A DNA stretch of 49,822 nt. Source: Flavobacteriaceae bacterium. Lineage in GTDB: Bacteria > Bacteroidota > Bacteroidia > Flavobacteriales > Flavobacteriaceae. The notes below the pieces were generated by a model, which was not told where the DNA came from, made no database searches, and was given only the letters and a program-made list of their open reading frames with translations. This document shows, piece by piece, positions 1 through 49,822 of the stretch. The position numbers and the translations under genes were made by a program. The stretch covers positions 1 through 49,822 of the forward strand of contig JALRDC010000117.1 of NCBI GenBank assembly GCA_023262245.1, read 5' to 3'. Each line of letters opens with the position of its first letter. Positions within the stretch are counted from its first letter, which is position 1.

Positions 1-2
1 GA

Positions 3-761
3 ATTGTTGGAGAAACCGGTGGTAAAGATTTCATCATTGCGCATCCTTCTTCAAAACCAAAAGAAGTAGCAACGGGAATCCTACGAGGCGCATTTGAATT
101 TCAAGGGCAAAAATGTTCCGCAGCCTCTCGTGTTTATCTACCACAATCCATAGCAGATGCTGTTATAACAGAGGTAAAAGCTGAATTGAAAACCATCCGT
201 ATGGGTTCGCCTGCAGATTTTAAAAACTTTGTAACTGCCGTTATACACAAAGGAGCTTATGATCGATTGGTTCAAGCTATAGAGCAAGTGAAAAAAGATG
301 CTGACGCAGAGCTAATTGCGGGAGGTAATTATGATGATTCTAAAGGATATTTTATAGAACCTACTGTAGTGGTTACTACCAATCCACAATACGATACTAT
401 GGTAAGAGAATTATTTGGTCCACTAGTAACTCTTTATATTTATCCTGATAAAGAATGGAGTAGCACCCTAGAACTGGTCGATCAAACTTCAGAATATGCA
501 CTCACTGGAGCCGTCTATTCACAAGATCGTTATGCCCTAGAAGAGGCTGTAAACGCTTTAGAAAACAGTGCTGGAAATTTTTATATCAATGACAAACCCA
601 CCGGAGCTGTTGTTGGCCAACAACCTTTTGGAGGTGCTAGAGGTTCCGGCACAAATGACAAAGCAGGATCCGCTTCCAATCTTTTGCGTTGGGTGTCTCC
701 TAGACTGATTAAAGAAACATTTGTTCCCGCATCAGATTATCGATATCCTTTTTTAGGCTAA
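3..761 (+). CDS. pruA: L-glutamate gamma-semialdehyde (1-pyrroline-5-carboxylate) dehydrogenase, 3' fragment (5' end lies outside the window)
   Basis: Frame 3 is open from the window edge. The translation starts IVGETGGKDFIIAHPS, contains the aldehyde-dehydrogenase catalytic-Cys context FEFQGQKCSAASR, and ends with the P5CDH-type tail FGGARGSGTNDKAGS. The track ORF 186..761 is only its distal part. Confidence 0.85.
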   Translation: MVGETGGKDFIIAHPSSKPKEVATGILRGAFEFQGQKCSAASRVYLPQSIADAVITEVKAELKTIRMGSPADFKNFVTAVIHKGAYDRLVQAIEQVKKDADAELIAGGNYDDSKGYFIEPTVVVTTNPQYDTMVRELFGPLVTLYIYPDKEWSSTLELVDQTSEYALTGAVYSQDRYALEEAVNALENSAGNFYINDKPTGAVVGQQPFGGARGSGTNDKAGSASNLLRWVSPRLIKETFVPASDYRYPFLG

Positions 762-831
762 AAACTTAGGCTTTTAGTGTAACAATTGCCCGCTTCAGTT
801 CGTCTTAAAGATTGAATTAAAAACCCCAATC

Positions 832-1335
832 ATGAAAAAGGCAATTATCTTTTCGCTATTCCTACTAGCTGGCTCAATCTGTTTCGGCCAATCCATACTT
901 CATTCCGATGATGATGTAGCATATCGTGTTTATAAAGAATACGATAAAAATGGAAATCTCGTCCGCTACGACTCATCAAAAGTAGATAAAAGACCTGGTT
1001 TTATTCAAAAGTTTCATTTTAACTTTAGTTCCGATTCCCTCCCTTTTGTTGAGTTTAAATTCGATTCCTTGATGAATACTAAAAGAAACTTTCTCTATAA
1101 AGGAAATGATTTTTTAGATAGCATTATTTCTCATAAATACGCTCCTAGTTCCAGAATTCTTAAGTTAGACTCTTTGTTTGAGCACCTAACACCTAATGAT
1201 TTTTACCTTGAATTTGATTCTTCTGAAAAAAGCATGGATTCTATTTTGAACCATCACTTCAACAGAATGGAAGGTCTTTTTGAGAAGTATTTTAAAAAAG
1301 AAGAAGCTTTAAAAAAGAAAAAGACCGTACTCTAA
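832..1335 (+). CDS. hypothetical secreted protein (N-terminal signal peptide)
   Basis: 167-aa ORF with an ATG start. It has a hydrophobic N-terminus, MKKAIIFSLFLLAGSICFGQ. No motif recognised. Confidence 0.6.
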   Translation: MKKAIIFSLFLLAGSICFGQSILHSDDDVAYRVYKEYDKNGNLVRYDSSKVDKRPGFIQKFHFNFSSDSLPFVEFKFDSLMNTKRNFLYKGNDFLDSIISHKYAPSSRILKLDSLFEHLTPNDFYLEFDSSEKSMDSILNHHFNRMEGLFEKYFKKEEALKKKKTVL

Positions 1336-1949
1336 AGCGGGAGGTGAACTACTTTTTTTGTCTCAAAAAAAGGATCTTCAAAAAAGCTTTGTAGCGCATA
1401 TTGCTTTGCGTTAGGAAATTCTTTTAATTCCGCTGACAAATCTCCTCCTTTGAGATAAAGTATCCCATTTTTGATTGAATGACGTTGTTCTTTTTTTATA
1501 TTTTTTGCCACCCAAGGCACAAAAGCTTCCATATGTGTAACAGCCCTGCTAACAACAAAATCAACTTTTTTTGAATAGTACTCCGCACGCATTTGTTTTG
1601 AAAAGACATTTTTCAATCCTAAAGCGGAACTAACTCCTTCTACCACTTTTATTTTTTTTCCAATACTGTCAATTAAATCAAACTGTGTATCAGGAAATAA
1701 AATTGCTAAAGGGATGCCCGGAAAACCTCCCCCCGTTCCTACATCAAGCACTTGAGTTTGCGGTTTAAATTGTATCGTTTTTGAAATTCCTAACGAATGT
1801 AAAACATGTCGTACATAAAAAGCATCCATATCTTTTCTAGAAATGACATTGATCTTAGCATTCCATTCTAAATACAATTTTAAAAGTGCCTCAAATTGAT
1901 TTTGTTGAGTCAAACTTAGGTTCGGAAAATATTTTAACAGTGTCTCCAA
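1332..1949 (-). CDS. rsmG: 16S rRNA (guanine527-N7)-methyltransferase
   Basis: 205 aa with the SAM-binding motif VLDVGTGGGFPGIPLAI and GidB-like length and architecture. The start codon at 1949 is TTG. Confidence 0.85.
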   Translation of the reverse strand: METLLKYFPNLSLTQQNQFEALLKLYLEWNAKINVISRKDMDAFYVRHVLHSLGISKTIQFKPQTQVLDVGTGGGFPGIPLAILFPDTQFDLIDSIGKKIKVVEGVSSALGLKNVFSKQMRAEYYSKKVDFVVSRAVTHMEAFVPWVAKNIKKEQRHSIKNGILYLKGGDLSAELKEFPNAKQYALQSFFEDPFFETKKVVHLPL

Positions 1950-2018
1950 TAGGTTTTTTTCAATTTCAAAGGAATTAAAAGCAAATTTTAATTTATTTTA
2001 GCTTATCAATAAAATTCT

Positions 2019-3113
2019 ATGCAAGCTACACAAAGCCTTCGCTTTTCACGTAATGACTCCAAAAATTTTTTCAAAACTTTAAACCAAAGAGTCAACAACT
2101 ATTTTAAAGAGAATAAAATTCGAAAAACAGGAAACTGGAAACTTTACCTAAAGACCGTGGTCATGTTTTCGTTACTTCTTGCTCCCTATGTACTTATTTT
2201 TATTTTGGATATTAGCCTGTGGTATAAACTCCCCATGTGTATGCTTATGGGTATTGGAATGGCTGGGGTTGGGATGAATGTGATGCACGATGGCAATCAT
2301 GGTTCATTTTCTAAACACCCATGGGTAAACAAACTTATGGGAAGCAGTATTTATATTTTAGCAGGAAATGTTTTTAATTGGAAAATACAACATAATGTTT
2401 TACACCATACCTATACCAATATTCACGGACATGATGAAGATTTAGAAGCTGGGCGAATATTAAGATTTTCAAGACATGCTAAATGGTTTCCCCACCATAA
2501 ATTTCAACATTTATATTCTGTATTTCTCTATGGCTTATTAACCATTAATTGGGCGATTTTTTCTGATTTTCAACAAATGAAACGCTACACCGCAAGAAAA
2601 CTTTCTTATTTAAACAGCAAACGTCCAAGTCTCCAATGGATGGGTTTAGTGATTACTAAAATCATCTACTTTTCAATCTGGATTGTCATTCCAATGCTTT
2701 TTCTAAATGCACCTTGGTGGGCAATACTTATTGGATTTGTAGCCATGCATTATACCGCGGGATTGATTTTGAGTTTGGTCTTTCAACTTGCTCATGTTAT
2801 TGAAGATGCAGAAATGCCTGAACCTGATAAAACGGGCGCGATGAAAAATACTTGGGCCATTCACCAACTCCTAACCACTGTGAATTTTTCTACCAAAAAT
2901 AAATTTGTCAATTGGTTTACAGGAGGACTAAATCACCAAATAGAACATCATATTTTTCCTCATATTAGTCATGTCCACTATACCAAAATTGGAGCCATCG
3001 TTAAAAAAACCGCAAAAGAATTTAACCTTCCTTATAACGAATACAAAACAACACGAAGTGCCCTTTTTTCACACTTTAAGTTTTTAAAACAAATGGGAAT
3101 GCAACCCAGCTAA
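2019..3113 (+). CDS. membrane fatty-acid desaturase (three His-box type)
   Basis: 364 aa with histidine boxes HDGNHG, HNVLHH and HQIEHH, plus hydrophobic transmembrane stretches. Confidence 0.8.
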   Translation: MQATQSLRFSRNDSKNFFKTLNQRVNNYFKENKIRKTGNWKLYLKTVVMFSLLLAPYVLIFILDISLWYKLPMCMLMGIGMAGVGMNVMHDGNHGSFSKHPWVNKLMGSSIYILAGNVFNWKIQHNVLHHTYTNIHGHDEDLEAGRILRFSRHAKWFPHHKFQHLYSVFLYGLLTINWAIFSDFQQMKRYTARKLSYLNSKRPSLQWMGLVITKIIYFSIWIVIPMLFLNAPWWAILIGFVAMHYTAGLILSLVFQLAHVIEDAEMPEPDKTGAMKNTWAIHQLLTTVNFSTKNKFVNWFTGGLNHQIEHHIFPHISHVHYTKIGAIVKKTAKEFNLPYNEYKTTRSALFSHFKFLKQMGMQPS

Positions 3114-3122
3114 TATATTTTA

Positions 3123-4307
3123 ATGGATTTACTTTCAGCAAGAATAAACAGCCTTCCAGTTTCAGCTACCCTAGCTATGGCTGCCAAGGCAAGAGAGCTC
3201 AAAAATAGTGGGATAGACGTTATTGGATTGAGCTTAGGAGAACCCGATTTCAATACCCCAGAATTTATAAAAGACGCTGCTATACAAGCGGTTGAAGACA
3301 ATTGGAATTCTTACTCCCCTGTAGATGGTTATGCAGACCTTAAAGAGGCTATTTGCAATAAATTTAAAAGAGATAATAACGTAATTTACCAACCTTCTCA
3401 AATCGTAGTTTCAACTGGAGCCAAACAATCTATTGCAAATGTTTGTATGGTATTGTTAAACCCTGGAGACGAAGTCTTGCTTCCCGCTCCTTATTGGGTA
3501 AGTTACTCGGCTATTGCTACTCTTGCAGAAGCAAAATCAACCGTTATTCCTTCTTCTATTGAAACTGATTTTAAAATCACTCCTGAGCAACTGGAGGCAG
3601 CTATAACCCCCAAAACAAAGCTAGTGATTTTTAACTCACCCAACAATCCCAGCGGAACAATTTATACCGAGGAGGAATACCGCGCTTTAGGAAACGTTTT
3701 GAAAAAATATCCTGATATTTTCATTCTGTCAGACGAAATATATGAACATATCAATTATGGTACACCGCATTTTAGCATTGCAGCCATCCCTGAACTTTAT
3801 GATCGAACCATTACGGTTAATGGGGTTGCCAAGGCCTTTGCTATGACCGGATGGCGTATTGGGTACATAGGTGCTCCGGAATGGTTGGCAAAAGCCTGTA
3901 ATAAAATGCAAGGTCAAATTACTTCAGGGGCCAATTGTATCGCTCAAAGAGCAACAATTGCTGCTCTAGATGCTCCTGTAAGCAATATTCAATATATGAT
4001 TGATGAGTTTGCCAAACGAAGAGAAATCATTATTGGGTTGTTAAAAGCCATTCCTGGTATTCAAATTAATCAACCCCAAGGGGCCTTTTATGTTTTCCCA
4101 GACGTTTCCTACTATTTTGGAAAAACACTAAAAGGTAAAAAAATTGAAAACGCTTCAGATTTTGCCTTATATCTTTTGGAAGAAGCACATGTGGCAACTG
4201 TTACCGGAGATGCATTCGGAAATGGAGACTGTATTAGAATCTCCTATGCAGCCTCAGAAGAAAACATTAGGAATGCAATAGATCGAATTGCTAAGGCACT
4301 CCAATAG
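3123..4307 (+). CDS. aspC: class I pyridoxal-phosphate aminotransferase (aspartate/aromatic aminotransferase-like)
   Basis: 394 aa. The motifs LSLGEPDF, NSPNNPSG and NGVAKAFAMTGWRIGY (PLP-lysine region) are typical of AspC-type enzymes. Confidence 0.8.
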   Translation: MDLLSARINSLPVSATLAMAAKARELKNSGIDVIGLSLGEPDFNTPEFIKDAAIQAVEDNWNSYSPVDGYADLKEAICNKFKRDNNVIYQPSQIVVSTGAKQSIANVCMVLLNPGDEVLLPAPYWVSYSAIATLAEAKSTVIPSSIETDFKITPEQLEAAITPKTKLVIFNSPNNPSGTIYTEEEYRALGNVLKKYPDIFILSDEIYEHINYGTPHFSIAAIPELYDRTITVNGVAKAFAMTGWRIGYIGAPEWLAKACNKMQGQITSGANCIAQRATIAALDAPVSNIQYMIDEFAKRREIIIGLLKAIPGIQINQPQGAFYVFPDVSYYFGKTLKGKKIENASDFALYLLEEAHVATVTGDAFGNGDCIRISYAASEENIRNAIDRIAKALQ

Positions 4308-4359
4308 TTTTCCTCTGAGTATAAACCTTTTACTTTTGTTCATTCAATATGAATCCTAA

Positions 4360-5313
4360 GTGATTACAACAGATTTAAACTTAGTAAAAAAAGCACTCAT
4401 AGAAGGGGAGCTCGTTGCTATTCCTACAGAAACGGTCTATGGTCTCGCAGCTAATGCGTTTAAGGCAACTTGCGTTGATAAGATCTTTGAATTAAAACAA
4501 CGCCCTGCAAACAATCCTTTGATTGTGCATATTCCTAGTCTCGAATTTCTGTCTCAAGTAGCATGTGAGATCCCTGAGATTGCAAAACGTTTAGCAACTG
4601 CTTTTTGGCCTGGCCCGCTAACTTTAGTTTTAAAAAAACAAGTAGTCATTCCAGATCGGGTAACAGCTGGGAGGGATACGGTAGGCATTCGCATCCCTAA
4701 GCATCCCCTGGCCTTAAAACTCTTGCAACAACTCGATTTTCCGCTTGCTGCGCCCAGTGCCAATCCCTTTAGTGCTATTAGCCCTACAACTGCGGTTCAT
4801 GTTCACAATGCTTTTCAAGATAAATTAAAATTTATACTAGACGGGGGACCCTGTGAACGAGGATTGGAATCTACTATCATCGGATTTGAAAATGATCAAG
4901 CGGTTCTTTATCGGCATGGAGCGATAAGTCTAGAAGCTATAGAAGAGGTTGTCGGAAAAATACCTGTCAAAAACAACAATGAAGAAAACCCTGAGGCTCC
5001 GGGTATGCTTTCCAAACACTACGCACCTAAAACACCTATTTTACTTAGTAAAGAAATAGCAAAAGAGGTGAAAAATCATAGTTCCAAAAAACTAGGTCTA
5101 TTATTGTTTAAGGATTCGCAAGGTTTGGATAAGCTGCATCAGGTCAAAGTTTTATCGCTAAAAGGAGATCTAAAAGAAGCTGCAAAAAAATTATATACCT
5201 CACTTCATCAATTAGATCAATTGGATCTTGACTTAATCCTAACGGAATACTTTCCTGAAAATGATCTAGGAAGAACCATAAATGATCGTTTAAAAAGAGC
5301 CGTTAAAAAATAG
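4360..5313 (+). CDS. sua5: L-threonylcarbamoyladenylate synthase (Sua5/YwlC long form)
   Basis: 317 aa with a GTG start. It has the YrdC-domain motif IPTETVYGLAANA and SANPFSAISPT, plus a C-terminal Sua5-type extension. Confidence 0.8.
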   Translation: MITTDLNLVKKALIEGELVAIPTETVYGLAANAFKATCVDKIFELKQRPANNPLIVHIPSLEFLSQVACEIPEIAKRLATAFWPGPLTLVLKKQVVIPDRVTAGRDTVGIRIPKHPLALKLLQQLDFPLAAPSANPFSAISPTTAVHVHNAFQDKLKFILDGGPCERGLESTIIGFENDQAVLYRHGAISLEAIEEVVGKIPVKNNNEENPEAPGMLSKHYAPKTPILLSKEIAKEVKNHSSKKLGLLLFKDSQGLDKLHQVKVLSLKGDLKEAAKKLYTSLHQLDQLDLDLILTEYFPENDLGRTINDRLKRAVKK

Positions 5314-5337
5314 TCCTAAAGCGGGGGAAATCTTTTG

Positions 5338-5913
5338 CTAACTTTTATTTTTTAACTCTTGATAATATTTAGCAACTGCAAGGTTGTGCCAAGGAACAAC
5401 AACAAAGACACCTACAATAAAAAAAAGCAAACCCAAAAGGTAATAAGGTATGAAACGAAGGTGGAGTACAAACAATTCCATTTTATTCCCCTCCATTTGT
5501 TTCCAACTCATTTCCATGGCATCGCTAAATGACATCTCTGTATTTTCAGCAAGTATGTAATAACTCATTGAAAATCCTAAACTTATGATAATTCCTGGAA
5601 TGATAAGAAACACAAGTCCTAAAAGTGTCAAAGCGTTGATGATAAAAAAAAGGAGTAAGGCATTGAGAAGCGGCTTAAACCCCTCAAAAAGATCAAAAAA
5701 TGAGGGGGTGCTTCCTTTGATAATCTTTAAAAAATACATGCAAAGCCCTAGTTGTAAGGGTCCTGCAATCAATAGGGAGAGTAACTCTCCATAAGTATTT
5801 AGCTCTGAAGGAACGGCTATCAATAATCCATAAACCAAACAAACACCTGTTGATAACGCCCAAAAGGGTTTTAATTCATTTAGGGCTTTTTTCATCAGAG
5901 TGGATAAGTCCAT
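5338..5913 (-). CDS. DUF975-like integral membrane protein
   Basis: 191 aa with several hydrophobic helices. The overall pattern resembles DUF975 proteins. Assignment by eye only. Confidence 0.5.
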   Translation of the reverse strand: MDLSTLMKKALNELKPFWALSTGVCLVYGLLIAVPSELNTYGELLSLLIAGPLQLGLCMYFLKIIKGSTPSFFDLFEGFKPLLNALLLFFIINALTLLGLVFLIIPGIIISLGFSMSYYILAENTEMSFSDAMEMSWKQMEGNKMELFVLHLRFIPYYLLGLLFFIVGVFVVVPWHNLAVAKYYQELKNKS

Positions 5914-5929
5914 AAATTTAATTTTAAGA

Positions 5930-7012
5930 TTATGAATTCAATATTTTTTCTTGCTGATTGATAGACTCCTGGTGAATAGCTTTAAACACTCTAAGTATAA
6001 ATTCTTCAGATAATTTGCGCTCTTGTCCTTCAAGTATCATCCTGCCTAAGATTTCATTCCAGCGCTTATTCTGAAGAACCGCTACGTTATTCTCCTTTTT
6101 TAACTTTCCGATTTGACCAGAAACTTGCATGCGCTTACCAAGTGTATCAAGCAGGGTTTGATCCATTACATCAATTTGAGCCCTTAGGTTATTCAATTCA
6201 TTTTGATAATTCTCTTCATTAGTCGTTTCTTTCCTTACTTTCAAATCTTTCATGATTTCAACTAAGCGTGTAGGGGTAACTTGTTGTGCTGCGTCACTCC
6301 ATGCGTTGTCAGGATCCCAATGGGACTCAATCATCAATCCATCAAAATTTAAATCAAGTGCTGCTTGTGAAACATCAAAAATCAGATCTCTTCTTCCTGA
6401 GATGTGTGAGGGATCACAAATCATAGGAAGGTCCGGAAACCTGTTCTTTACTTCTATGGCAATTTGCCATTCGGGAATGTTTCTGTATTTGGTTTTTTCA
6501 TAAGTAGAAAAACCTCTGTGTATTAAACCTAACTTTTTGATATTTGATGAATACAGACGCTCTACACCACCCAACCAGAGGGCCAAATCAGGGTTTACAG
6601 GATTTTTTACCAAGACAATTTTATCTGTTCCTTCTAAAGCATCTGCAATTTCTTGCATGATAAATGGACTAACAGTAGAACGCGCCCCGATCCATAAAAT
6701 ATCTATATCGTTTTCTAAAGCCAGTTTTACATGGTCTTTGTTTGCTACCTCGGTTGCGGTTAACAGCCCAGTCTCTTCTTTTACCTTTTTTAGCCAACCA
6801 AGACCAATAGCACCTACACCCTCAAACATCCCAGGGCGGGTTCTAGGTTTCCAAATTCCAGCGCGGTAAACCGTTACATCGGTATCTTTGAGTTCATGAG
6901 CAATTTTAAGTACTTGTTCTTCAGTTTCTGCGCTACAAGGACCTCCAATGACAAGGGGGTGATTTAATCCAAAGTCATCTAACCATTGGCGCATTTCTTT
7001 TTTGTTTTCCAT
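5930..7012 (-). CDS. bifunctional 3-deoxy-7-phosphoheptulonate (DAHP) synthase / chorismate mutase
   Basis: It has an N-terminal KDO8PS-like type I-beta DAHPS core (GPCSAE, ICDPSH) and a C-terminal AroQ chorismate-mutase-like helix region (LRAQIDVMDQTLLDTLGKRMQVSGQIGKLK). The track start at 7045 would overlap tyrA, so the ATG at 7012 (MENKKEM) is preferred. Confidence 0.85.
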   Translation of the reverse strand: MENKKEMRQWLDDFGLNHPLVIGGPCSAETEEQVLKIAHELKDTDVTVYRAGIWKPRTRPGMFEGVGAIGLGWLKKVKEETGLLTATEVANKDHVKLALENDIDILWIGARSTVSPFIMQEIADALEGTDKIVLVKNPVNPDLALWLGGVERLYSSNIKKLGLIHRGFSTYEKTKYRNIPEWQIAIEVKNRFPDLPMICDPSHISGRRDLIFDVSQAALDLNFDGLMIESHWDPDNAWSDAAQQVTPTRLVEIMKDLKVRKETTNEENYQNELNNLRAQIDVMDQTLLDTLGKRMQVSGQIGKLKKENNVAVLQNKRWNEILGRMILEGQERKLSEEFILRVFKAIHQESINQQEKILNS

Positions 7013-7025
7013 CTTTAAGGTATTT

Positions 7026-7889
7026 CTAGTTGTTATTGGTTTCATTAATTCCTGCCAAAATTGTTTTTATGGCATTTGTTTGTTCCATTTTTTTATTGAT
7101 CGCTTCGTAGTCGTTTTGTTCCATAAGAGATTTAAACTCTTGCAGATTTGCAATGTATTCCTCTAGTACTTCTAAAATATTATCTTGATTTTGTTTAAAA
7201 ATAGGCGTCCACATAGCTGGAGAGCTTTTTGCCAAACGTACGGTAGATTCAAAACCACTCCCCGCCATATTAAAAATAGTTCGTTCATCCTTTTCTTTTT
7301 CCATAACGGTTTTTCCTAGCATGAACGAAGAGATATGGGAGATATGGGATACATAGGCAATGTGTTTATCATGTTCTTTTGGATCCATTTCTTGGAGTTG
7401 CATTTCCATCTTATTGAACCATTGTACCGCCCATTCCAAAAGATCAGGTCTTGTTTTATGAGTTTCACATAAAATTTGCGCCTTGCCAGTATACAGGTTT
7501 TCAAAAGCAGCGGAGGGACCAGAAAATTCTGTTCCAGCGATGGGGTGTGTAGCTAAAAACTGATTGCGCTTTGGGTGTAATTCTAGCGTAGAACAAATCA
7601 TTGATTTTGTTGAACCTACATCTATTAGTAAGGCATTATCATTCATTTGATCTAGCAAGGAAATTACTCTTGTAACTGAAGCGTCAACGGGTATTGCTAG
7701 GAGGATGACATCCATAGCGGCATAATTTTGACTATTTAAAGTTTCATCTATGAGTTCCAATTCCAAAGCCTGGACTAAATGAGCACGCTTTTGGTCTTCA
7801 CCATACAAACGGATGTTGTTCAAATGTTTTCTAGCAGCCAATGCAAATGAACCGCCTATTAATCCCAAGCCTATAAATCCTATATTCAT
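7026..7889 (-). CDS. tyrA: prephenate dehydrogenase
   Basis: 287 aa with an N-terminal Rossmann motif IGFIGLGLIGGS and the HPIAG motif. It lies within an aromatic amino-acid operon. Confidence 0.85.
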   Translation of the reverse strand: MNIGFIGLGLIGGSFALAARKHLNNIRLYGEDQKRAHLVQALELELIDETLNSQNYAAMDVILLAIPVDASVTRVISLLDQMNDNALLIDVGSTKSMICSTLELHPKRNQFLATHPIAGTEFSGPSAAFENLYTGKAQILCETHKTRPDLLEWAVQWFNKMEMQLQEMDPKEHDKHIAYVSHISHISSFMLGKTVMEKEKDERTIFNMAGSGFESTVRLAKSSPAMWTPIFKQNQDNILEVLEEYIANLQEFKSLMEQNDYEAINKKMEQTNAIKTILAGINETNNN

Positions 7890-9037
7890 GATTCAAAACG
7901 TTTTATTGCTTCCTCTATGGTCGTTTCCGGAACACAGAGTGAAAATCGGATGTAGCCGGCACCTCCATTTCCAAAGATAGTCCCTGGAGTGATGAAGACA
8001 TGCTGCTCTTGTAAGATTTTATCAATAAAGGCTTCCGAATCTAAATTTTTCTCAGGAAGCTTTGCCCAAAGAAAGAGTCCTACACTTTCGGGTTCTATCT
8101 TCACGCCTAATTTGTTTGCCAATTCTTCCATTCGAGACCTTCTTCTTTGATAGATTTCGTTCAGTTTTGAAAACCAATCTGGGGACATTTCTAAGGCTGC
8201 TATGGCTCCTTGCTGAAGTCCGTAAAACATTCCCGAGTCCATATTGCTTTTCACTTTTAAAACTTCTTTTAAAACTGCTGCTTTACCAGAAAGCATTCCA
8301 ACACGCCAGCCTGCCATATTAAAAGACTTACTTAATGAATTCAATTCTACTGTTACTTCTTTTGCTCCTGGACGTGAAAGGATACTTTGAGGTTTTTGAG
8401 TCAATACAAAACTATAAGGATTGTCATTAACCAATAAAATATCACGCTCTTTTGCCCAGGCAATTAACCGATCAAAGGTTTCGATTTTTGCATCGGCTCC
8501 AGTTGGCATATGGGGATAATTTAACCACATGATTTTTACCTTAGAGGTATCCATCGCTTCCAAGGACTTAAAATCGGGTTGCCAGCGAGTTTGGGCTTCT
8601 AAATCATAAAGTACAACTTCCGCTTCCATCAACTGAGTTACGGAAGCATAAGTGGGATATCCAGGGTTGGGAATTAATACTTGATCTCCAGGGTTTAAAA
8701 AGGCCATAGAAATGTGCATGATGCCTTCTTTTGAACCCATCAATGGAAGTACTTCGTTTTGGTAATCTAAATCTACATTATAATGTTTTTTATAAAAACT
8801 ACTGATTGCCGCTCTTAATTCAGGAATTCCCTGATAGCTTTGATACATATGTGCCTTAGGATGGTTTAGTGCTTGCCTTAAGCTTTCAATTACCTTTGGA
8901 TGGGGCTGTAGGTCTGGACTGCCAATTCCCATATTGATTACCGGATGACCCGCTTTAATCATTTGGGCTACTTCTCTAAGTTTTCGAGAAAAATAGTATT
9001 CTTGGACACTCGCTAAACGGTTTGCAGTTGCTTTCAT
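7886..9037 (-). CDS. class I/II PLP aminotransferase (probable aromatic/prephenate aminotransferase)
   Basis: 383 aa with motifs MGIGSPD, NYPHMPTG and LSKSFNMAGWRVG. It has 4-nt start/stop overlaps with pheA upstream and tyrA downstream. Confidence 0.8.
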   Translation of the reverse strand: MKATANRLASVQEYYFSRKLREVAQMIKAGHPVINMGIGSPDLQPHPKVIESLRQALNHPKAHMYQSYQGIPELRAAISSFYKKHYNVDLDYQNEVLPLMGSKEGIMHISMAFLNPGDQVLIPNPGYPTYASVTQLMEAEVVLYDLEAQTRWQPDFKSLEAMDTSKVKIMWLNYPHMPTGADAKIETFDRLIAWAKERDILLVNDNPYSFVLTQKPQSILSRPGAKEVTVELNSLSKSFNMAGWRVGMLSGKAAVLKEVLKVKSNMDSGMFYGLQQGAIAALEMSPDWFSKLNEIYQRRRSRMEELANKLGVKIEPESVGLFLWAKLPEKNLDSEAFIDKILQEQHVFITPGTIFGNGGAGYIRFSLCVPETTIEEAIKRFES

Positions 9038-9867
9038 CTTTTGTGTTGAGCGTATTCACCCAATATTTTAAATTTTGAAGCCATAATGGCAAGGAGCTTT
9101 CGTGCCTTCTCATAGTGAGAAAAGTCATCAAATGTAACATCTACAAAAAAGGCATATTTCCCCGGGGTTTCAATTACAGGAAGGGATTGTATTTTGGTCA
9201 AATTAAGTTGACAGTCACTCATCACATTAAGAACAGCTGCCAAACTCCCACGTTGATGATCCAAGATAAATTTTAAAGCGGCTTTATTGACCTTATTTTG
9301 AGGGACAAGAGTTCCCTTTTTTTGGATAATGACAAAGCGAGTGACGTTGTTTTTTATGGTTTGTATAGAAGTAGCAAATACTTTTAAACCAAAAAGAGTT
9401 GCTGCTTCTTTACTGGCAATTGCTCCGATGCCTTTCAATTGGTTTTCTGCAATGCGCTGTGCTTCTTCAGCTGTATCTTCAGACTCTACCAAACGGATAT
9501 GAGGATAATCTTTGAAAAAGTTTTTACACTGCAATAAAGCCATTGGATGAGAGTGAACTTCTTGGATATCCTCAATGGTTTGTCCCGAAAGACCCATAAA
9601 ATTGTGATGTATGCTTAATCCGTATTCCCCTACAATTTGTAAATCATTTTGATCGATTAAGGCATAATTAGGAATAATGGATCCTGCAATTGAATTTTCA
9701 ATAGCCATTACTGCTTGGTCTGCAGTTCCTTGAAGAACAGCATTTACAGAAGCATCAAAAGTATCACAAGCTACTAAGGACAGTTGTTCGCCAAAGTATT
9801 TTTTTGCGACAAGATGGTGAAACGATCCTTGTTTTCCTTGTATGGCTACTGTTATTTTGGTTTCCAT
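9034..9867 (-). CDS. pheA: prephenate dehydratase
   Basis: It has a PDT domain plus a C-terminal ACT-like region (GSLAAVLNVM, YAFFVD). The track start at 9876 is a TTG lying inside the U-tract of the upstream hairpin, so the ATG at 9867 (METKITVAIQG) is preferred. Confidence 0.85.
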   Translation of the reverse strand: METKITVAIQGKQGSFHHLVAKKYFGEQLSLVACDTFDASVNAVLQGTADQAVMAIENSIAGSIIPNYALIDQNDLQIVGEYGLSIHHNFMGLSGQTIEDIQEVHSHPMALLQCKNFFKDYPHIRLVESEDTAEEAQRIAENQLKGIGAIASKEAATLFGLKVFATSIQTIKNNVTRFVIIQKKGTLVPQNKVNKAALKFILDHQRGSLAAVLNVMSDCQLNLTKIQSLPVIETPGKYAFFVDVTFDDFSHYEKARKLLAIMASKFKILGEYAQHKR

Positions 9868-9874
9868 TGAGTTC

Positions 9875-9903
9875 AAAAAAAAAGTCCCGATGGCATCAGG
9901 ACT
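9875..9903 (-). terminator. intrinsic terminator (attenuator) immediately upstream of pheA
   Basis: The minus-strand RNA reads AGUCCUGAU-GCC-AUCGGGACU, a 9-bp stem with one G-U pair and a 3-nt loop. It is followed by a U run (9 consecutive T's counting the last stem base). The U run ends 8 nt before the pheA ATG. Confidence 0.7.
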
Positions 9904-9930
9904 TTATTATCTTATATTATTGATTAATTA

Positions 9931-9999
9931 CTACAAAGTCCAGTTAGCTTCTGCGTAGAAGTAATAAAAGTCGTTATAGTAAAAAAATGTTGTTTTCAT
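9931..9999 (-). CDS. candidate Phe/Tyr-rich leader peptide of the pheA operon (22 aa, MKTTFFYYNDFYYFYAEANWTL)
   Basis: Hand translation of the minus strand gives ATG AAA ACA ACA TTT TTT TAC TAT AAC GAC TTT TAT TAC TTC TAC GCA GAA GCT AAC TGG ACT TTG TAG. Nine of the 11 codons at positions 5-15 are Phe or Tyr. The ORF sits between a promoter-like element and the attenuator hairpin, and is too short for the ORF track. Confidence 0.6.
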   Translation of the reverse strand: MKTTFFYYNDFYYFYAEANWTL

Positions 10000-10014
10000 T
10001 GTTTAAAATCTCAG

Positions 10015-10045
10015 CAAATGTACTATTGCTTTTATCAAAAACAAA
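10015..10045 (-). promoter_or_regulatory. Bacteroidetes-type promoter (-33 TTTG / -7 TAnnTTTG) for the pheA leader
   Basis: The minus strand reads TTTG (10045..10042), then 19 nt, then TACATTTG (10022..10015). The -7 box ends 15 nt upstream of the leader ATG. Confidence 0.5.
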
Positions 10046-10317
10046 TTTTTAGCGTTTTTTTTTAAAATTGTTTGAGAAGAACTTCCTAAATCAAGTTTTA
10101 AATTGAAAAAAAATCCCTAAACCGAAAAAAATATGGAATCCCCTAAACTGACCTAGATCAATTACAGCGATGGTTATAAAATAAATTAAAGGACTAATGA
10201 GGCGAGAACGGAAGTAGGATGGCGAACTTTGGTAAGAGAACTACTCATTACTTTTTAAAACAGTAATGAATAGTTATTGAAAAGAAGTATCTTATCCTTT
10301 ATTTAAAAATCATTTCT

Positions 10318-11445
10318 TTGCTTGAAGCTTTCGTAATTGTATTAGTAACTGTTCTGCTGATCCTTTTTTTAGAAAAGTGGGACAAGGTTTGGATTAAAAA
10401 GTTCTTCAATTGGATTCCATCGATTCTCTTAGCCTACTTAATTCCTGCTATAATTTCTAGTATTTTAAATCAAGATTACAGTCAAATTGAAATCCATGAT
10501 TGGAGTAAGACGGTGTTCATCCCTATGGCTGTATTAGCAGTTATGAGCAGTTTGTCTATAAATCAACTAAAAGCTATAGGATGGAAACCCATCGTTGTTT
10601 TTGTTTCAGGTTCTTTTTGGATTGCATTATTCCCAGTTGCTTTTGTATATCTATTTCAACATACTTCTATGGTCTCTGAGCTTTTTGTAAAACAAGAGGT
10701 CTGGAAAGCCATCCCCCCAGTAGTAGGAAGTTGGATTGGGGGAAGTACAAGTCAATTGGTTCTTAAGGAGGTGGTAGCCTGTTCGGAAGCTTTGTTTTTG
10801 ACTGTTCTGGTTTTGGATAACATCTTGGTTAATCTTTGGACGATTGGGATGTTTCAAAATATTAAAAGAAGTGCCTTTTTTAATCGTTTGTTAAAGATCA
10901 ATGCCCTGTCGCTTCCCGAAGAAATTAAAGATAGTCCAGACAAAAAAACGAACCCTTTGATCACCTTTATAGTGCTTCTAGCATTAGTTTATGGGGTTGA
11001 GTTAAGCTTCACCTCTTTTGTGGGGAAGATTGTAGTTTTATCTTTTCTAGGATTGGGATTGGGATTCTTCATTAAATCTTGGAACAGCAAATTCATTTTA
11101 AAATTGGGCAGTTTCCTTATTTTAGTTGTAATGGCAGTTTTGGGATTAAAACTGCGCTTTGAACTCTTACAATTTGATCCTTTTTTTGTTGGATTTCTGG
11201 TCTTGTGGTTGTTCAGTCATTTTGTATTCATGCTGGGGGTAGCAAAACTTCTAAATGTCAATGCCGCATGGGTGCCCATAGCAAGTATGGCAAATGTTGG
11301 CGGAATAGCAACAGCTCCCGCGGTTACAGCTGCTTATGAAAAAAAGTGGATGCCCCATGCCATCATTTTGGCGGTGTTGAGCATGGCAAGTGGAACCTTT
11401 TGGGGTTTGCTGACCATTAGTCTTTTTCGTTTCTTTATACTTTAA
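10318..11445 (+). CDS. DUF819-like polytopic membrane protein (putative transporter)
   Basis: 375 aa and highly hydrophobic, with motifs GSWIGGSTSQ and NVGGIATAPAVTAAY reminiscent of DUF819/YjcL proteins. The start codon is TTG at 10318, so the true start is uncertain. Confidence 0.55.
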   Translation: MLEAFVIVLVTVLLILFLEKWDKVWIKKFFNWIPSILLAYLIPAIISSILNQDYSQIEIHDWSKTVFIPMAVLAVMSSLSINQLKAIGWKPIVVFVSGSFWIALFPVAFVYLFQHTSMVSELFVKQEVWKAIPPVVGSWIGGSTSQLVLKEVVACSEALFLTVLVLDNILVNLWTIGMFQNIKRSAFFNRLLKINALSLPEEIKDSPDKKTNPLITFIVLLALVYGVELSFTSFVGKIVVLSFLGLGLGFFIKSWNSKFILKLGSFLILVVMAVLGLKLRFELLQFDPFFVGFLVLWLFSHFVFMLGVAKLLNVNAAWVPIASMANVGGIATAPAVTAAYEKKWMPHAIILAVLSMASGTFWGLLTISLFRFFIL

Positions 11446-12324
11446 ATGAAAGCCACACAAGCTAAAAATCCGCATTTATACTACCTCGTCTTATTAAACC
11501 TAGGGATGCTTTTCATCAGTACCTCAGGAGTATTGGGTCGTTATATTGCCTTGCCTCCTCCCGTTTCTATTTGGGTGCGTTCCCTTATTGCCTTAGTCCT
11601 TTTGATACTTTATGCATATTATAAAAAATTTAACTTCAAAATCAATTGGAAAAACCACACAAACGCTGTTTGGTGGAGTGGTTTTCTTATGGCCGTACAT
11701 TGGATCACCTACTTTTTTGCCCTTCAATGGAGCAATGTTGCTATTGGAATGTTGTCGCTTTTTACCTATCCCATCATGACCGTTTTTTTAGAACCTTTTT
11801 TTATTCCGGTGAAGCTTCAAAAAATGCATTTGATCTTGGGTGGACTCATCATACTTGGTATTTATTTTTTAGTTCCTGCCTTTGACCTCAAAAATTCAGG
11901 AACGCAAGGTTTATTGATCGGATTATTTTCAGCCTTAGCTTATGCATTGCGAAATTTGATTTTAAAAAAACACAATGCGATGGGCAATGGCTCCATACAA
12001 ATGATCTATCAATTAGGGGTTGTAGTAGTTCTTTTGGCTCCTGTGCTATGGCTTTATCCAGATGCTGACATTCTTTCTCAATGGCCCTATTTGTTTATTT
12101 TGGGAGCAATTACTACGGCCTTGGGTCACACCCTGTTTTTAAGTAGCTTTTCTTATTTTAATATAAGTACGGCGAGTATTATGAGTAGTATTCAACCCCT
12201 TTTTGGAGTACTTTTAGGGGCTCTTTTTCTAAATGAAATCCCAACCCTAAAAAGTGTGATTGGCGGAGTGCTTATTTTAACTACCGTCCTAATAGAAAGT
12301 AAAAGATCCAACGCAAAAAAATAA
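11446..12324 (+). CDS. EamA/DMT-superfamily transporter
   Basis: 292 aa with about 10 predicted hydrophobic helices arranged as two EamA-like halves. Its ATG directly abuts the upstream stop (TAAATG). Confidence 0.7.
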   Translation: MKATQAKNPHLYYLVLLNLGMLFISTSGVLGRYIALPPPVSIWVRSLIALVLLILYAYYKKFNFKINWKNHTNAVWWSGFLMAVHWITYFFALQWSNVAIGMLSLFTYPIMTVFLEPFFIPVKLQKMHLILGGLIILGIYFLVPAFDLKNSGTQGLLIGLFSALAYALRNLILKKHNAMGNGSIQMIYQLGVVVVLLAPVLWLYPDADILSQWPYLFILGAITTALGHTLFLSSFSYFNISTASIMSSIQPLFGVLLGALFLNEIPTLKSVIGGVLILTTVLIESKRSNAKK

Positions 12325-12357
12325 CTGAAAGAAAATGTATCTTTAAATAAAACTTAC

Positions 12358-13251
12358 ATGAGTCTAATTTTAGAAGGGGTAGCAAAAAAATTTGGAGAAC
12401 TCCAAGCCTTAAAGGGGGTCTCCATCCACTTAAAAAAAGGAGAGGTCGTAGGCCTTTTAGGTCCTAATGGTGCTGGAAAATCTACTCTCATGAAAATTTT
12501 AACAGGTTACTATACCGAATGGGAAGGAAGTGTAGTTTTTTATGATAAAGATTTAAAAACAGAACGTAGAACCATACAAAAGGAGGTAGGTTATTTAACC
12601 GAAAACAACCCACTCTATCCCGAAATGTATGTAAAAGAGTATTTAGATTACGTTGCCGAACTCTATCGGCTAAAAAACCCTCCTGTAGAAGCTCTGATAA
12701 ATCAAACAGGCTTGGAAGACCATAAAAAGAAAAAGATTCAAACCTTATCTAAAGGCTATAAGCAACGCGTTGGACTGGCAGCAGCCCTGTTACACAATCC
12801 GAAATTAATCATACTCGATGAACCCACAACGGGCCTCGATCCAAATCAACTGGTAGAAATTCGAAAATTGATTCGAAATTTAGGCAAAGACAAAACAGTC
12901 TTACTGTCTACCCATATTTTACAAGAAGTAGATGCTCTTTGCGATCGGGTACTGATTATTAATAAAGGTGAAATTGTTTTAGATGAGCGGATGGAAAACC
13001 TTAGAAAGGATCAAAAACAAATCATTGAAGTTAGTTTTGATTATCGTGTGGAGACTGAGGCGTTAGCAAGAATTCCAAACGTACAACAGGTGAGAAACCC
13101 TCATGATTTTGATTACGAATTACAACTGAAGGAAAAAAAAGACATGCGCCCAGCTGTTTTTGATTTTGCCCATGACAACGGTCTTAAAATCCTAAAGCTC
13201 CAATTAAAAAATGAAAGCTTAGAAAAGGTGTTTAAATCCCTTACATCCTAA
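12358..13251 (+). CDS. gldA: ABC transporter ATP-binding protein, GldA-like (gliding-motility-associated)
   Basis: 297 aa with Walker A GPNGAGKST, the signature LSKGYKQRV and Walker B LIILDEPT. The N-terminal region and length resemble flavobacterial GldA. Confidence 0.65.
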   Translation: MSLILEGVAKKFGELQALKGVSIHLKKGEVVGLLGPNGAGKSTLMKILTGYYTEWEGSVVFYDKDLKTERRTIQKEVGYLTENNPLYPEMYVKEYLDYVAELYRLKNPPVEALINQTGLEDHKKKKIQTLSKGYKQRVGLAAALLHNPKLIILDEPTTGLDPNQLVEIRKLIRNLGKDKTVLLSTHILQEVDALCDRVLIINKGEIVLDERMENLRKDQKQIIEVSFDYRVETEALARIPNVQQVRNPHDFDYELQLKEKKDMRPAVFDFAHDNGLKILKLQLKNESLEKVFKSLTS

Positions 13252-14204
13252 AACACCTCTTTTGCAATGGCCTTGATATTATCCGCTTTTCCCATAGAAT
13301 AATAATGTAAAAAAGGAACGCCAGCGGCTTTGAGTTCTTTACTCTGTTCAATACACCAATCTATCCCCACCTGACGCACGGCTTTGTTGTCCTTACATCG
13401 AATGACTTCTTTAATAAGAGGCTCGGGAAGATCCACATGAAAACGGTGTGGAATCAAATTTAGTTGTTTTAGCGTGGAAAGCGGTTTAAGCCCCGGAATA
13501 ATAGGTACTTCAATCCCTTCAGCTCTTGCAAGAGCGACAAATTCAAAATACTTCTGGTTGTCAAAAAACATTTGAGTAACTACATAGTCTGCGCCCGCTT
13601 CAATTTTTTTCTTTAAAAAATGTAAATCACTTGCTAAACTTGGTGCTTCCATATGCTTTTCGGGATATCCAGACACCCCAATACAAAAATCTGTTGGGTT
13701 TGAATTTAGAATTTCATGGTCAAGATAGATCCCTTTGTTCAAATCGGCGATTTGACTTACTAACTCATTGGCATAGCGATGACCGTCTTCGAAAGGAGTA
13801 AAATAGGTCTCTGTTTTAACAGGGTCTCCACGAAGTGCGACAAGGTTTTGAATCCCTAAAAAATCAAGGTCGATCAGAAAATTCTCAGTATCTTCTTTTG
13901 TAAATCCTCCGCAAAGAATGTGCGGTACCGCATCTACATTATACTTTGATTGTATCGCAGCACAAATCCCTACCGTTCCTGGGCGTTTACGTATAATTTT
14001 CTTTTCAAGTAAGCCCTTTCCCACTTCCTTATAAACATGTTCTTCTCTGTGATAAGTTACGTCTATAAAGGGAGGATTAAATTCCATTAACATGTCTAGA
14101 GCTTCAAAAATCGAATTGATATTTTGACCTTTGAGGGGAGGCAAAATTTCAAATGTAAATTGGGTCTGCCCTTTTGCGTTTGCTATATGTTCGGTGATTT
14201 TCAT
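13248..14204 (-). CDS. metF: 5,10-methylenetetrahydrofolate reductase
   Basis: 318 aa. The FEILPP start and the motifs VALRGD and GIPIIPG-like are typical of MetF. It is the last gene of the met operon. Confidence 0.85.
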   Translation of the reverse strand: MKITEHIANAKGQTQFTFEILPPLKGQNINSIFEALDMLMEFNPPFIDVTYHREEHVYKEVGKGLLEKKIIRKRPGTVGICAAIQSKYNVDAVPHILCGGFTKEDTENFLIDLDFLGIQNLVALRGDPVKTETYFTPFEDGHRYANELVSQIADLNKGIYLDHEILNSNPTDFCIGVSGYPEKHMEAPSLASDLHFLKKKIEAGADYVVTQMFFDNQKYFEFVALARAEGIEVPIIPGLKPLSTLKQLNLIPHRFHVDLPEPLIKEVIRCKDNKAVRQVGIDWCIEQSKELKAAGVPFLHYYSMGKADNIKAIAKEVF

Positions 14205-14226
14205 TTATTCTATTCTAAAATTTTTA

Positions 14227-16905
14227 TTACTCTGCCAAATTGGGACTGAGCCATTTTCGAGCTTCTTCTATGTTTATTCCTCTTCGTTTACTGTAAGACA
14301 ACAATTGGTCTTCTTTAATCTTACCCAATCCAAAATATTGCGCTTGAGGGTGCGCAAAATAATATCCAGATACCGATGAAGCTGGCCACATAGCCAAACT
14401 TTCGGTTAATTTTACACCGATGGTTTCTTCTACATCTAAAAGCTTCCAAAGGGTTTTTTTCTCTAAATGATCTGGACATGCCGGATAGCCAGGAGCAGGA
14501 CGAATACCGCTATAGTTTTCTCGAATCAGCTCTTCATTTGTAAGTGCTTCTTTTACAGCGTATCCCCAATAATGGGTCCGTACTCTTAAATGCAAATATT
14601 CTGCAAAAGCTTCTGCAAGACGATCCGCAAGAGCCTTGAGCATAATGGAACTGTAATCGTCGTTTTCAGCTTCAAAACGTTTTGCTATTTCATCAGTTCC
14701 AAAGCCTGCAGTTACACAAAAAGCTCCCATATAGTCAGGTTTACCATTTAATTTAGGAGCTATAAAGTCTGAAAGTGCAAGATTGGGATGTCCGCTGCGT
14801 TTTTTTAGTTGTTGCCGTAAAGTAAGCCACTGTACGCTTACCTCCTTACGAGCCTCGGTTTTATAGACCTCAATATCGTCTCCTACAGCATTTGCTGGAA
14901 AGAGACCAAAACGAGCTTTGGCGGTTAACCATTCCTTTTTAATAATTTTATCTAGCATCGTTTGAGCGTCTTCAAACAAGACACGGGCTTGTTCTCCTAC
15001 TACCTCATCTTTTAAAATCTCGGGGTACTTTCCATGCAAATCCCAGGAACGAAAAAAGGGAGTCCAATCGATAAAAGGAACTAAATCAGTTAGGGATTGG
15101 TTTTCTATTGTATGATTCCCTAGAGCTTTTGGCTTTACTGCTTCAAAGTTATCCCAGTCAATTGGGAATTTATTTTTTTGGGCCTCTTTTAGGGGAATAT
15201 AGGATTTAGCTGCAGTTCGTTCTAAAAATTTGGCTTTAAATATTTCGTATTCTTCTCGAATTTGAAGCGTGTAAGCTTCTCTTTTATCTTTTTGCAAAAG
15301 ATTACTCACTACTCCTACTGCTCGGGAAGCGTCATTAACATGGATAACTGGAGCTTGAGATTGAGGTGCAATCTTAACGGCTGTGTGGGCTTTAGAGGTG
15401 GTGGCTCCACCTATCAAAACGGGAATCTTAATGTTTTGGCGATCTAGCTCTTTGGCCAAATAAACCATTTCATCAAGAGAAGGAGTGATGAGTCCGGAAA
15501 GTCCTATCACATCTACCTGTTCTTCTATTGCCCTCTGAATTATAATTTCTGGAGGTACCATAACCCCTAAATCTACAATTTCATAATTGTTACAAGCCAG
15601 AACAACACTTACGATATTTTTCCCAATGTCATGCACGTCTCCTTTGACCGTTGCCATAAGTACTTTTCCTGCATATTGCGTACCTACGGTCTTTTCAGCT
15701 TCGATAAAAGGCTGTAAATAGGCCACCGCTTTTTTCATTACTCTTGCAGATTTAACCACCTGTGGAAGAAACATTTTTCCAGCTCCAAATAAATCTCCAA
15801 CTACGTTCATGCCGTCCATCAAAGGACCTTCGATTACCTCTATTGGTTTTTTTGCTTCCAGACGAGCTTCTTCTGTATCCTCTTCTATAAAGGTGTCTAT
15901 CCCTTTAATTAAAGCATGTGCTAATCGTGATTTTAGGTCTTCTTTTCTCCAAGCATCATCAGTTTTTTTAGCTCCTTTATGAATCTGAACGATGTTTTCA
16001 GAAAATTCTAGTAAACGTTCTGTAGCATCCTCTCTCCGATCCAGCAGTACGTCTTCGACATATTCCATCAAATCTTTAGGTACTTCATCGTAAACTTCCA
16101 AAAGTGAGGGGTTAACAATACCCATATTCATCCCATGCTGAATAGCATGATATAGAAATGAAGCATGCATTGCTTCTCTAACGGTATTATTTCCTCGAAA
16201 AGAAAAGGAAACATTACTTACTCCTCCACTTACATTGGCATGAGGTAAATTATCACGTATCCACTTTGTTGCATGAAAAAAGTCCAAGGCATTTTTGCGA
16301 TGTTCTTCCATACCCGTGGCTACTGGAAAAATGTTTGGATCAAAAATGATGTCTTCTGGTGGAAAACCTACTTGCTCAACAAGAATTTTATAGGAGCGAT
16401 CACAGATTTCGATACGTCTTTCTAAATCATCTGCTTGTCCTTTTTCGTCAAAGGCCATTACAATTACCGCAGCTCCGTATTTTTTTATGGTTTGTGCTTG
16501 ACTAATAAAAGTTGCTTCTCCTTCCTTTAAACTAATGGAATTTACGACACCCTTACCTTGAACCACTTTTAATCCTGCCTCTATGATCTCCCATTTGGAA
16601 CTATCAATCATAACGGGAACACGAGCAATATCTGGTTCAGCTGCAATTAGATTTAAAAAGGTGGTCATTGCCTGTACCCCATCAATCATGCCTTCATCCA
16701 TATTGACGTCGATGATTTGAGCACCACCCAAAACTTGTTCTCTTGCTATTTCAAGGGCATCTTGATATTGTTGGTTTTCTATAAGCCTTAAAAATTTTCT
16801 AGATCCTGTCACATTGGTTCGCTCTCCCACATTTACAAAGTTTGTGTCCTCGGTAATGATCAAAGGTTCTAATCCAGAAAGTAAAAGGGGTTTCTTTTTA
16901 ATCAT
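14227..16905 (-). CDS. metH: methionine synthase, pterin-binding / cobalamin-binding / AdoMet-activation domains (MetH without its Hcy domain)
   Basis: It has the B12-binding motif [11 protein letters not shown] (DxHxxG) and pterin-binding and reactivation-domain sequence ([10 protein letters not shown]). The probable start is the ATG at 16905 (MIKKKPLL), giving an 8-nt overlap with the upstream gene. The track start at 16947 is less likely. Confidence 0.85.
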
Positions 16906-17902
16906 TATTTGAACTTTTTGGATTTCTAGGAGGGTATTTTTTTGCAAGTTCAGCTATCTGGCGAATGTGTTCTGGGGTAGTACCACAACAGCCCCCAATT
17001 ATGTTAACCACGTCTTGTTTTAAATAAGCCTCAATAAGATCTCTCATTTCTTCGGGAGACTGATCATATGCTCCAAAAGCATTTGGCAGCCCTGCATTAG
17101 GATGAGCGGAAATAAACACATCACTCTGATTGGAAAGTCTTTTGATATAGGGTAATAATTGGTCGGCACCCAAAGCACAATTAAATCCAATACTTAAAAC
17201 AGGATGGTGGCTGAGCGAGATGCGAAAAGCTTCTACTGTTTGTCCGGAAAGTGTTCTTCCACTAGCATCAGTTATCGTCCCGCTAACCATTACGGGTATT
17301 TCAGACTTTTTTTCTGTTTTGATCTCTTGAATAGCATACAAAGCGGCTTTAGCATTGAGGGTGTCGAAAATCGTTTCTACTAAAAGTAAATCAGCTCCTC
17401 CCTCAACCAAACCTAAAGTTTGTTCTTTATAAGCACTTACTAATTCATCAAATTCTACCGCCCTAAATCCAGGATCGTTTACATCTGGTGACATACTGGC
17501 TGTCTTATTTGTAGGGCCTATGGATCCGGCAACATAACGTTTTTGATCGGGAGTTTTTTCTTGATATTCTAAGGTTACTTCCTTAGCTATTTTAGCACTT
17601 TCATAATTTAATTCATAAGCCAAATTTTCCATTTGGTAGTCAGCCATTCCTATAGAGGTAGATGAAAATGTATTGGTTTCTATGATATCGGCACCAGCAT
17701 CTAAATAAGCACGATGAATACCTTTGATAATCTCAGGTTGTGTTATAGAAAGCAAATCATTATTTCCTTTTAAGGTGCAGGGATGATCTTTAAATCGCTG
17801 AGCTCTAAAGTCCTCTTCCTCAAGGGTATGAGTTTGAATCATGGTTCCCATAGCGCCATCTAAAACCAATATTCTTTTCATTAAGTCCCTTTCAATACTC
17901 AT
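16898..17902 (-). CDS. homocysteine S-methyltransferase domain protein (N-terminal module of split MetH)
   Basis: 334 aa with motifs LDGAMGT, ETNTF and the zinc-ligand region [11 protein letters not shown]. It lies directly upstream of the metH body and overlaps it. Confidence 0.85.
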
Positions 17903-17907
17903 CGTTT

Positions 17908-19071
17908 CTAATTTAAAGCGTTTTTTAAATCTTCCCAGATGTCCTCTGGATGTTCTAAGCCTACTGATAACCGAATCATTCCTCCTGTAATCCCCACTGC
18001 TAGTTGATCCTCCTCAGAAAGTTTACTGTGGGTAGTTGATGCAGGATGGGTCACTATGGTTCTTGAATCACCCAGATTGGCGGAGCGAGAACACATTTGA
18101 ATTTTATCGATAAACTTTCGTCCTGCTTCTAGTCCTCCTTTGAGTTCAAAGGAAATGATATTGCCTCCCAATTTCATTTGCTTCTTTGCTAAATCGTATT
18201 GAGGATGAGATTTTAGAAAGGGATATTTAACCCAATTAATTCCCTCTTGCGCTTCCAACAATTGAGCAAGTTGAAATGCGTTTTGACAATGACGATCCAT
18301 ACGAACAGCCAGTGTCTCAAGACTTTTGGATAAAATCCAGGCGTTGAAAGGAGAAAGTGAAGAGCCTGTATTTCTTGCAAACAAATACAACTCGCGAATC
18401 AGTTCTTTTTTCCCTACAGTTACTCCTCCTAAAACACGTCCCTGCCCATCTATAAGTTTGGTTGCTGAATGAATTACCAAATCGGCTCCGTAGCGGATCG
18501 GTTGTTGAAGGTAAGGGGTTGCAAAACAATTATCTACTATAAATAAAAGCTTATGTTTTTTAGCAATTTTACCCAAAACTTCAAGATCCAATACAGCCAA
18601 TCCTGGATTGGTAGGAGATTCGACATAAATGCATTTTGTATTGGGTTGAATCAATTCCTCAACAGTCTCTAGTTGCTCTACAGAAAAATAAGTAGTTGCA
18701 ATCTCCCACCTAGGAAAATACTTAGTAAACAGACTGTGGGTTGAGCCGAAGACTGCACGTGCGGAAAGGAGGTGATCTCCGGCCTTTAAAAAAGTAGCAA
18801 ACGTACTGAAAACTGCTCCCATACCACTAGCAAAAGCAACACCTTCTTCTGCCCCTTCCATCCGGCAAATTTTATCAGTAAACTCTGAGGTGTTGGGATT
18901 GGAAAAGCGACTGTATATATTGCGCTCTTTTTCTTCTGCAAAGGAGGCTCTCATTTCTTCAGCATCCTCAAAAACAAAACTCGATGTAAGATATAAAGGA
19001 CTGGAATGTTCTGAAAAAGTGGACCGATCCATTTGGGTTCGAATCGCTGTTGTTTCAAAATTTGAACTCAT
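17908..19071 (-). CDS. Cys/Met-metabolism PLP enzyme (O-succinylhomoserine sulfhydrylase / cystathionine gamma-synthase-like)
   Basis: 387 aa with the PLP-lysine motif HSATKLIDGQG and the C-terminal IRLSVGLE. Whether it is MetZ or MetB cannot be decided by eye. Confidence 0.75.
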   Translation of the reverse strand: MSSNFETTAIRTQMDRSTFSEHSSPLYLTSSFVFEDAEEMRASFAEEKERNIYSRFSNPNTSEFTDKICRMEGAEEGVAFASGMGAVFSTFATFLKAGDHLLSARAVFGSTHSLFTKYFPRWEIATTYFSVEQLETVEELIQPNTKCIYVESPTNPGLAVLDLEVLGKIAKKHKLLFIVDNCFATPYLQQPIRYGADLVIHSATKLIDGQGRVLGGVTVGKKELIRELYLFARNTGSSLSPFNAWILSKSLETLAVRMDRHCQNAFQLAQLLEAQEGINWVKYPFLKSHPQYDLAKKQMKLGGNIISFELKGGLEAGRKFIDKIQMCSRSANLGDSRTIVTHPASTTHSKLSEEDQLAVGITGGMIRLSVGLEHPEDIWEDLKNALN

Positions 19072-19493
19072 ATTTCTTTCCCGTTTAAAATGACTTTGTG
19101 ATTAATTTGTGCTGTAGGTTCTAAGGTTTTTGAAACCGAGCAATATTTGTCAAATGACAATTGAGCGGCGCGTTTTGCCTTTTCAGCTGAAAAATCTCCT
19201 TCCAGATAAATTGTGATATCTATTTGGTAAAACAAGGCTGGAACTTCATCTTCATGTCGATGTCCTTGCACTTCCATTTTCAGTACTTTGGGGTTTATTT
19301 TTTGTTTGTTTAGTATGGCAACAATATCAATGCTACTGCAACCTGCAACTCCCATCAACAACAATTCCATAGGGCTTACTCCCTGAACTTCGCCTGTTGT
19401 TTTGGATCGGTTGTCCAAACGGACGCTCATTCCATTTTGATTGGTCACTTCAAAAAGGTAGTCTTCATTAATTCGTTCAAGTGAAACTTGCAT
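19068..19493 (-). CDS. OsmC/Ohr-family protein
   Basis: 141 aa with two conserved-looking cysteines, in GVAGCSSID and DKYCSVSKT, as in the OsmC fold. Its stop overlaps the downstream start (ATGA). Confidence 0.7.
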   Translation of the reverse strand: MQVSLERINEDYLFEVTNQNGMSVRLDNRSKTTGEVQGVSPMELLLMGVAGCSSIDIVAILNKQKINPKVLKMEVQGHRHEDEVPALFYQIDITIYLEGDFSAEKAKRAAQLSFDKYCSVSKTLEPTAQINHKVILNGKEI

Positions 19494-19511
19494 AATTTTT
19501 AGTTTTTGGGT

Positions 19512-20471
19512 TTAAAATATTTTAGATAAGATTCGCGCCATATCATCATTTTCAATTAGAAAAGCGTCGTGTCCATGAAGCGAACTTAGCTCATGGTAAT
19601 AAATGTCATCCTTATGAGGCTTGCTCAATTCAAAGGTTTTTTGATCTTCTGCCGGAGTAAAAAATAAATCGCTATCTATAGCAATCAAATGAATTTTGGC
19701 ACTGATGCTTTTAATAATCTCTAAAGCACTTTTACCTCGACGTTCTATATTAATTGACGCTAACAAATGATTCATCATAATGTAAGCATCTAGCTGAAAA
19801 CGTTTGGCTAGTTTGTCACCGTGATAAATTAACCAGCTTTCAATATTATACCTGTTCTGTTCTTCATTTTTGGTTCTTCCAAAACGAGAATCGAAGGACT
19901 GAGGAGTTCTATAGGTAAGCATTGCATGAATACGTGCATCCTCTAAAGGTTGCTTAGAATTTTTAAGAATTCTTTTTTGTAAATACGTATTGGCCAATAT
20001 CCAATCATTTGCTTTCCAATCTGCAGCAACAGGGACTAAATATTTTGTGATATTGGGTGCTAAAGCAGCCATCTCCCAGGCTATTCCTCCACCAATAGAA
20101 CCTCCTATTAACGCATAGAGTTCCTCTATCCCTAATTCTTTTAGACCTTGAAGAAAAAGAGAAGCAATGTCTCCAGCATGAAAATCTTCTGGTTTAGAAA
20201 ATGTTTGCCCTAAAGTTCCATTTCCCGGGATATTAAACCCAATTACCGTATAGCGTAAAGTATCTATGGTTTTTGCAGGACCAATAATTTCATTCCACCA
20301 TCCATTTTTTCCAGTCAGTTGCGCATCCCCAGTTAAAGAATGATTAACCATCACCACAGGTGCTGTCCCAATTGTCAGTCCAAATTGCTGATAATGCAAA
20401 TCAATTGACGAATAGACAGCACCTGTATGCGTTTTAAAATTGTGAATCGAAATCGTTTTGATCTCTGTCAT
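19512..20471 (-). CDS. metX: homoserine O-acyltransferase (MetX-type alpha/beta hydrolase)
   Basis: 319 aa with the nucleophile elbow GGSIGG and a C-terminal HGHDAFL. It sits between metY and other met genes. Confidence 0.75.
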   Translation of the reverse strand: MTEIKTISIHNFKTHTGAVYSSIDLHYQQFGLTIGTAPVVMVNHSLTGDAQLTGKNGWWNEIIGPAKTIDTLRYTVIGFNIPGNGTLGQTFSKPEDFHAGDIASLFLQGLKELGIEELYALIGGSIGGGIAWEMAALAPNITKYLVPVAADWKANDWILANTYLQKRILKNSKQPLEDARIHAMLTYRTPQSFDSRFGRTKNEEQNRYNIESWLIYHGDKLAKRFQLDAYIMMNHLLASINIERRGKSALEIIKSISAKIHLIAIDSDLFFTPAEDQKTFELSKPHKDDIYYHELSSLHGHDAFLIENDDMARILSKIF

Positions 20472-20477
20472 CTCTAT

Positions 20478-21749
20478 TTAAATCTGGGCAAAGGCGTTTT
20501 CTAAATCCTCAATAAGATCTTTAATGTCTTCAAGTCCAACAGAAAGGCGAATCAAATCCTTTGTTACTCCAGTTGTTTTCTGTGCCTCGTCATCCAATTG
20601 TTGATGCGTTGTACTCGCTGGATGAATAATCAATGATTTAGTATCGCCAATATTGGCTAATAGAGAAAATAACTGGGTGTGATCTGCAACAATTTTTCCG
20701 GCTTCATACCCTTTTTTCAAACCAAATGTTACAATCCCACTTTGACCCTTAGGAAGGTATTGTTGAGCCAGGCTGTTGTACTTTGAGGTCTTGAGGCCAG
20801 GGTAATTTACCCAAGCTACTTCATCTCTCGTAGAAAGCCAAGCAGCGAGTTTTAATGCATTTTCAGAATGCTTCTTCATTCTTATTTCTAAGGTTTCAAT
20901 CCCTTGAATGCTTTGAAAACTGTTAAAAGGACTCGGAGCACTTCCCAAATCGCGAAGTCCTTCAATTCGAACCTTCGCAATAAAAGCAATGTTTCCTAAA
21001 GCTTCGTGATAATTTAAGCCGTGATAACTCGGATTGGGTTCTGTAAATTCTGGAAAATTTCCATTTCCCCAATCAAAAGTTCCAGCGTCTATGATAACCC
21101 CTCCTATGGAAGTTCCATTTCCTGTAAGATACTTAGTCAAAGAGTGGATTACGATATTAGCACCGTGTTCAATCGGATTTAATAAGGCTGGTGAAGCCAC
21201 TGTATTATCCACAACAAAAGGAACTTTTGCCTTTTTAGCAGCAGCAGAAATTGCTTTTAAATCAAGGACGTCCAATTTGGGATTTCCTAAAGATTCTGCG
21301 AAAAATAAACGGGTGTTTGGTGCAACCGCATTTGTAAATTCCTCTGGATTATCGGGATCGACAAAAGTGGTAGTAATACCAAAACGAGGTAAGGTATTGG
21401 CTAATAAATTGTAGGTTCCACCATACAAACTATTTGAAGCTACAATATGATCTCCTGTTTTTAAAATGACCATTAGGGTTGTAGCTATCGCCGCAGTTCC
21501 CGAGGCAGTAGCAACTGCTGCAACCCCGCCTTCCATTGCTGCTAGACGTTGTTCTAAAACATCATTTGTAGGGTTGTTTAGTCGGGTATAAATATATCCT
21601 GGTTCGGCTAAAGAAAATAAATTCGCCGCATGGTCTGAATTATTAAACACATAGGATGTGGTTTGATAAATGGGAACTGCTTGTGTTCCTTGTGTATTTT
21701 TAGCATCATGACCTGCATGTAATGCTTTTGTTGCTACTTGTGTACTCAT
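20478..21749 (-). CDS. metY: O-acetylhomoserine aminocarboxypropyltransferase (sulfhydrylase)
   Basis: 423 aa with the PLP-lysine motif [11 protein letters not shown] and the C-terminal [10 protein letters not shown]. Confidence 0.85.
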
Positions 21750-23002
21750 AATTGAAAGTGATTTTTGATAGTTTCTAAATAATCTAATTTTTCCCAGGTA
21801 AAAAGCTCAATTTCTTTTGAGATTTTTCCATTGTAAGGAGATTCGAATGTTTTTATAATTTTTTGAGGCTGGCGCCCCATATGCCCGTAAGATGCTGTTT
21901 CTAAATACATAGGATTTCGCAACTTAAGTCGCTGTTCGATTGCGTAAGGTTGCATATCAAAGATTTCAGCTGCTTTTTGAGCAATCGCTGCATCATCTAA
22001 AGCTACTTTAGCCGTTCCGTAAGTATTGATAAAAATGGAGGTAGGTTCTACCACCCCTATGGCATAACTCAACTGAACCAAGATTTCATCTGCAACTCCG
22101 GCAGCTACGAGATTTTTTGCCATATGGCGAGCCGCATAAGCCGCACTACGATCTACTTTGCTAGGGTCTTTTCCGCTGAAAGCACCTCCCCCGTGACCTC
22201 CTTTTCCACCGTAGGTATCCACGATAATTTTTCTTCCAGTCAATCCCGTATCGCCATGAGGCCCCCCGATGACAAACTTCCCTGTTGGATTTACATGATA
22301 AGTGATCTCCTCCCCAAAAAGTTTTTGTATTTCAGGGCTTGATTTAGCTACAACCCTGGGGATCAAGATGTTTTTTATATCGTTTTTTATCTGTTGCAAC
22401 ATCGCTTTTTCATCCGTATTAAAGTCGTCGTGTTGCGTAGAAACGACTATAGTGTCTATTCGCAAGGGTTTGTTGTGGTCATCGTATTCGATGGTAACTT
22501 GTGATTTAGCGTCGGGACGTAAATAGGTGATTTCTTTATTTTCTCTTCTTAGATCCGCAAGTTCAATCAATATCTTATGAGATAAATCAAGTGCTAAAGG
22601 AATATAAGTATCCGTCTCTTTGGTGGCGTATCCAAACATGATTCCTTGGTCTCCAGCACCTTGGGCTTCTTTTTCTTCACGATCTACTCCCCTATTGATG
22701 TCTTGAGATTGTTCGTGAATTAAAGAAATTACCCCACAGGAGTCCCCACTAAATTGATAAGCTCCTTGGGTATATCCAATTTTGTTGATGGTTTCTCTTG
22801 CTATGGATTGTACGTCTAGATAGGTAGCACTTTTTACTTCCCCTGCCAAAATGACTTGGCCCGTGGTAACCAGTGTTTCACAAGCTACTTTACTTTCTGG
22901 ATCAAAAGCTAAAAAATTATCAAGCAAGGCATCACTAATTTGATCTGCGATTTTATCTGGATGACCTTCGCTTACAGATTCTGAGGTAAAAAAATATGAC
23001 AT
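21746..23002 (-). CDS. metK: S-adenosylmethionine synthetase
   Basis: 418 aa with motifs [20 protein letters not shown] and GGGAFSGKD. Confidence 0.95.
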
Positions 23003-23053
23003 TTATAAGTTGCTTTTACGGAAGGATTCAAACGGTGCGTTTTGAAAAGCAAC

Positions 23054-23105
23054 ACTGCTTTAGCATTTTTTTTTCGAGGTTTGCAATCAGTCAAATCCTT
23101 CCTCG
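23054..23105 (-). promoter_or_regulatory. candidate SAM-II/SAM-V-class (H-type pseudoknot) riboswitch aptamer in the metK 5' leader
   Basis: The minus-strand RNA reads CGAGG-AAGGAUUUG-ACUGAUUGCA-AA-CCUCG-AAAAAAAAA-UGCUAAAGCAGU. CGAGG pairs with CCUCG (P1). The tail UGC-U-AA-AG-CAGU pairs with the loop ACUG-A-UU-GCA (P2a/P2b). L1 is U-rich and L3 is A-rich. The element is about 52 nt, lies just downstream of a promoter-like element and precedes a methionine/SAM operon. The class assignment rests on my memory of the consensus and is not a covariance-model hit. Confidence 0.5.
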
Positions 23106-23114
23106 TTTGTGGTA

Positions 23115-23144
23115 CAAAAATACAGCTTTTTTTCAATTTTCAAA
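23115..23144 (-). promoter_or_regulatory. Bacteroidetes-type promoter for the metK operon leader
   Basis: The minus strand reads TTTG (23144..23141), then 18 nt, then TATTTTTG (23122..23115). The -7 box ends 9 nt before the first P1 base of the candidate aptamer. Confidence 0.45.
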
Positions 23145-23272
23145 TTTTTGAATAGTAATTTAAAACAACTGATGAATGTTTTTAAAATTTCCTTTTAATG
23201 CCCGCTACTCTTTTATTGTTTAAAAAAAGAAGTTACTTTGCAGTTCCATAAACAAACTATTCAAATAGAATC

Positions 23273-23875
23273 ATGCATATTGCAATTGCAGGAAATATAG
23301 GAGCAGGTAAAACCAGTCTAACCGAACTTCTAGCAAAACATTACGGCTGGGAGGCGCATTTTGAAGATGTTATCGACAATCCTTATCTCGATGATTTTTA
23401 CAATCATATGGAGCGCTGGTCTTTTAATTTACAGATTTACTTCCTTAAAAGTCGTTTCCAGCAATTACTCAAAATTAAAAACGATAAAAAGACCATTGTT
23501 CAAGACCGCACCATTTATGAAGATGCGCACATATTTGCGCCCAACCTCAAAGCGATGGGGCTTATGAACCAGAGGGATTTTAAAAACTACCAAGAGCTTT
23601 TTGATTTGATGGAATCCCTCATCCAGGGACCCGATCTTTTAATCTATCTCCGTAGCAGTATTCCAAACTTGGTCAATAAAATCCACAAACGCGGGCGGGA
23701 ATACGAAAACTCGATCAGCATCGATTATCTGAGTCGTCTTAACGAACGCTATGAAGCCTGGACCTCAACTTATGACAAGGGGAAAATGGTGATTATTGAT
23801 GTCGATAATCTAGATTTTGTAGAAAAGAAAGAGGATCTGAACAGCATTATCTCTGAGATTGATAACGTATTATAA
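23273..23875 (+). CDS. deoxynucleoside kinase
   Basis: 200 aa with the P-loop IAGNIGAGKTSL, and DRTIYED and ERY-like motifs of the dNK/dCK/dGK family. Confidence 0.8.
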   Translation: MHIAIAGNIGAGKTSLTELLAKHYGWEAHFEDVIDNPYLDDFYNHMERWSFNLQIYFLKSRFQQLLKIKNDKKTIVQDRTIYEDAHIFAPNLKAMGLMNQRDFKNYQELFDLMESLIQGPDLLIYLRSSIPNLVNKIHKRGREYENSISIDYLSRLNERYEAWTSTYDKGKMVIIDVDNLDFVEKKEDLNSIISEIDNVL

Positions 23876-23901
23876 AATTTAAAGGATCCACATTTGATTC
23901 C

Positions 23902-23936
23902 AAAAAAAAAGAGGCTGTTTTACAGCCTCTTTTTTA
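23902..23936. terminator. bidirectional intrinsic terminator between convergent dNK and hppA
   Basis: The sequence is AAAAAAAAA-GAGGCTG-TTTTA-CAGCCTC-TTTTTT. It is a perfect GC-containing stem (8 bp if the flanking A-T pair is included), with an A-run on one side and a T-run on the other. Confidence 0.8.
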
Positions 23937-23951
23937 TATGAGTTTGTAAAC

Positions 23952-26258
23952 TTACTCTTTCGCTTCTGCTTCTATTGAAGTTTCACCTTCTTTTACCACA
24001 ACTTCAACAACCATTTCTTTGTTGCTCTCAGAAGTAACATTTACCGTATAAGTCTCTTCAGAAGCTTCCCCTTCCTCAGTAACCACTACTTCAACAAGGT
24101 TTGTTTCTGCTTTAGCATTTACATAGGCGGTAACCGCAGCTCCATCCATGGCAATACTTGGTGCGATCACCAAGGCTACTACAGACATTAACTTAAGTAA
24201 AATGTTTAATGAAGGTCCTGAAGTATCTTTAAAAGGATCTCCAACGGTATCTCCAACAACAGCGGCCTTGTGAGCATCAGTTCCTTTTTTACCTTGTTCT
24301 TCGATCATTTTCTTTGCATTTTCCCAGGCACCACCAGCATTGGACTGAAATATGGCCATCAAGACTCCACAAGTTGTTACTCCAGCGAGGAGGCCTCCGA
24401 GCATTTCTGCCCCACCAAAAAAGCCAACTCCTACGGGAACCACTATGGCTAATACACCGGGAAGTACCATTTCTTTAATCGAAGCCGTAGTAGAGATCGC
24501 CACACATTTGTCGTATTCTGCTACCCCATCAGCAGCATCAAAAATTTTACGGTCTGCTGCCGAAGCCTTAGACATATCTGAGTCGTATTTAATCATGACA
24601 TCCAGTGCTGCTCGTAATGCAGGAATGTCTCTAAACTGTCTTCGTACTTCTTCGATCATAGCCATGGCTGCTCTTCCTACTGCGTTCATTGACAAAGCAG
24701 AAAAAACAAATGGAAGCATTCCTCCTACCAAAAGTCCTGCCATGATTCTGGGTTGAGAAACATCAATCGCTGCTACTCCAGCTGTTTTCATAAAGGCAGC
24801 AAATAAAGCCAAAGCGGTTAATGCTGCCGAAGCAATTGCAAAACCTTTACCGATAGCTGCAGTAGTGTTTCCAACCGCATCTAGTTTGTCTGTACGTTCG
24901 CGTACTTCAGGCTCAAGCTCTGCCATTTCGGCAATTCCTCCTGCGTTATCTGAAATGGGTCCGTACGCATCAACTGCGAGCTGAATTCCTGTATTGGCAA
25001 GCATCCCAACGGCTGCTATCGCAATACCATATAAACCAGCAAAGTAATGAGAGATCAAAATCGCTGCCGCAATTAAGATAATAGGTACGGCAGTGGACAT
25101 CATCCCTACCCCTAAACCAGCAATGATATTGGTAGCTGCACCTGTTTCAGATTGTTCTACGATAGAAGTCACTGGCTTGGTTCCTGTACCTGTATAATAT
25201 TCGGTTACTTTTCCTACAGCTAACCCTGCTACAAGTCCAGCAATGGTAGCATAAAAAACTCCCATTGCTCCGAAGGGTAATCCCTCAACAGCTTCAGGTA
25301 GAAAAGCATTGATTAAAAAATAAGAAGCTACTAGCATTAAGCCCGCAGAACCAAATTCTCCTAGATTTAGTGCAGCGTGAGGGGAACCTCCTTCTTTAAC
25401 GCGAACAAAAAATGTTCCTATGATGGACATTACAATCCCTACAGCTGCTAAAGCTAAAGGTAAATATACCGCACCAAGACCATTAAAATCTGGAGTGATG
25501 ATTAAAGCACCCAAGACCATAGTACCAATAATAGACCCTACATAGGATTCAAAAAGGTCTGCTCCCATTCCGGCAACATCACCTACGTTATCCCCTACGT
25601 TATCTGCAATCGTTGCGGGGTTTAAAGGGTGGTCTTCAGGGATTCCCGCTTCAACTTTCCCTACAAGGTCTGCTCCTACATCAGCGGCTTTGGTATAAAT
25701 TCCACCACCCACTCGAGCAAATAGTGCTATGGAAGAGGCTCCTAAAGAGAACCCAGATAGCACATTTAAAACTTCAGAAATTTCCCATCCTTGCTCGCTG
25801 TATAGGGCAAACAGACCACTAAGTCCTAAAACTCCAAGACCTACAACACCAAGTCCCATAACAGCTCCTCCTGCAAAAGCTACTTCTAATGCTTTTCCTA
25901 AGGAGGTTCTCGCAGCATTGGTTGTTCTTACGTTGGCTTTAGTTGCGACACGCATCCCAATAAAACCTGCCAAGGCGGAACAAATTGCACCTACGATAAA
26001 GGATACGGCAACCATTCCGTTTGAACCTGCTTCTGCCTGTCCTTTGAAGAACAAGAGTATTGCTACGGCTATAACAAAAATGAATAAAATTTTGTATTCT
26101 GCCTTTAAGAAAGACATTGCCCCATCTGCTATGTTTTTAGCGATACGAGCCATTTTTTCATTTCCTACCTCTTGTTTAGAAACCCAACTGTTTTTGATAA
26201 AAACAAAGAGCAAAGCTAGTCCTCCAAATGCGGGTAAAAATTGTATAATAAATTCCAT
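23952..26258 (-). CDS. hppA: membrane-bound proton/sodium-translocating pyrophosphatase (K+-dependent type) with an extra acidic C-terminal tail
   Basis: 768 aa with motifs [26 protein letters not shown] and [24 protein letters not shown] has Ala rather than Lys at the K+-dependence position. The roughly 65-aa C-terminal extension is described in the findings. Confidence 0.9.
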
Positions 26259-26374
26259 GTTTATGTGTTGTTTGAAAGTGTGCGTAAAAATAGTAAAACA
26301 ATCTAGAATAAAAAATGAATTCTAGTAGGTTAAAACCATATGAAAAACTGCTTTTTCGAACGAGTTATTTAAAA

Positions 26375-27355
26375 TTAATTTCGGTAAAGGACTTTTTTAA
26401 CAGCCTTAATGACATCTTCTTGATTGGGCAACCATTCTTTTAATAAAACAGGAGAATAGGGTGCCGGAGTATCTGCGGTATTTATTTTTTCTATAGGTGC
26501 ATCCAAGTAATCAAAAATTTCATTTTGTACTTGATAAGTGATTTCGGTTGAAATATTACCAAATGGCCATGATTCTTCTAGTATTACTAAACGATTGGTT
26601 TTCTTAACTGATTCAAAAATGGTTTGATAATCCATAGGACGTATGGTTCTTAAATCAATAACCTCTACTTCGATTCCCTCCTTTGCGAGCGCCTCTGCGG
26701 CGGTTAATGCCTCTTTTAAAATTTTCCCAAAGCTAACCAAAGTAATGTCTTTTCCACTGCGTTTTATATCTGCAACTCCTATGGGCAGGGTATATTCTCC
26801 CTCGGGAACTTCCCCCTTGTCACCGTACATTTGTTCTGACTCCATAAATATGACAGGGTCGTCATCACGTATCGCAGACTTTAAAAGACCTTTAGCGTCA
26901 TAAGGATTTGAGGGTACGATTACCTTAAGTCCCGGACAATTTGCATACCAGCTTTCAAAAGCTTGAGAGTGTGTAGCTGCCAATTGCCCCGCAGAACCTG
27001 TTGGTCCCCTAAATACTATTGGACATGGAAACTGTCCTCCAGACATTTGTCTTATTTTTGCTGCATTATTGATGATTTGATCAATTCCAACCAAAGCAAA
27101 GTTAAAGGTCATGAATTCGATGATGGGACGGTTTCCTGTCATGGTAGATCCCACACCAATTCCAGAAAACCCAAGCTCCGATATCGGAGTATCAATTACC
27201 CGTTTTTCTCCAAACTCATCTAGCATTCCCTTCGATGCCTTATAAGCTCCATTGTATTCAGCGACTTCTTCGCCCATAAGATAGATAGTCTCATCTCTTC
27301 GCATTTCTTCACTCATCGCCTGAGCAATTGCTTCTCTAAATTGAATGGTTTTCAT
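26375..27355 (-). CDS. pdhB: pyruvate/2-oxoacid dehydrogenase E1 component, beta subunit
   Basis: 326 aa. The transketolase-like pyrimidine-binding and C-terminal domains are recognisable (GEEVAEYNGAYK, DTPISELGF, IRPMD). Confidence 0.85.
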   Translation of the reverse strand: MKTIQFREAIAQAMSEEMRRDETIYLMGEEVAEYNGAYKASKGMLDEFGEKRVIDTPISELGFSGIGVGSTMTGNRPIIEFMTFNFALVGIDQIINNAAKIRQMSGGQFPCPIVFRGPTGSAGQLAATHSQAFESWYANCPGLKVIVPSNPYDAKGLLKSAIRDDDPVIFMESEQMYGDKGEVPEGEYTLPIGVADIKRSGKDITLVSFGKILKEALTAAEALAKEGIEVEVIDLRTIRPMDYQTIFESVKKTNRLVILEESWPFGNISTEITYQVQNEIFDYLDAPIEKINTADTPAPYSPVLLKEWLPNQEDVIKAVKKVLYRN

Positions 27356-27492
27356 CGTTTAAATTACATTTGGGTGCAAATTTAATCATTAATTATCTAT
27401 TAACTCTACTCAATAAACAAGGAAAATATGCGTTTGTAATAAACTAGTGCCTCACAAAGCGGTATTTAAATTAAGTATATTAAATTGAAAAG

Positions 27493-28107
27493 ATGAAGCT
27501 AATAAAAATGTCAGTCAAAGGAATTTCCTACAGTGAAACCCAAACTGGGGCTTATGCGCTGATATTAATTGAAGAAGAGGGCGAAAGAAAACTTCCCATT
27601 ATCATAGGAGGCTTTGAAGCGCAATCCATTGCCATTGCTCTTGAGCAGGAAGTAAAGCCTACCCGTCCTTTGACACACGACTTATTTAAAAGTTTTGGAG
27701 AACGTTTTAATATCTACGTAAAACAAGTCATCATCCATAAACTTGTAGATGGAGTGTTTTATGCAAGTTTAATTTGTGAACGCGACAAGATTGAAGAAAT
27801 TATTGACTCACGAACTTCAGATGCCATTGCACTTGCACTTCGATATAAAGCGCCTATATATATTTACGATTCCATTCTAAAAAAAGCAGGTTTTACCGCA
27901 GCGGTTTCTGGGAGTTCAAAAAAGCTTTCTGAGGATAATTGGATTCAAAATTTTGTGACTGAACAGAGCAATAAAAGCGAGGAGATCGAAGATTTAAATA
28001 AACTTTCGATTCCCAAACTCAGGGCATTACTTACCAAACTAGTTAGTCAAGAGAGTTACGAAAAAGCTGCCCGTGTTCGTGACGAGCTTTCAAAGCGAAA
28101 AAGCTAA
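27493..28107 (+). CDS. bifunctional nuclease family protein (DUF151) with C-terminal UVR motif
   Basis: 204 aa. The N-terminal region is DUF151-like (LPIIIGGFEAQSIA, RPLTHDL). The C-terminal ESYEKAARVRDEL resembles the UvrB/UvrC UVR motif. Confidence 0.7.
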   Translation: MKLIKMSVKGISYSETQTGAYALILIEEEGERKLPIIIGGFEAQSIAIALEQEVKPTRPLTHDLFKSFGERFNIYVKQVIIHKLVDGVFYASLICERDKIEEIIDSRTSDAIALALRYKAPIYIYDSILKKAGFTAAVSGSSKKLSEDNWIQNFVTEQSNKSEEIEDLNKLSIPKLRALLTKLVSQESYEKAARVRDELSKRKS

Positions 28108-28174
28108 AGAACCTATTGTTAATTTTTTTTAATAACCTTTCTGATTTTCGGTTTTAAATTCTGAGAAATGCATC

Positions 28175-28182
28175 TACTTTTG
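28175..28182 (+). promoter_or_regulatory. -7 box (TACTTTTG) upstream of thyA
   Basis: Exact TAnnTTTG match 14 nt upstream of the thyA ATG. No clear -33 element seen. Confidence 0.35.
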
Positions 28183-28196
28183 ATTAAATTCATTTT

Positions 28197-29021
28197 ATGA
28201 AGCAATATCTCGACCTCCTTAAGCATGTTCAAACGCAGGGTACAAAAAAGTCGGACCGAACGGGTACCGGAACCAAGAGTGTTTTTGGATACCAAATGCG
28301 TTTTGATCTTTCGGAAGGCTTTCCTCTAGTCACTACAAAGAAAATCCATGTAAAGTCTGTAATTCACGAATTGCTTTGGTTTTTAAAAGGAACTACAAAC
28401 ATTGCCTACCTTCAAGAAAACGGTGTTCGAATTTGGAATGAATGGGCTGACGAAAAAGGAGATTTAGGTCCTGTTTACGGGCATCAATGGAGAAATTGGA
28501 ACAGCGAAGGTCTTGATCAAATAGAAGAGGTTATCCAGATGCTAAAAACCAATCCTGACTCTAGAAGAATGCTTGTTTCTGCGTGGAACCCAAGTGTCCT
28601 GCCAGATACTTCGGTGTCTTTTGCTGAGAATGTGGCAAATAATAAAGCCGCCCTTCCACCTTGTCATGCCTTTTTTCAGTTTTATGTCGCAAACAACAAG
28701 CTGTCTTGTCAATTGTACCAACGTAGTGCAGATGTTTTTTTAGGCGTTCCATTTAATATCGCTTCTTATGCCTTGCTCACCTTAATGGTTGCTCAGGTAT
28801 GTGGATATGAAGCAGGAGATTTCATACATACTTTTGGAGATGTCCATATCTATTCCAATCATGAGGAACAAGTTAAAGAGCAGTTGTCACGTTCGCCCAA
28901 GCCACTGCCTAGGATGAAATTGAATCCAAAAATTACTTCTCTTTTTGATTTTACCTATGAAGACTTTGAATTACTTAATTACGACCCTCATCCTTTAATT
29001 CGAGGAACAGTGGCCGTTTAA
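28197..29021 (+). CDS. thyA: thymidylate synthase
   Basis: 274 aa with motifs DRTGTGT, the catalytic-Cys context [12 protein letters not shown], and [17 protein letters not shown]. Confidence 0.95.
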
Positions 29022-30055
29022 GCAGTCGAATTTTTTAAGGCACTTATTAACTTGTTGAGGTCTTCCTCTGTATTGTAGTAATGGAATGATACCCGCACTC
29101 CCTTTCCTCTTTGGACACATTGTATGTTTTGATTTAACAAATCTTCATAAAGCTTTTCTTTTCCTTCTAAAATAAAGATACTGCTGTGTTGTTTTCGATG
29201 GGAAACCCACGAAGGAATAAACCCGTATTCGCTTAAGGTTTGTTTCACTTTTTCGGTTAGCTTATTCTTTTGAAATATTAATTTATCGAATCCTTGCTCT
29301 TCAAAGGTGGAGACAGCAAACTTTAAACTGGCTGCGGCCAAAATATTAAAGTGTCCATTAAATACACGTTTGTATAGTGCACTCTTTTTTTGTTGAACCC
29401 GATCTAAATAGGCCTGTGAAATCATCAAAATGCCATTGCCAAAACCTGCCAACATCCACTTATATCCACTCGCAACTACAACATCAAACGGAGCAGTATC
29501 AAAATGAAAATGATGTGCTCCTAAAAATTGCGTTCCATCCCCTACAATTAATAAATCAGGATAGCGCTCCTTGAGATCCTTTAAAAATTCTATATCAATT
29601 AGCAAGCCCGATGCGTATTGCACAATGCTCAATGCCAAAATATCAATCTTATCTTTGGCAAGCTTTTGTTCGATTACTTCCTCTAGGTTATTTTGCATGG
29701 GAACTTTATGAAGGCTAAAGTCCCCTTCTTCAAATGCAGTTACTAGAGAGGGATAGTCTTCATCGACTAAAAGAACCTCGAGTTTTTTAGTAAAAAAGGA
29801 TAAAGCATGACGAATTCCAACAGAAAAATTAGGAATGACAAAGGTGTGATCCGGTTGCGCTCCAAAAAAGTGAGCCAACGATTTATGGGTTTCATCTAAG
29901 GTTTCGTAGGCCTTACTCTTGTAATCCCCACCTTTTTGAACAAATTCTTCCTCTTGCTTCCTTCTAAACTTCGCTAATCCTCTGGACATTGGGCCTACAT
30001 AAGCTGTGTTAAGATAGGTGGTATTTGTTAATAATGGAAAATTGTCTGTGTACAT
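29018..30055 (-). CDS. class V aminotransferase-fold PLP enzyme (cysteine desulfurase / epimerase-like)
   Basis: It has a class-V-like pattern ([18 protein letters not shown] with the putative PLP lysine). The track start at 30085 is GTG. The ATG at 30055 (MYTDNFPLL) is preferred but uncertain. Confidence 0.6.
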
Positions 30056-30105
30056 CAATGTAGAAGAAAGCTGTATTTTAGCCACAAAAATAATCTTTTC
30101 TCAAG

Positions 30106-30615
30106 ATGAATAATCAAAATTCTACCCAAGAAGTAACACTTATTGCAGCGGCATCGGAAAACAATGTCTTGGGAAAAGACAATCAATTGATATGGCATCT
30201 ATCTGACGATTTAAAACGTTTTAAACAATTTACTCTAGGACACGCCGTAATCATGGGTAGAAAAACCTTTGAATCCCTTCCAAAAGCCTTGCCTAATAGA
30301 ACCAATATCGTCCTCACAAGAAGGAGCGACTACAAAGCAGAAAATGCACAGGTTGTTCAAACCGCCGAAGCTGCTTTAGCTCTTACCAAGGAAGACCCCA
30401 CCCCTTTTATTATAGGTGGTGGAGAAATATACAATCTTTTTCTACCCTGGGCTCATAAAATAGAGTTGACACGAATTCACAAAGTTTTCGAAGGAGATGC
30501 TTTTTTTCCAGAAATTGATCCACAACAATGGAAATTGATTGCATCACAAAAACATCCTGCCATAGCAGAACGAGATTTTTCTTTTTCATATTTAACTTAC
30601 CAAAAGAACCATTAA
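30106..30615 (+). CDS. folA: dihydrofolate reductase
   Basis: 169 aa with motifs LIAAASENNVLGKDNQLIW, VIMGRKTFESL and IIGGGEIY. Confidence 0.9.
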   Translation: MNNQNSTQEVTLIAAASENNVLGKDNQLIWHLSDDLKRFKQFTLGHAVIMGRKTFESLPKALPNRTNIVLTRRSDYKAENAQVVQTAEAALALTKEDPTPFIIGGGEIYNLFLPWAHKIELTRIHKVFEGDAFFPEIDPQQWKLIASQKHPAIAERDFSFSYLTYQKNH

Positions 30616-31494
30616 ATGAAAGCGTATGTTTTTCCGGGTCAAGGTGCTCAATTTCCAGGCATGGGAAAAGACCTATTTGAAAATTCTAAGCGAGCGCAAA
30701 AACGTTTTGAACACGCTAATGATATTTTAGGATTTTCTATTACTGAGATTATGTTTGGCGATGATGCCGAGGCATTAAAAGAAACACGAGTAACTCAGCC
30801 TGCCATCTTTCTCCACGCAACTATTTTAAGTGAAGTTATGGGTGAAAGGTTTCAACCAGAAATGGTAGCGGGGCATTCTCTTGGAGAGTTTTCTGCCTTA
30901 GTAGCTGCCCGTGTGTTGAGTTTTGAAGACGGCTTGCGCCTGGTCCAGGAAAGAGCTTTAGCAATGCAAGCAGCGTGCGATGTAGAACCAGGTACAATGG
31001 CTGCCATCCTAGGTCTTGAAGACCACCTAGTTGAATCCATTTGTAATGAAACAGAGGGAATCGTGATTGCAGCGAATTATAATTGCCCCGGACAATTAGT
31101 CATTTCTGGCAGTCAAAAAGCGGTAGAAAAAGCTTGTGATGCATTAAGTAAAGCAGGAGCTAGAAGAGCGCTTATCCTTCCTGTAGGAGGAGCGTTTCAC
31201 TCTCCCTTAATGGAACCTGCTAAAGAACGTTTGGCAAAAGCCATTGAGCATACTGAATTCTCTAATTCTAGTTGTCCCGTATATCAAAATGTGTGTGCTA
31301 CTGGAATCGTGGATTCAAAAGAACTCAAAGCCAACCTGATTGCCCAACTAACAGCGCCTGTTCGGTGGACACAAAGTGTGCAGCAAATGATTGCTGATGG
31401 AGCGACTCATTTCACTGAAGTGGGCCCAGGAAAGGTGCTTCAAGGCTTGGTCAAGAAAATTGATGGGAGTATGGAAACGAGCTCGGGGGGGTAA
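30616..31494 (+). CDS. fabD: malonyl-CoA:ACP transacylase
   Basis: 292 aa with motifs FPGQGAQ, the active-site GHSLGEFSA, and GGAFHSPLM. Its ATG abuts the folA stop (TAAATG). Confidence 0.9.
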   Translation: MKAYVFPGQGAQFPGMGKDLFENSKRAQKRFEHANDILGFSITEIMFGDDAEALKETRVTQPAIFLHATILSEVMGERFQPEMVAGHSLGEFSALVAARVLSFEDGLRLVQERALAMQAACDVEPGTMAAILGLEDHLVESICNETEGIVIAANYNCPGQLVISGSQKAVEKACDALSKAGARRALILPVGGAFHSPLMEPAKERLAKAIEHTEFSNSSCPVYQNVCATGIVDSKELKANLIAQLTAPVRWTQSVQQMIADGATHFTEVGPGKVLQGLVKKIDGSMETSSGG

Positions 31495-31497
31495 GCA

Positions 31498-32778
31498 CTA
31501 TTTGTTTTTATACACTTTTCCATTTTTCATAACAAAACTTACTTTGCTTAATGCGGTAACATCCTCTAGCGCATTTACATCTGTTGCTATAATATCTGCT
31601 AAAAATCCAGGAGCAATTTGACCCAACTGATCTTCCATATCCAAGATTTTAGCGTTTACTAGAGTTGCTGATTGAAGTGCTTCGGCTACAGGCATTCCTG
31701 CTTCATTCATATAGATAAATTCTTTGGCATTATCTCCATGAGGATATACTCCAGCATCCGTCCCAAAAGCAATGGGAACTCCAAACTTATAGGCTTTCTC
31801 AAAAGTGTCCTGAATTTGAGCTCCTATGGCTATTGCCTTAGGGACAATGATTTTAGGGTAAGATCCTGGGATTTTTGCTTGCTCGGCTACAAATTTTCCT
31901 GCTGAAATGGTCGCTACTAAGTACGCCTGTTTTTCTTTCATCAATTCCATAGTCCTTTTTTCAATAAGCGTTCCATGCTCAATTGTAGTGACCCCATTCG
32001 CCACAGCACGATACATTCCCTCATCACCATGTGCGTGGGCTGCCACTTTAAATCCGTAGTCTGATGCTGTTTTTGTAATGGAAGCGATTTCTTCGTTAGT
32101 GAATTGTGGATTTTGACCACTTTTTGCAACACTTAACACCCCTCCTGTAGCAGTAATTTTAATCCAGTCCGCTCCATTTTTATAACGTTGACGAATGGCT
32201 TTACGAGCATCGTCAACAGAATTGATGACTCCATCCTTTGGTCCCGGATCTCCTTGAAAATCCACCTTAAAACCGTTGGTAGGATCTGCATGCCCTCCCG
32301 TGGTTCCGATGGCTTTTCCAGCAGTGAAAATTCTAGGACCCATGGCAATTCCTTTATTAATTGCGTTTCTCAACGCTATGTTTACACCACTTCCTCCCAT
32401 GTCTCTTACCGTAGTAAAACCTGCCATTAAAGTACGTGAAGCAATTTCGGCAGCTTCAAAAGCAGTATCTGCGGGATTGTTTTGAAAAACTTTTAAGTAG
32501 CGGTCTGGACTGTACTCTCCTTCGATATGAACGTGCATGTCTATAAATCCAGGATAAATAGTTTTTGATTTTAAATCAATAATTATTGCATCTTGGGATT
32601 CGGGGTTTTGATAACCCTTTTCTACCGCTATAATTTTTTCGTTTTCCACAACTAAAGTGTGGGGGCCTAACATTTTAGCTTTTTTAGAATCAAATACTTG
32701 TCCACAATGAAGGTAAGTTGTTTGAGCCCAAGATCCTATACTAAATAATATTGCTATAAAGAACGTAGTTTTTTTCAT
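31498..32778 (-). CDS. secreted amidohydrolase-superfamily metallohydrolase
   Basis: 426 aa with a signal peptide (MKKTTFFIAILFSIGSWAQ), the HxH motif PGFIDMHVHIEGE, and later AHAHG and FGTDAG motifs. Confidence 0.75.
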   Translation of the reverse strand: MKKTTFFIAILFSIGSWAQTTYLHCGQVFDSKKAKMLGPHTLVVENEKIIAVEKGYQNPESQDAIIIDLKSKTIYPGFIDMHVHIEGEYSPDRYLKVFQNNPADTAFEAAEIASRTLMAGFTTVRDMGGSGVNIALRNAINKGIAMGPRIFTAGKAIGTTGGHADPTNGFKVDFQGDPGPKDGVINSVDDARKAIRQRYKNGADWIKITATGGVLSVAKSGQNPQFTNEEIASITKTASDYGFKVAAHAHGDEGMYRAVANGVTTIEHGTLIEKRTMELMKEKQAYLVATISAGKFVAEQAKIPGSYPKIIVPKAIAIGAQIQDTFEKAYKFGVPIAFGTDAGVYPHGDNAKEFIYMNEAGMPVAEALQSATLVNAKILDMEDQLGQIAPGFLADIIATDVNALEDVTALSKVSFVMKNGKVYKNK

Positions 32779-32816
32779 GCCGTTTTTTTTATGTGATATC
32801 GTTTTTTTTTTATTTT

Positions 32817-33953
32817 CTATTTGTTGTTCATAAAGCTCAAGACTTTAGTACTAATATATTCAATTTGTTTTGAGTTTAACTCAGAATGCATGGGTAATGA
32901 AATTACTTCTTTAACTAATTGATTGGTAACAGGAAAAATTGTATCATCCGTTTGAGGGTCTTTATAAGCCTTTTGTTTATGCAAGGGTACAGGGTAGTAA
33001 ATCCCGCAAGGGATGTTCTGCTCCTTGAGGTAACTTGCTAAGTCATCACGCTTCCCGTTTGTAATCCTTAGGGTATATTGATGATATACATGAGAATCAC
33101 AATCGGCTGCCCGAAAGGGTGTTAAGAGATCTGGATGGGATTCCAAAGCTTGCGTGTATTTTAAGGCGGCTTCTTTTCTGCGTTCATTATAAAAGTCTAA
33201 GTATTGTAATTTGACTTTTAGAACTGCAGCCTGTAATGCATCTAAACGCGAATTAACCCCTACTACATCGTGATAATATGGTTTATACATCCCGTGGTTT
33301 ACAATGCCCCGTAAAAACGCTGCAAGCTGATCATCATTAGTAAAAATTGCTCCCCCATCCCCATAGGCACCTAGATTTTTTGAGGGAAAAAAAGAAGTTG
33401 CTGCCAAGTGACCTAAAGTTCCCGTTTTGGCTTTTCTTCCGTCGGGAAAAGTATACTGTGCCCCTATGCCTTGAGCATTGTCTTCAATTACATACAACTG
33501 ATGCCTTTCTGCTATACTTAAAATTTGATCCATAGCTGCAGCTTGACCAAAGAGATGAACAGGTATGATTGCCTTAGTTTTTGGAGTAATGGCCTTTTCG
33601 ATTGCTTTTGGATCAATATTAAAAGTCTTTGGATTTACATCGACTAGTATGGGTTTTAATTTTAGTAAGGAAATAACCTCAACAGTTGCTGCAAAGGTAA
33701 AATCAGCAGTAATAATTTCATCTCCCGGTTCGAGTTGTAAACTCATCAAAGCAATCTGTAAGGCATCTGTCCCATTGGCACAGGGAATGACATGTTTCAC
33801 TTGAAGATAGGATTCTAAATCGTGCTGAAAGGCCTGAACCATAGGCCCATTTATAAAGGTGGTTTGTTCTAATACTTCCTCCATAGCTAGAGCTACCTCC
33901 TCTTTAATGAAGTCGTATTGTTTTTTTAAATCCACCATTTTAATGGAATCCAT
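32817..33953 (-). CDS. DegT/DnrJ/EryC1/StrS-family sugar aminotransferase
   Basis: 378 aa with motifs CANGTDAL, the PLP-lysine region SFFPSKNLGAYGDGG, and a C-terminal ISLPMH. Confidence 0.85.
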   Translation of the reverse strand: MDSIKMVDLKKQYDFIKEEVALAMEEVLEQTTFINGPMVQAFQHDLESYLQVKHVIPCANGTDALQIALMSLQLEPGDEIITADFTFAATVEVISLLKLKPILVDVNPKTFNIDPKAIEKAITPKTKAIIPVHLFGQAAAMDQILSIAERHQLYVIEDNAQGIGAQYTFPDGRKAKTGTLGHLAATSFFPSKNLGAYGDGGAIFTNDDQLAAFLRGIVNHGMYKPYYHDVVGVNSRLDALQAAVLKVKLQYLDFYNERRKEAALKYTQALESHPDLLTPFRAADCDSHVYHQYTLRITNGKRDDLASYLKEQNIPCGIYYPVPLHKQKAYKDPQTDDTIFPVTNQLVKEVISLPMHSELNSKQIEYISTKVLSFMNNK

Positions 33954-33991
33954 AGAGCTTAGGGTTTGTACAAATATAATGAGGAAATCTG

Positions 33992-34834
33992 CTAAATAAG
34001 TGTTTGAAAACGCTTGGGTATTTTAATCACATTCGCTGTCCGTATCGGGGCAGGTTTATTCCAAGCATACCATTTTCTATTTTTTGTAAAATAATTTCGT
34101 GCCAAAGGGAAAAAAGTTGAGGCTTCTAGAGGATTTTGGGTCTTTAGTGCTTCATATAAATTTCTTCTTCGGTCAAAATGCGCTTTCCATCCCATTTTTA
34201 AGAGTTCACTGTCTCCTGCTTTTTGATGACTTGTTTGATAGTCAATTAAACCAAAATGAAATAAATACAAATTAGCATCAATTTTAAAATTTTCTCCTTT
34301 GATACGATGAAATCCAGCTCCCCAATTTAAAGGTTTAAAACTTACTGAAGGCTTGGTATAACGGTCAGAAACTTGGGCAAAAGAACGTTGAGATAAAAAG
34401 GGTTTTTTAGGGTCTATTTTTACTTCTAAGTTTGGATGTTGACCTACATCTAAACCAAGACCTGACAATGACGTTGCTTTAGATTCTTGTTGTAAATAGG
34501 TCTTGAGAGAAGCTCCAACGTTTGGGTCAAGAACCAGAAATTCGTCGATATCAACTGCTAAAACAGCATGATATTCAGGAAATAATTGTTGTGCAAATTC
34601 TGAGATTTTTCTTGCCCGATTCCGATCTCCTTGTGCTCTTCTTTCTTCTTTATGTGGGATTTGAAAGTAATTTATTTTTAAAGCTGCTTCTGGAACCTTT
34701 TGATCCATTCCATCTATAAATAGATAAAGGTGTTCGAATCCTAAATGTTTTCCGTAATAAGAAATCCATTTTTCTGTAAAAAAAGAATCGTTGCGCACCA
34801 TCGAAATCACCGCTACAGGTTTTTGTGTTTTCAT
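33992..34834 (-). CDS. putative glycosyltransferase (GT-A fold, DxD-like DIDEF)
   Basis: 280 aa. It has an N-terminal VAVISMVRNDS stretch and a DIDEF acidic motif typical of GT2-like enzymes. It shares a 4-nt overlap with the upstream Stealth gene. Family assignment is tentative. Confidence 0.5.
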   Translation of the reverse strand: MKTQKPVAVISMVRNDSFFTEKWISYYGKHLGFEHLYLFIDGMDQKVPEAALKINYFQIPHKEERRAQGDRNRARKISEFAQQLFPEYHAVLAVDIDEFLVLDPNVGASLKTYLQQESKATSLSGLGLDVGQHPNLEVKIDPKKPFLSQRSFAQVSDRYTKPSVSFKPLNWGAGFHRIKGENFKIDANLYLFHFGLIDYQTSHQKAGDSELLKMGWKAHFDRRRNLYEALKTQNPLEASTFFPLARNYFTKNRKWYAWNKPAPIRTANVIKIPKRFQTLI

Positions 34835-35832
34835 GTGATTTGGGTTTCTAAAAGCTGATTCATTCTATTAAAAACTTCGTCTTGATGTTTTTTTGTAGCC
34901 AACTCTAAACTTTGAACACACAAAAAATAGTTTTGTTCTTCTTCCAAAGCCTGTTTGAACTTGCGTGCTACATAGTTTGTATCCTTTTTGTAGGGCTGCA
35001 TATATACAGCCTGAGGCTTTGAAATAGTTCTATTTCCTGCTAAAAGTTCAAGGTGGTTTGCTAACGCAACTGTGTTGAATTGGGAATATACTCGGAATCG
35101 ATGTTTAATATTTTCAGAAAGAATATGAGGATGCGTAGTAAAATATTCTTCCAAACGCTCTCTGTTTAAGGCTAGGGGAGTATGTCCTGATCGAAAATAC
35201 CTCATTTTAAAACCTAATAAGCGTGCCGCATTCCACTGATTGACTTGAAAAGAAGGTTGGCGTTCTTTTGTGTTGGAAAAAAAAGTTTTTCCAATCATCT
35301 CTTTTATACGATCCCAGATTAATCGTTCATAAGGAGGAAAAACCCATTTTCCGCGAAGAACAGGACTTCCTTTTTTAAACCATGTTGAAGGAGTTACGGG
35401 ACGTATCAAAAATATGTCATCGTTAAAATATACAAACTGCTTGGCCAAACCTTTGATCCTCCATAACATATTGGATATACAAATACTATTGAATGTGGGG
35501 AGATGGGTTTCATAATCTTCAAATATTTCTTTGTGATCAACAATTTGCACATCCGAAATCCGATCTGGAAAGTACTCTTTGACCACTTGATCGACTCCAG
35601 GATTTTGGTTATCGGTAACAATAAAAATTTTTCTTACAAAAGGGGCAAATTTTAAAATAGACAGGAGGCAATAACTCACCTCATTTAGGGAATGGAATCG
35701 CGTTTGATCTGCTCCAGGAAGCTTCTCTTGCATTTCAGGATTCAGATACTGCATACGCTTATTATAGAGCTGAGGATCGGATCCGTCTACCCAAGCTATA
35801 ACGACATCTATAGGGCTCGTTTTTTCTTTCAT
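34831..35832 (-). CDS. Stealth-family (CR1-CR4) hexose-1-phosphate transferase-like protein
   Basis: 333 aa. CR1-like IDVVIAWVDGSDP, CR2-like LNEVSYCLLSILKFAPFVRKIFIVTDNQNP and CR3-like VDHKEIF...LPTFNS are all present. Confidence 0.7.
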   Translation of the reverse strand: MKEKTSPIDVVIAWVDGSDPQLYNKRMQYLNPEMQEKLPGADQTRFHSLNEVSYCLLSILKFAPFVRKIFIVTDNQNPGVDQVVKEYFPDRISDVQIVDHKEIFEDYETHLPTFNSICISNMLWRIKGLAKQFVYFNDDIFLIRPVTPSTWFKKGSPVLRGKWVFPPYERLIWDRIKEMIGKTFFSNTKERQPSFQVNQWNAARLLGFKMRYFRSGHTPLALNRERLEEYFTTHPHILSENIKHRFRVYSQFNTVALANHLELLAGNRTISKPQAVYMQPYKKDTNYVARKFKQALEEEQNYFLCVQSLELATKKHQDEVFNRMNQLLETQIT

Positions 35833-35842
35833 TTATACTTTT

Positions 35843-35850
35843 CAAAGATA
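35843..35850 (-). promoter_or_regulatory. -7 box (TATCTTTG) upstream of the Stealth gene
   Basis: Exact TAnnTTTG match on the minus strand, 10 nt upstream of the ATG at 35832. Confidence 0.35.
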
Positions 35851-35917
35851 AGAAATTGCAAGTTGCTCGAAATAGAAAAATAGTGAACTCAGGAACATTA
35901 TCGACAGAAAGGAATTG

Positions 35918-35925
35918 TATATTTG
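35918..35925 (+). promoter_or_regulatory. -7 box (TATATTTG) upstream of alkaline phosphatase
   Basis: Exact TAnnTTTG match 12 nt upstream of the ATG at 35938. Confidence 0.35.
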
Positions 35926-35937
35926 AGGTAAAATTTA

Positions 35938-36996
35938 ATGATGAATAAATATCTTTTCATTTTAACATTTCTGACTGCTCAGATGATGATGAGTCAAAAC
36001 GAACAACCCAATATCATTTTGATGATTGGAGATGGTATGGGATTAACCCAAATCAGTTCAGGTATGTATGCCCATCAGAACACAACTGTTCTAGAAGAGT
36101 TTAAGTACATAGGATTGTCGAAGACTCATTCACTGGATCAGTTGGTTACGGATTCTGCAGCTTCAGGAACAGCTATGGCCTCTGGTGTTAAAACAGGAAA
36201 TGGTGTTATTGGAATTGATGGAAAAAACAATTTCAAACAAAGCATATTGGAAATTTCTAAAGAGCGAGGGTATAAAGCTGCACTTGTGGTTACCTCTAGC
36301 ATTGTTCATGCTACCCCAGCCTCATTTTACGCTAAAGTACACTCAAGAAACTATTATGAAACAATTGCACTTCAACTGAGTGAACATGAGGTAGATATTT
36401 TTGCAGGAGGAGGTAAAAAACATTTTATAGATAGAAAAGACAAGAGGAACCTTATTGAAGAAATGGCTGGCTACACTTTTGTTGAGGACATATCTGAATT
36501 TGAAGCAACAGAGTCTAAAAAAATAGGGTTTTTAACCTATGATGAAGAACCCCCTAATCTTATTGAGGGAAGAAAACCTGCGCTTGATAAGATGGTTTCT
36601 ATAAGTCTTGAAAAGTTGGAAAACCAAGGTGCTCCTTTTTTCATGTTAGTGGAAGGTTCTCAGATCGACTGGGGTGGACATGATAATGACATGAATTATT
36701 TATTAGCAGAATTCAAAGAATTTGATAAAACCCTTCGAGAAGTTTTGGATTTTGCAAAAAAAGATGGAAACACCCTTGTTATTGTTACTGCAGATCATGA
36801 AACAGGAGGGCTTTCTCTTGTGGGTGGAAATTACAAAAAAGGAAAGGTTAAGGGTAAATTTAATACGGAGGGGCATTCAGCGACTATGGTTCCTGTTTTT
36901 AGTTATGGTCCTTCTTCAGAAAAGTTTATCGGCATCTATGAAAACACCGCCATTTTTGATAAAATGCTTCAAGTCTTAGACGCAACTAAAAATTAG
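35938..36996 (+). CDS. secreted alkaline phosphatase (PhoA family)
   Basis: 352 aa with a signal peptide, the metal-site motif IGDGMGL, the nucleophile context VTDSAASGTA, and later DWGGHDN and ADHETGG. Confidence 0.85.
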   Translation: MMNKYLFILTFLTAQMMMSQNEQPNIILMIGDGMGLTQISSGMYAHQNTTVLEEFKYIGLSKTHSLDQLVTDSAASGTAMASGVKTGNGVIGIDGKNNFKQSILEISKERGYKAALVVTSSIVHATPASFYAKVHSRNYYETIALQLSEHEVDIFAGGGKKHFIDRKDKRNLIEEMAGYTFVEDISEFEATESKKIGFLTYDEEPPNLIEGRKPALDKMVSISLEKLENQGAPFFMLVEGSQIDWGGHDNDMNYLLAEFKEFDKTLREVLDFAKKDGNTLVIVTADHETGGLSLVGGNYKKGKVKGKFNTEGHSATMVPVFSYGPSSEKFIGIYENTAIFDKMLQVLDATKN

Positions 36997-36999
36997 GGT

Positions 37000-38019
37000 T
37001 TACTTAGTTCTTGCTTTTGAAACGATCGCTTTTTCAAAGTTTGAGTCGCTCTCTAACACCTCATAAAAGGCTTCCATAAATTCAAACATGTTTTCATATT
37101 CTTTTGGATTTGAAAACTCATTCTCAAAACTTGAAACGATCTGCATCAATTGAGATTTTTTTTCAATAAATTGTTCTCTCACTTGATCAAAATACTCTTG
37201 GTCTCTTTTGAATCCTCTGTACACTCTATCCTGAACCGAGCTAATACCTAGTGAAGAATTTACAGTAGCATAGCTTGGGTTGACCCATCCTGTCATATCA
37301 AAATCATAAGGTAAAGGGATGATTGTTTTATCTACGTAAAGTAGTTTCCCATTGTGTTGATAAGCAACAGAGAAATCTGTATTTCCAAGCAAGTACTGAA
37401 AAAAGGCATTTTGAACAGAGGTTAAATGTTGCATGGCCATAGGATGAATATATCGCTCAAACACTTTTCCTTCATGTCTTTTAGCAACTCGTTTATCGTC
37501 TTCTATAAGAAAGCCTTTGAGTTTAAAATCTTTGGTTTTCTTGCCTCTAATTTCATTAAAATCTATGTCAACTCTTCGGGTTTTAAAATGATAGGGAGAA
37601 ATTTGTTCATAAATTTTATACGCGATAAACTCTTGTAAAATGTTGTCATTATTTTCTGGTTCAAGCTTGCAGGGAAGAACCAATTTCAAAGACTTGTTCC
37701 CGTCAAATAGAGTTTCTTTGTAATGCTCTTTTTTAATTTTCATCTTAATTGGAGGGAAATAACACTCCGAGCGTCTAAAATTACCCCTTGCTCTTATGCT
37801 TACCTCTATTGAAGACCATTTTTCTTCATGAAGAAACTCCATGCTTGTTTTGATGTAAGTTGAATCATCCGTGTTCATATTAACTTCCTTGTTCGAATAA
37901 TTTAATTTAATATTCAAGGGAGTTTGATCCTTGTAAAGCAAATCGGATTTTATTGGTTTTTGTGCACTTACAAAGACGGATAATAACAAAATGAATGCAA
38001 AGATTCCTTGATTCTTCAT
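37000..38019 (-). CDS. secreted hypothetical protein, possibly CotH-like (atypical kinase fold)
   Basis: The preferred ATG at 38019 gives MKNQGIFAFILLLSVFVSAQ, a signal peptide; the TTG at 38052 is less likely. The mid region (LQEFIAYKIYEQISPYHFKTRRVDIDFNE...FLIEDDKRVAKRH) and the distal GNTDFSVAYQHNGKLLY...PYDFDMT resemble the CotH pattern. Assignment by eye only. Confidence 0.4.
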   Translation of the reverse strand: MKNQGIFAFILLLSVFVSAQKPIKSDLLYKDQTPLNIKLNYSNKEVNMNTDDSTYIKTSMEFLHEEKWSSIEVSIRARGNFRRSECYFPPIKMKIKKEHYKETLFDGNKSLKLVLPCKLEPENNDNILQEFIAYKIYEQISPYHFKTRRVDIDFNEIRGKKTKDFKLKGFLIEDDKRVAKRHEGKVFERYIHPMAMQHLTSVQNAFFQYLLGNTDFSVAYQHNGKLLYVDKTIIPLPYDFDMTGWVNPSYATVNSSLGISSVQDRVYRGFKRDQEYFDQVREQFIEKKSQLMQIVSSFENEFSNPKEYENMFEFMEAFYEVLESDSNFEKAIVSKARTK

Positions 38020-38061
38020 AATATAGTTAATAAATTTACTCAAATATAACAATAGTTTTTT

Positions 38062-38796
38062 ATGTCTAGGTATCTCATAATCATCAATTTTAGAACATTG
38101 ATCACGCTGCTTCTATCTGTCATGGTTCCCTTTATAGCTTATGAATTTGAAGTAGTTTACAATATCGATTTAACTCTCATGAGTATTGCCATCATCTTCC
38201 CCTTAGTCTTTACAATTCGCGGTGCATTTAGACGGAGAGAAAAAGCATTAGAACATTTGAGTCGCTTTCGGGCTAGTTTAAAAACAGTAGAAAGTTTCTT
38301 TCTAGCATCGAAAATATCTGATGAGTTAAAAACCGAAAGTGAAACAAAACTCAAAGAGTTAAATGTTGCTTTGTTTGAACACCTCAACACCAAGAGTGAA
38401 AAAACCGAAGGTTTTGACAAAAAACTAAATGCTCTTTTTGATTTTATAAAAACCCATAGAGAGTCCATTTCTGGAGGAACCCGAGAAAAACTTTTTCGTT
38501 TTTTAAGAGATGTAGTAGAAAGCTCGGACAATCTGATAGCCATCCACTCGCATAGAACTCCTATAAGCCTTAAAGCTTATTGTCTTATTTTTATTTATAT
38601 TTTTCCGGTAGTGTACACCCCTACTATTATCAACAAAATAGGTCTTGAAAACCCCACTTGGCTTACATTTTTCATTGTTGTTTTAAGTGAGTTTATATTG
38701 ATCTCTCTTTACAACATTCAAGATCAGATGGAATATCCTTTTGACGATGAAGGCTTGGACGACATCAAATTCAAGTTATTTAAAATTGACCGTTGA
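38062..38796 (+). CDS. membrane protein, possibly short bestrophin/UPF0187-like channel
   Basis: 244 aa. It has two N-terminal and two C-terminal hydrophobic helices around a charged helical region. HRTPISLKAYCLIFIYIFPVVYTP and the C-terminal MEYPFDDEGLDDI resemble conserved bestrophin-family segments. Tentative. Confidence 0.35.
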   Translation: MSRYLIIINFRTLITLLLSVMVPFIAYEFEVVYNIDLTLMSIAIIFPLVFTIRGAFRRREKALEHLSRFRASLKTVESFFLASKISDELKTESETKLKELNVALFEHLNTKSEKTEGFDKKLNALFDFIKTHRESISGGTREKLFRFLRDVVESSDNLIAIHSHRTPISLKAYCLIFIYIFPVVYTPTIINKIGLENPTWLTFFIVVLSEFILISLYNIQDQMEYPFDDEGLDDIKFKLFKIDR

Positions 38797-38925
38797 CAAA
38801 CAGTAATTAATTTATTCAGTATCTTATTTAAAATTTAAATACAATTTTGTGCTCTTTATTTTTATAAGCTTCGTGTATAGCTTAAAAATAGGAAGCACTT
38901 AGCGTATGATGTAAATCTTAAAAAA

Positions 38926-40632
38926 ATGAAAAAAATAGTTTTTATTCTAGGTGCCTTATGCCTGACTTTTTGTACATCTTCCTCTCCTGAAGAAAAACTC
39001 GATAAGTTAATCGCTTCTTATGAAACTTATCAAGCAAATACAGAGGAAGAAAGCCCACTAGGAGTCTATACAGAATCCCGATTTGAAGCATATGCTCGTT
39101 TTTGTGATTCCTTAAAAACAGAAGTTGAAAAGATTGATCCGAAAACTTTAGATGACGATACTAGAATTTCTCATACCCTACTTCATTTTGTTCTAAACGA
39201 AACCGTTGTAAAATTCAAATTTAAAACTCACTGGAACCCTATTCTTTCGGATGCCGGCTTTCACTCCAGTCTTACCTATCGCGTTCGTCCAATTACAAAT
39301 AAAAAAAGTGCTCTTTCCTACCTCAAGCTTCTCAAAGCCATTCCGGAATATATTGACCAACAAAAAACACTTATAAAAAAAGGATTAGAAGCCGGTATGG
39401 GACAACCTTTAGTGATCTTTAAAGGCTACGAGTCAACCTATGAACAACACATTACCGAAACAGCAGAGGAAAATTTTTATTACAGTCCTTTTCTGGACCT
39501 CCCCTCTCAACTCACTTCTGCGGAAAAGGACTCCCTTCGTCTTGCTGCCAAAGAAGTAGTGTTGAATCAAGTAATTCCGACTTTTCAATCCGTAAAAACA
39601 TTTTTTGAAGAAACCTATTATCCCAATACAAGAAAGAGCATTGGAGTTTCAGAAACTCCAAATGGAAAAGCTTATTACCAAAGTCGTATCGATTATTTTA
39701 CAACATTAGATATGACGCCTAAAAGCGTTCATGAAAAAGGACTGGAAGAAGTTGCTCGAATAAAGCAACAGATGGAAGCAATTGTTAAAGAGGTTAATTT
39801 TAAGGGTACTTTAGCGGAGTTCATTACTTTTCTGAGAACAGATCCACAGTTTTACGCCAAAACTCCTGATGAGCTTTTAAAACACGCTCGTAATATCGCT
39901 AAAAAATTGGATGAACAACTACCTCGCTATTTTAAAACACTCCCAAGGAAACCTTATGGAGTAGCACCAGTTCCGGCTTCTATAGCACCTAAATATACGG
40001 GAGGACGCTATGTAGGCACTTCACCAGAGAGCACCGATCCTGGCTATTATTGGGTCAATACATATAATCTTCCCAGTAGACCGTTATATGTAATCCCCTC
40101 GCTTACAGCGCACGAAGCCGTCCCAGGGCATCACCTCCAAGGTGCATTAAATAATGAACTACCTCCATCAATTCCCAATTTTAGAAGAAACCTATACCTC
40201 TCCGCTTATGGTGAAGGATGGGGACTTTACACTGAATTTTTAGCAGATGATATGGGCATTTATACCACTCCATACGAACATTTTGGAAAACTAACCTACG
40301 AGATGTGGCGGGCTTGCCGTCTTGTTGTAGACACAGGTATTCACGCTTTTGGATGGTCTCGAGAGGAGGCCGTAGATTTTATGGCAAAAAATACTGCCCT
40401 TTCTTTACACGAAGTTAATACCGAAATAGATCGTTATATCTCTTGGCCAGGACAAGCCTTATCTTATAAAATTGGGGAAATAAAAATTCGTGAACTCAGA
40501 GAAAAAGCTGAAAATGAACTGGGTGGAAACTTCGATATAAGAGAATTTCACGAGGTCCTCTTAGAGAAAGGAACAGTTACCCTATCGCTTCTTGAAGAAC
40601 GCATTAATAATTACATACACGCCAATAAATAA
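38926..40632 (+). CDS. DUF885-family lipoprotein (putative metallopeptidase-like)
   Basis: 568 aa with a lipoprotein-like N-terminus (LGALCLTFCTSS), the HEAVPGHH motif, and the ID/EIDRYISWPGQALSYKIG motif typical of DUF885. Confidence 0.75.
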   Translation: MKKIVFILGALCLTFCTSSSPEEKLDKLIASYETYQANTEEESPLGVYTESRFEAYARFCDSLKTEVEKIDPKTLDDDTRISHTLLHFVLNETVVKFKFKTHWNPILSDAGFHSSLTYRVRPITNKKSALSYLKLLKAIPEYIDQQKTLIKKGLEAGMGQPLVIFKGYESTYEQHITETAEENFYYSPFLDLPSQLTSAEKDSLRLAAKEVVLNQVIPTFQSVKTFFEETYYPNTRKSIGVSETPNGKAYYQSRIDYFTTLDMTPKSVHEKGLEEVARIKQQMEAIVKEVNFKGTLAEFITFLRTDPQFYAKTPDELLKHARNIAKKLDEQLPRYFKTLPRKPYGVAPVPASIAPKYTGGRYVGTSPESTDPGYYWVNTYNLPSRPLYVIPSLTAHEAVPGHHLQGALNNELPPSIPNFRRNLYLSAYGEGWGLYTEFLADDMGIYTTPYEHFGKLTYEMWRACRLVVDTGIHAFGWSREEAVDFMAKNTALSLHEVNTEIDRYISWPGQALSYKIGEIKIRELREKAENELGGNFDIREFHEVLLEKGTVTLSLLEERINNYIHANK

Positions 40633-40638
40633 ATCCGA

Positions 40639-40818
40639 ATGAATAATAAAAAGGTACATGTCTTTAGAAAATCTAAAGGACAAATTGTAATTGATGGTCC
40701 CGTCATACTAACCGATGAAGATGGAAATGAACTTCCACACGGGGAACGATTTAGCCTTTGTGGTTGTGGAAAATCTAAAAGGATGCCTTATTGTGATGGC
40801 ACACATAAAGAATGTTAG
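40639..40818 (+). CDS. CDGSH iron-sulfur domain protein (59 aa, single domain)
   Basis: Not in the ORF track because it is shorter than 60 aa. Hand translation gives MNNKKVHVFRKSKGQIVIDGPVILTDEDGNELPHGERFSLCGCGKSKRMPYCDGTHKEC*. It contains the full CDGSH signature C-x-C-x2-S-x3-P-x-C-D-G-T-H. Confidence 0.75.
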   Translation: MNNKKVHVFRKSKGQIVIDGPVILTDEDGNELPHGERFSLCGCGKSKRMPYCDGTHKEC

Positions 40819-40836
40819 AGTTATATAATTCAGGGG

Positions 40837-41442
40837 TTAAAATTCTCCTTTAACGTTCATTTGAAAACTTTCATAGAGCTTAACTAATTTTCGTTTTCCT
40901 ATTTGAACAGGCGTATTATCACGTCGCTGAATAAAAAATAACTTTCTGTGTATATAACGAGGAGGGAATCCTATTTCAATCGTTGTAGGAGAAAACGTAG
41001 CGGGACGAAAAGTCACTTCGTACTTTCTGTAAATTTTTAACGAATCTAAATCATCAACTAAATTGAGATAACCGACATTAAATTTTTTTTGATTTTTATA
41101 ATAGTAAGGGAGAAAATAAAATTTTAAAGAGTCGTAGGTTATCACAACGCTCAGTTCTCTTTCTACCAGATCTTCTTCTTGTTCAAACTTTTTTTTAAAT
41201 TCAAATTGATCGGCATATTGATCGTATCGCAATAAAAAAGTTGAATCGTTAACCTTTCCGGGAGTAAAGGTATCATTGTAATAACGTTCCCCTTTTATTT
41301 TTCCGCTCCACATAGAGCGAAACCTATCGGATTTGAGTTTGTAACTAGTATTCACACTATCTCCCAGCATGGTTCGCAAAGACTGTTGAGACTGAACAGG
41401 GAGAGAAATTAAAATCCCCACCAAAACTAATATTCTAACCAT
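40837..41442 (-). CDS. hypothetical secreted protein
   Basis: 201 aa with an ATG start and the signal-like N-terminus MVRILVLVGILISLPVQSQ. No motif recognised. Confidence 0.55.
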   Translation of the reverse strand: MVRILVLVGILISLPVQSQQSLRTMLGDSVNTSYKLKSDRFRSMWSGKIKGERYYNDTFTPGKVNDSTFLLRYDQYADQFEFKKKFEQEEDLVERELSVVITYDSLKFYFLPYYYKNQKKFNVGYLNLVDDLDSLKIYRKYEVTFRPATFSPTTIEIGFPPRYIHRKLFFIQRRDNTPVQIGKRKLVKLYESFQMNVKGEF

Positions 41443-41451
41443 AGAACGTTA

Positions 41452-43020
41452 TTAATCCATAAGGAATGGAACTTCCATTGCAGTGGGATCTACTCCCTCT
41501 TTAGAATCTATGACCATTTGTTCTACGGCATGCATCAACTTTTCATTTTCTATCACAATCCCATCTTTAATGGTATGTAAAATTCCTCCTTTTCGAACCA
41601 TTTCACCCGAATGTTCTGTAGTCAATGCTCCAAAACTGTACATATTTCTTAAGTTATACAAGGGGCTTTCATTAACTATTATAAGATCCGCAATATAGCC
41701 TGGACGAACCAAACCCAATTTTTCTTGCCTTAAAGTTTTAGCGCTGTTTAAAGTAGCCGATTTTAAAACTTCGAGTGTGTGCATTCCCGTTTCTCTTAGA
41801 AGCTGAAGTTCTCTAATATTAGAAAAACCAGGAGTGGCAAAAATATAGCTGTCATCTGTTCCATAGGCCACTCGCCCGCCTTTTTTATTAAATTCAAAAA
41901 TTAAATCTCCCCAAAGATCGAAAGCCTTTGACCAGTAATATTCATCATCACTTGTCCAGTCATAATGATAAGCACCATGATAATTTGGGTCTGGACCATT
42001 GCGTTGAATAAGTAAATTATGAGTGTATTTTTTATGCCAAGGCAAACTTTGAGCTCTCAAAATATCGCGATTGGCTTCATAAACCACCCGAGTAGGCAGC
42101 ATTGTGACCCCATAATGGATTAAGGAATCGACAACCTCTGTGAGCAAGCGTTGCTCATTAGTTTCAGACCATACTTTTCCCGCTTGTCTGAAGCGTTCGT
42201 TTTCGTCGTTGTAATTGTAAGTGGGTTTAAAGTTTTGAACTTGTCGGTCCAAAGCAGATTCTGCATAGGCGTAATGATGTTCGATCATAGTAACCCCAAG
42301 GCGCGCTGCGTCTACAGCTTGAGTCACCGCTGTGGTGCTGGGAGGAATATGATAAGTGGTTATTCCTCCATTTGCCGTTACTTCTCGACATACTGCTGCT
42401 AATAGTTCCTGACTCCATCCTAAATTTCCTGCATTGACCACATGAGCTCCTTTAGCAAACATTTGTTTGATGACTTCCGGAGCATTTTTAGGATCATCTA
42501 GAGCGATTTGATCAAAATTTGTCATCGCTCCATAAGACCAAATTGGAAAAAGTTTTGGAGCGAGAATTTTGTTTTGTTTACTTAACTTGGCTTGCTCCAT
42601 CCCAGCTTTAAGTCCCCGATCTGATCCTGGAACCATAGTTGTTACCCCATGAGCCAACTTTAAGTAATAAACATATTCTAGAGGCATTGGATCTGTTCTT
42701 AAATGCATATGCAGATCAATCATTCCTGGCAAAACATATTTCCCTTTAGCATCGATAACCCGATCTCCAGTTTCTCTTTCAATAGTCCCTCTAGACTTAG
42801 CCGTAACGGGGTCAAAAGGAATCATATCCGTGATTTTATCTCCTTGGATTACAATGTCATAAGGACCTACTGGAGGACCTCCATGTCCTGGAATGACCAT
42901 AGCTTCTCGAATTACTAATTTTTTATAAGGTCCAGAAGCCAAGCCTTTAAATCGTTCTTGTGCATTAATAAACGTTATGCTTAATAGAAAGAATAGGGCC
43001 GTTTGAAAGAGAAATTTCAT
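41452..43020 (-). CDS. secreted amidohydrolase-superfamily protein
   Basis: It has the HxH motif PGMIDLHMHLRTD and a distal YGTDDS-like motif. The preferred start is the ATG at 43020 (MKFLFQTALFFLLSITFINAQ, a signal peptide). The track start at 43065 is TTG. Confidence 0.75.
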   Translation of the reverse strand: MKFLFQTALFFLLSITFINAQERFKGLASGPYKKLVIREAMVIPGHGGPPVGPYDIVIQGDKITDMIPFDPVTAKSRGTIERETGDRVIDAKGKYVLPGMIDLHMHLRTDPMPLEYVYYLKLAHGVTTMVPGSDRGLKAGMEQAKLSKQNKILAPKLFPIWSYGAMTNFDQIALDDPKNAPEVIKQMFAKGAHVVNAGNLGWSQELLAAVCREVTANGGITTYHIPPSTTAVTQAVDAARLGVTMIEHHYAYAESALDRQVQNFKPTYNYNDENERFRQAGKVWSETNEQRLLTEVVDSLIHYGVTMLPTRVVYEANRDILRAQSLPWHKKYTHNLLIQRNGPDPNYHGAYHYDWTSDDEYYWSKAFDLWGDLIFEFNKKGGRVAYGTDDSYIFATPGFSNIRELQLLRETGMHTLEVLKSATLNSAKTLRQEKLGLVRPGYIADLIIVNESPLYNLRNMYSFGALTTEHSGEMVRKGGILHTIKDGIVIENEKLMHAVEQMVIDSKEGVDPTAMEVPFLMD

Positions 43021-43134
43021 TGTTTTTTTTAACAAGATACGTGATTTCCTACAAAATCTTAACAAAGGCTTTATTTTTAAAGTAATGAAGCAATTTCATT
43101 AAAATTTATTAAATTGATTGTTCAATTTTTATTT

Positions 43135-44877
43135 ATGAGAACTGTAAACACGATAAATTCATTACTATTTACTGCCTTAGCTGGAATTGTATTTTTTTCT
43201 TCTTGTACTTCAAATAATCCCCCTGTTTTTGAAATTACCTATGATTCTGCTCTAGGGGCAGAGGGTTTTGACGGTAGGCTATTGGTCATGATTTCTAAAG
43301 ACAGTCTTAAGGAACCTCGTTTTCAAATCAACGACAGTCACGAAACGGGTGTTGTTGTTGGCAAAAATGTAAATCAATGGCTTCCAGAACAAAAAGAACA
43401 ACTATTAGCCAATACCCTTGCTTATCCCATAGAGACCTTAAATGATTTAGAAGAAGGAAATTATTTCGTTCAAGCATTATTACATAAATACGACACCTTC
43501 CAATTGGCTAGTGGACATACAGTACAACTCCCTATGGACCAAGGGGAAGGACAACGTTGGAATAGTTCACCTAAAAACATCTACAGTAAACCAGTTAAAA
43601 TTGCAATAGGAAAAAACCACAGCAGCCCAATCAAAATTAAAATCACCGAAGAGATTCCTCCTATAGCTCCTGTAGAAGACAGCAAATATGTAAAACACAT
43701 TAAAATTAAAAGTGAGATGCTCTCAGAGTTTTGGGGGCGTCCAATGTACCTTCAAGCTAATGTTTTAGTTCCTGAAGGATTTGAAAAGGAGAGTAAAACG
43801 CGATATCCTTTAATGGTCTTTCACGGACATTTTCCTAAAACAATTGGAGGCTTTCGTACCACCCCACCAACGGCTCCAAAAGAGGATGACAAATACAATA
43901 GTAGGTTTGGAATTACGGGATATGATTACATTCAACAAAAAGAAGCCTATGATTTTTACCAACAATGGACCTCTAAAAATTTTCCTAGATTTTTAGTGAT
44001 TGAAATTCAGCATCAGAATCCTTATTATGACGATTCTTATGCAGTAAATTCGGCAAATTTAGGACCCTATGGTGATGCCATCACCTACGAATTGATTCCT
44101 CATGTAGAAAAAATGTTTAATGGTGTAGGAGAAGGATGGGGTCGTTTCCTTTATGGAGGTTCTACAGGAGGCTGGGAGGCGCTTGCTGTTCAAGTGTTTT
44201 ACCCAAAAGAATACAATGGATGCTTTGCCGCTTGTCCAGACCCAATAGATTTTAGAGCTTATACAGTCGTAGATCTTTATAAAGACGAGAATGCCTACTA
44301 TAAAGAAGGCACCTTTAAAAAGACGCTTCGTCCTGGCATGCGAGATGGGAAGGGACACATTAAAACGCAATTGATTAACATGAATCGCAGAGAATATATC
44401 TTAGGAGATAATGGAAGGTCCGGAGACCAATGGGATATTTGGCAAGCCGTCTACTCCCCTGCCGGTGAAAATGGATATCCCAAGCCAATTTGGGACAAAC
44501 TAAGTGGTGATATCGATCGCGAAGTGGCCAACTATTGGCGGGAAAATTACGATCTGAGATACATCATGGAAAGAGATTGGGATAAAATTGGAGAAGATCT
44601 TAAAGGAAAAATTAATATTTATTGTGGCGATATGGATAATTACTATCTAAATAATGCCGTTGTCCTCACAGAGACTTTTTTAGAAAGTACAGAAAACCCC
44701 TATTATGACGGAGAAGTAGCTTATGGAAATAATGCTGAACATTGTTGGAATGGAGATCAGGAGAATCCAAATCACATCTCCAGACTTCGTTACAACACCA
44801 TGTATTTAGACAAAATTAAAACCCGCTTAAAAGAAACCGCCCCAAGGAGAAATGCTCTAGAAAACTGGGGCTTTTAA
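43135..44877 (+). CDS. secreted alpha/beta-hydrolase (esterase-like) protein
   Basis: The preferred start is the ATG at 43135 (MRTVNTINSLLF...SSC, lipoprotein-like). It has a possible nucleophile elbow GGSTGGWEA and the RYPLMVFHGH region, as in putative-esterase family proteins. Tentative. Confidence 0.5.
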   Translation: MRTVNTINSLLFTALAGIVFFSSCTSNNPPVFEITYDSALGAEGFDGRLLVMISKDSLKEPRFQINDSHETGVVVGKNVNQWLPEQKEQLLANTLAYPIETLNDLEEGNYFVQALLHKYDTFQLASGHTVQLPMDQGEGQRWNSSPKNIYSKPVKIAIGKNHSSPIKIKITEEIPPIAPVEDSKYVKHIKIKSEMLSEFWGRPMYLQANVLVPEGFEKESKTRYPLMVFHGHFPKTIGGFRTTPPTAPKEDDKYNSRFGITGYDYIQQKEAYDFYQQWTSKNFPRFLVIEIQHQNPYYDDSYAVNSANLGPYGDAITYELIPHVEKMFNGVGEGWGRFLYGGSTGGWEALAVQVFYPKEYNGCFAACPDPIDFRAYTVVDLYKDENAYYKEGTFKKTLRPGMRDGKGHIKTQLINMNRREYILGDNGRSGDQWDIWQAVYSPAGENGYPKPIWDKLSGDIDREVANYWRENYDLRYIMERDWDKIGEDLKGKINIYCGDMDNYYLNNAVVLTETFLESTENPYYDGEVAYGNNAEHCWNGDQENPNHISRLRYNTMYLDKIKTRLKETAPRRNALENWGF

Positions 44878-44910
44878 ATTATTAATAAAGTTAACTAGAA
44901 CACAAAGATT

Positions 44911-47900
44911 ATGAATTTAAACAAACTATATTTTAGCTTTTTAGGAATTTTTCTAATCACAAGTCTCAATAACCCAACTAGTGCTCAAAACAGTCTCTCA
45001 AAATCGGATTTACTTCAGAGCTACTCTTGGAGAGCCATAGGCCCTGCCAATATGGGAGGTCGAGTAACCGATATTGACGGAGTTCCTGGAGACCCCTCTA
45101 CATTCTATGTAAGCGGTGCAGATGGGGGAATCCATAAAACCATTGATGGAGGAGTTAGCTTTGAACCTATTTTCGAAAATCAGCGAGCTTATTCTATTGG
45201 TGCTTTAACCGTAGCACCCTCAGACAAAAACATCCTTTGGGTTGGTACTGGAGAAGGTGATCCAAGAAATAGTGTAGGATATGGCTGGGGTGTTTATAAA
45301 TCAACCGATGGGGGAGCCAATTGGGAACACCTCGGACTTAAGAAAACGGAACGAATTAAACGTATTGTCGTGGATCCTACAAATCCCGATATAGCCTGTG
45401 TTTGTGCACTTGGGAAAGAATGGGGACCCAATCCTGAAAGAGGTGTATTTAAAACTACCGACGGAGGAAAAACATGGGACAAGATCCTCTACATAGATGA
45501 AGATACCGGATGTGCCGATATTACTATGGAAAATGAAAATCCAAGAATTATGTATGCAGGGATGTGGACCTTTAGAAGAAAACCATGGCGTTTCGATGAT
45601 GGGGGAAAAAATACTGCGATTTATAAAACAACTGATGGAGGAGCTACCTGGAAAAAAATCATGAACGGACTCCCAAAAACAGACATGGCTCGCCCGGGAA
45701 TTCACATTGCGCAAAGTGATCCTAATATTGTGTACCTGATGACAGAATTTGAAGGAGGTGGAACAGCTTTCCGCTCAGAAGACAAAGGAGAAAACTGGGT
45801 TATGGTAAACGATGATCCGAACATAAATTTTAGACCTTTTTATTACAGTGACGTTCGCGTTGACCCACAAAATCCAAATATTTTATTTTCAATTTCGGGG
45901 AGACTAAGCCGCTCAAAAGACAATGGAAAAACCTGGGAGCGTATTGCAACAAGTGTGCACGGTGATCACCAAGCACTTTGGATAGACCCTCAAAACCCAA
46001 AGTACATACTCAATGGAAGTGATGGTGGATTTCAGCGCTCTTTTGATGGTGGTGATCATTGGGAAATCATCAACAACATTGAACTCTCACAATTTTACCA
46101 AATTCAGGTTGACAATCTAAAACCTTATAATGTCTATGGAGGATTACAAGACAACGGTACTTGGGTAGGCCCTAGTAATTCTTTGTACAATGCAGGCATT
46201 TTAAAACGCCACTGGAAAGGGTTGGCCTATGGAGATGGGTATTTTGCGGAACCCATTCCAGGAAATGAACATCTAGTTTATACCAACCTTCAAGGAGGAG
46301 TTCCCTTTTTGGTGGATAGTCGCTATGGAAATGTACAAACCATTCATCCCTATCCAAAAATTGTAGGTTCTGCGGGTGATGCTATCGAACTTCACAAATA
46401 CCGATTCAACTGGGATGCTCCCATACACGTTTCTCCCCACGATCCAGAAACCGTATATATCGGAGGGAATGTGATCTTTAAATCACAAGATCGAGGTAAC
46501 AGTTGGGAAGTTATCAGTCCCGATCTGACTACAAATGATAAATCAAAACAACGCTCATCTGGAGGAACTATATATCAAGACAATACTGCTGCCGAGTTTC
46601 ACTGTACCGTATTATACATAGCAGAATCTCCTGTTCAAAAAGGTGTTCTATGGGCTGGAACAGATGATGGAAATGTTCAGCTTTCTATGGATGGAGGAAA
46701 AAATTGGACCAATCTAAAAGATCGAATTAAAGGCTTACCCGAATATGCATGGGTGTCAAAAATCCATGCCTCTGAACATCAAGCTGGAACCGCTTTTGTA
46801 ACAGTCGACCAACACCGAATGGACGACTTTAAACCCTATATCTTTATGACCAAAAACTTTGGTAAAAGTTGGGAGAAAATTTCTTCCAATTTACCCAAAG
46901 ATGATTATGTTAAAGTAGTTCGTCAAGATCCACACAACCCTGAGCTACTTTTTGCTGGTATGGAACATGGCATCTTTGCAAGTTGGAATCTAGGTGAAAG
47001 CTGGGAAAAAATAAATATTGACCTGCCCAATGTCTCTGTAAGGGACCTAAGGATCCAAGCTCGAGATCGTGATCTAATTGTAGGAACTCACGGAAGAGGG
47101 GCATACATTTTGGACGACATTAGACCGATAGAGGAATTAGAGATGGCTCAAGGAAAAAATCTTCACGTCTTCCCTGTTCGCGAAGCAGTACTTTGGAATA
47201 TGTTTTGGAGGCTTGAAAATCTTGGAGATCGAACTTATACGGCTAAAAATCCTGAGTTTGGAGCCTATATAAATTTCAGTTTAAACCAAAATACTTCTGA
47301 TCCTGTTGTATTAGAAATTAAAGACAGTAATGGTAATCTTGTAACTACTCTTAAACATAAAGAGGCCAAAAAAGGGGTCAATAGAATCGTTTGGGATTTG
47401 GGTTATGAGGGTGCCAAAGAATTAAAAAATAAAATTGAAGAAGGGTTCAGTTATGGAGCTTTAAGACCTAAAGTTCCTCCAGGAAACTATACAGCCACCC
47501 TAAATGCTTTGGGTCAAACTGTAAAAACAAGTATTACAGTAAGTGCAGACCCTAGAATTAGTATGTCTGTTGCAAATCATATTAAAAAGGCAGAGGCTTT
47601 GCTTACACTTAGGGATCTTTTAAGTGAAACCCATGAGTTTTTAGATAAAATCAGTGATGTTTCACACCAAGTTTCTGTTTTATTGGAGAAATATCAAACA
47701 CATGATTTAGGAGATCATACTTCCCTCGAAAAACTTCACAAAAGCATCACGGCATTTAAAGATGAACACATGATGCGACCACCACCGTCAATGAACTACA
47801 GACAGAGGCCAAGACTAAGAGAGGAAATACGATCTTTAATGAGAGCTATTGACAATACGACCAATCCTCCAACTCAACCCCAGCTAGAGCGTATTAAAAG

Positions 47901-48012
47901 TCTAGATGCTGAGTTACGAGAGCATCAAGATACGTGGAAGGGTATTGAAATGGAAATTCAAAAAACAAATACTTCCAACAAATCCTTACCACAGATAATC
48001 TTAAAATCTTAA
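44911..48012 (+). CDS. secreted BNR/Asp-box repeat protein (sortilin/VPS10- or GH74-like double propeller)
   Basis: 1033 aa with a signal peptide. About 10 Asp-box repeats of the form S/T-x-D-x-G-x-x-W are present: STDGGANW, TTDGGKTW, TTDGGATW, SEDKGENW, SKDNGKTW, SFDGGDHW, SQDRGNSW, SMDGGKNW, plus degenerate copies. Confidence 0.8.
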   Translation: MNLNKLYFSFLGIFLITSLNNPTSAQNSLSKSDLLQSYSWRAIGPANMGGRVTDIDGVPGDPSTFYVSGADGGIHKTIDGGVSFEPIFENQRAYSIGALTVAPSDKNILWVGTGEGDPRNSVGYGWGVYKSTDGGANWEHLGLKKTERIKRIVVDPTNPDIACVCALGKEWGPNPERGVFKTTDGGKTWDKILYIDEDTGCADITMENENPRIMYAGMWTFRRKPWRFDDGGKNTAIYKTTDGGATWKKIMNGLPKTDMARPGIHIAQSDPNIVYLMTEFEGGGTAFRSEDKGENWVMVNDDPNINFRPFYYSDVRVDPQNPNILFSISGRLSRSKDNGKTWERIATSVHGDHQALWIDPQNPKYILNGSDGGFQRSFDGGDHWEIINNIELSQFYQIQVDNLKPYNVYGGLQDNGTWVGPSNSLYNAGILKRHWKGLAYGDGYFAEPIPGNEHLVYTNLQGGVPFLVDSRYGNVQTIHPYPKIVGSAGDAIELHKYRFNWDAPIHVSPHDPETVYIGGNVIFKSQDRGNSWEVISPDLTTNDKSKQRSSGGTIYQDNTAAEFHCTVLYIAESPVQKGVLWAGTDDGNVQLSMDGGKNWTNLKDRIKGLPEYAWVSKIHASEHQAGTAFVTVDQHRMDDFKPYIFMTKNFGKSWEKISSNLPKDDYVKVVRQDPHNPELLFAGMEHGIFASWNLGESWEKINIDLPNVSVRDLRIQARDRDLIVGTHGRGAYILDDIRPIEELEMAQGKNLHVFPVREAVLWNMFWRLENLGDRTYTAKNPEFGAYINFSLNQNTSDPVVLEIKDSNGNLVTTLKHKEAKKGVNRIVWDLGYEGAKELKNKIEEGFSYGALRPKVPPGNYTATLNALGQTVKTSITVSADPRISMSVANHIKKAEALLTLRDLLSETHEFLDKISDVSHQVSVLLEKYQTHDLGDHTSLEKLHKSITAFKDEHMMRPPPSMNYRQRPRLREEIRSLMRAIDNTTNPPTQPQLERIKSLDAELREHQDTWKGIEMEIQKTNTSNKSLPQIILKS

Positions 48013-48015
48013 CAA

Positions 48016-49689
48016 ATGATAAAACGAGTTTTATTCCTTTGGAGTTGTTTGATTTTCGTTTCCTGTTCTCAAGATCCAAAAGCGGATACAGTTATTCAAA
48101 ACGGCAAGCTCTATGATGGAACTGGAGCAATCCCATATCTAGGAACAGTAGCAATAAAAGATGACAAAATCATTTATGTAGGACCCCAAAAAGATTTTGA
48201 TGCAAACCATACTGTCGACGCAAGTGGAAAAGCCGTTTCTCCTGGTTTCATAAACATGCTCAGTTGGGGAGTTGAAACACTCATTGAAGACGGGAAGTCA
48301 CAAAGTGATATTCGACAAGGGGTCACCCTAGAAGTTTTTGGAGAAGGGATGTCTTGGGGTCCATTAAATGATAAACTCAAAGCGTATATGAAAAAAAATC
48401 AGGGAGATATCCAATACGATATCTCTTGGACTTCGCTTGGAGAATATCTTCAATTTTTGGAAGACAAAGGGGTCTCAACCAATGTTGCTTCATTTATTGG
48501 AGCAACTAGCCTAAGAGTCAATGCCGTAGGTTATGAAGATCGTTCTCCTAATGAGGAAGAAATGAACTTAATGAAAGAATTAGTTCATCAAGGGATGCAA
48601 GAAGGTGCTATGGGGATAGGATCATCACTTATTTACGCTCCTGCTTTCTATTCTTCAACTGAAGAATTGATTGAAATTTGTAAAGTAGCAGCCCAATATG
48701 ATGGAATGTATATCTCTCATATGAGAAGTGAGGGGAATAAACTTCTTGAAAGTGTCGATGAACTTTTAACCATTGCCAACGAAGCAGGAATACGTGCAGA
48801 AATCTATCATCTTAAACAAAGTGGAAAAAAGAATTGGGGAAAATTGGATGCGGTAATCCAAAAAATTGATTCTGCAAGAGCAAAAGGTCTTGAGATTACC
48901 ACTGACATGTACACCTATACTGCAGGAGCAACAGGTTTAGATGCCTCCATGCCGCCTTGGGTTCAAGAAGGTGGCTTGAACAAGTGGATTGAACGTCTAA
49001 AAAATCCTAAAATCAGAAAGAAGGTGGTAAAAGAAATGCAAACCGATACAAATGAATGGGAGAATCTGATGCGGGCTGCAGAGTCTCCAGATAAGTTGAT
49101 TATGGTCGGCTTTAAAAATGATAGCTTAAAATACCTCACAGGAAAAACTTTAACCGAAATCTCTAAAATCAAAGGAAAAAGCCCTGAAGAAACAGCTATA
49201 GATTTGGTTATTCAAGATGGAAGTAGGGTGGGCACTGTTTACTTTTTGATGAGCGAAGAAAATGTTAAAAGGCAAATCAAACTTCCCTATATGAGTTTTG
49301 GTTCTGATGCAAGGTCAATGGCTCCTGAAGGGGTTTTTCTAAAAAATAGTACCCACCCTCGTGCCTTTGGAAATTTTTCTCGATTACTAGGAAAATATGT
49401 GCGAGAGGAAAAAATCATCCCCCTCGAAGAAGCGATTTTCAAACTCACTGGATTACCCGCTTCTAATTTAAAAATCAAACAAAGAGGTCTATTAAAAGAA
49501 GGCTATTTTGCTGATGTGGTAATCTTTGATCCTAATACTATTAGAGATCATGCTACTTTTGAAAACCCGATGCAATACGCTACGGGAGTTCGAGATGTAT
49601 TTGTAAACGGAATACAAGTCCTTCAAAATGGTGAGCATACTCAAAAACTTCCAGGAAAATTTATCAAAGGACCGGGTTACAAACCTTAA
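48016..49689 (+). CDS. N-acyl-D-amino-acid deacylase (D-aminoacylase)-family amidohydrolase, atypical metal site
   Basis: 557 aa with a signal peptide. It appears collinear with D-aminoacylases (PGFINMLSW, QGVTLEVFGEGMSWG, YISHMRSEG, EIYHLKQSG, GSDA). The canonical HxH and Cys ligands appear to be substituted; see findings. Confidence 0.7.
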   Translation: MIKRVLFLWSCLIFVSCSQDPKADTVIQNGKLYDGTGAIPYLGTVAIKDDKIIYVGPQKDFDANHTVDASGKAVSPGFINMLSWGVETLIEDGKSQSDIRQGVTLEVFGEGMSWGPLNDKLKAYMKKNQGDIQYDISWTSLGEYLQFLEDKGVSTNVASFIGATSLRVNAVGYEDRSPNEEEMNLMKELVHQGMQEGAMGIGSSLIYAPAFYSSTEELIEICKVAAQYDGMYISHMRSEGNKLLESVDELLTIANEAGIRAEIYHLKQSGKKNWGKLDAVIQKIDSARAKGLEITTDMYTYTAGATGLDASMPPWVQEGGLNKWIERLKNPKIRKKVVKEMQTDTNEWENLMRAAESPDKLIMVGFKNDSLKYLTGKTLTEISKIKGKSPEETAIDLVIQDGSRVGTVYFLMSEENVKRQIKLPYMSFGSDARSMAPEGVFLKNSTHPRAFGNFSRLLGKYVREEKIIPLEEAIFKLTGLPASNLKIKQRGLLKEGYFADVVIFDPNTIRDHATFENPMQYATGVRDVFVNGIQVLQNGEHTQKLPGKFIKGPGYKP

Positions 49690-49698
49690 GAAATTGGA

Positions 49699-49822
49699 CT
49701 ATTCCAATTCCCTATAAAGCGTATCCATTTTTGACTTTAAGTCACGAATTGCTTCGGCGTAACGGTTATCCCACTCTAATAACCTCTTGGTTTGCTGATT
49801 TGCAATTTCATATTCTATACCT
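49699..49822 (-). CDS. 3' end of an unidentified gene (rest lies outside the window)
   Basis: The minus-strand frame is open from the window edge and ends in TAG at 49701..49699. It translates as ...GIEYEIANQQTKRLLEWDNRYAEAIRDLKSKMDTLYRELE*. With only 40 codons, a chance ORF cannot be excluded. Confidence 0.3.
   Translation of the reverse strand, partial: GIEYEIANQQTKRLLEWDNRYAEAIRDLKSKMDTLYRELE

Follow-up and report, generated by a model that had tools for sequence, protein, structure and literature searches.

Organization of the locus

The window, by which we mean the whole 49,822-nt stretch of Flavobacteriaceae DNA analysed here, carries on its minus strand four genes for which Pfam gives all four of the enzymes that the earlier note had expected of a Phe/Tyr biosynthesis operon:

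9867..9034, minus strand: pheA, prephenate dehydratase with ACT (Pfam)
9037..7886, minus strand: class I/II aminotransferase (Pfam)
7889..7026, minus strand: prephenate dehydrogenase, tyrA (Pfam)
7045..5930, minus strand: DAHP synthase fused to chorismate mutase (Pfam)
5930..9867, minus strand: the four genes together, taken as the regulated operon from Pfam and overlapping ends

Neighbouring ends of the four ORFs overlap by 4-20 nt, and a hairpin scan gave no convincing intrinsic terminator within the operon; the one minus-strand hairpin listed, at 5790..5776, lies downstream of it and is without a T run. The intergenic region 5' of pheA is 450 nt long with a GC content of 28%, and the following elements were placed in it:

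10042..10045, minus strand: TTTG, -33 element of the promoter, read from the sequence
10015..10022, minus strand: TACATTTG, -7 element, which fits the Bacteroidetes sigma-A consensus TAnnTTTG
9931..9999, minus strand: leader ORF of 22 codons plus TAG, encoding MKTTFFYYNDFYYFYAEANWTL (direct translation)
9955..9987, minus strand: regulatory codons 5-15 of the leader, FFYYNDFYYFY, of which 9/11 are Phe or Tyr (translation)
9974..9982, minus strand: region 1, UUACUAUAA, from the end of Phe6 through Tyr7 and Tyr8 to the start of Asn9, predicted 5' arm of helix P1 (MFE fold)
9948..9961, minus strand: inner hairpin H, CUUCU-ACGC-AGAAG, in which Tyr13-Phe14-Tyr15 face x-Glu-Ala (fold and alignment)
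9928..9941, minus strand: region 2, GGACUUUGUAGUAA, whose 5' part GGACUUUGU is the putative antiterminator arm and whose 3' part UUGUAGUAA, with the leader stop, is the P1 3' arm
9895..9907, minus strand: region 3, AUAAAGUCCUGAU, terminator 5' arm, the first nine 5' bases of which can alternatively pair with region 2
9875..9891, minus strand: region 4, terminator 3' arm AUCGGGACUUU running into a U9 tract (hairpin scan)

A terminator was sought directly 5' of each long ORF of the window as a sign of further attenuators, and pheA proved to be the sole long ORF with a stable same-strand hairpin and T run at most 250 nt upstream.

Our comparative sample consists of PheA relatives, one genome per species, which gave 80 loci whose PheA proteins are 59-83% identical to that of the window. 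They come from marine Flavobacteriaceae and their allies, namely MS024-2A-type MAGs, Arcticimaribacter, Tenacibaculum and Ascidiimonas; among the at least 120 relatives listed by a PheA homologue search, all at least 75% identical, there was nothing that reached wider than these 80 loci. Pair counts were taken from a MAFFT alignment of 77 sequences made independently of structure. A leader ORF and a terminator precede pheA in 80/80 loci, and the alignment bears out the conservation of the mini-ORF and of both hairpins that the earlier note had described, with two-sided changes in the paired segments. One locus, L068, had been set down as leaderless (79/80), and a covariance model derived from the alignment places its leader ~340 nt further upstream. 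This model finds one strong match per locus, always 5' of pheA, at 40-123 bits; the window has a single copy, at 113.5 bits, and everything else in it is at or below ~22 bits. Reverse-strand matches of 25-47 bits were discarded as reflections of the palindromic terminator rather than elements in their own right. Recent common ancestry could in principle be the source of much of the sequence conservation.

The promoter is present as had been claimed, with a spacer of 19 nt between TTTG (10045..10042) and TACATTTG (10022..10015), and it is conserved at the related loci: TAnnTTTG lies 5' of the leader ATG in 78/80, and TTTG lies 18-19 nt 5' of the -7 box in 75/80 (exactly 19 nt in 72/80). Because the F. 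psychrophilum start site was mapped 6 nt after TTTG (Table S3, THC0290_T_0224), the predicted transcription start is put near 10009, and the 5' UTR would then be ~10 nt long.

A conserved leader ORF rich in Phe and Tyr codons

The leader ORF reads ATG AAA ACA ACA TTT TTT TAC TAT AAC GAC TTT TAT TAC TTC TAC GCA GAA GCT AAC TGG ACT TTG TAG, in agreement with the earlier claim that nine of the 11 codons from position 5 to 15 encode Phe or Tyr. TTT, TTC, TAT and TAC are AT-rich and the spacer has only 28% GC, which would favor the appearance of such a mini-ORF by chance beside an ordinary hairpin; yet among the 55,149 stop-free 11-codon windows in the six frames of the 49.8 kb, the leader is the only one with nine Phe or Tyr codons (the runners-up have 8), shuffling the 450-nt intergenic region with dinucleotides preserved gave an ATG-initiated ORF with at least 9/11 in just 1/5000 cases, and both the frame and the structure are kept in 80/80 loci. 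We therefore consider the chance reading effectively refuted, and the element to be more than chance, as had been argued from the clustering and the position.

Two other frames of the window reach 7-8/11 Phe or Tyr codons. The one near 26319 (minus strand) was rejected as a leader, since it lies in a promoter region without the ATG, stop and terminator architecture, and the one near 32784 (plus strand) was likewise not taken as a leader.

Orthologous leader ORFs of 18-25 codons (exactly 22 in 44/79) occur at all 80 loci; the ATG is almost invariant, and ATG and in-frame stop are kept in 80/80. Their consensus peptide is M-(N/K)-N-x-F-(F/S)-Y-Y-N-x-F-Y-Y-F-Y-x-E-A-x-(R/G)-T-L-stop. Phe and Tyr make up 630 of the 1719 leader residues (284 F and 346 Y; the median leader has 8), whereas Trp makes up 2. 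At codons 7, 8 and 11-15, the residue is F or Y in 83-99% of 77 orthologs and the third base is nearly always T or C (at codon 12, T in 59, C in 18 and A or G in none), while the second base switches between A and T and so exchanges Tyr for Phe (codon 12 is Y in 55 and F in 21). Of the 364 gap runs inside the ORF, 283 span 3 nt and 70 span 1 nt, as against a mixture of every size in the spacer after the leader stop of the same alignment. Third bases almost restricted to T and C at the Phe and Tyr codons, despite a spacer of 28% GC, are what a translated ORF would be expected to show. Taken together, the codon pattern is what selection for a codon that is either Phe or Tyr is predicted to leave, and not what AT richness or RNA pairing alone would leave.

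A covarying helix within the leader

The leader coding sequence is also predicted to fold. In P1, UUACUAUAA (Tyr7-Tyr8-Asn9) pairs with UUGUAGUAA (Leu22 to stop+3) and encloses H. P1 (columns 21-29/77-85) is 88% paired in the alignment with two-sided changes at 6/9 pairs, and H (columns 45-49/60-65) is 85% paired with two-sided changes at 4/5 pairs. Jointly, the two are 87% paired with two-sided changes at 10/14 pairs; scores as high were reached in 0/500 shuffles, both for P1 and for P1 and H together. The wobble base of Tyr7 and the last base of the stop codon face each other as U-A (29), C-G (27), U-G (16) and C-A (1), and ~11 cases of C-A would be expected were the two positions independent. 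On the PheA tree, these positions underwent ~12 and 9 independent changes, respectively. The choice of TAG or TAA as the leader stop thus covaries with the wobble base of a Tyr codon. The C-terminal half of the peptide is in turn conserved as nucleotides and base pairing, and not as amino acids.

The earlier note had described a compact three-segment version of ribosome-mediated attenuation. Because P1 (regions 1:2) covaries, we dropped that model in favor of a classical four-segment attenuator, with P1 and H adding the fourth segment. H may possibly act as a pause hairpin.

A conserved P1 and H could in principle also form a binding platform, and every mechanism in which a trans-acting factor runs the terminator, be it an RNA-binding protein like TRAP or PyrR, uncharged tRNA at a T-box or a small molecule at a riboswitch, likewise uses a terminator close to the promoter and alternative pairings. 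The ORF would then be incidental. We think such an arrangement very unlikely here. The codon-type substitutions described above, with T or C in third position and F and Y interchanged, are needless for an element that works as RNA only, and an ATG with an in-frame stop is kept in 80/80 loci. The element is moreover just ~125 nt long and made of simple helices, and no T-box, riboswitch or other cis-regulatory family comes near threshold: a search of Rfam 15 over 9000..11000 with E up to 10 gave no family above threshold, T-box and riboswitch included.

A predicted terminator and a putative competing antiterminator

Between the leader ORF and pheA, the hairpin scan gives AAAGTCCTGAT-GCC-ATCGGGACTTT (9905..9881, minus strand), an 11-pair stem with 4 G-C pairs, behind which a T run extends to 9875. 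This hairpin and its U9 tract are a predicted intrinsic terminator. A hairpin with a U run had been described at this place and is indeed there, but its stem has 11 pairs and not 9; 7 nt lie between the end of the T run (9875) and the pheA ATG (9867). The terminator helix is 98% paired in the 77 sequences, with changes from C-G to U-A in four lineages, and the distance to pheA is at most 9 nt in most loci. A gap this short leaves no room for a promoter, so that transcripts of pheA have to come through the terminator.

This last point also bears on whether the leader might be an independent small gene, encoding an aromatic-rich micropeptide or a small RNA, with pheA expressed by leaky read-through that senses nothing. 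The complete unit of promoter, ORF and terminator is what such a gene would look like, and in F. psychrophilum the 5' segment does accumulate as a separate transcript (PMC9723704). However, no promoter-like sequence fits the gap between terminator and pheA, the element is always linked to pheA, and the peptide has a C-terminal half kept as nucleotides and pairing and a stop codon that covaries with a Tyr wobble base. We regard the small-gene reading as very unlikely.

The last leader codons had been proposed to pair with the terminator 5' arm. In the window, GGACUUUGU (9941..9933) is complementary to AUAAAGUCC (9907..9899) over 9 bp, one of them G-U, and the pairing recurs among the relatives. 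In an unbiased scan of all 14-nt windows of each leader for partners of the terminator 5' arm, the 3' end of the leader (nt 45-66) came out best in 78/78 sequences, F. psychrophilum included. The antiterminator is 77% paired in the alignment, compared with 36-56% when the partner is slid. Equally, the copy of the terminator 3' arm in region 2, which had been suggested to compete with that arm for one partner, is found in 80/80 related loci. Four lineages with a terminator GUCUCG/CGAGAC have GAGAC or GAGGC in region 2, a change from G-C to A-U. Three antiterminator pairs have changed on both sides, in few lineages, and 5-14/500 shuffles scored as high. The antiterminator would be mutually exclusive with the terminator, and its backing by covariation is modest.

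Footprint folding and a proposed mechanism

Conservation, codon evolution and the partner scan agree with the core of the earlier reading, a Phe/Tyr attenuator in which an antiterminator formed by the last leader codons competes with a terminator. We conclude that the element is very probably a ribosome-mediated leader-peptide transcription attenuator of the operon for pheA, the aminotransferase, tyrA and DAHP synthase/chorismate mutase, and that it senses the charging of both tRNA-Phe and tRNA-Tyr. The mixture of Phe and Tyr codons suits an operon for both amino acids and their shared early enzymes, and would be a case of multivalent attenuation.

We infer that the leader is translated and that ribosomes stall on it, and likewise the kinetic folding order and the starvation response; these, we suggest, combine as follows. 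Transcription would start at the sigma-A promoter ~10 nt 5' of the leader ATG. On a leader without a ribosome, region 1 (Tyr7-Tyr8-Asn9) would pair with region 2 (Leu22 to stop+3), leaving region 3 free to form the 3:4 terminator. When Phe and Tyr are abundant, the ribosome would reach the stop codon inside region 2 and mask that region, and the 3:4 terminator would again form. In this case, RNA polymerase would be expected to halt at the U9 tract just 5' of pheA. When Phe-tRNA or Tyr-tRNA is scarce, on the other hand, the ribosome would stall at codons 5-15 and hold region 1 open, so that region 2, with GGACUUUGU, stays free; it could then pair with AUAAAGUCC before region 4 is made, and the polymerase would read on into pheA.

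To model the ribosome, a 28-nt footprint was kept single-stranded in further folds. The ribosome-free RNA takes up P1, H and the terminator (-23.3 kcal/mol). A ribosome whose A site is at the stop codon masks region 2, and the terminator alone forms; one whose A site is at any of codons 5-15, on a transcript ending before region 4, lets the 9-bp antiterminator form. Footprint folding of the published F. psychrophilum leader has the same outcomes. These models agree with the proposal that a ribosome at the stop codon would permit termination and that one stalled in the F/Y cluster would permit the antiterminator. The two alternative structures, for which a comparison of energies had been suggested, come to -12.4 kcal/mol for the terminator hairpin alone and -7.2 kcal/mol for the antiterminator of this window, and the complete RNA folds into the terminator in every case. 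Hence only a kinetic switch could work, as it does in classical attenuation. Because the antiterminator spans only the lower 7-9 of the 11 stem pairs and leaves CUGAU of the 5' arm free as a site for nucleation of the terminator, antitermination is probably only partial in the window's organism.

Implications

If the attenuator operates as proposed, it would account for how Phe/Tyr biosynthesis is tuned in abundant, uncultured marine Flavobacteriaceae. It would also provide comparative evidence for classical ribosome-dependent attenuation in a phylum where initiation is not led by Shine-Dalgarno sequences, which implies that transcription and translation are coupled in time. We know of no demonstration of such coupling in Bacteroidota. 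The element further defines an RNA family that is absent from Rfam, comprising 81 sequences, a covariance model and four helices, with clear covariation in three of the helices and modest covariation in the antiterminator as judged from the alignment, and it could be curated for use in genome annotation.

The U tract ends at most 9 nt from the pheA start in most lineages, and this raises the further idea of a switch that acts at two levels and is suited to translation without Shine-Dalgarno sequences. The choice between the 3:4 and 2:3 pairings might then also occlude or open the pheA initiation region on read-through RNA, with the U tract serving as an unstructured landing site. This extension seems doubtful to us. 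Were it true, the universal conservation of the element would imply tight transcription-translation coupling in Bacteroidota, and leaderless leader-peptide mRNAs would take part in that coupling in some lineages. The two-level idea also cites the stop codon built into P1, which covaries with the Tyr wobble base.

Comparison with known systems

Rfam families for related leaders match the element poorly. Phe_leader (RF01859) gives 21.1 bits (E=1.7) against a gathering score of 55, and leu-phe_leader (RF01743) gives 17.9 bits against a gathering score of 70 and matches the terminator only; the element is a member of neither. Bacteroid-trp (RF01692) gave no match with E up to 10. The sub-threshold matches (Phe_leader, MicC, Yfr10 and others) were set aside as driven by the terminator and U run, and in the whole window the only match at Rfam gathering score is an unrelated SAM-II.

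Bacteroid-trp was predicted to be a leader-peptide attenuator across Bacteroidetes (Weinberg et al. 2010; PMC2864571) and its transcription as a 5' region has been confirmed for F. psychrophilum (PMC9723704). The element described here resembles it as a predicted Bacteroidetes leader attenuator 5' of an aromatic amino-acid operon, but Bacteroid-trp has Trp codons and precedes the trp operon. The γ-proteobacterial pheL-pheA attenuator (Rfam Phe_leader; PMC3082878) likewise combines a leader ORF with alternative pairings. The E. coli pheL-pheA system shares with our element a short ORF of regulatory codons, the 1:2, 2:3 and 3:4 pairings and an intrinsic terminator before pheA. Unlike it, the E. 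coli leader uses Phe codons only and controls pheA alone, whereas the element in the window mixes Phe and Tyr codons, would control pheA, tyrA and DAHP synthase/chorismate mutase, has a Bacteroidetes promoter, is without a Shine-Dalgarno sequence and has its terminator end 7 nt from the pheA ATG. Leaders that mix codons for several amino acids are familiar from the E. coli thr (Thr and Ile) and ilvGMEDA (Ile, Leu and Val) attenuators. The multivalent leader is common to these and to the window, while the amino acids, the phylum and the sequences differ.

The closest known system is in the same family. The earlier note had called attenuators of this kind not routinely annotated in Flavobacteriia. 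This one is documented there: Guerin et al. (2021, ISME Commun; PMC9723704; Table S7, SI D9) mapped where transcription starts 5' of F. psychrophilum pheA, along with a 171-nt 5' RNA that occurs as a transcript of its own. The same study describes read-through of this leader in specific conditions, operon expression that peaks in minimal medium, drawings of putative terminator and antiterminator hairpins, and conservation of the 5' element in other Flavobacteriaceae genera with no Rfam match (PMC9723704). Our literature search found no other paper on a Flavobacteriaceae pheA leader element. The F. psychrophilum leader, like that of the window, lies directly 5' of pheA and an aminotransferase gene and has a sigma-A TAnnTTTG promoter, an aromatic-rich peptide (MNTNNTFYSNNSFYFYWNIGRDCYMVI), a terminator whose U run adjoins pheA, a terminator 3' arm that recurs at the leader's end (GGGAUUGU/ACAAUCCC, though the stem sequence differs) and a P1-like helix (UAUAGCAA/UUGUUAUA), and it can be divided into the same four segments. 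It differs in having 27 codons rather than 22, a Trp codon, a stop codon 12 nt beyond region 2 rather than inside it and an antiterminator far stronger than the window's. An nhmmer profile of the 77 marine sequences matches the published 171-nt sequence over positions 2-122 at 19.1 bits, which is weak but runs end to end and collinear, the helices of the two corresponding to each other. Judged from this collinearity and from the features in common, the element in the window is an ortholog of the F. psychrophilum pheA leader attenuator. The picture drawn for F. psychrophilum in 2021, of an ortholog already described and as yet uncurated, is unchanged by our analysis. To it we add the fourth segment with its covariation between a Tyr wobble base and the leader stop, the occurrence of the element at 80/80 marine Flavobacteriaceae loci and a usable covariance model.

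Initiation at the leader and at pheA

Among the 80 related marine Flavobacteriaceae pheA loci (L001-L080), 14 place the ATG of the Phe/Tyr-rich leader ORF only 5-8 nt past the -7 box (TAnnTTTG) of the leader promoter (L041-L044, L051, L056, L060, L066, L069, L071, L073, L077, L079 and L080). In the pheA leader of F. psychrophilum, the mapped start site lies 6 nt past TTTG (Guerin et al. 2021, PMC9723704). If this start-site spacing applies to the 14 loci, their leader-peptide mRNAs would be leaderless or almost so, which would mean that the sensing ribosome initiates by an unusual route. Most of the 80 loci also conserve a run of A residues (at least AAAAAAA) immediately 5' of the leader promoter's -33 TTTG, perhaps an UP-like element or a piece of the divergent promoter region.

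Window about 10046..10070, minus strand: conserved A run, at the equivalent position in most loci.
Window 9868..9883, minus strand: junction of the terminator U tract and the pheA start, with the equivalent site in L001-L080.

At this junction, the end of the U tract is separated from the pheA ATG by 7 nt in the window and by no more than 9 nt in most of the related loci, with a gap of 13-22 nt in the Arcticimaribacter group. The space between U tract and ATG offers no room for a Shine-Dalgarno sequence, and the terminator U tract may also give pheA its unstructured initiation region.

Two loci are atypical in their pheA 5' region. L068 retains the leader (peptide MVLHNVWRGFYFYFLMEVETL*) and terminator at 1048..1158, and some 340 nt of unrelated sequence separate the terminator from pheA, which begins at about 1500; this extra segment may have been inserted, or the 5' region may have been rearranged. 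In L078 the leader is intact at 1257..1381. Its PheA match by tblastn, from 1501, begins only at query residue 43, and the in-frame ORF 3' of the terminator spans just 31 codons, which together suggest that the 5' end of pheA is frameshifted or pseudogenised, or else that the MAG carries an assembly error there.

Other candidate elements in the window

Two further frames of the window carry 7-8 Phe/Tyr per 11 codons (32781..32830, plus strand; 26280..26320, minus strand). The frame at about 26319 (minus strand) coincides with the promoter region of a 768-aa ORF (26258..23952), and ATG, stop and terminator architecture are all absent from it. The frame at 32784 (plus strand) sits inside a short gap flanked by two minus-strand genes. 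Both appear to be chance products of T-rich sequence.

Window 23050..23110, minus strand: SAM-II riboswitch (RF01726; score 75.6 bits, gathering score 44).

The riboswitch stands immediately 5' of ORF 23002..21746, identified by Pfam as S-adenosylmethionine synthetase (metK) and followed by a PLP enzyme of Cys/Met metabolism. Its position upstream of metK is ordinary; the arrangement reported for F. psychrophilum metK is identical.
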